From Macrostomum lignano (taxonomy: Eukaryota), in assembly GCA_002269645.1 (NCBI GenBank), contig NIVC01003533.1, positions 22,266-86,265 of the forward strand: DNA of 64,000 nt, given 5' to 3'. Positions 1 through 64,000 of this stretch are shown piece after piece. The notes beneath the pieces were generated by a model. The model had not been told where the DNA came from. It was given only the letters and a program-made list of their open reading frames with translations, and searched no databases. Position numbers and translations under genes: made by a program. The stretch's first letter is position 1; each line of letters starts with the position of its first letter.

Positions 1-1134
1 TCAACTCCAGCTGACCAGTTAGATGAATCAGTGACAACTCCAGCTGACCAGTTAGATGAATCAGTGACAACTCCAGCTGACCAGTCTGCTGAATCGGGGA
101 CAACTCCAGCTGACCAGTCTGCTGAATCGGTGTCAACTCCAGCTGACCAGCCAGCTGAATCGGTGACAACTCCAGCTGACCAGTCTGCTGAATCGGGGAC
201 AAATCCAGCTGACCAGTCTGCTGAATCGGGGACAACTCCAGCTGACCAGTCAGCCGAATCGGTGGCAACTCCAGCTGACCAGTCTGCTGAATCGGTGACA
301 ACTCCAGCTGACCAGTCTGCTGAATCGGTGTCAACTCCAGCTGACCAGTCAGATGAATCGGGGACAACTCCAGCTGACCAGTCAGATGAATCGGTGACAA
401 CTCCAGCTGACCAGTCAGCCGAATCAGTGACAACTCTAGCTGACCAGTCTGCTGAATCGGGGACAACTCCAGCTGACCAGTCAGATGAATCGGTGACAAC
501 TCCAGCTGACCAGTCAGATGAATCGGGGACAACTCCAGCTGACCAGTCAGATGAATCGGTGACAACTTCAGCTGACCAGTCAGCCGAATCAGTGACAACT
601 CTAGCTGACCAGTCTGCTGAATCGGGGACAACTCCAGCTGACCAGTTAGCCGAATCAGTGACAACTCCAGCTGACCAGTCTGCTGAATCGGTGACAACTC
701 CAGCTGACCAGTCTGCTGAATCGGTGTCAACTCCAGCTGACCAGTCAGATGAATCGGGGACAACTCCAGCTGACCAGTCAGATGAATCGGTGACAACTCC
801 AGCTGACCAGTCAGCCGAATCAGTGACAACTCTAGCTGACCAGTCTGCTGAATCGGGGACAACTCCAGCTGACCAGTTAGCCGAATCAGTGACAACTCCA
901 GCTGACCAGTCAGCCGAATCAGTGACAACTCCAGCTGACCAGTCAGCCGAATCAGTGACAACTCCAGCTGACCAGTCAGCCGAATCAGTGTCAACTCCAG
1001 CTGACCAGTCAGCTGAATCGGTGTCAACTCCAGCTGACCAGTCTGCTGAATCGGGGACAACTCCAGCTGACCAATCTGCTGAATCGGGGACAACTCCAGC
1101 TGACCAATCTGCTGAATCGGGGACGACTCTAACG
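1..1134 (+). repeat. 33-bp tandem repeat (~34 units, consensus GTG ACA ACT CCA GCT GAC CAG TCT GCT GAA TCG), runs off the window start
   Basis: The unit is directly visible and its length is divisible by 3. Confidence 0.95.
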
Positions 1135-1140
1135 ATTTAA
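1..1140 (+). CDS. Possible 3' part of an acidic Ser/Thr-rich repeat protein, (V/G)TTPADQSAES x ~34
   Basis: Only one plus frame is stop-free across the array. Unit variants include synonymous changes (tct/tca, gct/gcc, tca/tcg). The frame ends in TAA at 1138-1140. There is no start or homology evidence. Confidence 0.4.
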   Translation, partial: STPADQLDESVTTPADQLDESVTTPADQSAESGTTPADQSAESVSTPADQPAESVTTPADQSAESGTNPADQSAESGTTPADQSAESVATPADQSAESVTTPADQSAESVSTPADQSDESGTTPADQSDESVTTPADQSAESVTTLADQSAESGTTPADQSDESVTTPADQSDESGTTPADQSDESVTTSADQSAESVTTLADQSAESGTTPADQLAESVTTPADQSAESVTTPADQSAESVSTPADQSDESGTTPADQSDESVTTPADQSAESVTTLADQSAESGTTPADQLAESVTTPADQSAESVTTPADQSAESVTTPADQSAESVSTPADQSAESVSTPADQSAESGTTPADQSAESGTTPADQSAESGTTLTI

Positions 1141-1609
1141 AAAGTGATTTTTTCTCATAAAAATGGCATTATTGAAGTCGTACCTTTCAATTTTGCAATT
1201 CGATCGATCCATTCGTTAGTTAGTTTGTTTAGTGTCGTTTACTGTCGTAATTTCATATTTGTAACAACTTTATGTTCTATTGATATATAATCTCCGTTAA
1301 AAAAAGAAAAAATGTTTCCTTTAGGCAATAATGACTCGCTTGACAGTGGTGCGCTCGTAGAATTAAGTCTGACGTTTTGAAAGTGGCGCGTCAACTTTGT
1401 CAATTGCTTTATTACACTGTCGTTTGAAAGACTGGCATCCAATTCAATCTCAATTCATATACCTTCAATTTCGCATTAAGTCTTTTGTGAATGCGATTGC
1501 TTCTTCTGTGAGTATTTTCGTGCCTTCAATCAATAAAGAATCATAAAACAGTTTAGTTTAGGGATGTGAACTATGAAGATTAGGTCAAGACAAAGAAACT
1601 TTATGAATT

Positions 1610-2832
1610 TGTGGTGATCCAGCGTAGCTAGCATAGGCTGCTCCTGGGATCCCCTCTTAGTCAGTTAGTGCTTGGGCTGCAGCAGTGGGAGCTGGGCATA
1701 GGGCTGTCCCTTCCTCCTCTTCCCTTGTGCAGGCTCAGGTGTGCAGCTGTCGCGGGACAGGGAGAGAAACTCTCTCCCCCTCTCCCCCTGGCGCAGTCTG
1801 CAATGGGCTAAAAATAGAAACATTAGTCAGTGGGATATTTCTCCTTTAGTACAGGCTTATTTAGTCAGCGGGAGTGAGAGCATAGCTCTCCGCCCGGGGT
1901 AGGATTTCGTGGGGTCTTGGTTGCACTCCTTGCATGCGGCAACATGCAAGCAGTGTACCAGCAGGCCATGCGGAGGCTGCATGATGAGGCAGATGTCTTA
2001 TGGACATCTCCAAGATCGCTCCTGGCTCCGGGTAGTCCACGGAACTGCCATGGGATCTGCCACGGAACTGCCTCTGAGCTTCCCATTGGCCCTGAGACCC
2101 CCGAATTTTAGTATAAATACAGAGTAGGTGAAGGCCCAAAGAGACCATCCTCTCGGAGACCGCCTGCTTGGCTTCGAGCAAAGGCTAGTATTCCTAGATG
2201 CTTTTCCTAGACGAACTAGCTTAGGCAGATCGCTAGACGCTTTTCCTAGGGATAACCTGCTAACAAATCTTTGTTGCAGCTGCCATTTGCTCATTAAGAT
2301 TGCCGCAGGTCTTTGTGTCAGCAGCTCGCCAGACCTTCAACACCGTCTGGACCTGGTCTCGTGGCCTACAACCTACACTGTTGGGCAACATCAACTGACG
2401 CACAGTACAGCTTAGGGCGTTTACTGCGACACCAGTTGAGCTACTAAACGATATTTTAGGATCGGCCTGTGACCGTTACTCACATTAATAAATGTTTAAC
2501 TGACTTGTTTGTCTTATTTATTTTCTACTTATCAGTAGGCCTACCTAGGGGTAACCTGTCGAGGATATCACCTGTAGACCTACAAGGTGGCAGCAACCCA
2601 ACTACCAATACTCGGTTATTATCTAACTGTACTCAGTGGAGACTAAGAGGGGTTAATTCGGACCATAGTGCTAGACCACTCAGGCCAGCTACCGGCCGTG
2701 CTAGATAGCGAGGACAGACAGAGGAAGCAGTAGGCACAGCCATAACACTGGTGGCAGCGGTGGGATAACAAGACCTACCCGACCACCCAGGGAAATCCTT
2801 GTTATATCTCAGGCGAAAGCCACGGCATAACA
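1610..2832 (+). repeat. 5' LTR (1223 bp)
   Basis: Runs TGTGG...TAACA and matches 9397-10619, with identical spurious ORF translations in both copies. TATAAATA at 2112-2119 and AATAAA at 2487-2492. Confidence 0.97.
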
Positions 2833-2833
2833 C

Positions 2834-2851
2834 TGGTGGCAGCGGTGGGAT
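2834..2851 (+). promoter_or_regulatory. Primer-binding site complementary to the tRNA-Leu 3' end
   Basis: TGGTGGCAGCGGTGGGAT lies 1 nt after the LTR. It is the reverse complement of ...ATCCCACCGCTGCCA-CCA, typical of metazoan tRNA-Leu(AAG/TAG) as recalled. Confidence 0.85.
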
Positions 2852-2916
2852 CCGGTAAAACGACCACGTCAATCCTTCGTCCACCTACGTCTTAGTCTCA
2901 CTTAGTAATCATAGCA

Positions 2917-3884
2917 ATGTCTATTGCCAGCAGTCGTGCTTCAATGGCACCACCTGACGATGGTGCTGGAGCAGGAGCTGAGGAACCGGTACTAGGCGAA
3001 CGTCTTGATCGTCTCGCTGATGCACTGGAGCGCCAGCTTGGTATAGGCCAAGTCAGGCAGCATGTCAAGATGGCTAAATACACGCCATCCCAAGACATCC
3101 GCACGTGGATCAAAGCCTTCGATCTTCGCTGCGATACCGAAGACATTCGTGCCTGCCACAGGAAGGCGGAGTTGCTCGCCAACCTTGACGTGCACACGGC
3201 GTATGCTTCGGTCCTGCGCCTGAACTTGCCAGACCATCTGGAGTACGAAGAGTTTAAGGAAGCGCTGATTGAGAGATTCTCAAAGAGAGGCGGCTCACAG
3301 GAATTCCGAGAAGATTTCCGCTGCCGAACTCAGCGCAAGAACGAGGACATTGACGAGTTTGCAGATGCTCTCCGCGAACTCGGAGAACTCGCTTATCCTT
3401 ATCTCTTGCCAGCTCAGCTCGAATCAGAACTTGTTGATCAGTTCCTGAAAGGTGTCAGAACTACAATTGAGGCGAGAGAACGGCTGTACTGGGGTCGTCC
3501 AGAGACTCTACAGGACGCCAAGTTCGCCTTCAAGCGCATCGAGACAGCGCGTGAGCTTGCTGCCCGCAGCAGTAAAGACGCACCCTGTCGCAGCCTGGTG
3601 GGGACAAAGCTACGGTTCCCCGACAGGACGATGAGCTTAAGAATCTAATCAGGCATCAGAATGAGGTTCTGCAGAAGCAGCAGCAGATGCTTGAGCAGCT
3701 TCTCAAGCAGACGCCAGCCGCACCTGTCAGAGATAGGCTGCAAGGCATTGTGTGCCACGAGTGCGGCAAACCAGGCCACAAGAGGCCTGACTGTCCTAAG
3801 TTCAAGGCTCAGAAGCCGGGAAACGTCCGGGCGGGGGTTGCCAACCAAAACCCTCTCCAGGGCCAACCCCCGAAGTCGCACTAA
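2917..3884 (+). CDS. gag: Gag with CCHC zinc knuckle; one frameshift near 3600
   Basis: ORF 2917-3648 is capsid-like and continues in frame 3 into CHECGKPGHKRPDC (CX2CX4HX4C). One extra G in the GGGG run at 3600-3603 joins the two frames. Confidence 0.88.
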
Positions 3885-3898
3885 AGCAGTCTGGAGAG
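3818..3898 (+). promoter_or_regulatory. -1 programmed ribosomal frameshift signal (slippery heptamer plus H-type pseudoknot)
   Basis: G GGA AAC at 3818-3824 is in gag phase, followed by a 7-nt spacer. Stem 1 is 3832-3840/3864-3872 (9 bp) and stem 2 is 3853-3860/3891-3898 (8 bp). The pol frame is -1 and open from 3800. Confidence 0.85.
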
Positions 3899-6800
3899 TC
3901 TGGCGATACCGTAGACTCTTCCTTTGTAAATAATGTATATAACTCTGGTGCTGATCCTTATGTAACTGCGCTTATTTTCGGCCAACAGGTTCCCTTGCTT
4001 CTCGACAGCGGGAGCAGACTGAACCTGATGGGCCTTTCTACTTGGCGATTGTTATCGCGCAGTACTGCACATGCATGCGTAGTTACACCTACTTATTCCG
4101 ATCGTATTCTAACCTATGATGGTTCTGAATTACAGCTAACCGGTAAGGTTATGCTTGATGTTGTCTTCGGAGATTTCTCAGCTGAAGCTGAATTCTACAT
4201 TGTAAGCGGCGATCAGGAGAATCTCCTAGGCATTGATTTTATGAGGAAGCACTGTCGGACCTTGGAGTTCCAGACAGGAATGCTTACCCTCACTACTGGT
4301 ACTTGTGTACCCGTGCGCTATACGCGCCGTGAGCCAACCTCGTGCAGAGTCTATGTTGCCGGAAAACATCAGATTCCTGCTCGAAGTTCTGGCCTCATAT
4401 CTGTGCAACTGGCACGTGGCAAAGAATCGAATTATGGAGTGCCAGCAGTGGTTGAACCACTCAGATCTGGACTCCGCGCTGGGCTTTCCCAGGTCCGCGC
4501 ATCTGCAGCATTGGTAACGATGCATGAAGGCAAAGGCTGCATGGAAGTTGTTAATCCTAACAACTTTCCAGTTAATATAGCCAAAGGAGCCTTGGTGGGC
4601 CTTGCCACACCGCTCCGGACGCAAGACCTCGAGTACTATCCAGAACTGAAAGCAACACCTGTGCGCAAGTTGCACCTAGACGATAACATCAATTCAGCCA
4701 GTGACGATTGGATCAATGAGATAGAGATAGGCGATTCGATCACGGAGGACCAGAAGTCCCAGGTTCGAGAGCTGATCAGAGAGTCGCGTAATGCGTTCTC
4801 CACGCACACTCTTGATCACGGTCTGACTCACCTGGTGACCCATCAGATCGTCATGCGAGACGAGACTCCAGTTAGGATCCCAGCTCGCAGGGTTCCCCCG
4901 CACCTACAAGATCAGGTCAATCAGCTGCTAGATGAGATGCTAGAGAAGGGCTTGATCAGGCCATCTTATTCAAGCTACAGCTCTCCTATCTTAGTAGTGC
5001 CTAAGAAGGACAAATCTGTCCGCATAGTCCATGACTATCGCGAGCTGAATGAGAATGCGAATATCGCCCGTATCCGTTGCCATCTATCCAGGAGACGTTT
5101 GCATGTCTCCGTGGATCTCAATGGTTCAGCAGCTTGGATCTTGCTCAAGGGTTCTATCAGATCCCGTTGCGTGAAGAGGATCGTTTTCGCACAGCCTTCT
5201 CAGTGATCAATCGAGGTCAGTTTGAGTTCAACGTCTTGCCTATGGGGCTTCGCGATAGCCCTGGAGCCTTCCAGCGATGCATCAATATGCTGCTAGACGG
5301 TATCACTAAGTTCGCCTTAGGATACATGGATGACATTGTCATTCATAGTATTGCCTTCGAGGAGCACCTCGAACATCTTCGCGAAATGTTCAGGCGGCTC
5401 ATTGAAGCCAATCTTAAGCTAAAGCCACGCAAATGCCATCTGTTTAAGACAGAGTTGCACTATCTCGGACATGTAGTCGATAGACGAGGCATTAGGACTA
5501 ATGAAGACAAGGTACAGCAGATACTAGACTGGCCGCGTCCTCAGACAGTCAAGCAGCTGCAGAGCTTTCTAGGTCTCTGTAACTACTATGCCAAATTCGT
5601 CAAGAATTACGCCGAAATTGCTGCCCCGTTGCATCAATTGACTCGGAAGAACCTTGTTGGGTTCAAGGGGCTCTGGACAGAGCAACACTCGAAAGCTTTC
5701 GATGAGCTCAAGAAGAAGCTGTGCTCTACTGAGGTCCTCGCGTACCCAGAGTACAACACAGACCCAGACACAGTCTTCGTCCTGGATTGTGATGCCTCCG
5801 GTTTCCGAATCGGCGCCTGTTTAGGCCAGCGCCAATCCGATGGTGCGGAGCGGCCTGTTGCCTATTTTAGTCGGAAATTGCGCGAGCCTGAAACGAGGTA
5901 CAACAACACCAAGCGTGAGCTTTTGGCCGTTGTTGACTCGATGAGGCATTTTCGATATTACTTAATCGGCAAGAGATTTGAGGTTAGAACAGACCACAGG
6001 GCTCTTCTTTGGCTCATTCGCCAGACTGAAGCCGAAGGGATCTTGGGTCGTTGGGTCGAACGGCTAAGTGAATTCGACTTTGCTGTCATTCATCGGAAGG
6101 GAAGTTTGCACCAGAACGCAGACAGCTTATCAAGAAAGCCGGACGGTCCGGAGTTCGATGACTGTCGTCCTGGAGCACGGACACCCAACCAGACAGAAAA
6201 TGAGGCCACTGTACCCTCAGCCCTCGATTAGTCGAAGACGCCGACCAAGTAACATCCAGCAGTTCTGCCTCGCAGGAATCTCGTATTGCCGTCGCCGGCT
6301 CATCATGTTGTCCCTCAGTGGACCGATGTCCGACACCCGTTATTGCGGCCGTTTCTGCCGACTCAACATGTTGTTCCTCAGTGAACCGTTGTTCGGCTGG
6401 AGCGTCCGAGGCTGTCTGCCAGACTGATGCGACATGTTGTCCCTCAGTGGACCGCCGCTCAGAATGGGCAGCCAAGGTTGCTGGTTTAGCTGTGGACTTT
6501 GCCCCAGTTGGACGCCACACTACCGCACCTACGGCCATAGAAGCTGTTCGCCCTCGTGTCTCAGGTGACCTGACCGCAGGAATCCGGACCGACGACGCAG
6601 CAAGGCCATTATCTGCTTCAATAACGGAATCAGCGAACCGTAGCGTTAGTGAGGATGTTCCTCCACGCTGTCGTGTTCTGCTTAGTGATTTTCTGTCCGA
6701 ACCTCTGAAGCGAGACCAACTGCTCCTCGAGCAGCAGAAGGACCCGGACATTGAGTTCGTCAGAAATCTTTTAGCGACTAGTTCGCCCAAGCCGTCCTTT

Positions 6801-9189
6801 GACGCCCGACTACGTCTTAGTAGGGATACGCGCAACCTACTAGGCTACTTTGAGATGTTGCGGCTAGTAGACAACCTGCTCGTCTACGATGAAGACATAG
6901 CAGACCGTCCACCGCGCATTGTGCTGCCGAAGAGTCTAGATGACCAGGTGTTCAAAGAGCTCCATGATGCTCCCTTGAGTGGACACCTTGGCGAAACTAA
7001 GACCTATCTTCGGGTTAGACAAAGGTTTTGGAGGCCGTCTTTGAGCAAAGCGGTTAAGGCCTACGTGGCCCGATGTCGAGTTGCCTGGAGAGCAAGACTC
7101 GCCGTCGCGAAGCCGTGCCCGTGCAGAGCTTCCCAGTCTGTGAAGTATGGGACGGCTACACTGCGACGTTGTCGGCCCAATCTCGCAGCCTTCGCGAGCT
7201 GGCCACCGCTATATTCTGACTCTGTGCGATGCTACTTCAAAATACCCTTTTGCGTTCCCTATGCGGAACCAGAAGACCAAGACCGTAGTCAAGATTCTTC
7301 AGGAAAGATTGTTTCCGGAGTACGGTGTACCAGCGTGGCTGCACACCGACCAAGGAACGAATTTCACTGGAAAGGACTTTAAGAAGTTTTGTGAGCTGTA
7401 CGGCATTAGGCACACGACTACAACGCCGTATAATCCTAGTTCGAATGGCCAGGTGGAAAATCTCAACAAGACAATCAAGAGTGTACTCACGTGCTTGCTG
7501 GAGAAGAATCACCAAGATTGGGATACCTTCCTCCCAGCATGCATGATCGCTCTGCGATCTAGCGTTCACCCGGTTACAGGGTTTACGCCCTACTTCTTGG
7601 TCTTTGGAAGAGAATTCCGGATGCCCATTGATAATGAGCTTCGGGTCCCACCTGAATATCCGGACTTGCCAACGTACGTCCAAGACTTCCAGAAGAGACT
7701 AGAGGAAGCTAATCAGTTAGCCCAGGACCGTGTGAAGCTGCATCAAGAACTTCGCGATGAACATTATGAGAATCGCCCGAAGGCCAAGCAGCTCTCACCG
7801 GGTGACCTAGTCTTCCTGAACAATCCAGTCTTAGATCAGTCTTGGGAAGCGCAGAAATTTCACAGACCGCGCAAGGCTGTGTATGAAGTAGTAGAGCGCA
7901 AAGGAGAAGTTGTCTACAAGATCAGACCTCGCCTCCGGAATCCTAGGGCTCGTCGAGAGGAGTTGGTGGTGCACCGTCGCAATATGCTACCGGTTCCGCA
8001 AGCTGACTATCCAGAGCCAGCTGGCCGGGCAGCTGAGCACCGTGCTGGGCCGCCGCGTAAGCCTCGCGTTGCCATAGAAACCACTGCCTCTCAGAATACC
8101 GGCGAAGTCGCCGATGACGTTGACGAGCTCGATGACGATAATAACGACTGGGCTCCGCGCTACTTTCTGCGTCCGGCCGCAGCACTAGCAGCGATCCCAG
8201 AAGTCGCCGAACCTGAAATGAATAAAAATGGGGTAGCTGTTCATGAGCAACCTGAAACACCTAGGGACATAGAACAGCCCGAAGCGGTGCCCCCGGACCC
8301 TCAGCCTGTTGCTGAGCGCCCGCGGAGAGACCGCCGAGCCCCAGATAGACTAATAATGAATCCTAGAGCTAAATCTTATGTTGCTAGGATCAGGGATGCG
8401 CTCGCCTCTTCAATAAGGCGCTTCTTTCCGCATTCCAGCACCATCATGAGCGAGGACGAGATGCCTCTAGAGCAGCAGCTCTCTCTGTCAGCTTCGAACG
8501 ACTCTTTCGAGCCGATCGAGTCATCATCACCGCGTCCCGATGAAGGGCGGGTGAAGACCCAGCCAACGCCAATACCGTCTGGCCCGCCGGTTACAGCGCC
8601 CATCGGCATTACCCGCCGTACATTATTGCGAGTCGACACGAACGTCCAGGCTGTGGCCGGGCCTCAAACAGAGCCAACCCCTAGGAAGACGGCCCTGTTG
8701 GAGAAGCCCCCGGCCAGAGGCCGGGCAGCGGCAGGACCATCGAGGAGTCGCTCCCGGCAGCGCGCGGCCAACTGGCAGCCCGCTGGACGGCCGACGGCCT
8801 TGGAAAGGCTGGGAGGGCGAAGCCGCTCCCCTCCTAGCAAGGTGGCACCGGCCAGCAGTGGCGGGACGGCCTGTAGCAGCCAGTCGCAGCCGGCCAGGGA
8901 GCCTATCAAGCAGATGATCGCGGCCATTCTGCTGAAAGCCGCGTATACCGGAGAAGTAACGGCCTGGTCCACACCGCAAACCATTGCACTAAAGGCTATG
9001 GCCGAGGATGAGCGGCGCGCCCTCATCAACGAAGCCTTCACGAGAACGCGCTCTTTGCTCATGCCATATCGGCATTACGCCGTGGCGTTGGAGGCCGCAG
9101 TACGCAGAGCAGCTCAAGATCTCGGCCGCATGCCGGCCCTATCAGCCGAGGCCCTCGCTCTGCTGAATACGGCGAGGCCGGCCCATTAA
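3818..9189 (+). CDS. pol: Pol polyprotein (PR-RT-RNase H-IN plus long C-terminal extension), interrupted by four apparent 1-nt deletions
   Basis: Protease LLDSGS; RT SSLDLAQGFYQI...GYMDD; RNase H DCDASG...ELLAVV...TDHRAL; integrase HxxxxxxGH...CxxC, LHCDVVGP, DQGTNF, NGQVE. Frame breaks near 5067, 6204-6229, 7081 and 7149. Confidence 0.93.
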
Positions 9190-9384
9190 TGGAGACGCTC
9201 GTCTACAGTAGCTCATTGTGGGGCATAAGGCCTCACAGGCGTATTGGCTCAGGCCTTTCAGTATAACTATCAGCTTCTGTGTATTGGCCTATGGCCTTTC
9301 TCTAATTGATACCTACATGACTTATTAAATACATTGACTTACCTTACTTGATGAAGAACCTCCTGGTGTCGCTTCTTCTTTTTC

Positions 9385-9396
9385 AGGTGGGGTGGG
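9385..9396 (+). promoter_or_regulatory. Polypurine tract
   Basis: AGGTGGGGTGGG lies immediately before the 3' LTR. Confidence 0.7.
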
Positions 9397-10619
9397 TGTG
9401 GTGATCCAGCGTAGCTAGCATAGGCTGCTCCTGGGATCCCCTCTTAGTCAGTTAGTGCTTGGGCTGCAGCAGTGGGAGCTGGGCATAGGGCTGTCCCTTC
9501 CTCCTCTTCCCTTGTGCAGGCTCAGGTGTGCAGCTGTCGCGGGACAGGGAGAGAAACTCTCTCCCCCTCTCCCCCTGGCGCAGTCTGCAATGGGCTAAAA
9601 ATAGAAACATTAGTCAGTGGGATATTTCTCCTTTAGTACAGGCTTATTTAGTCAGCGGGAGTGAGAGCATAGCTCTCCGCCCGGGGTAGGATTTCGTGGG
9701 GTCTTGGTTGCACTCCTTGCATGCGGCAACATGCAAGCAGTGTACCAGCAGGCCATGCGGAGGCTGCATGATGAGGCAGATGTCTTATGGACATCTCCAA
9801 GATCGCTCCTGGCTCCGGGTAGTCCACGGAACTGCCATGGGATCTGCCACGGAACTGCCTCTGAGCTTCCCATTGGCCCTGAGACCCCCGAATTTTAGTA
9901 TAAATACAGAGTAGGTGAAGGCCCAAAGAGACCATCCTCTCGGAGACCGCCTGCTTGGCTTCGAGCAAAGGCTAGTATTCCTAGATGCTTTTCCTAGACG
10001 AACTAGCTTAGGCAGATCGCTAGACGCTTTTCCTAGGGATAACCTGCTAACAAATCTTTGTTGCAGCTGCCATTTGCTCATTAAGATTGCCGCAGGTCTT
10101 TGTGTCAGCAGCTCGCCAGACCTTCAACACCGTCTGGACCTGGTCTCGTGGCCTACAACCTACACTGTTGGGCAACATCAACTGACGCACAGTACAGCTT
10201 AGGGCGTTTACTGCGACACCAGTTGAGCTACTAAACGATATTTTAGGATCGGCCTGTGACCGTTACTCACATTAATAAATGTTTAACTGACTTGTTTGTC
10301 TTATTTATTTTCTACTTATCAGTAGGCCTACCTAGGGGTAACCTGTCGAGGATATCACCTGTAGACCTACAAGGTGGCAGCAACCCAACTACCAATACTC
10401 GGTTATTATCTAACTGTACTCAGTGGAGACTAAGAGGGGTTAATTCGGACCATAGTGCTAGACCACTCAGGCCAGCTACCGGCCGTGCTAGATAGCGAGG
10501 ACAGACAGAGGAAGCAGTAGGCACAGCCATAACACTGGTGGCAGCGGTGGGATAACAAGACCTACCCGACCACCCAGGGAAATCCTTGTTATATCTCAGG
10601 CGAAAGCCACGGCATAACA
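9397..10619 (+). repeat. 3' LTR (1223 bp)
   Basis: Copy of 1610-2832, followed by the AATT TSD. Confidence 0.97.
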
Positions 10620-13013
10620 AATTCTATGATCCAAGTCGTGACAACGGCGGTGAGGTGGGGGCACGGGTAAGGGACCAGAAAAGACTGGCCTTGGCCGTAG
10701 GCGATTGGCCAACTCGTTGCCCCTCTGCTTCCAGGTCTGAGATCAACTTTGACCTTTAATTACTCGACTATTCACCCACCCACAAGCTGTGCATGGTGTC
10801 TAATAGAAGATCGAAAAAGCTGACGCGAAAAGCGAAAGGAGTAATTCGACCAGCTGACAGTTAAAATTAGCTTTTTGGGTTTTTTTGCGATACCACAGAC
10901 TGGGATCGATCACAGCGCGCCCAGACCCAAACCTCCACTGCACGCCTCCTGGAAATGTGCCGTTGCTTGGTTGCTTGAGTCAATATGGCTCATCTGGGCT
11001 GAATCCTTTACATGGGACCTCATATATGATCACCAAAGCCGGGCTCGCTATTTGTTCGGCACCCAGAACTGAATGGTGCCGCTTTTACTTTGTCCCACAG
11101 TTAAGTCGTCGCCTTAGCAAGAGGAACACAGACCGCCAGCTCAAAGTCGTTTGGTCAACTTGGCGAGCGAACACGGGACTTAGCTGCTGAGCGCTCTCGA
11201 ATTTGCGCACTTGTTTACATGTATATTGCATCGATATTATAGCATACGCAATCTATACTAATCGATAAAATCAATCTGATCCATAGCAATGCCAATAAGT
11301 GCTGATTAAAACCCTGAGTATTACTTGACATAATTTTTATTGACATAACTCTTGACATAAAACTTGACATAACAAATGTAATATATGAAAAATGTTCGGG
11401 TTAGTACGCATTTGCATGCTGTACATTGAAATTTTGGAGCGTATTAGGCAAAATCCACTCTTTCTAAAATTGCCGTACTAAAGGGATATTTACAAAATTA
11501 TTAGGCATGGGCGCGCACGAATACTTAAAATTAACAAGAACTTAGTACGATTAAACTCCGTTGCAGATTAAGCAGTAAAACAATGTCATGTTTTTGCTTT
11601 ACATACTATTATAAAAAAGTATAATTATAATTAATGAAGTAAAAGTTTTTCTAAACTACCAGTATTACATGATAAGTAATGTAGCAACAATATTTTCTAT
11701 TTTTAGATACGAAGCATAACCTTATCTCGCAATCGTTTAAAATAGTCTCAGTTAATAAATTATCGCTTTTGCCAGTCTCAGCATTTTTTCGCTTTCCTTC
11801 AAGGTACTGTTGTTTACTCTAACATTTTAAAGAATTTTAATGATAATCTTTCTCATACGATTTTTGACTCACTACTGTATGCATGTATATGTTGTGCTAT
11901 ATAAATTTGTATAATAATTTTCATTTAAAGCACTTATTTTTCTAATAGACTAATAGTAATACCTTTTTATGAAGAATGTTTTAACTTGAGAAAAAAGTTG
12001 AAAGAATATCCTTTTATTTGCAATTTACATTTACATTTACAAATTTCTAAGTGGACCAAACTCTGATAAATAATGGCTAATTCTTTTATAACAATGTAAT
12101 ATTTATTAAATATTTTTGTTCTTAACATTTATTGCTTAGTTTTTATATAAAATACAAAATATAGTTGAATTAAAAGTTTTTTAAAACAAGGTTGTTCACC
12201 TTATCACCTAAGTGATCTTGTTGTAGTATCAATATGGTCATTGATTTTTTAAAAGATAATATTATTGTAAGTCTTTAATATTTAAATATTTAAATTAAAA
12301 TAGTCTAAATATATATCTTTAATATATATAGATAGATATACATATATATTATCCTTTTTAGCAAAGAGGATATAGAATAGCATATACCCTATCTATATAT
12401 GTATCAATTTACATTTAATATTGAACATTTATTGACATTATTATTGTATATGCTTCAAAATAACAAAATCAGTTGTTTTTTCAATTTTTATAAAATTGAA
12501 AAATATATTTTAGTTGTAATTTCTTTTTTATTAAATATATTCTTTCTTTGCAATGTACTACTTATAAACATGTAAACATAAATTTTGTTTGTTCTTCCAT
12601 TTTATAATGCAATTGTTATAAACTTTCATGCACTATTGTTTTGACTTAAACTAATTTAGCAACACCAGAAACTGCCTGCTGTAATCCCTAGTGACAGACT
12701 TTCTTCAGTCCTGGGGCTGCTGCAAAAGCCTTGAGCTGATTGCCTCAAAGCTTCAACATGGCTACTGATCTGATGCATTCGCCCCTGTTCAGTAACATGT
12801 AAGGTTTTGAGTTGCATTTTCTGTTGTTCTGTGAGGTTTTCGTGTAATGAGGAGATCAGTAGACTATAGATATTTAATAGTTTTTATATATATAACCATT
12901 TGTCTTTAGACAATTGGTCAGAAACATTGCTTGTATCTGAAATGCTGTAGAATCAGAACTATATAGCTCAATTATTCAAGTGCTTCAAGTCATACTGAAA
13001 GATTAATTGGGTG

Positions 13014-13535
13014 CTTCAGGGTTGATCGCATGCTTCAAGCTTGATTGGATGCTTCAGGCTATGCTTCAGGCTTGATTGGGTGCTTTAGGCTATGCTTCAG
13101 GCTTGATCGGATGCTTCAGGCTAATGCTTCAGGCTTAATCGGATGCTTCAGGCTATGCTTCAGGCTTGATTGGGTGCTTCAGGCTATGCTTCAGGCTTGA
13201 TTGGGTGCTTTAGGCTATGCTTCAGGCTTGATCGGATGCTTCAGGCTAATGCTTCAGGCTTGATCGGATGCTTCAGGCTATGCTTCAGGCTTGATTGAGT
13301 GCTTTAGGCTATGCATCAGGCTTGATTGGGTGCTTTAGGCTATGCTTCAGGCTTGATCGGATGCTTCAGGCTATGCTTCAGGCTTGATCGGATGCATTAG
13401 GCTATGCTTCAGGCTTGATCGGATGCTTCAGGCCAATGCTTCAGGCTATGCTTCAGGCTTGATCGGATGCTTCAGGCTATGCTTCAGGCTTGATCGGATG
13501 CTTCAGGCTATGCTAAAAGCTTGATCAGGTGCTTG
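13014..13535. repeat. Composite minisatellite (TGCTTCAGGCTA / TGCTTCAGGCTTGATCGGA subunits, ~31-bp period)
   Basis: Directly visible. Confidence 0.9.
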
Positions 13536-13949
13536 AAACCACGTCGTACAAGATTCCCATTATGTGTATACCTATAGTCGTCTTCAATTGCGTACACTTT
13601 CGGTACAGTTTCGGTCAACTTTAAAGGTTAAGCTTAAGACAGAGAAATGGGAATTAGTGTTGCATTAATTAAGTAATTTTTGTAAAAATTTCCTTCAGCC
13701 TAACCGCATGATCTGGTTTTATAGCACAGTCGAGTGGTTTGTTATAATCTAAATAAGCTTAACTTCATATTTTGCGAAGCACGACTCGAAATACACATTG
13801 GCTTTTTAATTGAACAAAAACGGAGTAATAAAAGCCGGGAGCCTGCACATTGGTTTCGCATATTGACCAAATGGAGTCCCTCTCCCCACTGGTCAGTTAT
13901 AGAATCCGGTAACAGTGATTAGCAGCATCAGTTTGACTAAATTGTGGAG

Positions 13950-14280
13950 AGGAGTGGCGTGGGGATGAGATGACTAGATGAGAAGAGAAGAGAAAAGGGG
14001 AGCAGAGATAAGAAAAAATGAGAGGAGTGGAGGGAAGAGGAGTGGAGAGGAAAGAAGTGGAGAGGAAAGAAGTGGAGAGGAAAGGAGTGGAGAGGTGAGG
14101 AGTGGAGAGGAAAGAAGTGGAGAGGAAAGAAGTGGAGAGGAGAGGAGCAAGGCAGAGATAAGAAAAGATTATAGGAGAGGATAGGGTTGAGAAGAGAGGA
14201 GAAGAAAGGAAAAAAGGAGAAGAGATAGATGAAAGGAGATAAGAAAAGAGGAGAGGAGGAGATGAGAAAAGAGAAGATAA
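13950..14280. repeat. Polypurine (GGAGA/GAA-rich) low-complexity tract
   Basis: Directly visible; it accounts for the spurious ORFs here. Confidence 0.9.
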
Positions 14281-14930
14281 AAACGCAAGGACCATGGAAT
14301 TGCGCTGACGCAAGCAGTGTAAGTGACATAAATAGGCGCATGCTGCATGGACTTGAGGGGACTCAACTAGATTGCAATAATGGCTTGCTAAAATTGCAAA
14401 AAGTTGAAGGCCGAATGGGGCAGGCTGTTTACCGCTGAGTTAAGGCTAAGAGTACGAATATGCGTCTCATGAAACTGAAATGAGCAAAGCGAATGAGGAT
14501 AGCACGGTGTGCACTATAATGCAGTGAAGATGTTGTCAGTTTTTACTGGCAATGAACTCAATTTATGTAAATTAATTCTACTTGTTAGTGCTTACGCATA
14601 TTCTTTTTTCTTACATCTGCTGGCGAGCGGCAGTCACTCTTTAAAATGTTTATTTCTCAAAGCTTGCGTGCGCGCGAGTTTACTCTCAGCTAGCTAGCTA
14701 CTTCTGTGTCCAATGTGCGCGCGCAAATGCATTTCTAAACTACCTGCCTGTCTGCGCATTGCACGGGGTCTGTCCAGCACGTTTTCACTGCTAGCGCGCG
14801 GCTGGAATGAGAGGCAGGGGGAGGGGACGAAAGGCGAACGCGTGCGGGCGGGTGGGCAGGCAGACTCGACCGCGGTTTTTACCTGGAAATTAATCGTTTC
14901 GCTTTGTTAAGTACCCTCAAATAGTCGGGT

Positions 14931-15556
14931 TCTGATAATCCAATTGGCTCTGATAATCCAATTGGCTCTGATAATCCCATAGGGTTTGATAATCCCACAG
15001 GATTTGATAATCCCACAGGATTTGATAATCCCACAGGGTTTGATAAACCCACAGGATTTGATAATCCCACAGGATTTGATAATCCCACAGGATTTGATAA
15101 TCCCAAAGGGTTTGATAATCCCACAGGATTTGATAATCCAATAGGCATTGATAATCCAATAGGCACTGATAATCCAATAGGCATTGATAATCCAATAGGC
15201 ACTGATAATACAATAGGCATTGATAATCCAATAGGCACTGATAATACAATAGGCATTGATAATCCAATAGGCACTGATAATACAATAGGCATTGATAATC
15301 CAATAGGCATTGATAATCCAATAGGCACTGATAATACAATAGGCATTGATAATCCAATAGGCACTGATAATACAATAGGCATTGATAATCCAATAGGCAC
15401 TGATAATACAATAGGCATTGATAATCCAATAGGCACTGATAATCCAATAGGCATTGATAATCCAATAGGCACTGATAATACAATAGGCATTGATAATCCA
15501 ATAGGCACTGATAATCCAATAGGCATTGATAATCCATCAGGCATTGATAATCCAAC
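14931..15556. repeat. 18-bp minisatellite (GATAATCCAATAGGCATT and variants)
   Basis: Directly visible, with two variant blocks. Confidence 0.93.
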
Positions 15557-15700
15557 AGCCTCTTATAATCTGGCCACTCTAATAATCCGAAATAATGATC
15601 TGGAATTTTGTTCAATAAGTTTGACTGAAATTGTCAAATAAATATAGCAAGGAGGCGACCTATTATTTCGGGTAGAAGGCTGGGGTAACTATTAATCTAG

Positions 15701-16932
15701 AGCCTCGTCAGCTACTTAGCCATCATAGCAAGAGAGAATGACCGCAGTGAAACAAATCAATACCGCAGGGACTCGGATAGCGACGGCTTCAGCGGCGGTG
15801 GCGGCGACGACTCGCGCGACTCTGACTCAGACGGAGGCAGCGGAGGCGGCAGCCGCGTCAACGGCGGATTCGGCGGAGTCGGCGGCTCGGAGGACCCGGT
15901 CAGCGGCAGCATCAGCGCCTGGGTGGGCCTGACGGCCACCCCGCCAAACTACAGCGGTGGCGTCAACGATGAGAACGAAGTTCGAAAGTGTTTGAACTAT
16001 TTTAAGAAGATCCGCCAACAGGTTGGCAGCTTCGACAAAGCGCCGCTGAAGCCGCTGGACCAGGAGGCTGAGAAACGGCCGGCAGCTGCTAGCAGCTTGC
16101 AAGACCGGCGCAAAGCGATTATCTCGTCAATTTTTGACGTAGACCCGGCCAGCCAGTCGATTCTTGGAAAGCGTCGCCGTTCCGACACTCCGCCGCCGCC
16201 TAATCCGACGTCAGAGTCCAACAAAACGCGAGTCGTTGCAGTCGCACACGCTGGCGGACTGAACCTGCGGGTGCCGCTGGCTTTGCTTCCCATCGGTAAC
16301 AGCCGGCACTCCAAACATCAGAGGCGCTCGCTTCGACGTCGGGACCTCGGTGTCCAGACTGAGGAGACTCAACAGCAGCAGCCGCAGCCTCAGCAGCCGC
16401 AGCAGCAGCCAGCCAGCAGGCCGACAGCCGCGGTGCCGCCGGTTCCAGCAGCAGCAGCCACGGAGGCCGCCCAGCTGCAGCAGCTGTCCGCGCTGACCGA
16501 TCGCGCCCAGGCCAGTCGAGCGGCCGCACTGGAGCGGCAGTGGCGCTCGGCGCCGCTGGAGACCCTGCTGCGGCGGGCCAAGTCGCACAAGCAGCAACTG
16601 GAGGCGGCTATAAAATCTGCCCAGCCGGATTCCGCTAAGCGGCACTTCCTGCACGCCGGTCTGCTTTTTCTAGCCGGCTGCTGGGCCGACGACGAGCGCA
16701 GGCGGGCCAGCGCCGCTGCCGGAGACTCCGCGTTGGCTGCCGCTGCGGCCCCGACGCGCCAGACCTACCGGGAGATCGCCACCTTTGTGCGGCAGTTCGC
16801 GCGCCAGCTGATGCGCCAGAGCAGCAACGGCGGCGGCAACGGGCGAAAGCCGACGGCTAAGGATAGTCTGGCCGAGCTGAGCATGCTCATGCTGCTGTCC
16901 GTGGTGGAATACAGGCAGTACTACTGCTACAG
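15701..16932 (+). CDS. AFF: AF4/FMR2 family (AFF/lilliputian-like) protein, large exon including the first part of the C-terminal homology domain
   Basis: The frame is open from 15701 (acceptor AG at 15699-15700 or 15727-15728) to the donor AG|GTGATT at 16933. LLRRAKSHKQQ...HFLHAGLLFLAGC...TYREIATFVRQ...LSMLMLLSVVEYRQY parallels the AFF CHD (YMQEAKKLKH...YYLDAVVSFIECG...MYSETVDLIKY...LCLRCESLLYLRLF). The start exon was not identified. Confidence 0.7.
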
Positions 16933-16980
16933 GTGATTGCTCCGGGCTGGGGCTGCTGTTACTGGGTCACTTTCCTCCAT

Positions 16981-17150
16981 GCAGATCCTCAGCTGCAGCC
17001 TCTTGAGATCCTCAGTTGCTGTGCCAGCCTCCCAGATCCTCAGTTCTTCCCCAGATCCTCAGTTGTTTAGCCAGCCTCCCAGATCCTCAGTTGTTTAGCC
17101 AGCCTCCCAGATCCTCGGTTGTTTAGCCAGCCTCCCAGATCCTCAGTTGG
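16981..17150 (+). repeat. 28-bp minisatellite (CAGATCCTCAGTTGTTTAGCCAGCCTCC) in the AFF intron
   Basis: Directly visible; same family as 21975-22520 in the opposite orientation. Confidence 0.88.
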
Positions 17151-18012
17151 ACCACAATGTTCATTTGCATTATGGTCGTATTTCTGGGAGATCATTAGCA
17201 CTGACTGCACACAGATAAAAATAGGCATGATATAAATGAGCTTGTTTTTTTAGCTCAAAAGTCCGTTTGGGTTTATTATTATTATCTGTTGCCATGCTGC
17301 TGCAGTCATGCGGCCTTCCCCCCATTCCGCTGCCTTCGCATTCCAGTCTAACTTAAACAAGTTGTTTTTCCAGCTATTCCACTAAACTGTACTTTTAACT
17401 TTCTCCGTCTCCCCCGTTGGCCTGGAATATGTACTGTACCAGTTAGTTTCCATCCTAATACTGGATGCGCATTCTGTCTTGGCTTTAACAGAATTTGCGT
17501 TCTATTCACAGGTAAGTTGACAGCTGTAGTGGCCCCGTTGGGTTGGGGTGGAGCATTCATGGCTGATTCAATAAGAGTACAAAAATATAAATAATTCAGT
17601 TACAGTAAAATTCACCAGCCACATCCGGTTCTGTATTTGTAGCGATGATCCACAGCCTATTTATTGCGTAAATTTTTTTGCTAAACAGCTTGCTTACCCT
17701 CTTCTCTGCCTTATCTATCTTGTGTCGTATGGCAGTTGGTAATATTTAAGCCTTGCTTACATTTAGAATATATGCGTTCCAGTGTGGAGCGCACTGCAGA
17801 AAGTTGTCCGTAAAAATGACTTACTGCGTGCTGTTGCACACTCTAGCTTGCAAATATTCTGTAAAAAATTCAGTTTTAGGTCCATTTTTTTCATTTCTAG
17901 TCGAATTTGGTTGCCAAGCCGAGCCTCTGCCTCCTTTCAGGTGTAGCAATTTTCGGTCTCGGATAAAAACAAGTTCAATATTATTCCAGTTCTAAGAACC
18001 ATATTTTTCCCT

Positions 18013-18394
18013 GTCCTCCCCACCCTCCTCCAGACAGGAGCTGGCCAATCACAGAGCAGCAGTGATATAGATTGACTCTGTCACTCCCCACCCTCCTCCA
18101 GACAGGAGCTGGCCAATCACAGAGCAGCAGTGATATAGATTGACTCTGCCACTCCCCACCCTCCTCCAGACAGGAGCTGGCCAATCACAGAGCAGCAGTG
18201 ATATAGATTGACTCTGCCACTCCCCACCCTCCTCCAGACAGGAGCTGGCCAATCACAGAGCAGCAGTGATATAGATTGACTCTGTCACTCCCCACCCTCC
18301 TCCAGACAGGAGCTGGCCAATCACAGAGCAGCAGTGATATAGATTGACTCTGTCACTCCCCACCCTCCTCCAGACAGGAGCTGGCCAATCACAG
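18013..18394 (+). repeat. 68-bp tandem array (~5.6 units) spanning the AFF last-exon acceptor
   Basis: CTGGCCAATC recurs from 18041 to 18381 at 68-bp spacing. Confidence 0.95.
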
Positions 18395-18677
18395 CGCAGC
18401 CATGAAGAATGGCAATCTAGCCGCTGAGCAGCGGGAGCAGTTCTTGGGCCACCTGTTACACCTGTACCACGCCACGGAGACCTGGGCACACATGATGCGC
18501 AATCGAGACAAGCTTCTCGCGGAGTCTCCAGATTTGGTCCGACTTGAAGAGGAAGCCGTCCGGCTGAGCGGCTTCCGGCCGGCAGGTCCATCCGACCGGT
18601 TGAGCCACCTGTTGGCCTACCTGCAGGCTGCGGCCGACGTGCTGGGTTCCAGCAGTGCAGCTGTCGGGGCTACCTGA
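18374..18677 (+). CDS. AFF: AF4/FMR2 family protein, terminal exon
   Basis: The pyrimidine-rich acceptor CCCTCCTCCAG|A is phase-compatible with the 16932 donor. LYHATETW...LSHLLAYLQAAADVL resembles AFF4 FLYATEIW...MTDLVRYTRQGLHWL. Confidence 0.72.
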
Positions 18678-19749
18678 AGCGACTTTAGAAGCTTAAAATT
18701 TGTCTATGGCAGAACCTATTTTGCGTCGTTGAAGGAATTCCTACAAAAGCTGCGCATAATTGAAGAGAATTCACAGAGAATTTTATGAGTATGTTCTAAA
18801 ATTGCTATAGAGAGTGCCTGTTGTGAATGTCTATGGCCAAAAGACTGTCTGATGGTAAATCTTCACTTATACTCCTGGCTAATTACAGCACTAATAGTGT
18901 GTGGCTTTCTAACGTTATTTTGTGGATTCTGAAGCGCTAAATGTTTAATAGAGTACTGCCATAGATATTTCTTTATCTGGCTCCTTGGCTGGTAATTCTT
19001 GAACTCGGCTAACAGAAAACAGTAAGTGGAACAAGAGATAGCAAATTTGAGAATATCAAGCCCTGATAACAGATATTTCACCAGTGTACGAACATGAGCG
19101 TTTGACACATTTACGCGTGCATTGCATAGGGCATGTTACTCATTAGCCTGAGTTATTGCACTGGACCCTTAATATAAACATATATCAACCCAGAGTGAAT
19201 TGTACCTTATATATATTTCTACTTTTAATTACTTGATGAAATATTCAACTTCCGTCTTTCAAACAACAATTTTTACATAATAAATATATCGGCAAAGAAA
19301 TTGCCTGTTGATTGTTGATTTTAGAATTTAATCGATGGAATCCTTAAAAGATTGTAATTAAAAATTCTGTCCTTAGTGTCTAGCATTAGAGTTTATACCG
19401 CAATGCCTCTCATAGATGTAAATCATGCCGATGTATTTCACTGAGTCTATAGGCCCGCCAATACTAGCCTGCTTAGATACAATAACACTGAAATTTTGAC
19501 GCTGTTTTGCATTGACACAAAAATTATTCAATTTTTATTATTTGCAACTGTGAAAGCCGCCTCTGCTACTGAGATATGATTAATATTTCTGCGTCTTGCG
19601 TGCTAAATCAATAGTATATGTATATTAACCTGTTACTGCGACAATTCCCTGTGCTATAACACTGCTTTATAGAATTTATTGGCTAAACTAAACCCGCTGC
19701 ATCTTTGATGGGACTTTAGTTCTTTCTGCTACTTGGGGATCGGCGGCTT

Positions 19750-20560
19750 CGTGTACACAGTGACAGCCAGTGTACACAATGACAGCTGGGATTGGTGTAC
19801 ACAGTGACAGCTGGGGTTGGTGTACACAGTGTCAGCTGGGGTAGGTGTACACAGTGACAGCTGGGGTTGGTGTACACAGTGTCAGCTGGGGTTGGTGTAC
19901 ACAGTGACAGCTGGGGTTGGTGTACACAGTGTCAGCTGGGGTAGGTGTACACAGTGACAGCTGGGGTTGGTGTACACAGTGTCAGCTGGGGTTGGTGTAC
20001 ACAGTGACAGCTGGGGTTGGTGTACAGTGACAGCCAGTGTACACACTGACAGCTAGGGTTGGTGTACACAGTGACAGCTGGGGTTGGTGTACACACTGAC
20101 AGCTGGTGTTGGTGTACACACTGACAGCTGGGGTTGGTGTACACAGTGACAGCTGGGATTGGTGTACACAGTGACAGCTGGGATTGGTGTACACACTGAC
20201 AGCTGGGGTTGGTGTACACACTGACAGCTGGGGTTGGTGTACAGTGACAGCCAGTGTACACACTGACAGCTGGGGTTGGTGTACACAGTGACAGCTGGGG
20301 TTGGTGTACAGTGACAGCCAGTGTACACACTGACAGCTAGGGTTGGTGTACACAGTGACAGCTGGGGTTGGTGTACACACTGACAGCTGGGGTTGGTGTA
20401 CACACTGACAGCTGGTGTTGGTGTACACACTGACAGCTGGGGTTGGTGTACACACTGACAGCTGGTGTTGGTGTACACACTGACAGCTGGGGCTGTTGTA
20501 CACACTGACAGCTGGGGTTGGTGTACACACAGTGACAGCTCGGGTTGGTGTACACAGTGA
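19750..20560. repeat. 25-bp minisatellite (GTGTACACAGTGACAGCTGGGGTTG)
   Basis: Directly visible, between the convergent AFF and GEMIN6 3' ends. Confidence 0.95.
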
Positions 20561-20931
20561 CCGGTAAAATAGTACACACGTTACACTGATTCCGTTCATT
20601 GGTCTCACATCGTGACTAAACATTATGAAAATTACAGCAGCCGACTTACTGCTTTCCCACGCCTGTTTCCGCACCTAAGTCAAGATTGGGAAGAACAAAG
20701 TGCAAGCAAAATTATACTGGTAGAAAGTCTTCATTAAAAGCTTCACTAAGTCATTGAATAGAGAAAGCAGAGACAAGGCAATGTATTTATTTATAGAACA
20801 AACGCAAGCAATTAATGCAAATAGTTTAGACGGTAGTAGTGCCAAATCCGCTACTGTGAGTAGAGAAGAAGGATGTTTTACAGATAGAAAAACATGCAGC
20901 ATTAGCTAGGAGTTTTCAACTAAAGCGGATA

Positions 20932-21522
20932 CTACGGTGGCAATAAGGCTAGCAGCGCAGTACACCTGGCCAGTACAATCTCATTATTGCAATAGCAGGT
21001 GCGGCCAAGGTAGGGCGGCCTAATAGTGAGACTGTCGCCTAGAGTCAGGCTGAGCGAGTCCTCGCCACCCACGGCCAAGTCGATGCGGTGCTTGGCAAAC
21101 CAGGCCCGCACCTGGTCGCGGCGTTGGATTGTCGCCGATCCCACAGCGGAGTCGTCGAGTTCTTCGCCGTCGGCGCCGCACCCGACAGCCAGCTTGTCGA
21201 TGTCGATCCGCTGCTGCTCAGTTGCCGGCTGAGCGCCCGGCACCGGACAGACTTCGACAGTGGCTCCAGCCAGTAGGAAGTGCACTTGCCGGTCATCCAG
21301 GTCAACCAGCACCCGGGTCCGGCTGACCGGGTCCACCGTGTACAGCCAACCCGTGAACTGGCGACCGTCGGCGCAGGACACTCGTTGAAGCTGGTACAGC
21401 TGCGACATGAAGCTGGCGCATTCAGCACTGCTGGCTTCTTCACAGGGACCGGTGTAGACACATGGGGCACCGGTACTGGCACCGGTATTAGCACCGGAAA
21501 CAGATTCACTCATTAGGCTCAT
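20932..21522 (-). CDS. GEMIN6: Gem-associated protein 6 (SMN complex), single exon
   Basis: FTGWLYTVDPVSRTRVLV...VRAWFAKHRI...LTIRPPY...CYCNNEIVLARC matches Gemin6 (YKGWVLTTDPVSANIVLV...LKKWLEKNHI...LTIDPPY...SSNEIILSRV). ATG at 21522 (or 21513); AATAAA ~140 nt after the stop. Confidence 0.9.
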   Translation of the reverse strand: MSLMSESVSGANTGASTGAPCVYTGPCEEASSAECASFMSQLYQLQRVSCADGRQFTGWLYTVDPVSRTRVLVDLDDRQVHFLLAGATVEVCPVPGAQPATEQQRIDIDKLAVGCGADGEELDDSAVGSATIQRRDQVRAWFAKHRIDLAVGGEDSLSLTLGDSLTIRPPYLGRTCYCNNEIVLARCTALLALLPP

Positions 21523-21829
21523 GCCACTGCCGCAGGCGGGCCAGCAAGTCGCTCTTCTCCTTGTGCTTGTGCACCAGACAGTCCAGCAGACTCCGCTGCG
21601 TCTCAGAGTCCAGGTCGATACCCTCGGCCTGCTCAATCTGCTGTCTGGCTGTCTCGAGTTTTTGCCGAAGCTCCTGGATTTTTCCCGTAGTGCCGGGCGA
21701 ATCGCTGGCGTAGTGAATGAATATGTCGCGAATCAGCGGCCCGAATACCAGATCCACCTGCTGGATGGGGGCTGAGGCGGCTTCCTGATGCTGGCGGTGC
21801 TGCTGCTGCGGTTGCTGCTGGTGATGCAT
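21506..21829 (-). CDS. MED9: Mediator subunit 9, single exon, 107 aa
   Basis: FGPLIRDIF...DSP...LRQKLETARQQIEQAEGIDLDSETQRSLL...KSDLL matches MED9 (FLPLxHxII...DSP...LKSKFQEMR...PGIHLSPEQQ...KNELL). An in-frame TAG lies 3 codons upstream of the ATG. Confidence 0.85.
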   Translation of the reverse strand: MHHQQQPQQQHRQHQEAASAPIQQVDLVFGPLIRDIFIHYASDSPGTTGKIQELRQKLETARQQIEQAEGIDLDSETQRSLLDCLVHKHKEKSDLLARLRQWHEPNE

Positions 21830-21974
21830 GAGACGCTACTGGGACTCAGGACTGCTGCCTAGTGGTTCATGAGTTCCGGTGCGTGACAAATATTATGCCT
21901 AATAATTGCAGCATTAGGTGGCAGGATTACAATTAAAGGCTTACTTGAATAACACCTTAACTGAAGGCCTGAGA

Positions 21975-22520
21975 GTGGCCCAGCATCTGAGGATCTGAGA
22001 GGCTGGCCCAGCAACTGAGGATCTGGGAGGCTGGCCAAGCAACTGGGGATCTGGGAGACTGGTCCAGCAACCGGGGATCTGGGAGGCTGGCCCAGCAACT
22101 GGGGATCTGGGAGGCTGGCCCAGCAACTGGGGATCTGGGAGGCTGGCCTAGCAACTGGGGATCTGGGAGGCTGGCCCAGCAATTGAGAATCTGGGAGGCT
22201 GGCCCAGCAACTGGGGATCTGGGAGGGTGAAGGAAGACCTAGCAACTGGGGATCTGGGAGGGTGAAGGAAGGCCCAGCAGCTGAGGATCTGGGAGGGTGA
22301 AGGAAGACCCAGCAACTGAGGATCTGGGAGGGTGAAGGAAGACCTAGCAACTGAGGATCTGGGAGGGTGAAGGAAGACCCAGCAACTGAGGATCTGGAAG
22401 GGTGAAGGAAGACCTAGCAACTGGGGATCTGGGAGGGTGAAGGAAGGCCCAGCAGCTGAGGATCTGGGAGGGTGAAGGAAGACCTAGCAACTAAGGATCT
22501 GGGAGGCTGGTCAAGCAACT
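21975..22520 (-). repeat. 28-bp/35-bp composite minisatellite (GGGAGGCTGGCCCAGCAACTGGGGATCT and a longer variant)
   Basis: Directly visible. Confidence 0.92.
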
Positions 22521-23214
22521 GACAGTCTGGGAGTTTTTGAAAACAGCTAACGCAAATGAAACAATAGACACATTAAACAAGGCGACATTATCAGGCCATT
22601 AAATACAGTAAATATATTTAAACGCAACGAGCTGATCTCCAAGAGAACTGTTGGACACAAGCGGGTAAGCAAAACAACAATGTACAGGCAGATAGGTGAA
22701 TGAACACATCGACTTTCGCATTGTAACGAGTATACCGTGGACAGGGACTAAATATAGTAAAGATAAAATAGACAAATTGTCTCGCCTAATACAGATAGTA
22801 AATATACTCACTACACTAATTGAGTAGTAGAAATAATGCTAAATATATTACTAAAAGTAACCGCATGAGAATACAGAAACAAATAGTGTATGGTCCCCCC
22901 CTTTATTTTCTGTTAGTTAATAAAGATTCAATTGTGTACTGCACGGCTACTTAAGCCTAAGGAGCAATGCTTTCAATAGAAGGCATAAAAAGTACATCGC
23001 GTCCTGTTGAACAAAAGAAATGCATCACACTAGAAAATACGCTAAGGGTAGATAAGGACAAAATATCTACGAGTACCAACGTGTTATTAACTGCAATAAA
23101 AACTCACTCATTTATAATAATTTCTTTCATCCAGGATTATACAACTTAGAGCCTAAGATACTGATATACTGTATCCCGCTTTGATATAGAACTACTAAAT
23201 ACAACATGGATATT

Positions 23215-26095
23215 TAGCGATTTTGATTCTTAGTTAAGAGATTAGGATTCTTAGTTTAGAGATTTGGATTCTTAGTTTAGCGATTTGGATTCTTAGTTTA
23301 GAGATTTGGATTCTTAGTTTAGCGATTTGGATTCTTAGTTTAGAGATTTGGATTCATAGTTTAGAGATTAGGATTCTTAGTTTAGAGATTAGGATTCTTA
23401 GTTTAGAGATTTGGATTCTTAGTTTAGCGATTTGGATTCTTAGTTTAGAGATTTGGATTCTTAGTTTAGCGATTTGGATTCTTAGTTTAGAGATTTGGAT
23501 TCATAGTTTAGAGATTAGGATTCTTAGTTTAGAGATTGGGATTCTTAGTTTAGCGATTCGGATTCTTAGTTTAGAGATTAGGATTCTTAAGTTTGAGATT
23601 TGGATTCTTAGTTTAGCGATTCGGATTCTTAGTTTAGAGATTAGGATTCTTAGTTTAGAGATTAGGATTCTTAGTTAAGAGATTAGGATTCATAGTTTAG
23701 AGATTTGGATTCTTAGTTTAGAGATTTATATTCATAGTTTAGCGATTCGGATTCTTAGTTCAGCGATTAGGATTCTTAGTTTAGAGATTAGGATTCTTAG
23801 TTTAGAGATTGGGATTCTTAGTTTAGAGATTAGGATTCTTAGTTTAGAGATTTGGATTCTTAGTTTAGCCATTCGGATTCTTAGTTTAGAGATTAGGATT
23901 CTTAGTTTAGAGATTAGGATTCTTAGTTTAGAGATTGGGATTCTTAGTTTAGAGATTAGGATTCTTAGTTTAGAGATTTGGATTCTTAGTTTAGAGATTT
24001 GGATTCTTAGTTTAGAGATTAGGATTCTTAGTTTAGCGATTAGGATTCTTAGTTTAGAGATTAGGATTCTTAGTTTAGAGATTAGGATTCTTAGTTTAGA
24101 GATTAGGATTCTTAGTTAAGAGATTAGGATTCTTAGTTTAGAGATTAGGATTCTTAGTTTAGAGATTAGGATTCTTAGTTTAGAGATTAGGATTCTTAGT
24201 TTAGAGATTAGGATTCTTAGCTCAGCGATTAGGATTCTTAGTTTAGAGATAAGGATTCTTAGTTTAGAGATTGGGATTCTTAGTTTAGAGATTGGGATTC
24301 TTAGTTTAGAGATTAGGATTCTTAGTTTAGAGATTAGGATTCTTAGTTTAGCGATTAGGATTCTTAGTTTAGAGATTAGGATTCTTAGTTCAGCGATTAG
24401 GATTCTTAGTTTAGAGATTAGGATTCTTAGTTCAGCGATTAGGATTCTTAGTTTAGAGATTAGGATTCTTAGTTTAGCGATTAGGATTCTTAGTTTAGAG
24501 ATTAGGATTCTTAGTTTAGAGATTTGGATTCTTAGTTTAGAGATTTGGATTCATAGTTTAGAGATTAGGATTCTTAAGTTTGAGATTTGGATTCTTAGTT
24601 CAGCGATTCGGATTCTTAGTTCAGCGATTAGGATTCTTAGTTTAGAGATTAGGATTCTTAGTTTAGAGATTAGGATTCTTAGTTAAGAGATTAGGATTCA
24701 TAGTTTAGAGATTTGGATTCTTAGTTTAGAGACTTGGATTCTTAGTTTAGCGATTCGGATTCTTAGTTTAGAGATTTGGATTCTTAGTTTAGCGATTCGG
24801 ATTCTTAGTTCAGCGATTAGGATTCTTAGTTTAGAGATTAGGATTCTTAGTTTAGAGATTAGGATTCTTAGTTTAGAGATTAGGATTCTTAGTTTAGAGA
24901 TTAGGATTCTTAGTTAAGAGATTAGGATTCATAGTTTAGAGATTTGGATTCTTAGCTTAGAGATTTGGATTCATAGTTTAGAGATTAGGATTCTTAAGTT
25001 TGAGACTTGGATTCTTAGTTTAGCGATTCGGATTCTTAGTTCAGCGATTAGGATTCTTAGTTTAGCGATTAGGATTCTTAGTTTAGCGATTAGGATTCTT
25101 AGTTTAGAGATTAGGATTCTTAGTTCAGCGATTAGGATTCTTAGTTTAGCGATTGGGATTCTTAGTTTAGAGATTTGGGCTCTTAGTTTAGAGATTTGGA
25201 TTCTTAGTTTAGCGATTCGGATTCTTAGTTCAGCGATTAGGATTCTTAGTTTAGAGATTAGGATTCTTAGTTAAGAGATTAGGATTCATAGTTTAGAGAT
25301 TTGGATTCTTAGTTTAGAGATTTGGATTCTTAGTTTAGCGATTCGGATTCTTAGTTTAGAGATTTGGATTCTTAGTTTAGCGATTCGGATTCTTAGTTTA
25401 GAGATTAGGATTCTTAGTTTAGAGATTAGGATTCTTAGTTAAGAGATTAGGATTCATAGTTTAGAGATTTGGATTCTTAGTTTAGCGATTCGGATTCTTA
25501 GTTTAGAGATTAGGATTCTTAGTTTAGAGATTAGGATTCTTAGTTAAGAGATTAGGATTCATAGTTTAGAGATTTGGATTCTTAGTTTAGAGATTTGGAT
25601 TCATAATTTAGAGATTAGGATTCTTAAGTTTGAGACTTGGATTCTTAGTTTAGCGATTCGGATTCTTAGTTCAGCGATTAGGATTCTTAGTTTAGCGATT
25701 AGGATTCTTAGTTTAGCGATTAGGATTCTTAGTTTAGAGATTAGGATTCTTAGTTCAGCGATTAGGATTCTTAGTTTAGCGATTGGGATTCTTAGTTTAG
25801 AGATTTGGGCTCTTAGTTTAGAGATTTGGATTCTTAGTTTAGCGATTCGGATTCTTAGTTCAGCGATTAGGATTCTTAGTTTAGAGATTAGGATTCTTAG
25901 TTTAGAGATTGGGATTCTTAGTTTAGAGATTAGGATTCTTAGTTTAGAGATTAGGATTCTTAGTTCAGCGATTAGGATTCTTAGTTTAGCGATTAGGATT
26001 CTTAGTTTAGAGATTTGGGCTCTTAGTTTAGCGATTAGGATTCTTAGTTCAGCGATTAGGGTTCTTAGTTCAGTGATTAGGGTTCTTAGTGTAGC
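23215..26095. repeat. 21-bp satellite (GATTAGGATTCTTAGTTTAGA), ~2.9 kb
   Basis: Directly visible; diagnostic variant units recur at multiples of 21 bp. Confidence 0.97.
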
Positions 26096-26139
26096 GATTA
26101 TATATACGAGCTATTTATTCTTAAGCTCTTGTTAGCCAG

Positions 26140-26697
26140 TCAATTAGCCGCATGCAGCTGCACCACAGACCGGTGGCCAAAGGGGCTGGCGTACAAGATG
26201 CCCACCTGCCTATAGACGTGTTTAGTAATGCCAGCATCTACCAGATAGGTGGAGCCATAGCCAGCGTCAACGGGCACCGGTAGGCAGTACTGCAGATTAA
26301 TTTTGCACTCCAACCTAGCCGGATTTCGTTGCTGAGGACACACGCCAACAACCGGAGCCCTGTTGGAGCGGCACCACAGGGCCAGGGTGTGCTCCGGGCT
26401 GTCCGGCTCGCTAGTGGCCAGAACTATGTAGTCTAGCAGCCAGGGCAGGTCGCGGCAGCTGTGCACCACTGGACAGCCGGTGGTGCGGAACAGCTGTACT
26501 TCCTGGGCCAGCTCACTTGAGGCCGCCAGTTCGCGTTCGCTGCAGTACACGTGCACTCGAACCTCTTTATTAGCCAGGTGACGAGCCATTGATAATCCCA
26601 TTAGGCCGCGCCTGCCTGGCCCCACTAGCACGGCCACCTGCGGCAGCTGGTGCTGATTGCCCGGCTGCAGCCGGCTGGCCCCGCCCATCTGCTGCAC
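26140..26697 (-). CDS. EDC3: Enhancer of mRNA decapping 3, exon 4 (YjeF-N domain)
   Basis: MGGASRLQPGNQHQLPQVAVLVGP...ARHLANKEVRV parallels EDC3 LGGPNRLNPKNVHQRPTVALLCGP...GRHLANHDVQV. Acceptor AG at 26699-26698; AATAAA ~20 nt after the stop. Confidence 0.9.
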   Translation of the reverse strand: MQQMGGASRLQPGNQHQLPQVAVLVGPGRRGLMGLSMARHLANKEVRVHVYCSERELAASSELAQEVQLFRTTGCPVVHSCRDLPWLLDYIVLATSEPDSPEHTLALWCRSNRAPVVGVCPQQRNPARLECKINLQYCLPVPVDAGYGSTYLVDAGITKHVYRQVGILYASPFGHRSVVQLHAAN

Positions 26698-26789
26698 CTG
26701 GATTGGGTGCCAGGTTGGAAGTCAAGGTCAACTGAGGTCAGATACACAGAGCCTTAATATCAATGCTCAAAGAGTCTAAATGTTATAAA

Positions 26790-26980
26790 CTAGTTGGAAT
26801 TTGAGTCATAGCACATAAAAGCACAGCAATTTGAGTCATAGCCCATACAAGCACAGCAATTTGAGTCATAGCCCAAATAGCACTGCAATTTGAGTCATAG
26901 CCCATAAAAGCACAGCAATTTGAGTCAAAGCTCATAAAAGAACTGCAATTTGAGTCATAGCTCATAAAAGAACTGCAATT
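26790..26980. repeat. 30-bp minisatellite in EDC3 intron 3
   Basis: GCACAGCAATTTGAGTCATAGCCCATAAAA units. Confidence 0.9.
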
Positions 26981-26988
26981 CAGCTCAC

Positions 26989-27150
26989 CAGAAACTCGGA
27001 CGCGCTGCGGCCAAAAGCTTCGGCTAAGCGGGCGGCCGTTAAGCCGGCTTTATCAGCGGCAGACAGGACAGCCACCCGGAGCTCCTCGGTCACAGACGGC
27101 ACGGGGAGACCCACGTCTGTGGCAAACTGGCAGTCCACTTTGCATGGCAC
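26989..27150 (-). CDS. EDC3: EDC3 exon 3
   Basis: A 162-nt phase 0/0 exon bounded by CTCAG| and |GTGAG. FATDVGLPVPSVTEELR...GLTAARL resembles FCTDSGLVVPSISYELH...GLTLERRL. It is absent from the ORF track. Confidence 0.88.
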
Positions 27151-27171
27151 CTGAGGAGACGGAACGCGGTT

Positions 27172-28130
27172 TGGGGCGATTCTCAGTGAGATTTATTAGG
27201 GGCGATTCTCAGAGAGATTTAGTAGGGGGCGATTCTAAGGGAGATTTATTAGAGGGCGATCTCAGGGAGATTTAGTAGGGGGCGATTCTCAGGGAGATTT
27301 ATTAGAGGGCGATCTCAGGGAGATTTAGTAGGGGGCGATTCTCAGGGAGATTTATTAGAGGGCGATCTCAGGGAGATTTAGTAGGGGGCGATTCTCAGGG
27401 AGATTTATTAGAGGGCGATCTCAGGGAGATTTAGTAGGGGGCGATTCTCAGGGAGATTTATTAGAGGGCGATCTCAGGGAGATTTAGTAGGGGGCGATTC
27501 TCAGGGAGATTTATTAGGGGGGGGGGAATCTCAGGGAGATTTAGTAGGGGGCGATTCTCAGGGAGATTTATTAGAGGGCGATCTCAGGGAGATTTAGTAG
27601 GGGGCGATTCTCAGGGAGATTTATTAGGGGGGGGGAATCTCAGGGAGATTTATTAGGGGGGAGATTCTCAGTGAGATTTATTAGGAGGAGATTCTCAGTG
27701 AGACTTATTAGGGGGAGATTCTCAGGGAGATTTATTAGGGGGAGATTCTCAGGGAGATTTATTAGGGGGGGGATTCTTAGTGAAATTTATTAGGGGAGAT
27801 TCTCAGGGAGATTTATTAGGGGGAGATTCTCAGGGAGATTTATTAGGGGGGGGGGATTCTTAGTGAAATTTATTAGGGGAGATTCTCAGGGAGATTTATT
27901 AGGGGGGGGGGATTCTTAGTGAAATTTATTAGGGGAGATTCTCAGGGAGATTTATTAGGGGGGAGGGAGATTCTCAGTGAAATTTATTAGGGGAGACTCT
28001 CAGGGAGATTTATTAGGGGGAGATTCTCAGGGAGATGTATTAGGGGCGATTCTCAGGGAGATGTATTAGGGGGCGATTCTCAGGGAGATTTATTAGGGGG
28101 GAGATTCTCAGGGAGATTTATTAGGGGGGA
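27172..28130. repeat. ~26-27-bp G-rich minisatellite filling EDC3 intron 2
   Basis: GGGAGATTTATTAGGGGGCGATTCTCA-type units. Confidence 0.95.
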
Positions 28131-28135
28131 GTTAC

Positions 28136-28477
28136 CTGGATAGAGGGCGCGGCGGGAGCGGCACCGCCGGGCAGCAGGACGCTCTGGTCTGGCCGCAGCT
28201 TCGGCTCCGGCTGGGGTGGCTGGGCGGTGCGCACCAGGTCCGGCTCGGGAGTCTGGCCGCTGTCCACCATGGCGTAGAAGGCCTGCTTGTCGAACAGCGC
28301 CAGGTTGCCTTCGAAATCGAAATCATCCATCATGTCGCCGGCTGACATGCTGAAGGCGTTGTGCCTTGGCTGCTGCTTTTGGGCCGATGCATTCTGCTGC
28401 GGCAGTTTGCTGCCCCGGTAGGGGACGAATGCGCTGCCGCCATTGTTGCCGGGGACGCTGGCGCTAGTGTCTTGTTG
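28136..28477 (-). CDS. EDC3: EDC3 exon 2 (FDF motif)
   Basis: Contains DDFDFEGNLALFDK. Acceptor TTTCCATAG| and donor CAG|GTAAC, phase 0/0. Confidence 0.9.
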
Positions 28478-29010
28478 CTATGGAAACAGAGGGAAAGGAC
28501 ATTAGCAGTGCATAAATAACAGCTATAATCGATTGCCAATCTAAAGAACTAAATAGCTCGATCTGTCAATCAATCAATCTATCTATTCGAATATCTATCT
28601 ATCTATCTATCTACCTACTTCTATTTTTCCAGCTGCCTTAATCGTTTCCGGTGATCTTGTGTGCGTGCATTCAGCTTGATTGGCTGCGGCAAGCAAGCTC
28701 GAAAGAGCTCGCTTCGCTCGCTCTTTCTCGCTATCTACCATCTATTGCCAAGACCTGCACCGGAGCGGTTACGAAAATTAGATTTCTCGGTAGTTGCTCG
28801 CACTCTTTTGCACTACTTGAGTAGTCTGATTTTCGTTCGGCATGGCTGGTTCCAGCAGGTAGTTCCTCTGGATAAAAGCGCTTACCGCGCCCATTGGCTT
28901 TCCAGCTGCCTTAATCGTTTCCGGTGATCTTGTGTGCGTGCTTTCAGCTTGATTGGCTGCGGCAAGCAAGCTCGAAAGAGCTCGCTTCGCTTGCTCTTTC
29001 TCGCTATCTA

Positions 29011-29052
<42 letters not shown>

Positions 29053-29101
29053 CCTAACAGCGGGTAATCATAGCTGAATAGATATACTGTAAGCTACGCA
29101 C

Positions 29102-29629
29102 TTGTCGATATTGCTGCTCTCCAATCGGCGTCTTTCTAGTTGGAGTAACGCCTCGTTGCTGCTGCTGCTGCTGCATCGGTGAATCCTTAGGCTGCTGTTG
29201 CTTCTTCTTGTTGCTACCAGAGAAGTGCGACGGGGCCTTAACAGGCGGGCTGGAGCAAATATAAGCAGGTGTTGCATTTGGTATGCTCATCAGCTTCTCG
29301 GCTGTGCGCTGCTGCTTTGCAATAGCAGCAGCCGAAGTGGCTGAAGCTGAGGTTGCTGTCAACTGCTGCTTTTTTGGTTGTTGCTTTGCGGTTTCTGTCG
29401 AAGCAGAAGTGGTAGCGGCAGCGGCCAGAGCATCCTTGGACTGCAGCATGACAATGCTAACGATCGATGACCTGTGCAGTGTCACCTCACTGGTATCGCT
29501 GGGCAGTCCATTGCGGCTGGCATCGCGCAGTGTCACCTTCTCGTTGCTAACGTCAACAACTGTGCCAACAAATGTGCCTAGTAGTGGGCCACAGTCTAAC
29601 TGCAGCTGGGCTCCAATGAACTCACCCAT
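29102..29629 (-). CDS. EDC3: EDC3 exon 1 (LSm domain plus low-complexity linker)
   Basis: MGEFIGAQLQLDCGPLLGTFVGTV...EVTL resembles the EDC3 LSm domain (WLGSIVSINCGDSLGVYQGRV...EVTF). Donor CAA|GTGCGT. The spliced product is ~529 aa. Confidence 0.88.
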
Positions 29630-30720
29630 GCTATAGATTGATTGGAATTTACTGTGTACTGTGGAACATCAATTGATCAGGTGGATTAAATTAACTTTTC
29701 TTGGAATTCACATGAAGAGTTCTACCATAGCTTGGTTACAGGAACACACATTTCCCATATCTAGTAATAGGAGCCATGCCCACCCCCCCCCCACTTTTTT
29801 AGCAACTGTTGATTTATTTTTCTTCAAATAGAATGCTAAAATTGTTATAATTTTTTAATCCATTTAAGTATTTGCTACTTTAATATTTTATAAGAAGTGG
29901 AGACTATTGGATTACAAAATCAGTCAAAATAAAGAGAAAGAGGTTAAATCCATCTTTTTGTTTATTTGAGAAAAGTTAGATTATGCAAGTTATCTAAACT
30001 TGTAACTAGGTATTTTGCATTTATGTCATTAAGTGAATATAATATAAGTTTGTTTTTTGTTAGGGTCTATTAATAAATGAATCCCTTTAACTACTATCTA
30101 ATATATAACAATGTTAGCTGAATAATTGTTTCTCTAACACTTTTTCTTAACCTTTTATCTAACCAATTCCCCCTAGTCATTCTGTTTTTAAACAAAAATT
30201 ACCTTGCAAATCTCAAGGGATTTTGACCAAAACTTTTATAAATTTCTAAACCAGTTAAGTATTGCTTTATTTAATTTTGTTTATTTACAATTACAGAGTT
30301 GTGATCATTTGAATTTATATTTTCCAATCTAAATGAATCTAGCCAACTACTTGCCAACCATAGTGTCCAGTGAATATCTCTGCTTTTTTTTGGTTGGCAT
30401 TTCATGAGGGTTCTTTATAGGTTTATAGTTTATATGTTAAATATTCTGGGACAGTTTAAAACAATCTGCACAATGAAAACAATAAAATCAGTCTGATTTC
30501 TTTTCTTAAATATATTAATCTTTTAATGAAACTTTTCAAATATATATATGAAATATAAATCTTAACAAAACAACTATAAGCTAATATTATGAAACACCTG
30601 TTATTACTAAAATAACTATACTTATGAATTTTTTAATTTTTCATCAAAAATAAAATGTGTCTATCACAAAAGCAACTTGGTTACTTGTCACCAAAACTAC
30701 TATTTATTACTATGCTTGGG

Positions 30721-30872
30721 CGCAACCTAGGGATTCACCTGGCCATCTCTATTGGCAACACAGATGTAAGTCACTATTGGATGAAATAGTAGTCACATGA
30801 CTACTCTTAGCCAATAGTGACTTACATGTGTGTGTTGCCAATAGAAATGGCCGAGTGATTACCAAGGTTACA
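30721..30872. mobile_element. Short fold-back (MITE-like) palindrome
   Basis: GGCCATCTCTATTGGCAACACAGATGTAAGTCACTATTGG is nearly the reverse complement of CCAATAGTGACTTACATGTGTGTGTTGCCAATAGAAATGGCC, with an inner AGTAGTCA/TGACTACT stem. Confidence 0.6.
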
Positions 30873-33800
30873 CATGTATGTTTGTTACCAAAACATCTGT
30901 CACTGAAACAACTTAACACCAACTCATTGAAACAACTGGTACCCCTAATATCTATCTTATTATTTTAAAATCTTATTATATAGACTAGGATTTCAAATAT
31001 ATATAAATTGGAATTGACATGCTTTAAGAATTTGGGTTTGCTTGGATCTGGGTCTGAAGATCTTAGAATCTTACTGCTGCCACCAGTGTGGGAACCGTAG
31101 GATCTTCAATGAAGGGGTCTGTTAGGGTTCTATGCAAATAAATAATGCTAGAACAACTAGTCTAAGAGATTTCAATATGTCTAAGTGACAGGACTCAATC
31201 GTGGCAAATGGCCTAAGTGACGCAGTCCTGGCACTGACAAATGTCTGCGCTTAAGCGTGTAGAGTTTAACTCTTACAGGACCCTAACTCCTACTAACCTA
31301 ATAGCTACATCTTGCGTAGATAGGTGGCAAGGAATAGGTCTATGTGCCTGAAGCAGCAATAGACTCATGCTAACTAAGCTATCAGCTATTTCTTAGAATT
31401 GCGCACGTGTTGCGACTGCACAATCACTTTCACTCTTATATTCATGCCTATGTCGCAAATAGACAACAGCAGAATGGCTTTAGTTAACTTTCCTGCCAAT
31501 TTCCTGCCAATAGAGTAGGCTGGAAAACCAGAGCTATAGCACTAGCAATGCTCTACCAAGACTTGCTTAGGAGCTTGCTTTCTGCTTGAGCACTATAATA
31601 CTCTACCAAGACCTGCTCAGGAGCTTGCGTCTGTTTCTAGCGATGCCTTGTTCTACCAAGACCTGCTTAGGAGCCTTGCTTTGCTGTTAACTAGTGCTAA
31701 AGTTCTAGACTTGGAGAAGGCTCTTGACAAGTCTTCACGAGGCAGTTCTAAGGAGAAATTCAGACAAACAGCCTGCATGCATTGATATAGAATGTGGAAG
31801 GTGGAGTGTTTGGGATTCCATGGCTTGACCATGGAACAGCAGCCCAAAAAGTGCAGATAATAATGCACAATAGATATTGATTAAACATGGGAGAGAGTAG
31901 CTTGTTTAAGCACCAACAGTTGCTTCAAGCCACTAGTGAAGACAGCATGCCAAATTTAGGCTTGTGCGCATAAGGCTATAGAAGGGGAGGGTTTGGCTTG
32001 GGATATGGGGTCTACAAAATGCCGAAACCCTTAGTCTAAAAATAGAATGACGTATTAAGAGAGGCTTAGACAGTGGAGGAAAGAGAGAGAGCAGAAGGGG
32101 AGAGGGTCTAAGAAGTGCAAAAGGGGAGGAATGTAGCTAACTAGACTTGTGTACATTGGGCGATTGTACGTGGCAAGCTAGGCAACAATAGTATAGGCAA
32201 GTACCAAATTTGGCAGCTTCTACTAACTAACACTAGGCTAGAAATACTTCCTAATTTCTTATGTTAATGAGCCTCATTATGATGGCTTAATTGCACAATA
32301 TTGTGCAATTTCTTAGCACCAAGGAAGGCTACTTAGAGTGCATGGAAGCAGTAGAAAATTCCTATTCCAGATACTAACAGTGGATAGAAGTGCCTAAGAT
32401 GACTGTGGCCCTATGCTTGTAGCAGAAGGCTGCAGCCACACCAGAATTTAGAATCTGGGGCTGTCTTATTAAATTAAAAAAAACAAAATAAAAATAGAAC
32501 TGTATAACTTTTTTATTATTTGTAAGACAAACTGTAAGACAAACTAATGTAAGAAAACTTACTTAAAAACCTTTAAATAATATAGAGAAATTATACTAGA
32601 AAGGTATATTTATTTAGGCCTATTATATTAAATAGGCCTAATGGCTACATGGCATCATGGCATGGGAATAAGAAGCAAATATATAGGTCAATGCCTATCT
32701 ATGGCTGTGCAAATATATAAAATAATTTAACAAAAGGAAAACTATCAATTCTTTATTTAAAAAGAAAAACTTATAACATGAAAAGAACAGAAATTGATGA
32801 TTAGGTTTGCGAGACCTTTCTATTTTACTAACATTTAGAAAAATGAGATGTTTAAAATTGCACCCAAGCCATGCCCATGCCCAGCCGCAGTCCCATAGTC
32901 ATAGAATGTTCTTCTGGATTGGTGAATTTCCCACTAGGCCTCTCCCTTTAAACTGACCTAAGCTGAACTACATGAGTTAAACTGAACCTTAAAACTGAAA
33001 CGATCTAATTCTTGAACTTTCAGAACGATCAGAAAGTGACAGAAACTTTCAGATCGACCTGACACTCGATAACGTGTTACATTTGCGACTTGCTCCCTAT
33101 TATCTGTTCTGTCACTTATGAGTTCTGTCACTTATTAAGTTACTTAAAAGTTATTATTTTCTACAAAATTTTTTGTCATTTTGAGACCTAGACTTCTCAT
33201 CGTTCTAGAAACTTCCAGCGTGACTAAGCTTGTCTTCGAGTATATTTCTAGAAAGTTCTATTCGTATTTACGCGTGTTTTCCGGAATTTTCCGGATGCGC
33301 AAATTTTCTCAAAGGAAAAGCAAAGTGACACAGATATGTGAATCTGAATCATCTCCAGTTGAATCATTTAGGAGGAGAATAAAATATTTCTGAAGTAAAA
33401 GAGCGTAGTGGCACTGCATTCGCTCGCGGCAGCTGCAATTGGAGAGGAAAAATTTAGAAGCTTTTTGGAGTATATCGAAGTTCGAGCAGGACCAGAAGTT
33501 CCAGGAATCAGTAAGTAGTACAAGTTGCCAACCTGACACGAGAGCCGAGCGACCAAAACCTTTTAACTTTCAACCGTTCAAATTTTCAGCAGATCACATG
33601 CCTAGCCAATTCATTCTTTACGAAATCCATGTGAACGTCAGAACAGGCAAGATCGCATCTATTGTTCTTCACACAAAATCAACTATGGTACAGCTGCTTT
33701 CGACTCGGCGAATCTGGTTAGTAGCACCTTGATGTAGGCCAAGAACCCTTCAATTAGCTGTATACAATTCATTGCTACCTTCGCCAATGAGGAGAAAAAT

Positions 33801-34093
33801 GAGTGAAACAAGTGCCATTTTATAACGTTCGCATTGATGTCTGGAAAGTCAACAGTCGATTATACCGCCGTTTTTAATGCATCAGAAGAAATTTTCAGAC
33901 GATTTTGAGCTCACACAGCCTGCCTAATGGGACTTCGAAGCCACTTCATGGCAGGCGATGCGCTCTGTCTTTCCCACCGCAAGGCTGCAGGGATGTCTAT
34001 AGTAGAAAAATATTATACTTTTTTGCGATTGAATTCGTCCAAACTGCAAAACCTTTCGTCCACAAATGCTTTCTTAATGGGAGCTAAATTTAG

Positions 34094-34265
34094 ATCATAC
34101 CAAAGACAACTGTGTTCACGCAAAAAGGTTCACGCAGCCGGCCACTCCGAGTTCGAATGTCGCCCTCGAGTTCGGGGAGAATCCGCAGGCTCGACTGGCT
34201 GAAGCCGAGCTGTGGCGCAGGTTCTACCGGCTGGGAACGGAGATGGTGGTGACTCGGGCTGGACG
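34094..34265 (+). CDS. T-box transcription factor, N-terminal T-box exon only
   Basis: LAEAELWRRFYRLGTEMVVTRAGR followed by CG|GTGAG, the conserved T-box intron position before RMFP. The 5' boundary is tentative (TTTAG| at 34093). The exon is absent from the ORF track. Confidence 0.8.
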
Positions 34266-34269
34266 GTGA

Positions 34270-34947
34270 GACTGGGGTGTGGGATCTATTGCAGACTGGG
34301 GTGTGGGATCTATTGCAGACTGGAGTGTGTGATCTATTGCAGACTGGGGTGTGTGATCTATTGCAGGCTGGGGTGTGGGATCTATTGCATACTGGGGTGT
34401 GGGATCTATTGCAGACTGGGTGTGGGATCTATTGGAGACTGGAGTGTGGGATCCGTAATCGATAATAAAGTGGGATCTATTGTAGATGGGTGTGAGATCC
34501 ATTTCAGACTGGGGTATGGGATCTATTTCATACTGGGGTGTGGGATCTATTGGAGGCTGGGTGTGGGGATCTATTGAATATTGAGTTGTGGGATCTGTTG
34601 GAGACATGGGATGTGGGATCTGTTGGAGACATGGGGTGTGGGATCTGTTGGAGACATGGGGTGTGGGATCTATTGGAGACTGAGACTGGGGTGTAAGATC
34701 TATTGTATGCTGGGTGTGGGATCTATTGCAGACTGGGGTGTGGGGATCTATTGCAGACTGGGGTGTGGGATCTATTGCAGACTGGGGGGTGTAGGATCTA
34801 TTGCAGACTGGGGTGTGGGATCTATTGCAGACTGGGGGGTGTAGGATCTATTGCAGACTGGGGTGTGGGGATCTATTGTATGCTGGGTGTGGGATCTAGT
34901 TTATACTGGGGGTAGGCTCTATTGGACACTGGGGTGTGGGATCTATT
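34270..34947. repeat. 24-bp minisatellite (CTGGGGTGTGGGATCTATTGCAGA)
   Basis: Begins right after the T-box donor site. Confidence 0.95.
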
Positions 34948-37900
34948 GAGGGGGTCCTATTAAATTTGCAGTTCTATTAAATTTGCACTTCGGTGCAAAT
35001 ATGCTGCGACCTCCGGGTGACGCTTGCCATCTGGCTGGCGCTTGCCCAGGTGAGAGCGGTGAGCCGCGCTCTGCTAACACGGACGCTGCGGCTGCTAACA
35101 GCGGCAGGAAGGGCAACCGGCGAGGCAAACGAAGTCTCCACCGGCGCATCCAGCGGCGGCGTGAGCGCAACAGGCGAGGACGGCTGAAAGGTCGTTTTTG
35201 CAAGTCTGCAAGTTTGCTTGACCCGGCCCCTATCCAATCGGTTCTGCCTGGTGGCGCAGGAGACCGTGAGGCCCAACAAGTCCGGGCCCCAGCTGTACCA
35301 GGAAGCGCGTTTAGAATTGCCATCTTCAACTGTCGCACTCTCAAACCTGCTTGGAGGAGGGGAATGCTGGCGCAGCTAGCATCCGATCTGCAGCTGGACA
35401 TTGTGATGCTGCAGGAAGGTTCAATTGTGACGCAGGACGGCCTCCAACGTGAGGATCTCGGTGCCGGCTGGACCCTGTTTTTCACCTCAGCGGACAGTCG
35501 AGGCGTGGAGGAGTCGGCGCTCTAGTCGGACCGCGGCTGCAGCAGAGTGTCTGCTGTGTCCCCGTGTCACCTCGGCTTTTGCGTGTGGATGTGAGACTGC
35601 GAGGCCGTAACGCCCGGCTGTTCTGCGCGTATGCACCGACAGCTGCCCATCAGCATGAGGCGCAGGAGTTCTTTGATTTCCTGTCAGAGCAGCTCGAGTC
35701 GGTCGCAATGCGTGACACTGGCGGTGCTTGGCGATCTCAACGCTGTCGCGGAGAGGTCCCAGCGCTCCCCGTTCGTGTCCCCGCGCCAGAATGGCAACTC
35801 TGGTGCGCTTGCGGACCTTATGTCGCGGCAAGATCTGGTGTCGGCGAACACGCGCTTCCGCAAGCCAGCTTTTCGTTTGGCGACTTTTGCTGGTTGTAAG
35901 CGAAGAAAGCGGAACGCGCGCCGAAACGCCACGACGCGCCGGGCCCAGCTCGACCACATTCTTGTTCGTAACCGCGAGCGCAGTCGGGTGACAGACTGCG
36001 ACACGATGGCCCCGCTGTCCATCCAATCCGACCACCGCCTGCTTTTCTGCAACCTTCGCATCCGGGATCCGCTGTACAGGCCGCCCAAGCGACCCCCACG
36101 CCGCTATTTCCGGGCTCTGCGAGATTCTAGCACCCGCGGCAGGTTCGCGTACGCGTTCGCCACCGCACTGGGAGAGTCTGCGAGCACCGGTAACTACTCT
36201 GAAATAAGCGCGGTAGTAGCGACGGCAGCGAGCAAAACTCTGCCACGGATGAAATCTGCAGCCCGTAGTCTCCCTGTCTGGGCGGATGAAAAAGGAGGTT
36301 CAAGAGGCGAGGCGGACAGTTGAGAGGCTGCGACGGTCCAGGAGACCGACGGCAGAGGCCGAGAAAGCCCTGTCAGACGTTTTATATCAGGCGGCAGCAA
36401 GCCGCTGTTGACGATGCCATCCGAAGCGTCACCTCCGCAGGGCTCGACCAACGGAATCGGCTCGTATGGCCGACAATCAACGCCTTGACTGGTCGCAAGA
36501 AGAGAACGGTGCTAAAATTGACCGGCGACACGCCAGAAGCGCGCAGAAATGAGCTACGCGACTTCTTCGCCGATATCGTCAACGCGCCGCCACCGCCTCT
36601 GCCAGAAGTGATGCCACTGCCGCTCGAGACGGCGCTGCCGTCGCAGGAAGATTTCAACACCCAGCCAGTGACCAGCAACAACGTTGTGCAGTTCGCTCGC
36701 CAGGCGCCGGGAGGTCGCGCCCCGGGACCGGACGAGGTGCCTATCGAGGTGCTGCGAGTCACAAGGGTCGCCATTGAGGTGGCTCGTGTGATGAACGGTG
36801 TCCTTTCTGGAGATGCCGCGCCCCGCGAGTGGACAACCGCGCACATCGTCGCGATCCCGAAGAAGCCAGGCACGACACGGAAGGAGGAGCACAGGGGGAT
36901 CTCGCTTATGTCCTGCGCCGCGAAGCTGTTCAACCGGGTGCTGCTGGCTCGGTTACAGCCTGTGCTGGACCAGTTCCTGCGAACTGAGCAGAACGGGTTC
37001 CGCCCACATCGCGGCACAGTGACGCAGATCCTAGCCCTCTGCGGCATCATCGAGGAGGCGCGCATCCATCAGTCAAGTCTCGTGGTGATCTTCATTGATT
37101 TCCTCAAGGCTTTGACTCGCTGGCTCGCGGCGCGCTGCCTCTCGTGCTTCGTGCGTACAACGTACCGGAGCAACTGATTTCCGCCATCATGGCGATGTAC
37201 CAGGACACGACCGCTTCGGTGATGACGCCAGATGGACTGTCAGACCAATTCAGCACGTCGTCAGGCGTGCTGCAGGGTGACACTTTGGCGCCTTTTCTGT
37301 TTGTGCTGGCACTGGACTGGGTGCTGAGAACCGGCCTGCCCAACCTGGATGACGGCTTCCTTTTGAGAAGACGCACGAGTCGGCGGCACCCAGAGAAGCG
37401 GCTCTCCGTTCTCGGCTACGCGGACGACCTCGCGCTACTTTCATCGACGGCTGAAGGTGCCCAGCGGCTGCTTGATGGCCTGACGGCGGCAGCGTCGCGG
37501 GTCGGCCTTAAGCTGAACGCGCGGAAGACGGTAGTGTTCACGGTGCCCTCCGACTTGCCGGCCGAGATCAATTACCGAGACGCTGCCGGGAATGCATTTA
37601 TGCTTACCCGCTGCGAGCGCTTTGTGTACCTCGGCGGTTCCGTGCCGGACGTTGCCGACGACCTGAAGAGACGACGAGGACTGGCCTGGGCCGCATTTCG
37701 ATCAGTGCGCTCCGTGCTCCAATCTGAGGCCCTGGACGACGGGCTCAAGGCTCGGCTGTTTCAGGCAGTCGTCGAGACTGTCCTGTTGTACAACGCCGAG
37801 ACTTGGACCCTGACGGATGCCTTGGAGAGGCAGCTGGACGCTGCGCATGCGGCAATGCTGCGTGCGGCTTTCGGAGTGCGCAGCGGCCCAGGCAGCGAGA

Positions 37901-38231
37901 CCAATGCCGCGCTCTACACTAGGGCGCGCCTGACGCGGCCTTCTGACCTGCTGCGCGGGCGGCGACTTCGACTGGCTGGCCACGTCATCCGGTCGGAGGC
38001 CCGCTGTCCTGAGCGACGTGCTGCTGTTCAAGCAGCAGGGACCACGGAGGCGAGGCCAAGGGCGAACGGTGCGATACCCTGACCGACTTCTGAGTGACGC
38101 TGGCGCCCCGGACCAAGCAGGGGGATGCGACTTCCTGAGGGCAATGGCCCAGAGACTCGCTTTCTGACTGCTCCCCCCTTTCTGGCTACTGCGTGGCCGG
38201 CGGGAGCAGTACCTTGTTGTTGTTGTTGTTG
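34948..38231 (+). mobile_element. Apparently full-length non-LTR retrotransposon, RTE-like (single APE-RT ORF, (TTG)6 tail)
   Basis: APE motifs IFNCRTL, DIVMLQE, LGDLNA, LDHIL, SDHRLL; RT motifs RGISL, QNGFRP, FIDFxKAFD, GVLQGDTLAPFLF, YADD; C-terminal GHVIR. Tail at 38214-38231; no TSD found. The clade call is inference. Confidence 0.9.
35001..38167 (+). pseudogene. LINE endonuclease/reverse transcriptase ORF with several frameshifts
   Basis: Frame changes near 35507, 35717, 36290, 36380, 37112 and 38010; most are repairable by changing the length of one homopolymer run. Confidence 0.75.
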
Positions 38232-39540
38232 AGAAGCGAAATCAGCGTCTTGGCAAGTGTGTTCGAATAAACAAGGAAGTTATACATGTAAGGGTTGGCA
38301 CAGGCGTCTCAGGGAGAGATCAGAAAGAGTTGCACAGGGAGACAATTCTCGTGCCGCTTCAGCTTGTCCTGGCTTAACAAAGTGTCCAAGTGCGTACAAA
38401 CAAAGCGGAAGCACCAATATGCAGGAAAAGGTGGAGCAGCGGTATACCAGGGTACGCAATTGACCAAATTCACTGTGCTAAAATGAGTAATCTCATAAAC
38501 TAGAATGACAGATATTGACGTTTTTCTAGAAGAAAATAATACATGAGCAAAACGAAGGATCGGCGGCGTTTGATTCAAAGATCCAGCCATCCAACGTGAA
38601 GCCGCTGACAGAAACTAGCCTTGATTAATGTCATCACCCAGCAGAAGTGCATTTATTCAGTGGGGGAATCATATTGAAACGTAAATCAAGAGGTGCCTTG
38701 AGCGGGTCAACATCTTTGACGGAGTGACAACCAACTGACCTCTCACTCTTCATTTCAGTGGCTGTGTGTACATATGCTGTGTCATTTGTCACTATTATTG
38801 TTCAGTTCATCCATTCCTGAATCGATTAAAAAAATATATTTCCTGAGAAAACTATAATTAATGTCAGTTTTGGGAAAATTGAAATGCAGTTCGGGAAAAT
38901 TAGATCGTAAAAAGTATATAATAATTTCAACTCCAGAGAAGCAAGTGGCCGGTATCTTGAATTCAATTATACTAAAAATGGTTTTTCTGTGTCTATCTAT
39001 CTATTGCAGTTGAAAGGCAGCTAAAATTGCTATGCATGTACAAGGTAAAGGTCCCAGGGTTCAAGCCATCTACGCAGTAGAGAGAATATAAAAATTCGGT
39101 CTGGATTGTTCTATATGGCATGTATCAATTTTTGGTACATTTGAAATGCGGAAAGTCTCTATTATACTTGACTAACTTCAAGTTAGCTTCTGTTTAATAA
39201 CTTTATAAAGTTCCACGATTCTAAGGTTCCAGTATTATAGTGAAAGTGGTGAGATTCGAGTAAGGGGTGGTGAGATTCGAGTAAGGGATTATGCAGCAAA
39301 AGTAAATTCGAAAGAAATAGAAGATATCGAAATTGCAAATATCGAGAGCTAGGACGGATACAAAGTTGTGACTTATTTTATTTTAAAGACAACTATTTGA
39401 ATTCTGGAAAAGCCATCGGAAGATCTTCTACACCAAACCATCTAGGAGCTCTATAGCTATTTTTACCTTTTTTCAAAACTTTTAACACGCTTGTTGGCGA
39501 GTGTTGCGTCTAATTCCTCTTAAGTTGTCCTTACAACAGA

Positions 39541-39847
39541 ATAATAATAATTATTATTGATTACACCTGTCCTAATGGGCAGATGTGCAACCGACAGCTC
39601 AGCCGCAGCTATTGCGCGGCGCATCTGAAGGCTGCGTACGGCTGTTCAGTCCAAGGACTGGGGGGTCGCCACACACACCCTCAATTACCCCAGCTAATGC
39701 TGGCACCCATTTTACAGCTGGGTGAGCTGAAGCAATGCAGAGTTAAGTGTTTTGCTCAAGGACACAAATTGTTCCGAGTGAGTCAAGAATCGAACCCCCG
39801 ACCTTCAAGTCGTGAGTCCGACGCTCTGACCACTAGGCTACAAAATC
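39541..39847 (-). mobile_element. tRNA-derived SINE with a V-domain-like body
   Basis: Box A TAGCCTAGTGG and box B GGTTCGATTC. Body GTGTCCTTGAGCAAAACACTTAAC...CACCCAGCTGTAAAATGGG, an AT-rich trinucleotide tail, and a 13-bp TSD TCCTTACAACAGA (39528-39540, 39848-39860). Confidence 0.85.
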
Positions 39848-39964
39848 TCCTTACAACAGACATAGTCTATACTCTCTTTTAAGGCTATAACCCCCTCTAA
39901 CTCAGCAATTTAATTGGTGATTGAAAAATGTATGTGAAGAAACCGCTCGATGTCGTGGCATCTG

Positions 39965-40129
39965 CATGCGGCGTAGCCATGGGGGGGGGGGCTGCGTGTC
40001 ATTTGAGCTGGGCGCCAGTGTCAGGGGCACCAGCAACGGGGCGCCAGCACTATTAGGTGAGTTTCATATATTTTTGCCAGCCGATTTTGCGGCCTATAGC
40101 TGCATTGCCGCCCCCTGGCTACGCCCCTG
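39965..40129. mobile_element. Non-autonomous hAT-like MITE remnant
   Basis: The right end CCCCCTGGCTACGCCCCTG and degenerate left end CATGCGGCGTAGCCATGGGGG form imperfect TIRs; there is no clean TSD. Confidence 0.5.
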
Positions 40130-41441
40130 TGCGGCATCCTGTTCACTAACCGGTTGATAGACGCAGGGTTTTATAAAAATGTACGCAGAACAGTATGCTG
40201 ATTACCGAACTCAGTGCTTGCCTGAATTGGACTCTGAACCAAAGATCATATATACACTTATATTAGAACATAAGATCTATGCTCTTAACACGTCTGATTA
40301 TGAGTAGCTAGCTGAAGGGAGCACACTGTTCGCTTTGACATCTACTTAGATTTGAGAGATAATACTTGCTGTACACGGTCTATACTTAACTACATATGGC
40401 TAGCGGCTACAGAGCCTTGCGATAGCGAAGAGACGGCAAATTGGACGCAAATCCACCTCATGGTTGCGGTGGCAATTTGACCAAAGCAGGTGGCTGCTAT
40501 GACATGGACGGTTGAATCAATCAAGCCTACAAAGGGGGGCATCACAAGTCCGAAATATCGTAACTCCGAAAACCAAAATAGCGTTGGGTGTTGCTAGCAC
40601 TCTATATTTCGGCTTTGTGATATAATTCGGGTTTATGATGGGCGTTGATAGCAAGTTCGGAGTTATGATCTTTTCGGAGTTGCGATGGCGGGACCCAAAC
40701 AGGAACATTTAGTATTTCACAGTCATTATTGACGCAGGTGTAAAACTTTCATTGCCTTTTCGGTATATACACAGCCTTGTCGGACTTGTCAACCATGATG
40801 TCGACGTTTTTGTTTTTTTATCTGAAATTGATATGTTGTGATGCTGATGACGTGATGTGATGTGTGATGATACAATGATTTGAAAAGGTAAGATTATTGT
40901 TGAGAGGGTATTTTTTCACCCAGGATAGTTTTTTAGCATGCAAATTTAAGTGCTGCTTATGAATATTCTTATTAAGCTAGTTATTCGCACTCAGTGCATA
41001 GCCAAGTAAATAAATTTAGAACAAACTTGAAGCCACACAAGCATTCTATGCACGTTGGTAGAATGCATTGATTGGTTCCCAAAATGCAGGTCGAATAGAA
41101 AGTTAAAATGAGCAAAATAAATTGCAACTAAACGCACGTAATTATTGGGTAAAAATTTTGGTCCTGAACGTTTCTTTCAGAGTCGCCTTCACTTTAAAAA
41201 TCTGCAATCGAACTGTTCAGGTATTCTTCACTGTGATTCTCAGCCTTAGAGCTCAATACACTCATACACTCGTTTCTGTATCAGCTAATACATATCTTAT
41301 CGTTATAAAAGCCGGGCCTAGCATAAGTAAGATAAGACCCACAAGAAAAAGGCTTGCGAAGCTACAGAGCCAGCAGCAGGGCCCTGTGGCTAGAAGAAGC
41401 ACGTGAAAATTGCAACTCGCTAGTATAGGTCACCGCGAGCA

Positions 41442-43244
41442 ATGGTTTTGAATATCAGTACCAAGCGAAGCGTATTTTGCGCTTTGGCTCTATTCATCGC
41501 AGCAGTACTCGTGATCATTACTATTCGAGGCGGCTATCATCAGAATTTGCACTCAACAATCCGAGACTACATTGATGGGAAACATCAAGCCGTATCGACT
41601 GGTGGCTCTGGCAACTTGCGGAAGGTTGAAACGCAGCAGGTCAGTAAATCCAAATCGAGAGGCAATAAAGTTTATAACTTCGGCAATGGTCGCATAGCTG
41701 TGGGAAGCAGTGGCTACGATCTGTCCAGCTCTAAGCTGGAGAGCATGAACGTAGCTGAATTGGAAGACTTATACGAATCTGTAGTGCTGGAGACTACAGC
41801 AGACTGTTCAACCGAACGAAGATTTGGCCGGAAAGGAAACGGCGGATGGGAGCTGTGCCTTGTCGGACCATTCACTCCGACAAAGCCGTGCTTCAGCTAC
41901 TCGTTCGGAGTCAATAACATTTGGGAGTTCGATGACGAGGTTGCGGCTACTTTTAGGTGCCAAGTTACTGCATTTGATCCAAGAATGTCTCAAGAAAGCC
42001 ACATGCGCAACGACAAAGTCGCTTTTATTAAAGAAGGCGTGTACTCAAAACAAGGTACCCTCAATGGATGGTCTGTGGACAGCTACCTTGGACATCTGAA
42101 GCGTTTCGGTGCTGAAAACTTCATAATTGATATTTTAAAGTTTGACGTTGAGTCTTTAGAATGGCCAGCATTAGAAACAGCAGTGCGCGACGGCTCACTT
42201 GGCAATGTAAAGCAACTGCTACTTGAGACACGCATAGAAAAAACCAGAACGAAGAAGAACTTTAAAAAATATTTTTCGGTCCTAAAGTCATTGTACGATA
42301 CCGGATTTCGACAATGGAAGCACAACTGGAACACAAACTGCAACTATAGGAGCAGCTTGAACAAAGATCTTGACGGTAAATTTTGTCATGAGCTTTATTA
42401 CATCAACATAAACTTTCTGACTGACGATCGACCGGCCCAAAACCCAGCAGATTTGAGAGTACTTCCGCCTTTCGCTCGATTTATGATCAGCAAAGCGAAG
42501 AATTTTAACAAAGCGAATGATATTCTCAAGACGGATCTGACCTCGCTTACCAGCGTTCAACTTGAGGTAATGTACTTTGGCATTCTTGAACAGGTACATG
42601 TCAACTGCCCATATAGCATGCGCATAGGAGGCACCGCCGACGGCGGCTGGGACGTCTGTTTCAGCAGACCGTTTAACATCGAAGAGAGCAAGCCGTGCAT
42701 TGCATTTTCATTTGGTATTAACAACATCTGGTCTTATGACGACATTCTCGCCGACAAGTACCACTGCAACGTGCACATGTTCGATCCAAGCATGAATGCT
42801 AAGGACCATCAGCGGAAGACGACATCCTGGTTCTATCGAACCGGCCTCTCGTCCGAGAATAAAGTGGAAGGCAATGGCTGGAAAATGCGAACTCTGTGCA
42901 CACTCTTTTCCGAGCTCGGCTACCGGAACAAGAAGATCGATATACTGAAAATCGACATCGAGCACTGGGAGTGGACCAGCTTTGAGAAAGCTTTCAGCGA
43001 AGGCTGCCTCACGAATGTGAAGCAGCTGCTCTTCGAGTCGCACACGAGTGAACTCGTGCGTCAGAAGAGCGACTATGGTCGTTTAATTCGGGTCTGGCAG
43101 GGTCTATTCAAGCTCGGCTTTCGAACTTGGAAGTGGCACAAGAATCCTCAGTCACTATTTTTTAAATCAGCTGCTTCGCCTAAAGAGCAAAGGGCATGTT
43201 GTTATGAGCATTACATGCTGAACACAAATTTAGTTGACTTGTGA
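41442..43244 (+). CDS. Type II membrane protein with two tandem METTL24-like (Methyltransf_22/FkbM-related) SAM-dependent methyltransferase domains, 600 aa, single exon
   Basis: An N-terminal hydrophobic anchor, then twice the motif series R(F/I)G..(N/D)GGW(E/D)(L/V)C, SFG(V/I)NNIW, FDP, IDILK(F/I)D(V/I)E..EW, NVKQLL(L/F)E. Confidence 0.85.
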   Translation: MVLNISTKRSVFCALALFIAAVLVIITIRGGYHQNLHSTIRDYIDGKHQAVSTGGSGNLRKVETQQVSKSKSRGNKVYNFGNGRIAVGSSGYDLSSSKLESMNVAELEDLYESVVLETTADCSTERRFGRKGNGGWELCLVGPFTPTKPCFSYSFGVNNIWEFDDEVAATFRCQVTAFDPRMSQESHMRNDKVAFIKEGVYSKQGTLNGWSVDSYLGHLKRFGAENFIIDILKFDVESLEWPALETAVRDGSLGNVKQLLLETRIEKTRTKKNFKKYFSVLKSLYDTGFRQWKHNWNTNCNYRSSLNKDLDGKFCHELYYININFLTDDRPAQNPADLRVLPPFARFMISKAKNFNKANDILKTDLTSLTSVQLEVMYFGILEQVHVNCPYSMRIGGTADGGWDVCFSRPFNIEESKPCIAFSFGINNIWSYDDILADKYHCNVHMFDPSMNAKDHQRKTTSWFYRTGLSSENKVEGNGWKMRTLCTLFSELGYRNKKIDILKIDIEHWEWTSFEKAFSEGCLTNVKQLLFESHTSELVRQKSDYGRLIRVWQGLFKLGFRTWKWHKNPQSLFFKSAASPKEQRACCYEHYMLNTNLVDL

Positions 43245-43329
43245 CATTCTTATGTTGTTTGTCAACATATCACGTCATCCCGAAAGTTTTGGCGCTTTGC
43301 AATCTTGAATGGGTTACATTGGTCATTGA

Positions 43330-43482
43330 AATTAATCTTTAAGCCTATCGTTAAGCAAGCAAGCAAGCATACAAACCTTAGAGATTTAGTATATTTAGAT
43401 TTGTGCTTGGGCTGGGAGGTGTTGCCGCATCCAGCTTACATTCCAGGCATTTCAACTTCCAATTATCTTTTAGTTATATCCC
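43330..43482 (+). mobile_element. Decayed mariner transposase fragment
   Basis: LGWEVLPHPAYIPGISTSNYLL resembles the mariner motif LGWEVLPHPxYSPDLAPSDYHLF. Confidence 0.6.
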
Positions 43483-44418
43483 TAACTAAACGAATGGGAA
43501 ACGAAGGACGAAGATCAACGAAGACGAATGGGAAAGGGGAGGGTAACTCATTGGAAGGCCGTCTTTGCTGCTGGGGGTAACTATTTTGTTGAGTAAATAT
43601 TACATGAATGCTTATTTTACTCTAACTAATTATAATTTGTGAAAAAACAGCGCTAGAAACTTTCCAGATGACGGGATATTATACATTATCAATTTGATTT
43701 TGTTTTCCGTTTAATTTACTTTCTCCATAATTTCAAGTTAAATGTAGCTAGTTGTGTATCATGATATACTCTTTGATGTTGGACGCTGATGTCTGTACCG
43801 TGCTGGCGTCTTCCTGTGCAATAACTATTTCTCAAAACTATTCCGTAGGTTCTCTTCAAACGCGCTGATCTTTCGTCTTCATCAGGGTTTGTAGTTCGTT
43901 ATATTGACATACCTGCATTCTGTAAGCATGATAAGAATGGTTTTTGTTGACAATTTTTACTGAATAATATTTAATACACGTATTGATCGTTTGGATAAAA
44001 TAATTCTATGTACTCATACTCAAAATACAACAATTGTTTAATTAATCTCCTGTGTGGCACGTGGGTCACCTGTCGATTCAGTGCCTGGTTACGGTTGAAT
44101 TGCATAAAAATCCAATTCATTTCATATGCCAATGTTGTCGCATTAGCATAGTTCCAGTTTAAAGTAAACACTGCACTGCTAGGCGTGAATGAGTGCGTGT
44201 GGCTCAGCGATGCTCTGTGTTGCACCTGTCTTCGTGTATATAGTTTCTATTCGCGCCAATAAGCTCGATTCGTTGGTATAGTCATGCAGTCCATTGGCAT
44301 TTTCTTGCAACTAGATTAACTGGATTAACAAAACTTCCCACCCAGTTGTTGAAAAGTTGAACAATTTTTCAAGAAAATTTTACGCTAAATGAGAAGTGGT
44401 ATTTTCTAGTACTGAATA

Positions 44419-44642
44419 CACCTTTTCACGTTCAATTTTGAACAAAGTCCAGTTCTAAAAAAACTAGCGGAAATTCAATTCAGACAATTCAGAATGGGGA
44501 CAATTTTGTCTATGGCTAAACCTCGCTTCCGTAGCAGAATGTTTTGAACTGGGTTTTGTTGCCCCAGTCTGAATTGTCTGAATTGAATTTCCGCTAGTTT
44601 TTTTAGAACTGGACTTTGTTCAAAATTGAACGTGAAAAGGTG
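44419..44642. mobile_element. 224-bp MITE with perfect 75-bp TIRs, TA-flanked
   Basis: 44419-44493 is the exact reverse complement of 44568-44642; TA at 44417-44418 and 44643-44644. Confidence 0.88.
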
Positions 44643-44809
44643 TAGTAACTCAATCCAAAAGTATACAATCAATTGAAGTTTGCATGCATTGCATATTGAA
44701 ACTTCGAAATGACCACAGAAGCTTTGTATGACCGCACCGCATAATACAATTAAATAAGAGTAACTCCATCACCTTACAGTAAGCCTAACCAATCAGAAAG
44801 ACGCTATTC

Positions 44810-46194
44810 ATGTCTCGGGTAACAAAAAACAAAAAAAATAGAAAAAATATTTCAAATTTATCGACAGACAGTAGTTTTGGCTTGCGTTTTGAAACATTTG
44901 AGCATCGGAAGAAAGTATCAAAGCTACTCAAGCTTTTGGTAACTGACTTCATACTCGTAATAACCGTTTTGGTAATTATGTTTATCGGAGTAGCTATAGC
45001 GACTTTTGCATATTGGTGCGCAACAGTAAATAAGACAAAATCGTTGCAGCAAAAAATGCTCGAAAATCCTTTTAAGACTAGTGGTATGCGAGTCTATAGA
45101 TTTTGTTTAATACATCCGCCGTCGCACTGCTCTTAGTGTGCACAAGCTATGGGGCACATATTCGGAGTTTTTTCTGTGTTGCTGTCTTAGGCCTATTCAC
45201 TGTCCCGTGGGCATACTAGGTTGCTAACCCTGAATGCAAAGTTTGGCAGTTGGCTCACCCCGACCTGACTTAATTGCAATGCTGCTTAATTAATGTAACT
45301 AATGCTTTCAGTTATTTTATAAACAAATATATAGCTTGCAAGCCAGGGGGCAAGAGTCTCAAGGTCCTATAGTCGCTGAAATATATCTTATCACAGCAAG
45401 AGTGAATTATGGTTTCTGGTTTCTTTGGGTTCTTTGACCACCGCGACCTCCCCTTAGATTGGGACGTTGCGCAACAGTAAGCAATACCGCGGCACATGGG
45501 CGGAGAAGGCCGGGTAAAGATCAAGGACCCAAGAGATCAGAATATGCAAAAACTGGTTAATCGAGAAGTTTGGTACTCTTCCAGAGATTCATACTGCAGC
45601 GCTACTTCAGTTAAGTTGGCTTGCTTACTGATAGCCTAAGAACAGGGACTACTTAAACTGCCAATATGCAAACATCGGGACTGAACTACGTCTACGGCAT
45701 GCATAGTTTTGTCGAACTGCACTGTATATAATTAATAACGCACAGATACCAGGTGCAAATTGAAACTTTCTATGCGTAAATAGCTTTTCCGTTTAGAGCG
45801 AATGGATTGTCATGAACATGAAAAGAATACAATAACGGCGTAGCGTCCTACAGACGTAATTATTTGTAAATCAGGCTTTTTAAGTTTAGGCACAGTTAAA
45901 CAGCTGTTTGAACAGTAAAAAATCCTAAAAAACCAAGCAGCTAGTGCGGGAGCTTTTAAGTTCAACCGAGGCTTTTTTAAAACTAATGACCTGAGCTCGT
46001 GTTCAAGGCGTGCAGTTCTGCTCTTAATCAATCCTAGTTGCAGATATATTTAGATAAATTAGAACACGAAACTAGTAAAACACAAGAATAAACATAGTAG
46101 GGGCGTTTATTCTGTCTATGAACAAAACTTTCTCCTGCATGCAGATTTCTCATTCAATTTTGGCATGCTGCATGCTTATATTGTCAACAGTAAA

Positions 46195-46251
<57 letters not shown>

Positions 46252-46252
46252 C

Positions 46253-46307
<55 letters not shown>

Positions 46308-46310
46308 CTA

Positions 46311-46375
<65 letters not shown>

Positions 46376-46909
46376 CTAAGACAGACAGACACTAAGACAG
46401 ACAGACAGACAGACAGACAGGCACTAAGACAAACAGACAGACAGACAGACAGACACTAAGACAGACAGACAGATTTGCTCCCATTGGACGAGTCCCCAGT
46501 CTCTACCTGGCAGTGGGTGCTACCTTAATACATGTATTTATGCTTTTTGCCAGCATCAGAAGCACTAACAGCCAGAACGGTTTCGATTCGCAACCGGAAT
46601 CCCAGTCGAATGAGGAGCTGCTTCCCCAGTCTCCGTTCGACATTGAGAATGAAGCTAACAGAACTGACGCCACCTTCAAGAAGCTGTACCTGTACGTGCT
46701 TGTTGATCACCTGGACAACTCGCTACATCGGGGCTGCAGCTGGCAGGGCTTGGCTCCACAGCTAGGCGGTGGTAGTGGCAACCACCATGCGCAAGGGCAT
46801 GGCCGGTCTGCCGAGCTCCCTGCACTGCAACATCCAGCGCCTGCGAGCCCTGTTCAGCTCCTGGCTGGTCTTGGTTGAAAACGACTCGACCGACTTGAAT
46901 CGCAACTAA
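44810..46909 (+). pseudogene. Possible disrupted type II membrane glycosyltransferase-like gene (TM exon 44810-45083, exon from 46514)
   Basis: A hydrophobic segment and phase-compatible G|GTATGC ... GGCAG|TG junctions. A shifted frame then reads VVVATTMR...IQRLRALFSSWLVLVENDSTD, a motif recalled from GT-A/CAP59-like enzymes. A frameshift and a stop at 46907 are present. Confidence 0.35.
46195..46472. repeat. (AGAC)n microsatellite
   Basis: Directly visible. Confidence 0.97.
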
Positions 46910-47921
46910 TTTCATAATTTAACACTTGCTGACTCCACCATGACGCTGCTGCGCTGCGGCCGGGTCAACTCCCCGCTGCTCTTGCCGAGTCAATATTGTA
47001 CCTATTAACAACCTGCCGTCTGTGAAGGTAAAGAGCTGCTTCCAGGCTGTGTCGTTTAATCGCATGTCCGATCTGAGAAGGCGCAGACTGCTTTTGTACG
47101 AGCGCAGGACGAAAATTCATTCTATCTGTGTGTTGAGCTTGTTTGTCGGAAGCATATATATGCGTTATTCCTTCTGAAATACGGTATGGCAATTCGCAGT
47201 AATGGCAGGTATATATATAAATACACATTGCTAGTGGTACTAATTGTAAGTGTTCTACTTGTTCATGGCTTGACCACAAGTGAATAATTTTTTATTACCG
47301 AATATATACTGTACACTAGTAGGTCAAAGCTAGTGTTCTTTAACCATATGAGTAGGATCGGCCCCTAGCTGCCTGCATTGTTCAAGATATATGATTACCT
47401 GCTTTGAAATAATTAGGTTCTTTGGCATGGCACCATATCCTTGGATATCGATCATGCTAAGGTCTTTGGTGAACTGTAACAGTGTCATCTCTTAAATACT
47501 CGTGTTGTGCTCATATGCTAGTTGCGTGGCGAATCAACCATGCAAGGATTTCAATTGACCTTGGCTTTGGCTGGATGGGTGCATTCCCGTCCCCGGATGG
47601 AAAACTTGCAAAAACACGTTTTGTGATTAAGCAAAAAATGTAATTATGTAACAAAAGTTAAAAAAAATGTGCCGCAAAATTATATTAAAAAGTGCAGATG
47701 CGCAATAGTAAGGTAATAACTGCGCGCGTAGTAAAACAAAAATGAATACAGTAAAGCGACTTTGGCAGGAACTTGAATTTAATTTTCTAAGAAAACCATC
47801 TGTAATATTTTGCGATTTATTAAGTTGAGTTCTAAAATCATAAAGTGCGACAAGTAGAATTTTTTGCGTATGACATACCAAATAGTAGTAATACAAGGAT
47901 TCCATCTTCGGGTGCAATAGG

Positions 47922-48925
47922 CAGTGTTGGGCAAGTTACTCAAAAAAAGTAACTTGCGTTACTGTAACTTAAGTTATTTTTAAAAAGTAACTTACGTTAG
48001 CCTAGTAACTTTAGACAAAAACCTGGTAACTTTTAAGTTACTGTCCGTTACTCACTTCCGTTACCCATGTTATTAACAAAATTTTCTGCATTTTTCACAT
48101 TGCACATTTTTCACATTGTTGTTACCAAAATTTGCCATTGGGCATTGGGATTAACCGATTAACAGACAGAGACAGGAATTGGCGACACAATGTGAGGCAA
48201 GTAGAAGGACCAATGGGCAATGGCAATCAATAATTAAAATTATAAATGATAAAATAAACGAATATCAACAATTCAATAGAGTAAAATAAATAGAACTGTA
48301 TAAAATGGTGCAGTGTACTGCAGTGCCAGTGGAGGGACTTGTGGAGGCTACAGATGAATTTCTTTCTTTGGTTGTTTGTTTGAATCAAACTTGAAAATTT
48401 TTAGTAACGAAAATGAGGGCGAAAATATTTTACCGAAATTAACAAAGTAAAACAGGTTTCAAGTATTTCTTCATTAATTAAGCGCAATACCATATGATAC
48501 TATTCACTTAATTTTAAATTTAGGAATGAAAATGCAAAAATATGTGACAACCGGCGTACTAGCTAAGCATTTTAGTTTTTAATTTAAATATTGCAATTGT
48601 TGCAAAGTAACACTGTGGGCCTGAAGTCATATTACCAATTCCAGAACCAGAATTGGTTCGGAATTCCAAGAAAAACAGCAGTATAACCATTAAACTCTGT
48701 TAATATTTGACTGCCTTAACAACCTAATTTGGCACAATTTTTCACTTTCTTCTTGGCGATTTTCGTTCAATAATAAAAACTTTTAGCACGTATCTCCCTC
48801 TAGTTATGGAGACAAAAAGTTATACTTCACAAATTGGTTCTGGTTCTGGAACCAGAACAAGCAATATGAAGAGGCCCTGTATAACGGACTCCCGAAATTT
48901 AGTAAAAAAGTAACTTGCACACTAA
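47922..48925. mobile_element. Decayed non-autonomous hAT-like element
   Basis: Begins CAGTGTTGGGCAAGTTAC with clustered GTAAC/GTTAC subterminal motifs; a degenerate GTAACTTGCACAC end lies near 48911-48923. Confidence 0.45.
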
Positions 48926-49567
48926 AATGTTACACTATGGCATAACTATATTTTTAATATGATCTTAGTGAATAAATATCTGCTTGAATTATTGTCTTAC
49001 AAAAAATTCTATAGTCTAACTTTGTTTTATTACTAGAAATAAAACTAAATAGTATTGTATGGATATTCCATGTGACTATTTTGTTTTAATTTTAACAAAA
49101 TCTAGATTGCTTCTTCTTTGCTATCAAAGGAAGTGGGTTGTTATCTAATTGTCTTTTCTTGGCTTCTTGCTATAAATAAACCTTAAAAAGTTCTATGTTC
49201 TATTTGAGATTTCAAGTTTTTAATGTAATATGGTTAATATTTTTTAGAGTTATCAATTGTCAATAACTTATAGGTCATGGCTTTTAGTCCTGGCCTGGGT
49301 CATTCTCCTATTTGCAATTTTTTGTTGCCACATTGTAGCAGACTAATCTAAGCATAGTACATTCAATAATATAATATAACTATTTATTGCATACATTTTC
49401 AACAAAAAAATAAATTGCTAATCTCTAACAATATTTGATGCATATTATTGTGACCAAAAACCCTAATGAAAAAAAACATTTTTAAGAACTTGGTATGCCA
49501 GAAGGGCTGAGGAATGTTGCACACTTAAAGGGTGGCGCATAGAAGTAACAGTGTGTTGAAGGGTAGC

Positions 49568-49740
49568 ATGCTTATGCTATCCCTCTGGCTATATCAAATT
49601 GTCAAAAGCTTTCATCACCTTCACAGCATTGAGAAGCCACCAATTTGTCATGGCAGTTTTAGTTTGAGAAACATTTTAATAATGGCCAGACTGCAAGACC
49701 AAGGTGAAAAGGTGTGCAAAGTTACTGCAGTTTCTGCAAA
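49568..49740 (+). pseudogene. Protein kinase-like fragment (subdomains VIa-VIb) lacking HRD/DFG
   Basis: LWLYQIVKSFHHLHSIEKPPICHGSFSLRNILI...VCKV resembles QIAxGMxYLHS..PPIxHRDLxxRNIL...VCKxxDFG. No flanking kinase exons were seen. Confidence 0.4.
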
Positions 49741-50071
49741 TTTATGCAATAGTGTAAGCAGCTTGTTAGTTGAATTAATAAAACTTATAATACGATAAGG
49801 TAGACACCTTAGGCAAGTTGGTTATAGTAAATCTCGTGGTTTATTTAAGAAAATTAGAGAAACAGTGCAGGATTAAACTACTTATTAGCTGACGAGGCAA
49901 CTCTGTCACAGTTACTCCCGCTGTTTACCCGTGTGTCATGTTTGGCGCGCGTTGGCGGACTTCAAAAATTTATTCAGATAGTGAACAAAAATAGGCAAAT
50001 CTGAAAAGAATGGTTAAAATAATCTTTGTTTCTTAGAAATGTGGCACGAATTTTTAATTCATTTATCATTC

Positions 50072-50437
50072 ATGGCTTCAAATTCAAACAGCAACGCCTC
50101 TAACGAGGATTCGCTTGAAAACTTAGTTGGAAAATTGAAATCCAATTTAGCATCAAATGCCGATTGGTTAAAGCAGAACACGCCCGAATTTTGGCTAGCA
50201 AGCAGTGGTATGTCACGTGACCAGTTCTTGGCCGCCGTGGCCAAATGCCAGGCCGAGCAGGCTGAGGATGAGGATGACCAGCCGATTGTGGTGGAGGAGG
50301 CCGGCAAGGCTCCGGAGGAGGAGTCGCTGGACAGCCTGCTGGTTGGCCTGCGGCAGCAGATTCGCAACAACCCAGCTGTGCTAGTTGGCATGTCGGCTAA
50401 AGCTGGCAAGGCGCCGGCCAAGCAGGGACAAAAATAG
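50072..50437 (+). CDS. Small acidic protein of unknown function (~121 aa), single exon
   Basis: A GC-rich, codon-like second half in AT-rich context; an internal repeat DSLENLVGKLKSNLASN / ESLDSLLVGLRQQIRNN; an upstream TTCTTAG acceptor near 50036. An upstream ATG at 50039 is also possible. Confidence 0.55.
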   Translation: MASNSNSNASNEDSLENLVGKLKSNLASNADWLKQNTPEFWLASSGMSRDQFLAAVAKCQAEQAEDEDDQPIVVEEAGKAPEEESLDSLLVGLRQQIRNNPAVLVGMSAKAGKAPAKQGQK

Positions 50438-50599
50438 TTTTTATCGATCTTGTGCGAGCCTAAGGAGCATATCAGTGTCTTTAGTGCCCTAGTCACTTTG
50501 CATACTATGGAAAATCTGTAATTCAATTAGCTGACATTTTTATTAGAGTTGGTAGCTGCACTCCATCAAACAGTGGTCAGGGAGAGGTAGGTAACCTGC

Positions 50600-51185
50600 G
50601 GGGTAGCAACCTACGGAAATGGGATAGCAACCTACGAGATTGGGGGTAGCAACCTACGGGAATGGGCTAGCAACCTACGGGAATGGGCTAGCAACCTACG
50701 GAAATGTGATAGCAACCTACGAGATTGGGGGTAGCAACCTACGGGAATGGGGCTAGCAACCTACGGGAGAGGGGGTAGCAACCACGGGAGAGGGGAGAGG
50801 GGGTAGCAACCACAGGAGAGGGGGTAGCAACCACGGGAGAGGGGGTAGCAACCTACGGGAATGGAGTAGCAATCTATGGGAATGGAGTAGCAACCTACGG
50901 GAATGGGGTAGCAACCTACGGGAATGGGGTGGCAACCTACGGGAGAGGGGTAGCAACCACGGGAGAGGGGGTAGCAACCTATGGGAATGGGGTGGCAACC
51001 TACGGGAGAGGAGAGAGGGGGTAGCAACCTACGGGAATGGGGTGGCAACCTACGGGAGAGGGGGTAGCAACCACGGGAGAGGGGGTAGCAACCTACGGGA
51101 ATGGAGTAGCAACCTTCGGGAATGGAGTAGCAACCTTCGGGAATGGAGTAGCAACCTTCGGGAGGGGCGGGTAGCATAGCAACCT
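50600..51185. repeat. ~21-bp minisatellite (GTAGCAACCTACGGGAATGGG)
   Basis: Directly visible. Confidence 0.93.
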
Positions 51186-51842
51186 ACGAGGAGGAGTTGA
51201 GTAGCAATGAGCTTTCAGGTTCTCTACCATGGATTTAACTGAAAAGCTGGCCTAAGCTTATGCATGAATATTAATCTGGCTCGCATTCATTCTCTTGCAG
51301 ATTAGCAAGATTGTCAAGCAGCTTAATATTCCCCCATCATTAACCAGCTTTTTGTTGTCTTTGTTGCAGTGTTGCACTATAAAGCACATTTTTGACACGG
51401 TTTAGACTACTTGATTAAGTAGCCTGTAACACAGCCTACATTCTATCTGAATTTAAATGCTACTCGTACTTCTAGTATTCTAGTTCTAGTTCCCTATAAT
51501 TTCCCCGTTTTGTGGCAGTGTTGACCAATGAAACTGTCTTTTTATACTATTTTTTTGGGAATTTCAACTTTCTAGATCTGTGTGTCCACTTCCATGTAGA
51601 GTTTGTGCCACAACTCTTTTTCTACAAGTTTTTCTCTATCCAGGACTCTATTTCGCAGCACATTAGTTATTTGTTTCTAAGGAAGTATGTTTAGATAAAT
51701 AAAATGCATAGATATGTATAGCACTTGCACAGTGCTGTATCGGATTGAGTTTTGCAATTTTTGTATGCACTAAATAGTTTTTTGCAAGAGCTTGTTGAGT
51801 CTTATCATTTCTTTGTTGTTGGTCGCTAGTTCGTTGATCTAT

Positions 51843-52139
51843 CAATTGTCACTGGCAGTCAATTGTTACTGACAGTCAATTGTCACCGGCAGTCAATTGT
51901 CACTGGCAGTCAATTGTCACTGGCAGTCAATTGTCACTGACAGTTAATTATCACCGGCAGTCAATTGTCACTGGCAGTCAATTGTTACTGACAGTCAATT
52001 GTCACCGGCAGTCAATTGTCACTGACAGTCAATTGTCACCGACAGTCAATTGTCACTGACAGTCAATTGTCACCGACAGTCAATTGTCACCGGCAGTCAA
52101 TTGTCACCGGCAGTCAATTGTCACTGGCAGTCAATTGTC
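51843..52139. repeat. 17-bp minisatellite (GGCAGTCAATTGTCACT)
   Basis: Directly visible. Confidence 0.93.
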
Positions 52140-53279
52140 CGCAGAAATATTGTGTGCGATTATAAATCATTATTTTTAACTGGTATAGATTTTTTTATTT
52201 GACACAAAATGGACTATTTTTCATTAGGCCTTTCCAAACGAAGGGCGTTAATTGAAGCCAACTAGCGGTTAGTCGGGTATCAGTTGTTTTACCTAAAAAA
52301 GTTGAAGCAGACTAAAGTACTCCAACACACCCAAATCAAGGCTTGCATTCGGTTGAAATAAGGTGAGCAGGATGTTTGCATTTTCGATGCACCGCAGTGT
52401 GCAAACTTGGTTAGTCTGCTGCACACGCTGAAGCTCAATACCTGCATTTGATTGTGTGTGCCTTTCCCGAATCTGCTGTAAGGATAAAAGGCTCTAGTGT
52501 AGCTAATCTGAATACAAATATTTTCCCAAAAATATCCCGACTGCAAGCGTTCTACAGTCACGCGCGCAAAGCGTCTAGTGTAAATATGCTATGTCCCATT
52601 TGTACTATAAATACCTGCTCACCTCTTATAGCAATCAGTTGATTTTTGGAATATGGAGCCGTTTCCCAAGCGTACATTACTGAGTCAATCAATGCACGCA
52701 GGAACTATTATTCATTTTCAAGCTATCTGGTTTCATTTTTGCATCATAAAATACAGACAGATATCTTCCCTTCTGGGCTGATAATCATTAAGTCAAGGCT
52801 GAACACTCTACCTGTACTGTCAACAGAAAGCGACACCTCAACCTGATTTTATTCACCATCTAATTGCTCGTGCATGTATTTTTTATTATTAATATCCGTA
52901 GATAGATGCAAAATATCTAATTAAGTTCAGCCAAGAAGCAGGCGTCAGTCAAAAATGTACTAACAATGAGGTACAGTTTAAAATAAAGAAACTCTGTAGC
53001 AGACAGAGATCTGCTACAATACTAATAGCTAAAATGCTAGCTAGTGTGCGGTGCTCGTTCAAAGCAATAGTTTAGCAGTGCCAGCTAAGAGCAGAATGCG
53101 CTTTCATTTAGCTATTCAGCTATCTCCCCAGCTATCCGGTAACAACGTGTTCTTGTGGCGCTAAGTTTGTGCTCAAAATCGCATCGAGTAAAATAGATGT
53201 AGACGCGTATTGCCATACATGTAGTTATGTAGTTGATATTGTATAATATGTAATATTATAAGCAATAATTTCCCTCCGT

Positions 53280-53545
53280 CACCTAACTCCGCCAACAACC
53301 TCATTCCACCAACCACCTCACTCCGCCATGCAACCACCTCATTCCACCAACCACGTCATTCCACCAACCACCTCACTCCGCCAACCACCTCACTCCACCA
53401 ACCACCTCATTCCGCCAACCACCTCATTACTCCAACCACCTCACTCCGCCAACCATCTCTCGCCACCAACCACCTCGCCACCAACCACCTCACTCCGCCA
53501 ACCTCCTTACTGCGCCAACAACCTCACTCCGCCAACCACCTGACT
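53280..53545. repeat. ~18-bp C-rich minisatellite (CCAACCACCTCACTCCG)
   Basis: Directly visible. Confidence 0.88.
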
Positions 53546-53761
53546 CCACTAACTACGATCACTTTACCCACAGTCACACTCGGCTGGCACCCCTGCTTTG
53601 CTACTTTTTCCACTGTCTTCACCATCTTCCCAAGGCATTCAATTCACGATAGCAAAGCATTTAAGCAAATATCAATTTAAAGTACGGTCTTAATACAAGT
53701 TGATCAATCATTGGGCTAGTTAAATGCGATCCGCCGCCTCTAAGCAGACGGAAGTAATTGT

Positions 53762-54229
53762 TCAAATCGCGTTACCATGACGTCCAATCGGTGAGGCTTT
53801 TGCTGATGAGGTCACCTCAAACATTGACGGATTCTCCCAGCGATTTGCAACCGCGCCGCTGATGTCAACCGCGGTGACGTAGTTCCGCTTGCTGAACACG
53901 GACACGCTGGTGACTGTGTACAGCTCCTGGCGGTAGACGCGCCGCTTGGACCAGCAGAGAACCTCGCGGCAGCCGCGCCGGAAGTTGGCGTTCATGCAGG
54001 CGTACAAGACCGGCTTGGACAGGCCGGCCAGGCTGTACAGGCTCACTGACAGCACGAACGGATCGAAACCCAATGGCCTGTCGGTGGTTTCCAACGTCGC
54101 CAAAGCGGTTGCCGCGCCCGCTATGCCGACGAAGACCAGCACCAGGACTTGAGCCAGCGACATTGCCGTGAGGTCCGTCAGCGCCACTGTGGCCATCAGC
54201 TTGAATGTTTTCACTTTGGCGCGAGGTAC
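53762..54229 (-). CDS. GPR19: GPR19-like class A GPCR, exon 2 (TM6-TM7 and C-tail)
   Basis: VPRAKVKTFK...SKPVLYACMNANFRRG...LYTVTS...SKRNYV resembles GPR19 VPRTKVKTIK...SKPTLYSIYNANFRRG...AYTITT...AKKNYV. Acceptor CAAG| at 54230. Confidence 0.88.
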   Translation of the reverse strand, partial: VPRAKVKTFKLMATVALTDLTAMSLAQVLVLVFVGIAGAATALATLETTDRPLGFDPFVLSVSLYSLAGLSKPVLYACMNANFRRGCREVLCWSKRRVYRQELYTVTSVSVFSKRNYVTAVDISGAVANRWENPSMFEVTSSAKASPIGRHGNAI

Positions 54230-54589
54230 CTTGTTCAATGGGGGGTCGGGTATTTTGATTTTTTAACCTAATTTATGGACATTGAAGGGAATTCAGTGGC
54301 GATGAAGCTGTCAGGTCTGGGCTTTTGAGTGAAAGGGTAGCTTGTAGCTGAGAGAGTAGCTGACGGTAGTTTAGTAGAGCAGAGTTTACTAAACTACCGC
54401 CAGCTTGAGTTTAGCAGAGGGTAGCTCAGTAGAGCAGAGGGTAGCTCAGTAGAGCAGAGGGTAGCTCAGTAGAGCAGAGGGTAGCTCAGTAGAGCAGAGG
54501 GTAGGCTCAGTAGCGAGTATATCTTATAAGCTAGCAATGATTACCCAAAGCAATAACCAGCATCACTGAGCTCCATCCCGCGCCCCAAC

Positions 54590-55360
54590 CTGATTTGCAG
54601 TCCTCTGCAGCATCCGGCCGCCGCGCACCGAGCCCCTCGGCTGGTTGATGGTCCACAGGTAGGTCCAGACGCGGACAAAGAGCGCCAGAGTGGCGCAGGT
54701 GGGCAGCAGGAAGGCCAGCGCACTGTAGGGGCAGATGTAGGCCAGCGCCAAACCGGTTTGTCCGCCTGGCGCGCACACGAAGCGGCCGCCGCCGGGCAGG
54801 ACGGATCGCTGGCTGTAAAGCGCGGCCATTGGCGCGGCCGAGGCGACCCCGATCGAGCAGCTGGCGAATATGAGGCGCTTGGCAACCGAACGGCTAATAC
54901 GCGAGCTCAACGGACGCACAATGGCGTAGTACCTGTCAGCCTGGATGGACAGCAACAGGCAGACGTTGCAACCGAGGTGGCTGTGCAGCAGGACCCCGGC
55001 CAGACGGCAGGCGGGGTCGCCGAGCGGCCAGGACAGGCCGGCCAGGCTAACCAGCGCCATGGCCAGCGTCACCGTGAAGGCCATCGCTGAGCCGCTAAGC
55101 GCGATCACAAAATAGTTTGTGGTGCTCTGCAGCCGGCGCGAGTGCAGGATCACGTGACAGGTGACGGCGTTTCCCAGTAGGCAGACCAGGCCGCAGGCTG
55201 CGAGGATCACTATGATGAGGACTCGGGCGCCGAGTGGCAGAGCTGGAATCTGCAAGCCCAACGAAGCGGCGGTGGCAGCAGCGTCGGAATCAGCAGCAGC
55301 TGCAGTGGCAGATTCGGTAGTCGAAGACGCTGAAAGCATTGCTGACGCTGCTGTTGACAT
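54590..55360 (-). CDS. GPR19: GPR19-like class A GPCR, exon 1 (TM1-TM5)
   Basis: SRRLQSTTNYFV, W.LG..AC, LLSIQADRYYAIVRPLS..SR..AK, and YLW...LQRTANQ|V match GPR19. Donor CAG|GTTGG, phase 0. The start is taken at ATG 55360; total ~412 aa. Confidence 0.88.
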
Positions 55361-56202
55361 CTTGACTGTGGCTGGCTGCGAACTTCTTCGACTTTTGTCC
55401 TCCTGAACTGTTCGAGACCGACTGCGGAAAAGACTTGAGGCCGGCGGGCAAAAAGGGGGCTTAATGACGGCCTGCCATGCGGCTCGGGCTCGCCCGTCTT
55501 GTGTCACGCCAACCCTCCCTCATCTAGTTCTATCCCCAGCCTCCTTCCCAATAGCGACATCCCAGCTCGTGTTCGCCTCTTCTCTCTCTCTCTCTCTTCA
55601 TGCCTTGTCTCTATAGCAACGAAATCCTCGTTAATAAACCCCCCCTCTTTTAGCCAACGGGGGAAGCCATGTAGAGGCGTACAAGGGTTGGTTGCCATTC
55701 TCTCACTCTGCCTACCTGCCTCCATCCTTTGCTCCCTTCTTGTCTCTCTTCCCGGACTTGTGTCACCTGCTCGCCCGCGTTCAACACGGCTATCCTCTTC
55801 TCTCTTCCCCTGGCTCTGCTCCCCTCTCCTGGCCTCTCCCCGATTCCTTCAAAGAATTCTTATCTTTTAACTTTGTCTGCTTTTCTTACCAAGCGCCCGG
55901 TCTTCCGCCCGCCCCGTTTTGCCTGCCTTAGCTATTTCTTAGAAAATTGAGGCACTTTTCGGCCAGCAGCAACATGACTTGCTTTGTCGCTTCTTAAACT
56001 TTGGATTATAAAATAGGAAAAAGATGTTCCGAGTGAAAGAACTGCGTGTCCCCAGGGATTCGCTAGGCGCTCTTGAAGCCTGGTTGTTCCTGGGAAGCCG
56101 CAGATTTCTAAGAATAAATGAAGCAGCTAAAATGAAATTAGCTTATGCAGGAAATAATCTAAACTATATTTAAAGGCTGACCAAACATGAAGATAAACAC
56201 TA

Positions 56203-56609
<407 letters not shown>

Positions 56610-56929
56610 AACAGAATGGTGACAGATAGAAAGGCATCGGCAGCTATTTTTAATCCAGCTGCTGTCAGATCGATACTCCCGCATGTTGGCTGGCTCAGGT
56701 GCAAGGCACTTCAGTTTAAGATCGAAGAGACGGAGAGAAGGAAATGGGAAGGGAAGTTGCATGGGGAATAGTCAGGTGGCGAGCTACTCACTTTGCCACC
56801 TTAACGAGAACAGGAGTAGCAGAGATCCTTAGCAGATTTTGCCTGCCTGCCTGCATGGCTGTTAAGCAAAGAAAAAATGGCCTTCCCTGCAGTTTGCTCC
56901 AATGGGCCTGACTCGGCTGCCGTTGAGTT

Positions 56930-58045
<1,116 letters not shown>

Positions 58046-58528
58046 TTGATCGAGAAGTCAGTTAGCTGTTGAGAGGGAGACAGAGGAGTAGTGCTGTCAG
58101 ATTAGGAAGGCGGCAAACCCCAACAGAAGAGACAGCTCAGATTGCAGGTAGTCACCTTACAGGGTAACTGAGTGCTATTCGAAATGTTTTGACTGCAGCT
58201 CGGCTACATCGGGCTTGGTTGGGCGGCAACGGTCTTGTGTTTACTGGATAATAATAGGTGGGCGAGCTGAGCAACCTGACAGTGGCGCACCTGCGTCTCC
58301 CTATTGATGAGCGGCCAAGCCGAATAGGAATTGTTTCTTCTTTCATTTTCCAACCTGAAAGTGCTCAAGCGAGTCTGTAATCTAGTGTCCTTGTTGTCTT
58401 TTTTCGAATGACAGGGTGTTGCTTTTTCGCTGCTGATTAAGAACCACATGCCGCTAGACTTGGTTCCAAATGAAGTTAAATACCGCTTAAATGCTACTCA
58501 CGAGTAACATCGCCCGATAAATTCTAAT

Positions 58529-58583
58529 AGCAGCAGCTCAGTGGTAAACGCATCGGTCCCTGGTTCGATTCCATGCGCGGCCA
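58529..58583 (+). pseudogene. tRNA-derived fragment (box A and box B, anticodon arm missing)
   Basis: GCAGCTCAGTGGTAAA ... GGTTCGATTCC are too close together to form a cloverleaf. Confidence 0.45.
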
Positions 58584-59310
58584 ACTTTCAGCGGAATGGG
58601 CAGGATCGCCCATTGCTGAGCCACTTGCGAAACCAGCAATGGTCCAACTGCAGATCGTTAGTTTTAGTTTTAGCTTAGTTTAGATGGCAAATGCGCCTCA
58701 TAGATACCACATAGAAGAGAGATAGATCGAAGTTCAAGCAGATTCTAGTTTGCGTCGGAATGAATGTTGAATTTTTAGCTTTGAAGGTCTGACACCGAAG
58801 TTTGGTACACGAGACGGTGTTTGCGTCTGAATAAACTCTTCGAAAAATGCAGCAGCCCAACCATAGTGAGGTGGGTGTATAAGGACCTTCCCCAGCTTTA
58901 CTAACCTTGTGGCAAAACCACGGATATTGTCAAGGGTTTGCCTAATTGTTTAACTTACTATATTTAGCAGTACTATGCGGACGTTTGTGAAAAGCTTTTT
59001 TTGTGAGCGAGCGAGCTCTCTGTCTCTGCTGTACGAGCGTACGTAAAACCGCGCAGCAAAAAACCTGCGACACAATTTAGCGGTAAGAAAATCTCAGCCC
59101 TTTAGCAAGCTCCATTGGCTGCGCGCACAAGGAACTACGAGCGTACAGGTGTGGGTGTGAATTAGCTCGTACGCGTACTTGCATTTGTCATGCAATAGAC
59201 ATTTTCTCTCCCTCTTGAGCAGGTTTTTATATAGCGCATAATCGCATCAATTCTCGCTCCCGACAACGCCGCGCTCGTAAATAAACTTAGAACAGAAAAG
59301 AAGACTGGAG

Positions 59311-60506
59311 ATGCCATTCAAAGTCAAATTTCACATTTTCAAAGTCCTATCCATGCTTATTGCTTTCGTAAAATTAGTTCGAGTGCACTCATCTTGCTCA
59401 TCGTCATCGGTCTGGACTTCGAAACTTCAGCGACTCGACAGCTGTCCTACAGGTGCTCACGGGCGCATCTTCATCAAGCTCAAGCCAAATATTTCACTTG
59501 GCTCCAATCTGGTTGAGGTGAGCCACGGAGTGCAATTAGAGCACCTGCCTCCCTTGGACGGCAGAGTTGCCTATTTGTCCCGGACAGTCACCGGCCTGGC
59601 GCTCAACCGGACGCTGACTTCCAGGTCAGCTGCAGAGAAATACCTCTGCGTTGAGAAAGTAAACTCGTCCAGGCTAGGCGACCCGATGCCGTCCATCATA
59701 GAATTCTCACTGGAACTTCTCCTTGACGATGACTTCCCGGCGCTTGAGACTCCACCAATCCTGCACCTGTGGCGCGGCTCCCTCAACGGCTCGGAGCTGT
59801 ACCGGTTTCGCGCCGTGCCGCCGCGTGGCGCCGAGCAGTCTGAGATGCGCTTCCACCTAGCGACTGGCGCGCCCGACTGGCTCCGGCTGGACGACCGCGA
59901 CGGCCGCCTGATCCTCTCCTACAGGCCGCCCCGGACGCTCCGACCAACCTGACCTTCCGAGTGCTGGTGAGCGACCCGCTGACCTGCAACGAGTCGCCGG
60001 AGACAACCGTCCAGCTGAATCTCTACCGGATTTGGCGACAGCCGACTTTCGAGCTCGACCTGACACCGACCAAGTGCAGCGCCTTGGCCAGCGACAACCG
60101 TCTGCTGCTGGATGCTGTCCGAGCCTCTCCTGAGCTGGAGTCACCCAATGCCCAGCTAAAACTCATCAAGCTTTTCCACCAGAAAAACTTGGCCTTTATT
60201 GAAGCGTACACTGTGAAAGACAGCGGCGGAGGAATTTCTGTGCGAGCGGTGATGAGCTATCGCTGCGACTCCCGTGATGATGCCGCGAAGTCTAACTTTG
60301 CGGCGATATTCAGCGTCGCAGGTACCTCCTGCATCGTCGTTGCCTTAGTACTCGTAGCCATCTTTGTCGTCCTCTGGATAGTCGCCGCGCTGATCTTCCG
60401 GGTCATGTGCCGGCGACGCGGCTGCAAGTCTCTGGATTTTCTGCTCTGCTTCAAAGAGGAGAGAGAGCCTTCCAGCTCGGCTGCGGAGCAGACGAGTCTC
60501 GTCTGA
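59311..60506 (+). CDS. Single-pass membrane protein with a cadherin-like repeat; one frameshift near 59927-59935
   Basis: A signal-like N-terminus, then ELYRFRA...MRFHL...WLRLDDRDGRLIL. Adding one C gives PPPDAPTNLTFRVLVSD. A hydrophobic TM segment and a C-terminal SLV follow. Confidence 0.65.
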
Positions 60507-60650
60507 CTCTTATCGTTGAGGTTTGCTTAAGTTCTGTCTTCCTCTTTTTGCTAGCTTCCACTGGTTGTCCTTGAGAGTTGCTTTTTATGATTGTTATGAA
60601 AAGCTGCTTCCCAAAATGGCTTTTTTGAAGAGCTACGCTCGTATTTCCAA

Positions 60651-61036
60651 AGATGATCATTCGTGAGGAGCTGCTCCCCAAGATGATCATTCGTGAGGAG
60701 CTGCTCCTCAAGATGATCATTCGTGAGGAGCTGCTCCCCAAGATGATCATTCGTGAGGAGCTGCTCCTCAAGATGATCATTCGTGAGGAGCTGCTCCTCA
60801 AGATGATCATTCGTGAGGAGCTGCTCCCCAAGATGATCATTCGTGAGGAGCTGCTCCCCAAGATTATCATTCGTGAGGAGCTGCTCCTCAAGATGATCAT
60901 TCGTGAGGAGCTGCTCCCCAAGATGATCATTCGTGAGGAGCTGCTCCACAAGATGATCTGAAGAGCTGCTTCCCAAGATGATCATTCGTGAAGAGCTGCT
61001 TTCCAAGATGATCATTCGTGAGGAGCTGCTCCCCAA
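60651..61036. repeat. 30-bp minisatellite (AAGATGATCATTCGTGAGGAGCTGCTCCCC)
   Basis: Directly visible. Confidence 0.93.
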
Positions 61037-63369
61037 GGGTAATTAGTAGACATTGTCGTGCTTGTGCGATCTGCTACAAACTCTCTCACCCAACCTTTCA
61101 CCCTCTCTTTCGTAGCTGCTCCAACTTATTGTGCTATCCAAGACTCTAATGGCAGGGTATGCGCTCAGAAGCAGTACTACTTGCTAACATAACCTCTAGC
61201 TGCTCATTCGCAAATACACAAGAACCCTACTCGACCTGTGCCAGTTGGTTCACAGCTTAACAACATAGCCTGCCTGTCTAATATCTTCAACCATATTTTG
61301 GATTTCGGTAACATAAAAAATATTCTTTTCATGATTTACTAAAAGACTTGGCCATTGTGACAGTGCAAGGTCAAGGTGGGAAGCTTCCTGAAAACAGGCA
61401 AAATGCAAACTGCAAACTGCATTGTGTGTTTTTTAAAAAGATTTGCCGTTCTGCACAGCGCTGACTGGGGTTTGGCCATAGACAAATCCGTCCAGACAAA
61501 ACACTGCAAAGACAGGAGCAGCTGGAATTTCGCCGGAACTTTGCTGGACTCCTATCAAAAAACAGCTTGATAAACTTGTGAGCGCAGCTCGGACAAAACA
61601 CCTGCTGGCTGCAATTTGGAAGTCCAAATCGAAGGTGAGATGTTGGGAATTAATTAAAAGTGACATTAAATTGTTTCAACTCATTGTAAATTTGCATACT
61701 TGTATTTACTGAATTTACTGATTAGTTTTATTCGCATATTGTTGCACTCAGAATTTTTCAGGACCAGGAACTCAAAATAATTACCTACTGTCAGTAATAT
61801 AGTTTGAGGTTAGTTACTTGTTAATGTTTGTGAGTCATGGGTTTAGTCAAAAAGCAATGAGATGAAGGGGTGCGTTATTTGCAAAAATAGAATGCAGTTT
61901 ATAACAAATTCGTGTTTTCATACAGGAGCTACTTTTCATACTGACCTGTGCTATTCAACATCGAAAAACACAACGGAACAAAAATCCTGCATCTGTTGTC
62001 CACCCTCGAGAAACTGTTACTTTCTGGTTTTTTTAAAATCGATTTTTCCGTTTTTTTTTTCGCGCCAATTCAAACCGCAGCCGCGCAGAGCGAGTGCCAG
62101 TAGGTGATGGTCTGCTCAGGATTGGCTGACATCTCTCTCCAGTGCTCCAGCTCGCGGCGCTTCGCGAACAGCTCGCAGCCCAGCACAACGCTGCCAGAGG
62201 CTTGTCTGAAGTTTAGAAGAAAATACTATAGTATATTTTCATCCACTGCCAAGCAAGCTTGGCCATAGACAAAAGAATTGAAAGCGACAAAGTTGCGCGC
62301 GTGTGACACGAGCAGCTATAGTCATCATTTTCTTCAAATATTTCTATCTCGAGACAAAATAAAGCAGGTATTCGGTTATGCTACTGGACAGAGAGTAGCA
62401 AGTTAAATTGTCTCATAAAGATAGTGCTGAGTAGAGTGATTTCTTAGAAATGAGCTTGAACGTATATTTGTCGTACTACCAGTGCATTTAGTAGGCTCTC
62501 GAGCTCCAGTTGTCTCTTTTGTCTCCTTTTAATCGACAAGACGGGCTACTCAACACATTTGCGTGTAAGCTACTTTCGGTTCAGTAGTACGAGCTAAGTT
62601 AAATGGAAGCATTTTAATTGTATTTTTTAAGTCAAGGCTCATTTATTTGCTCTTAGCCCCCACAACCCAGCTTAAACCCTCAAACCGCGTCTTTCCACAG
62701 AACTTCGACCCGCTCCGCCCCGTCAAATTTTTATTGCCTATTCTCCCTGTTTAAATCTGCCATGTACATTTCAGTGACGCTGGCCAATGTACATTACGGC
62801 TGAACCAATTAGGAAGTTGTTTACGCCTGCAAGCTTGGCTTCTAAACTTGCTACTTTATATAAAACTTTTCTTATAAAGCTTCTTCCTCGCCTTTGCAGT
62901 GAGTGAACTGGAAGTGGAAAGCTGTTTTACTATTTGACCCATCTAGCCATTTATAATTGGTGCAATTTTGAACCACCTTCATTTTGTGGTGGAAAACAAT
63001 GAGTCAATGATAAAATATTTACGTGTATGCTTTTATTAAACTACTCATAAGTGAACGAAAGTAGTAAGCCAAGACTTAAAAAAATGCAAAAATAATGCCA
63101 TGAATGAACATTGAATTAAAATTCGTTGAGAAATCGCTGACAATTTGCTCCGCCCAGGCTTACCAAAAAGAGACCCAATGCCTGTGGCGTGGTGCATCAT
63201 GGTGACCTTGATAATCGTCTGGCTAAGGTCCGCCACCCGATTGAAAATCAGCGACTGATTGAATGCTGACGAATGACCGACCGTCTCAGTACGCTTGCTT
63301 TTCACCTCCTTGCCCTGCAGACCCGTGTGCATGGAGACCCTCAGGTACACCTCTGCAGTTAGGAGTGGG

Positions 63370-63931
<562 letters not shown>

Positions 63932-64000
63932 CACCGATGCACTCGCAGTATCACTCTTCGTTGGCAGGTTCCTGCACTCGTGCAGCACAACCGTGATTCT

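What the first reader, a model, noticed from the sequence alone, without database searches (positions are those of the whole stretch)
20932..21840. MED9 and GEMIN6 overlap stop-to-start: candidate eukaryotic bicistronic mRNA
Seen (minus strand): ...TGG C-ATG-AG CCT A-ATG-AG TGA. Two GEMIN6 ATGs (21522, 21513) lie inside the last codons of MED9, overlapping it by 17 or 8 nt, with no intron or poly(A) signal between the genes and one AATAAA after GEMIN6. The MED9 ATG context is weak (ctcATGc), there is no ATG in any frame across the 304 nt between the two starts, and the first GEMIN6 ATG has a purine at -3. Established: these are hallmarks of leaky-scanning or termination-reinitiation bicistrons. 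No calicivirus-type UGGGA motif was seen upstream. Inference: a Mediator subunit and an SMN-complex subunit are translationally coupled. Alternatives are trans-splicing at the weak GCGGCAG|TGGCATG site inside MED9, or a MED9-GEMIN6 fusion hidden by a 1-nt assembly error.
Basis: partly seen in the sequence, partly recalled or inferred. Interest (0 to 1): 0.86.

Follow-up and report, generated by a model that had tools for sequence, protein, structure and literature searches.

The report
Conserved MED9–GEMIN6 two-gene transcription unit
In the flatworm Macrostomum lignano the Mediator gene MED9 ends 17 bases inside the start of the SMN-complex gene GEMIN6, and the same head-to-tail pairing recurs in a sea slug, an annelid and about nine unidentified animals, so it looks like an old, apparently unreported two-protein messenger RNA whose mode of translation is still open.

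Summary
The window is Macrostomum lignano contig NIVC01003533.1. On the minus strand an intronless MED9 ORF (21829-21506, 107 aa) overlaps an intronless GEMIN6 ORF (21522-20932, 196 aa) by 17 nt. No ATG lies between the two starts, no poly(A) hexamer lies between the genes, and one AATAAA follows GEMIN6. The junction is identical in three genome copies, so it is not an assembly error.

New evidence: the last MED9 exon sits directly upstream of GEMIN6 on the same strand in Aplysia (74 nt gap), Owenia (80 nt) and about nine unidentified metagenome lineages. Most gaps run from a 20-nt overlap to 56 nt. One 1.1-kb contig lacks the conserved MED9 intron and carries both ORFs, which looks like a spliced bicistronic mRNA. 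The pairing is absent in amphioxus and a bee.

Co-transcription is therefore well supported. How GEMIN6 is translated is not settled: leaky scanning is permitted in M. lignano, but the ATG-free stretch is explained by MED9's amino-acid sequence. Spliced-leader trans-splicing, common in this worm, remains the main rival. This is a new member of a known kind, with notable deep conservation. No paper found links the two genes.

The parts
21506..21829 (-). MED9 coding sequence (107 aa, intronless, complete)
   Evidence: ORF listed. Pfam Med9 scores 34 bits, above the 26.9 cut-off. Best PDB hit is human MED9, 7emf_I, E = 5e-4, query residues 6-100. It aligns end to end with MED9 ORFs of other loci. 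It is absent from every protein database searched.
20932..21522 (-). GEMIN6 coding sequence (196 aa, intronless), annotated in GenBank as BOX15_Mlig014426g4 / PAA50930.1
   Evidence: ORF listed. The Gemin6 and Gemin6_C Pfam domains lie just below their cut-offs. The search recovered the annotated M. lignano protein at 98% identity, and phmmer found 125 GEMIN6 relatives. A profile that includes it hits PDB Gemin6 entries 7bbl and 1y96. The conserved N-terminal helix lies upstream of the next in-frame Met (21408), so the start must be at 21522 or 21513.
21506..21522 (-). 17-nt stop/start overlap: GEMIN6 ATG1 21522-21520, ATG2 21513-21511, MED9 stop TGA 21508-21506
   Evidence: Read directly. The sequence is identical in the two other genome copies, L002 and L003. 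RNA folding around it is unremarkable, z = -0.15.
21523..21826 (-). 304-nt stretch without ATG in any frame, between the MED9 and GEMIN6 start codons
   Evidence: P = 0.0014 against dinucleotide shuffles, but P(0 ATG) = 0.62-0.88 under synonymous resampling.
21827..21835 (-). MED9 start codon in a weak context (cgtctcATGc)
   Evidence: An in-frame TAG lies 9 nt upstream, so no longer MED9 ORF is possible.
20786..20791 (-). The only canonical poly(A) hexamer (AATAAA) of the unit, about 140 nt after the GEMIN6 stop
   Evidence: There is no AATAAA or ATTAAA between the MED9 start and the GEMIN6 stop.
21527..21529 (-).
   Evidence: The context gcggCAG|tgg does not match the published YTNCAG acceptor motif. 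The ATG at the end of the spliced leader would open a 7-codon ORF (MWHEPNE*) that runs over both GEMIN6 ATGs.
21961..21966 (-). The only match to the published M. lignano SL-acceptor motif (CTTCAG) within 1.4 kb, 132 nt upstream of the MED9 ATG: a possible 5' boundary of the unit
   Evidence: The motif is taken from PMC8629364.
21466..21497 (-). 12-nt coding tandem repeat in the GEMIN6 N-terminus, with an in-frame length difference between genome copies

Best explanation
MED9 and GEMIN6 form one ancient transcription unit. In M. lignano a single mature mRNA carries both complete ORFs. It starts upstream of 21829 and is polyadenylated after the AATAAA at 20791-20786.

MED9 can only be made from this bicistronic mRNA, because the MED9 stop lies inside GEMIN6 and no poly(A) signal occurs before the end of GEMIN6.

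I judge it most likely that GEMIN6 is translated from the same mRNA. Ribosomes would skip the weak-context MED9 AUG, scan 304 nt that contain no AUG, and start at AUG 21522 (G at -3) or 21513. Some re-initiation by ribosomes terminating at the UGA 5-14 nt downstream is possible.

Shown: the ORFs, the overlap, the absence of internal signals, and the conservation of the arrangement. Inferred: the single mature mRNA in M. lignano and the route of GEMIN6 translation.
For: 1. The overlap, the lack of introns and the single poly(A) hexamer are read directly.
2. The junction is identical in three assembled copies.
3. The annotated proteome of M. lignano has GEMIN6 but no MED9. This is as expected if one transcript model received one CDS.
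4. The last MED9 exon lies directly upstream of GEMIN6 on the same strand in these loci:
- Aplysia californica: +74 nt
- Owenia fusiformis: +80 nt
- L007: -20 nt
- L050: ATGA overlap
- L047: +2 nt
- L048, L049, L051: +28 nt
- L011, L012: +31 and +32 nt
- L041: +40 nt
- L010: +56 nt
- L005: +293 nt
- L046: +718 nt
Such spacers leave no room for a terminator plus promoter.
5. Molluscs and annelids are not among the groups listed as having SL trans-splicing (PMC8629364). There the unit cannot be resolved as an operon.
6. L010 is a 1.1-kb contig with both complete ORFs. It lacks the MED9 intron found at the same position in nine other loci. It therefore looks like a spliced bicistronic mRNA.
7. 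In M. lignano the weak MED9 AUG context, the absence of intervening AUGs and a purine at -3 of the first GEMIN6 AUG all permit leaky scanning.
8. The only CAG just upstream of GEMIN6 does not match the SL-acceptor motif. Because the leader ends in AUG, splicing there would place an overlapping upstream ORF over the GEMIN6 starts.
Against: - No transcript, SL-read, poly(A)-read or ribosome-profiling data could be consulted for this locus. Supplement searches found nothing.
- The ATG-free stretch is explained by the MED9 protein sequence. No synonymous-site avoidance was detected in any lineage.
- Aplysia, L005 and L010 have 5-7 ATGs in MED9, so leaky scanning cannot be the ancestral or universal mechanism.
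- Re-initiation after an ORF of about 100 codons is normally inefficient (established knowledge). No TURBS-like UGGGA is present.
- M. lignano trans-splices 30-39% of its genes, and only 44% of known acceptors carry the motif.
- The cDNA nature of L010 is inferred, not documented.
Confidence: 0.5

Rival explanations
1. SL-resolved alternative processing. The unit is transcribed as one precursor. GEMIN6 protein comes mainly from a monocistronic mRNA made by trans-splicing the 35-nt spliced leader to an acceptor inside the end of MED9, for example CAG at 21527. This destroys MED9 on that molecule. MED9 comes from precursors that escape trans-splicing. The logic is that of an SL1-type operon with mutually exclusive processing.
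For: - The organism is M. lignano.
- In this species 30-39% of genes are SL trans-spliced, about 15% lie in operons, and about 7% of assembled transcripts are multi-gene precursors.
- AG dinucleotides exist just upstream of and between the two GEMIN6 ATGs.
- An upstream same-strand YjeF_N gene lies within a repeat-adjusted distance of about 0.9 kb, so the unit may sit in a larger operon.
Against: - No YTNCAG acceptor motif occurs near the junction. The only one within 1.4 kb lies upstream of MED9.
- The leader ends in AUG. Splicing at 21527 would create an upstream ORF (MWHEPNE*) that overlaps both GEMIN6 AUGs. Splicing at the other AG sites gives SL-AUG reading frames that stop at once and are out of frame with GEMIN6.
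- The typical operon spacer in this species is about 100 nt, not -17.
- The same arrangement is kept in molluscs and annelids, which are not known to trans-splice.
Confidence: 0.3
2. Nested promoter. GEMIN6 has its own transcription start inside the MED9 coding region and is translated from an ordinary capped monocistronic mRNA. The longer MED9 mRNA merely runs through GEMIN6 to share its poly(A) site.
For: - Nothing in the sequence forbids it.
- Lineages with many ATGs in MED9 (Aplysia, L005, L010) need some route other than leaky scanning.
- NCBI lists two accessions with the same Aplysia GEMIN6 protein. This is consistent with two transcript variants.
Against: - Spacing of -20 to +80 nt conserved over hundreds of millions of years is not needed if GEMIN6 has its own promoter.
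- No promoter evidence could be gathered with these tools.
- L010 shows both ORFs on one apparently spliced molecule.
Confidence: 0.13
3. Artefact or fusion. Either a 1-nt assembly error or a programmed +1 frameshift produces a MED9-GEMIN6 fusion protein, or the MED9 ORF is a decayed relic acting only as an upstream ORF.
For: The two frames differ by +1, and the overlap is short.
Against: - Three independently assembled copies have the identical junction.
- In ten other lineages the two ORFs are separated by spacers with stops, so no fusion exists there.
- None of the long GEMIN6 homologues carries a Med9 domain.
- The MED9 ORF is full length, intact and passes the Pfam threshold.
Confidence: 0.03

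Closest known systems
Animal bicistronic genes with overlapping or closely spaced ORFs read by leaky scanning (for example human MOCS2A/MOCS2B, and the dicistronic genes annotated in Drosophila; from my own knowledge)
   Same: Two unrelated, complete, conserved proteins lie on one strand with no terminator or promoter between them. The downstream start sits at or before the upstream stop. The upstream AUG is in a weak context, and no AUG lies between the two starts in M. lignano.
   Different: No transcript or translation data exist for this pair. The ATG-free stretch shows no selection signal of its own. Several lineages with the same pair do carry ATGs in MED9.
Drosophila MED9 / CG42518 locus
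   Same: A single P-element insertion is named as an allele of both MED9 and CG42518 (PMC4978919). From memory, FlyBase treats the two as one dicistronic gene. If so, MED9 is an upstream cistron in an insect too.
   Different: I could not check what CG42518 encodes. The fly GEMIN6 orthologue I know of (CG14164) is a different gene. In the bee Habropoda, GEMIN6 is not next to MED9. Homology of the two arrangements is untested.
Flatworm and nematode SL trans-spliced operons
   Same: The same organism uses them widely. They are same-strand gene pairs transcribed as one precursor.
   Different: Operon genes are separated by a spacer (mode about 100 nt here), with an acceptor upstream of the downstream gene and a poly(A) site for the upstream gene. 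Here the coding sequences overlap, MED9 has no poly(A) signal of its own, and no acceptor motif is present.
Viral termination-reinitiation (calicivirus, influenza B M2/BM2) with a TURBS element
   Same: The stop and start overlap within a few nucleotides. L050 even has an ATGA overlap.
   Different: No UGGGA motif lies upstream in 13 of 14 loci, which is chance level. No special RNA structure is present. The spacing varies from -20 to +80 nt among lineages.

Membership tests
MED9 (Mediator subunit 9, Pfam PF07544) | Med9 domain scoring above Pfam's gathering threshold | tested here: met
   34.0 bits against a cut-off of 26.9, residues 49-101.
MED9 (Mediator subunit 9, Pfam PF07544) | Homology to an experimentally defined MED9 over most of its length | tested here: met
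   Human MED9 chain 7emf_I is the best PDB hit, E = 4.9e-4, query residues 6-100 against chain residues 42-136.
GEMIN6 (PF06372 Sm-like domain + PF20417 C-terminal domain) | Both Pfam domains above their gathering thresholds | tested here: not met
   31.1 bits against 33.4, and 23.2 against 23.9. Both are just below threshold, in the correct order.
GEMIN6 (PF06372 Sm-like domain + PF20417 C-terminal domain) | Significant full-length similarity to recognised GEMIN6 proteins | tested here: met
   phmmer found 125 relatives with E down to 4e-15, matching across both domains. Sampled hits carry both Pfam domains or are named gem-associated protein 6. A family profile that includes it hits PDB Gemin6.
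Eukaryotic bicistronic mRNA read by leaky scanning | Both ORFs present on one mature, capped, polyadenylated mRNA | not testable with these tools
   Indirect evidence only. There is no poly(A) hexamer or intron between the ORFs. The adjacency is conserved. L010 is an intron-less 1.1-kb contig carrying both ORFs.
Eukaryotic bicistronic mRNA read by leaky scanning | Upstream AUG in a poor context, and no AUG between the two starts | tested here: met
   The MED9 context is ctcATGc, and there are 0 ATGs in 304 nt. This is not beyond what the protein sequence predicts.
Eukaryotic bicistronic mRNA read by leaky scanning | Downstream protein made from the bicistronic mRNA | not testable with these tools
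   This needs ribosome profiling or reporter assays.
Termination-reinitiation with TURBS | Stop and restart codons overlapping or within a few nucleotides | tested here: met
   The restart AUGs lie 14 and 5 nt upstream of the UGA.
Termination-reinitiation with TURBS | UGGGA motif (18S rRNA-complementary) within about 100 nt upstream | tested here: not met
   It is absent in the window and in 12 of 13 related loci.
SL trans-spliced operon (M. lignano type) | The organism uses SL trans-splicing and operons | tested here: met
   The window is 100% identical to M. lignano contig NIVC01003533.1.
SL trans-spliced operon (M. lignano type) | Acceptor motif YTNCAG just upstream of the downstream gene, and a spacer of about 100 nt | tested here: not met
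   No motif lies near the junction, and the spacer is -17 nt. Only 44% of known sites carry the motif, so this result is weak.
SL trans-spliced operon (M. lignano type) | SL-containing reads mapping at the 5' end of GEMIN6 | not testable with these tools
   The read tracks are not available here. Supplements held no entry for Mlig014426.

The most novel reading that the evidence does not exclude
MED9-GEMIN6 is an ancient bicistronic gene at least as old as the common ancestor of flatworms, molluscs and annelids. GEMIN6 is translated from the same mRNA as MED9. The stop-start junction has drifted between overlap (-20, -17, ATGA) and short spacers (+2 to +80 nt), with lineage-specific use of leaky scanning or re-initiation. 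Standard one-CDS-per-transcript annotation has hidden MED9 in these genomes.
Probability: 0.45. Interest if true: 0.75.

Novelty: new member of a known kind. Interest (0 to 1): 0.62.

Why it matters
Truly bicistronic cellular mRNAs that persist over hundreds of millions of years are few.

If this pair is confirmed:
- It couples a Mediator middle-module subunit to an snRNP-assembly factor.
- It offers natural variants of one junction (overlap, 2 nt, about 30 nt, about 80 nt) for comparing how animal ribosomes reach a second ORF.
- M. lignano has stable transgenesis, so reporter tests can be done in the animal itself.

There is also a practical consequence. MED9 appears to be missing from the gene sets of M. 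lignano, and from the Aplysia and Owenia loci as listed here, because only one CDS was assigned per transcript. 'Missing Mediator subunit' calls in spiralian genomes may therefore be annotation artefacts.

Tried and rejected
1. Fusion or assembly error. Rejected: three copies are identical at the junction, spacers with stops separate the ORFs in other species, and no long GEMIN6 homologue has a Med9 domain.
2. ATG depletion as a selection signal. It looked strong against dinucleotide shuffles (P = 0.0014). It disappeared under synonymous-codon resampling in M. lignano (P(0 ATG) = 0.62-0.88) and in 11 other loci.
3. TURBS or UGGGA motif. One of 14 loci has it, which is chance level.
4. RNA structure at the junction. 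z = -0.15.
5. Transcript evidence.
- Exact-protein look-ups found no contig, from RNA-seq assemblies or elsewhere, encoding the window's MED9 or 196-aa GEMIN6.
- Supplements of PMC5816591 and PMC5730564 held no entry for Mlig014426, MED9 or GEMIN6. PMC8629364 has no supplements held.
6. Literature. Seven searches for MED9 or Gemin6 with bicistronic, dicistronic or polycistronic terms found no report of this pair. They turned up only recombinant co-expression vectors and the Drosophila MED9/CG42518 allele table.
7. Cis-splicing inside the unit. There is no GTRAG donor in either ORF.
8. Taxonomic placement of the metagenome loci by best named GEMIN6 match. This gave only rough placement: spiralian-like for L010-L012, L041 and L046, and unresolved for L047-L051.
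9. One related-loci run failed because the 28-sequence alignment was too diverse. It was repeated with six sequences.

Full report
**1. What is in the window**

The window is 100% identical to Macrostomum lignano assembly Mlig_3_7, contig NIVC01003533.1. The organism is a free-living flatworm.

Two intronless ORFs lie on the minus strand.
- MED9: ATG at 21829, stop TGA at 21508-21506, 107 aa.
- GEMIN6: ATGs at 21522 and 21513, stop at 20934-20932, 196 aa. It is in the +1 frame relative to MED9.
- The overlap is 17 nt (8 nt from the second ATG).

- No ATG occurs in any frame in the 304 nt between the two starts.
- The MED9 ATG is in a weak context (ctcATGc).
- The first GEMIN6 ATG has G at -3.
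- No AATAAA or ATTAAA occurs before the GEMIN6 stop, and one AATAAA lies at 20791-20786.
- Neither ORF contains a GTRAG donor.
- No UGGGA lies upstream of the junction.

**2. Gene identities**

MED9 is secure. It passes the Pfam threshold (34 against 26.9 bits). Its best PDB match is human MED9 over nearly its whole length.

GEMIN6 is secure despite a marginal Pfam result. It falls just under both Pfam cut-offs. It has 125 significant relatives of GEMIN6 length in an exhaustive HMMER search. Sampled relatives carry both Gemin6 domains or are named gem-associated protein 6.

The conserved N-terminal helix of GEMIN6 lies upstream of the next in-frame Met. The start must therefore be at 21522 or 21513, and the overlap is real.

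GenBank annotates only GEMIN6 here (PAA50930.1, Mlig014426.g4). The MED9 ORF matches no protein in the databases searched.

**3. Not an artefact**

Two further copies of the locus in the same assembly (L002, L003; genes g1 and g3) are 99% identical. Their junction is identical to the window's. The copies differ by an in-frame 12-nt repeat unit inside GEMIN6 and a few substitutions. A hidden fusion caused by a 1-nt error is therefore very unlikely.

**4. The decisive new evidence is comparative**

I fetched GEMIN6 loci from other organisms and scanned them with a MED9 profile. A Med9-domain exon lies directly upstream of GEMIN6 on the same strand in about 12 lineages.

| Locus | Organism | MED9 stop to GEMIN6 ATG |
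|---|---|---|
| Window | M. lignano | -17 nt |
| L007 | unknown | -20 nt |
| L050 | unknown | ATGA overlap |
| L047 | unknown | +2 nt |
| L048, L049, L051 | unknown, close relatives | +28 nt |
| L011, L012 | unknown, close relatives | +31 and +32 nt |
| L041 | unknown | +40 nt |
| L010 | unknown | +56 nt |
| L006 | Aplysia californica | +74 nt |
| L058 | Owenia fusiformis | +80 nt |
| L005 | gastropod-like | +293 nt |
| L046 | unknown | +718 nt |

The pairing is absent in several places:
- Branchiostoma lanceolatum
- the bee Habropoda laboriosa
- a large group of closely related metagenome contigs, about 20 of which have 0.7-4 kb of upstream flank
- L008 and L009

Only GEMIN6 is listed as a called gene in the Aplysia and Owenia loci. 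One caveat applies: the index keeps only the longest product per gene.

A MED9 intron sits at the same position, just before the 'VEKDSHD' block, in nine loci. M. lignano has lost it. The 1.1-kb contig L010 also lacks it, yet carries complete MED9 and GEMIN6 ORFs with short UTR-like ends. The simplest reading is that L010 derives from a spliced, mature bicistronic mRNA. This is inferred, because I could not verify the sample type.

**5. What follows**

Spacers of -20 to +80 nt, kept across Platyhelminthes, Mollusca and Annelida, leave no room for a terminator and a promoter. I consider co-transcription well supported, at about 0.85.

In M. lignano the MED9 stop lies inside GEMIN6, and no poly(A) signal precedes the GEMIN6 3' UTR. 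The MED9 mRNA must therefore contain the whole GEMIN6 ORF (inference from the sequence).

**6. How GEMIN6 is translated remains open**

Leaky scanning is permitted in M. lignano by the weak upstream AUG, the absence of intervening AUGs and a purine at -3. The ATG-free stretch is not independent evidence, however.
- It is rare against dinucleotide shuffles (P = 0.0014).
- It is expected given the Met-poor MED9 protein: P(0 ATG) = 0.62-0.88 under synonymous resampling.
- The same holds for all 11 other loci tested.
- Aplysia, L005 and L010 have 5-7 ATGs in MED9, so another route must operate there.

Re-initiation is also uncertain. A TURBS-type motif is absent. The junction RNA is not unusually structured.

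**7. The main rival is specific to the organism**

M. lignano trans-splices 30-39% of its genes to a 35-nt leader that ends in AUG. About 15% of its genes lie in operons (PMC8629364; PMC5730564).

Three points argue against trans-splicing at this junction.
- The nearest CAG (21527) does not fit the published YTNCAG motif.
- The leader's AUG would open a 7-codon ORF that overlaps both GEMIN6 AUGs.
- The only motif match within 1.4 kb lies 132 nt upstream of MED9.

The argument is weak, because only 44% of known sites carry the motif. The same arrangement also persists in phyla not known to trans-splice. I put this rival at about 0.3, a nested promoter at about 0.13, and artefact or fusion at about 0.03.

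**8. Comparison with what is known, and novelty**

Bicistronic cellular genes are known in animals. From my own knowledge, examples include MOCS2 and many Drosophila dicistronic genes.

A Drosophila P-element table lists one insertion as an allele of both MED9 and CG42518 (PMC4978919). This suggests that MED9 is an upstream cistron in flies too. I could not determine what CG42518 encodes, and in a bee GEMIN6 is unlinked to MED9.

The searches that paired MED9 or Gemin6 with bicistronic, dicistronic or polycistronic terms found no paper connecting the two genes.

I classify the finding as a new member of a known kind. Two things make it more interesting than most: its conservation across at least three phyla, and the fact that MED9 seems to be hidden from current annotations.

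**9. Verdict**
- Observation: confirmed.
- Bicistronic transcription unit: well supported by conservation.
- Translational coupling: plausible but unproven.
- Interest: 0.62.

Noticed in passing
window 21466-21497 (-): A 12-nt coding tandem repeat (GGCACCGGTACT x2.7) lies in the GEMIN6 N-terminus. Copies L002 and L003 lack one unit. The GenBank protein for this locus (PAA50930.1, 192 aa) lacks four residues (STGA) that the genome sequence encodes (196 aa).
   Followed up: partly
window 19770-20561, 21976-22506, 23213-26100: Large tandem arrays bracket the MED9-GEMIN6 unit: 25 nt x33, 28/35 nt x9 each, and 21 nt x137. The unique sequence of the unit starts right at the end of the 28-nt array.
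   Followed up: partly
window ~26140-29662 (-): A YjeF_N-domain gene (540 aa, with introns) lies upstream on the same strand. After subtracting tandem repeats, its distance to the MED9 ATG is about 0.9 kb. That is under the 1-kb operon threshold used for M. lignano in PMC8629364, so the unit may belong to a larger operon.
   Followed up: no
L006 9681-9926 (Aplysia), L058 9486-9920 (Owenia), window 21506-21829: MED9 is not listed as a called gene or protein in any of these three annotated genomes at this locus. It appears hidden in what is modelled as the GEMIN6 5' UTR.
   Followed up: partly
L005, L006, L011, L012, L041, L046, L047, L048, L058: A MED9 intron sits at exactly the same codon position, before the 'VEKDSHD / IENDPSD / IEEGQD' block, in nine loci. 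It is absent in M. lignano and in the cDNA-like contig L010.
   Followed up: yes
L007 9664-10020: This MED9 ORF of 118 codons has no in-frame ATG at all. Its start must come from an upstream exon or a spliced leader. The GEMIN6 here has an unusual low-complexity N-terminal extension of about 135 aa, and two in-frame ATGs (9983, 10001) lie inside MED9.
   Followed up: no
L058 9921-10000 (Owenia spacer); L046 1069-1786: The intercistronic spacers contain splice-like signals. Owenia has GAT|GTAAGT ... TTATTATAG plus an ATGTAA mini-ORF. L046 has CAG|GTAATG 17 nt after the MED9 stop. The long spacers may be shortened by splicing.
   Followed up: no
L047-L051, 6-9 nt before the MED9 stop: A TTTCAG (acceptor-like, coding for Phe-Gln) is kept just before the MED9 stop in these five loci. 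It could be an alternative 3' splice site that skips most of MED9, or simply a consequence of amino-acid conservation.
   Followed up: no
window 57001-58000 and 23001-26000: Both are very AT-rich stretches with extreme GC skew: GC 0.25 with skew 0.94, and GC about 0.31 with skew 0.4-0.54. The second is the 21-nt array. The first was not examined.
   Followed up: no
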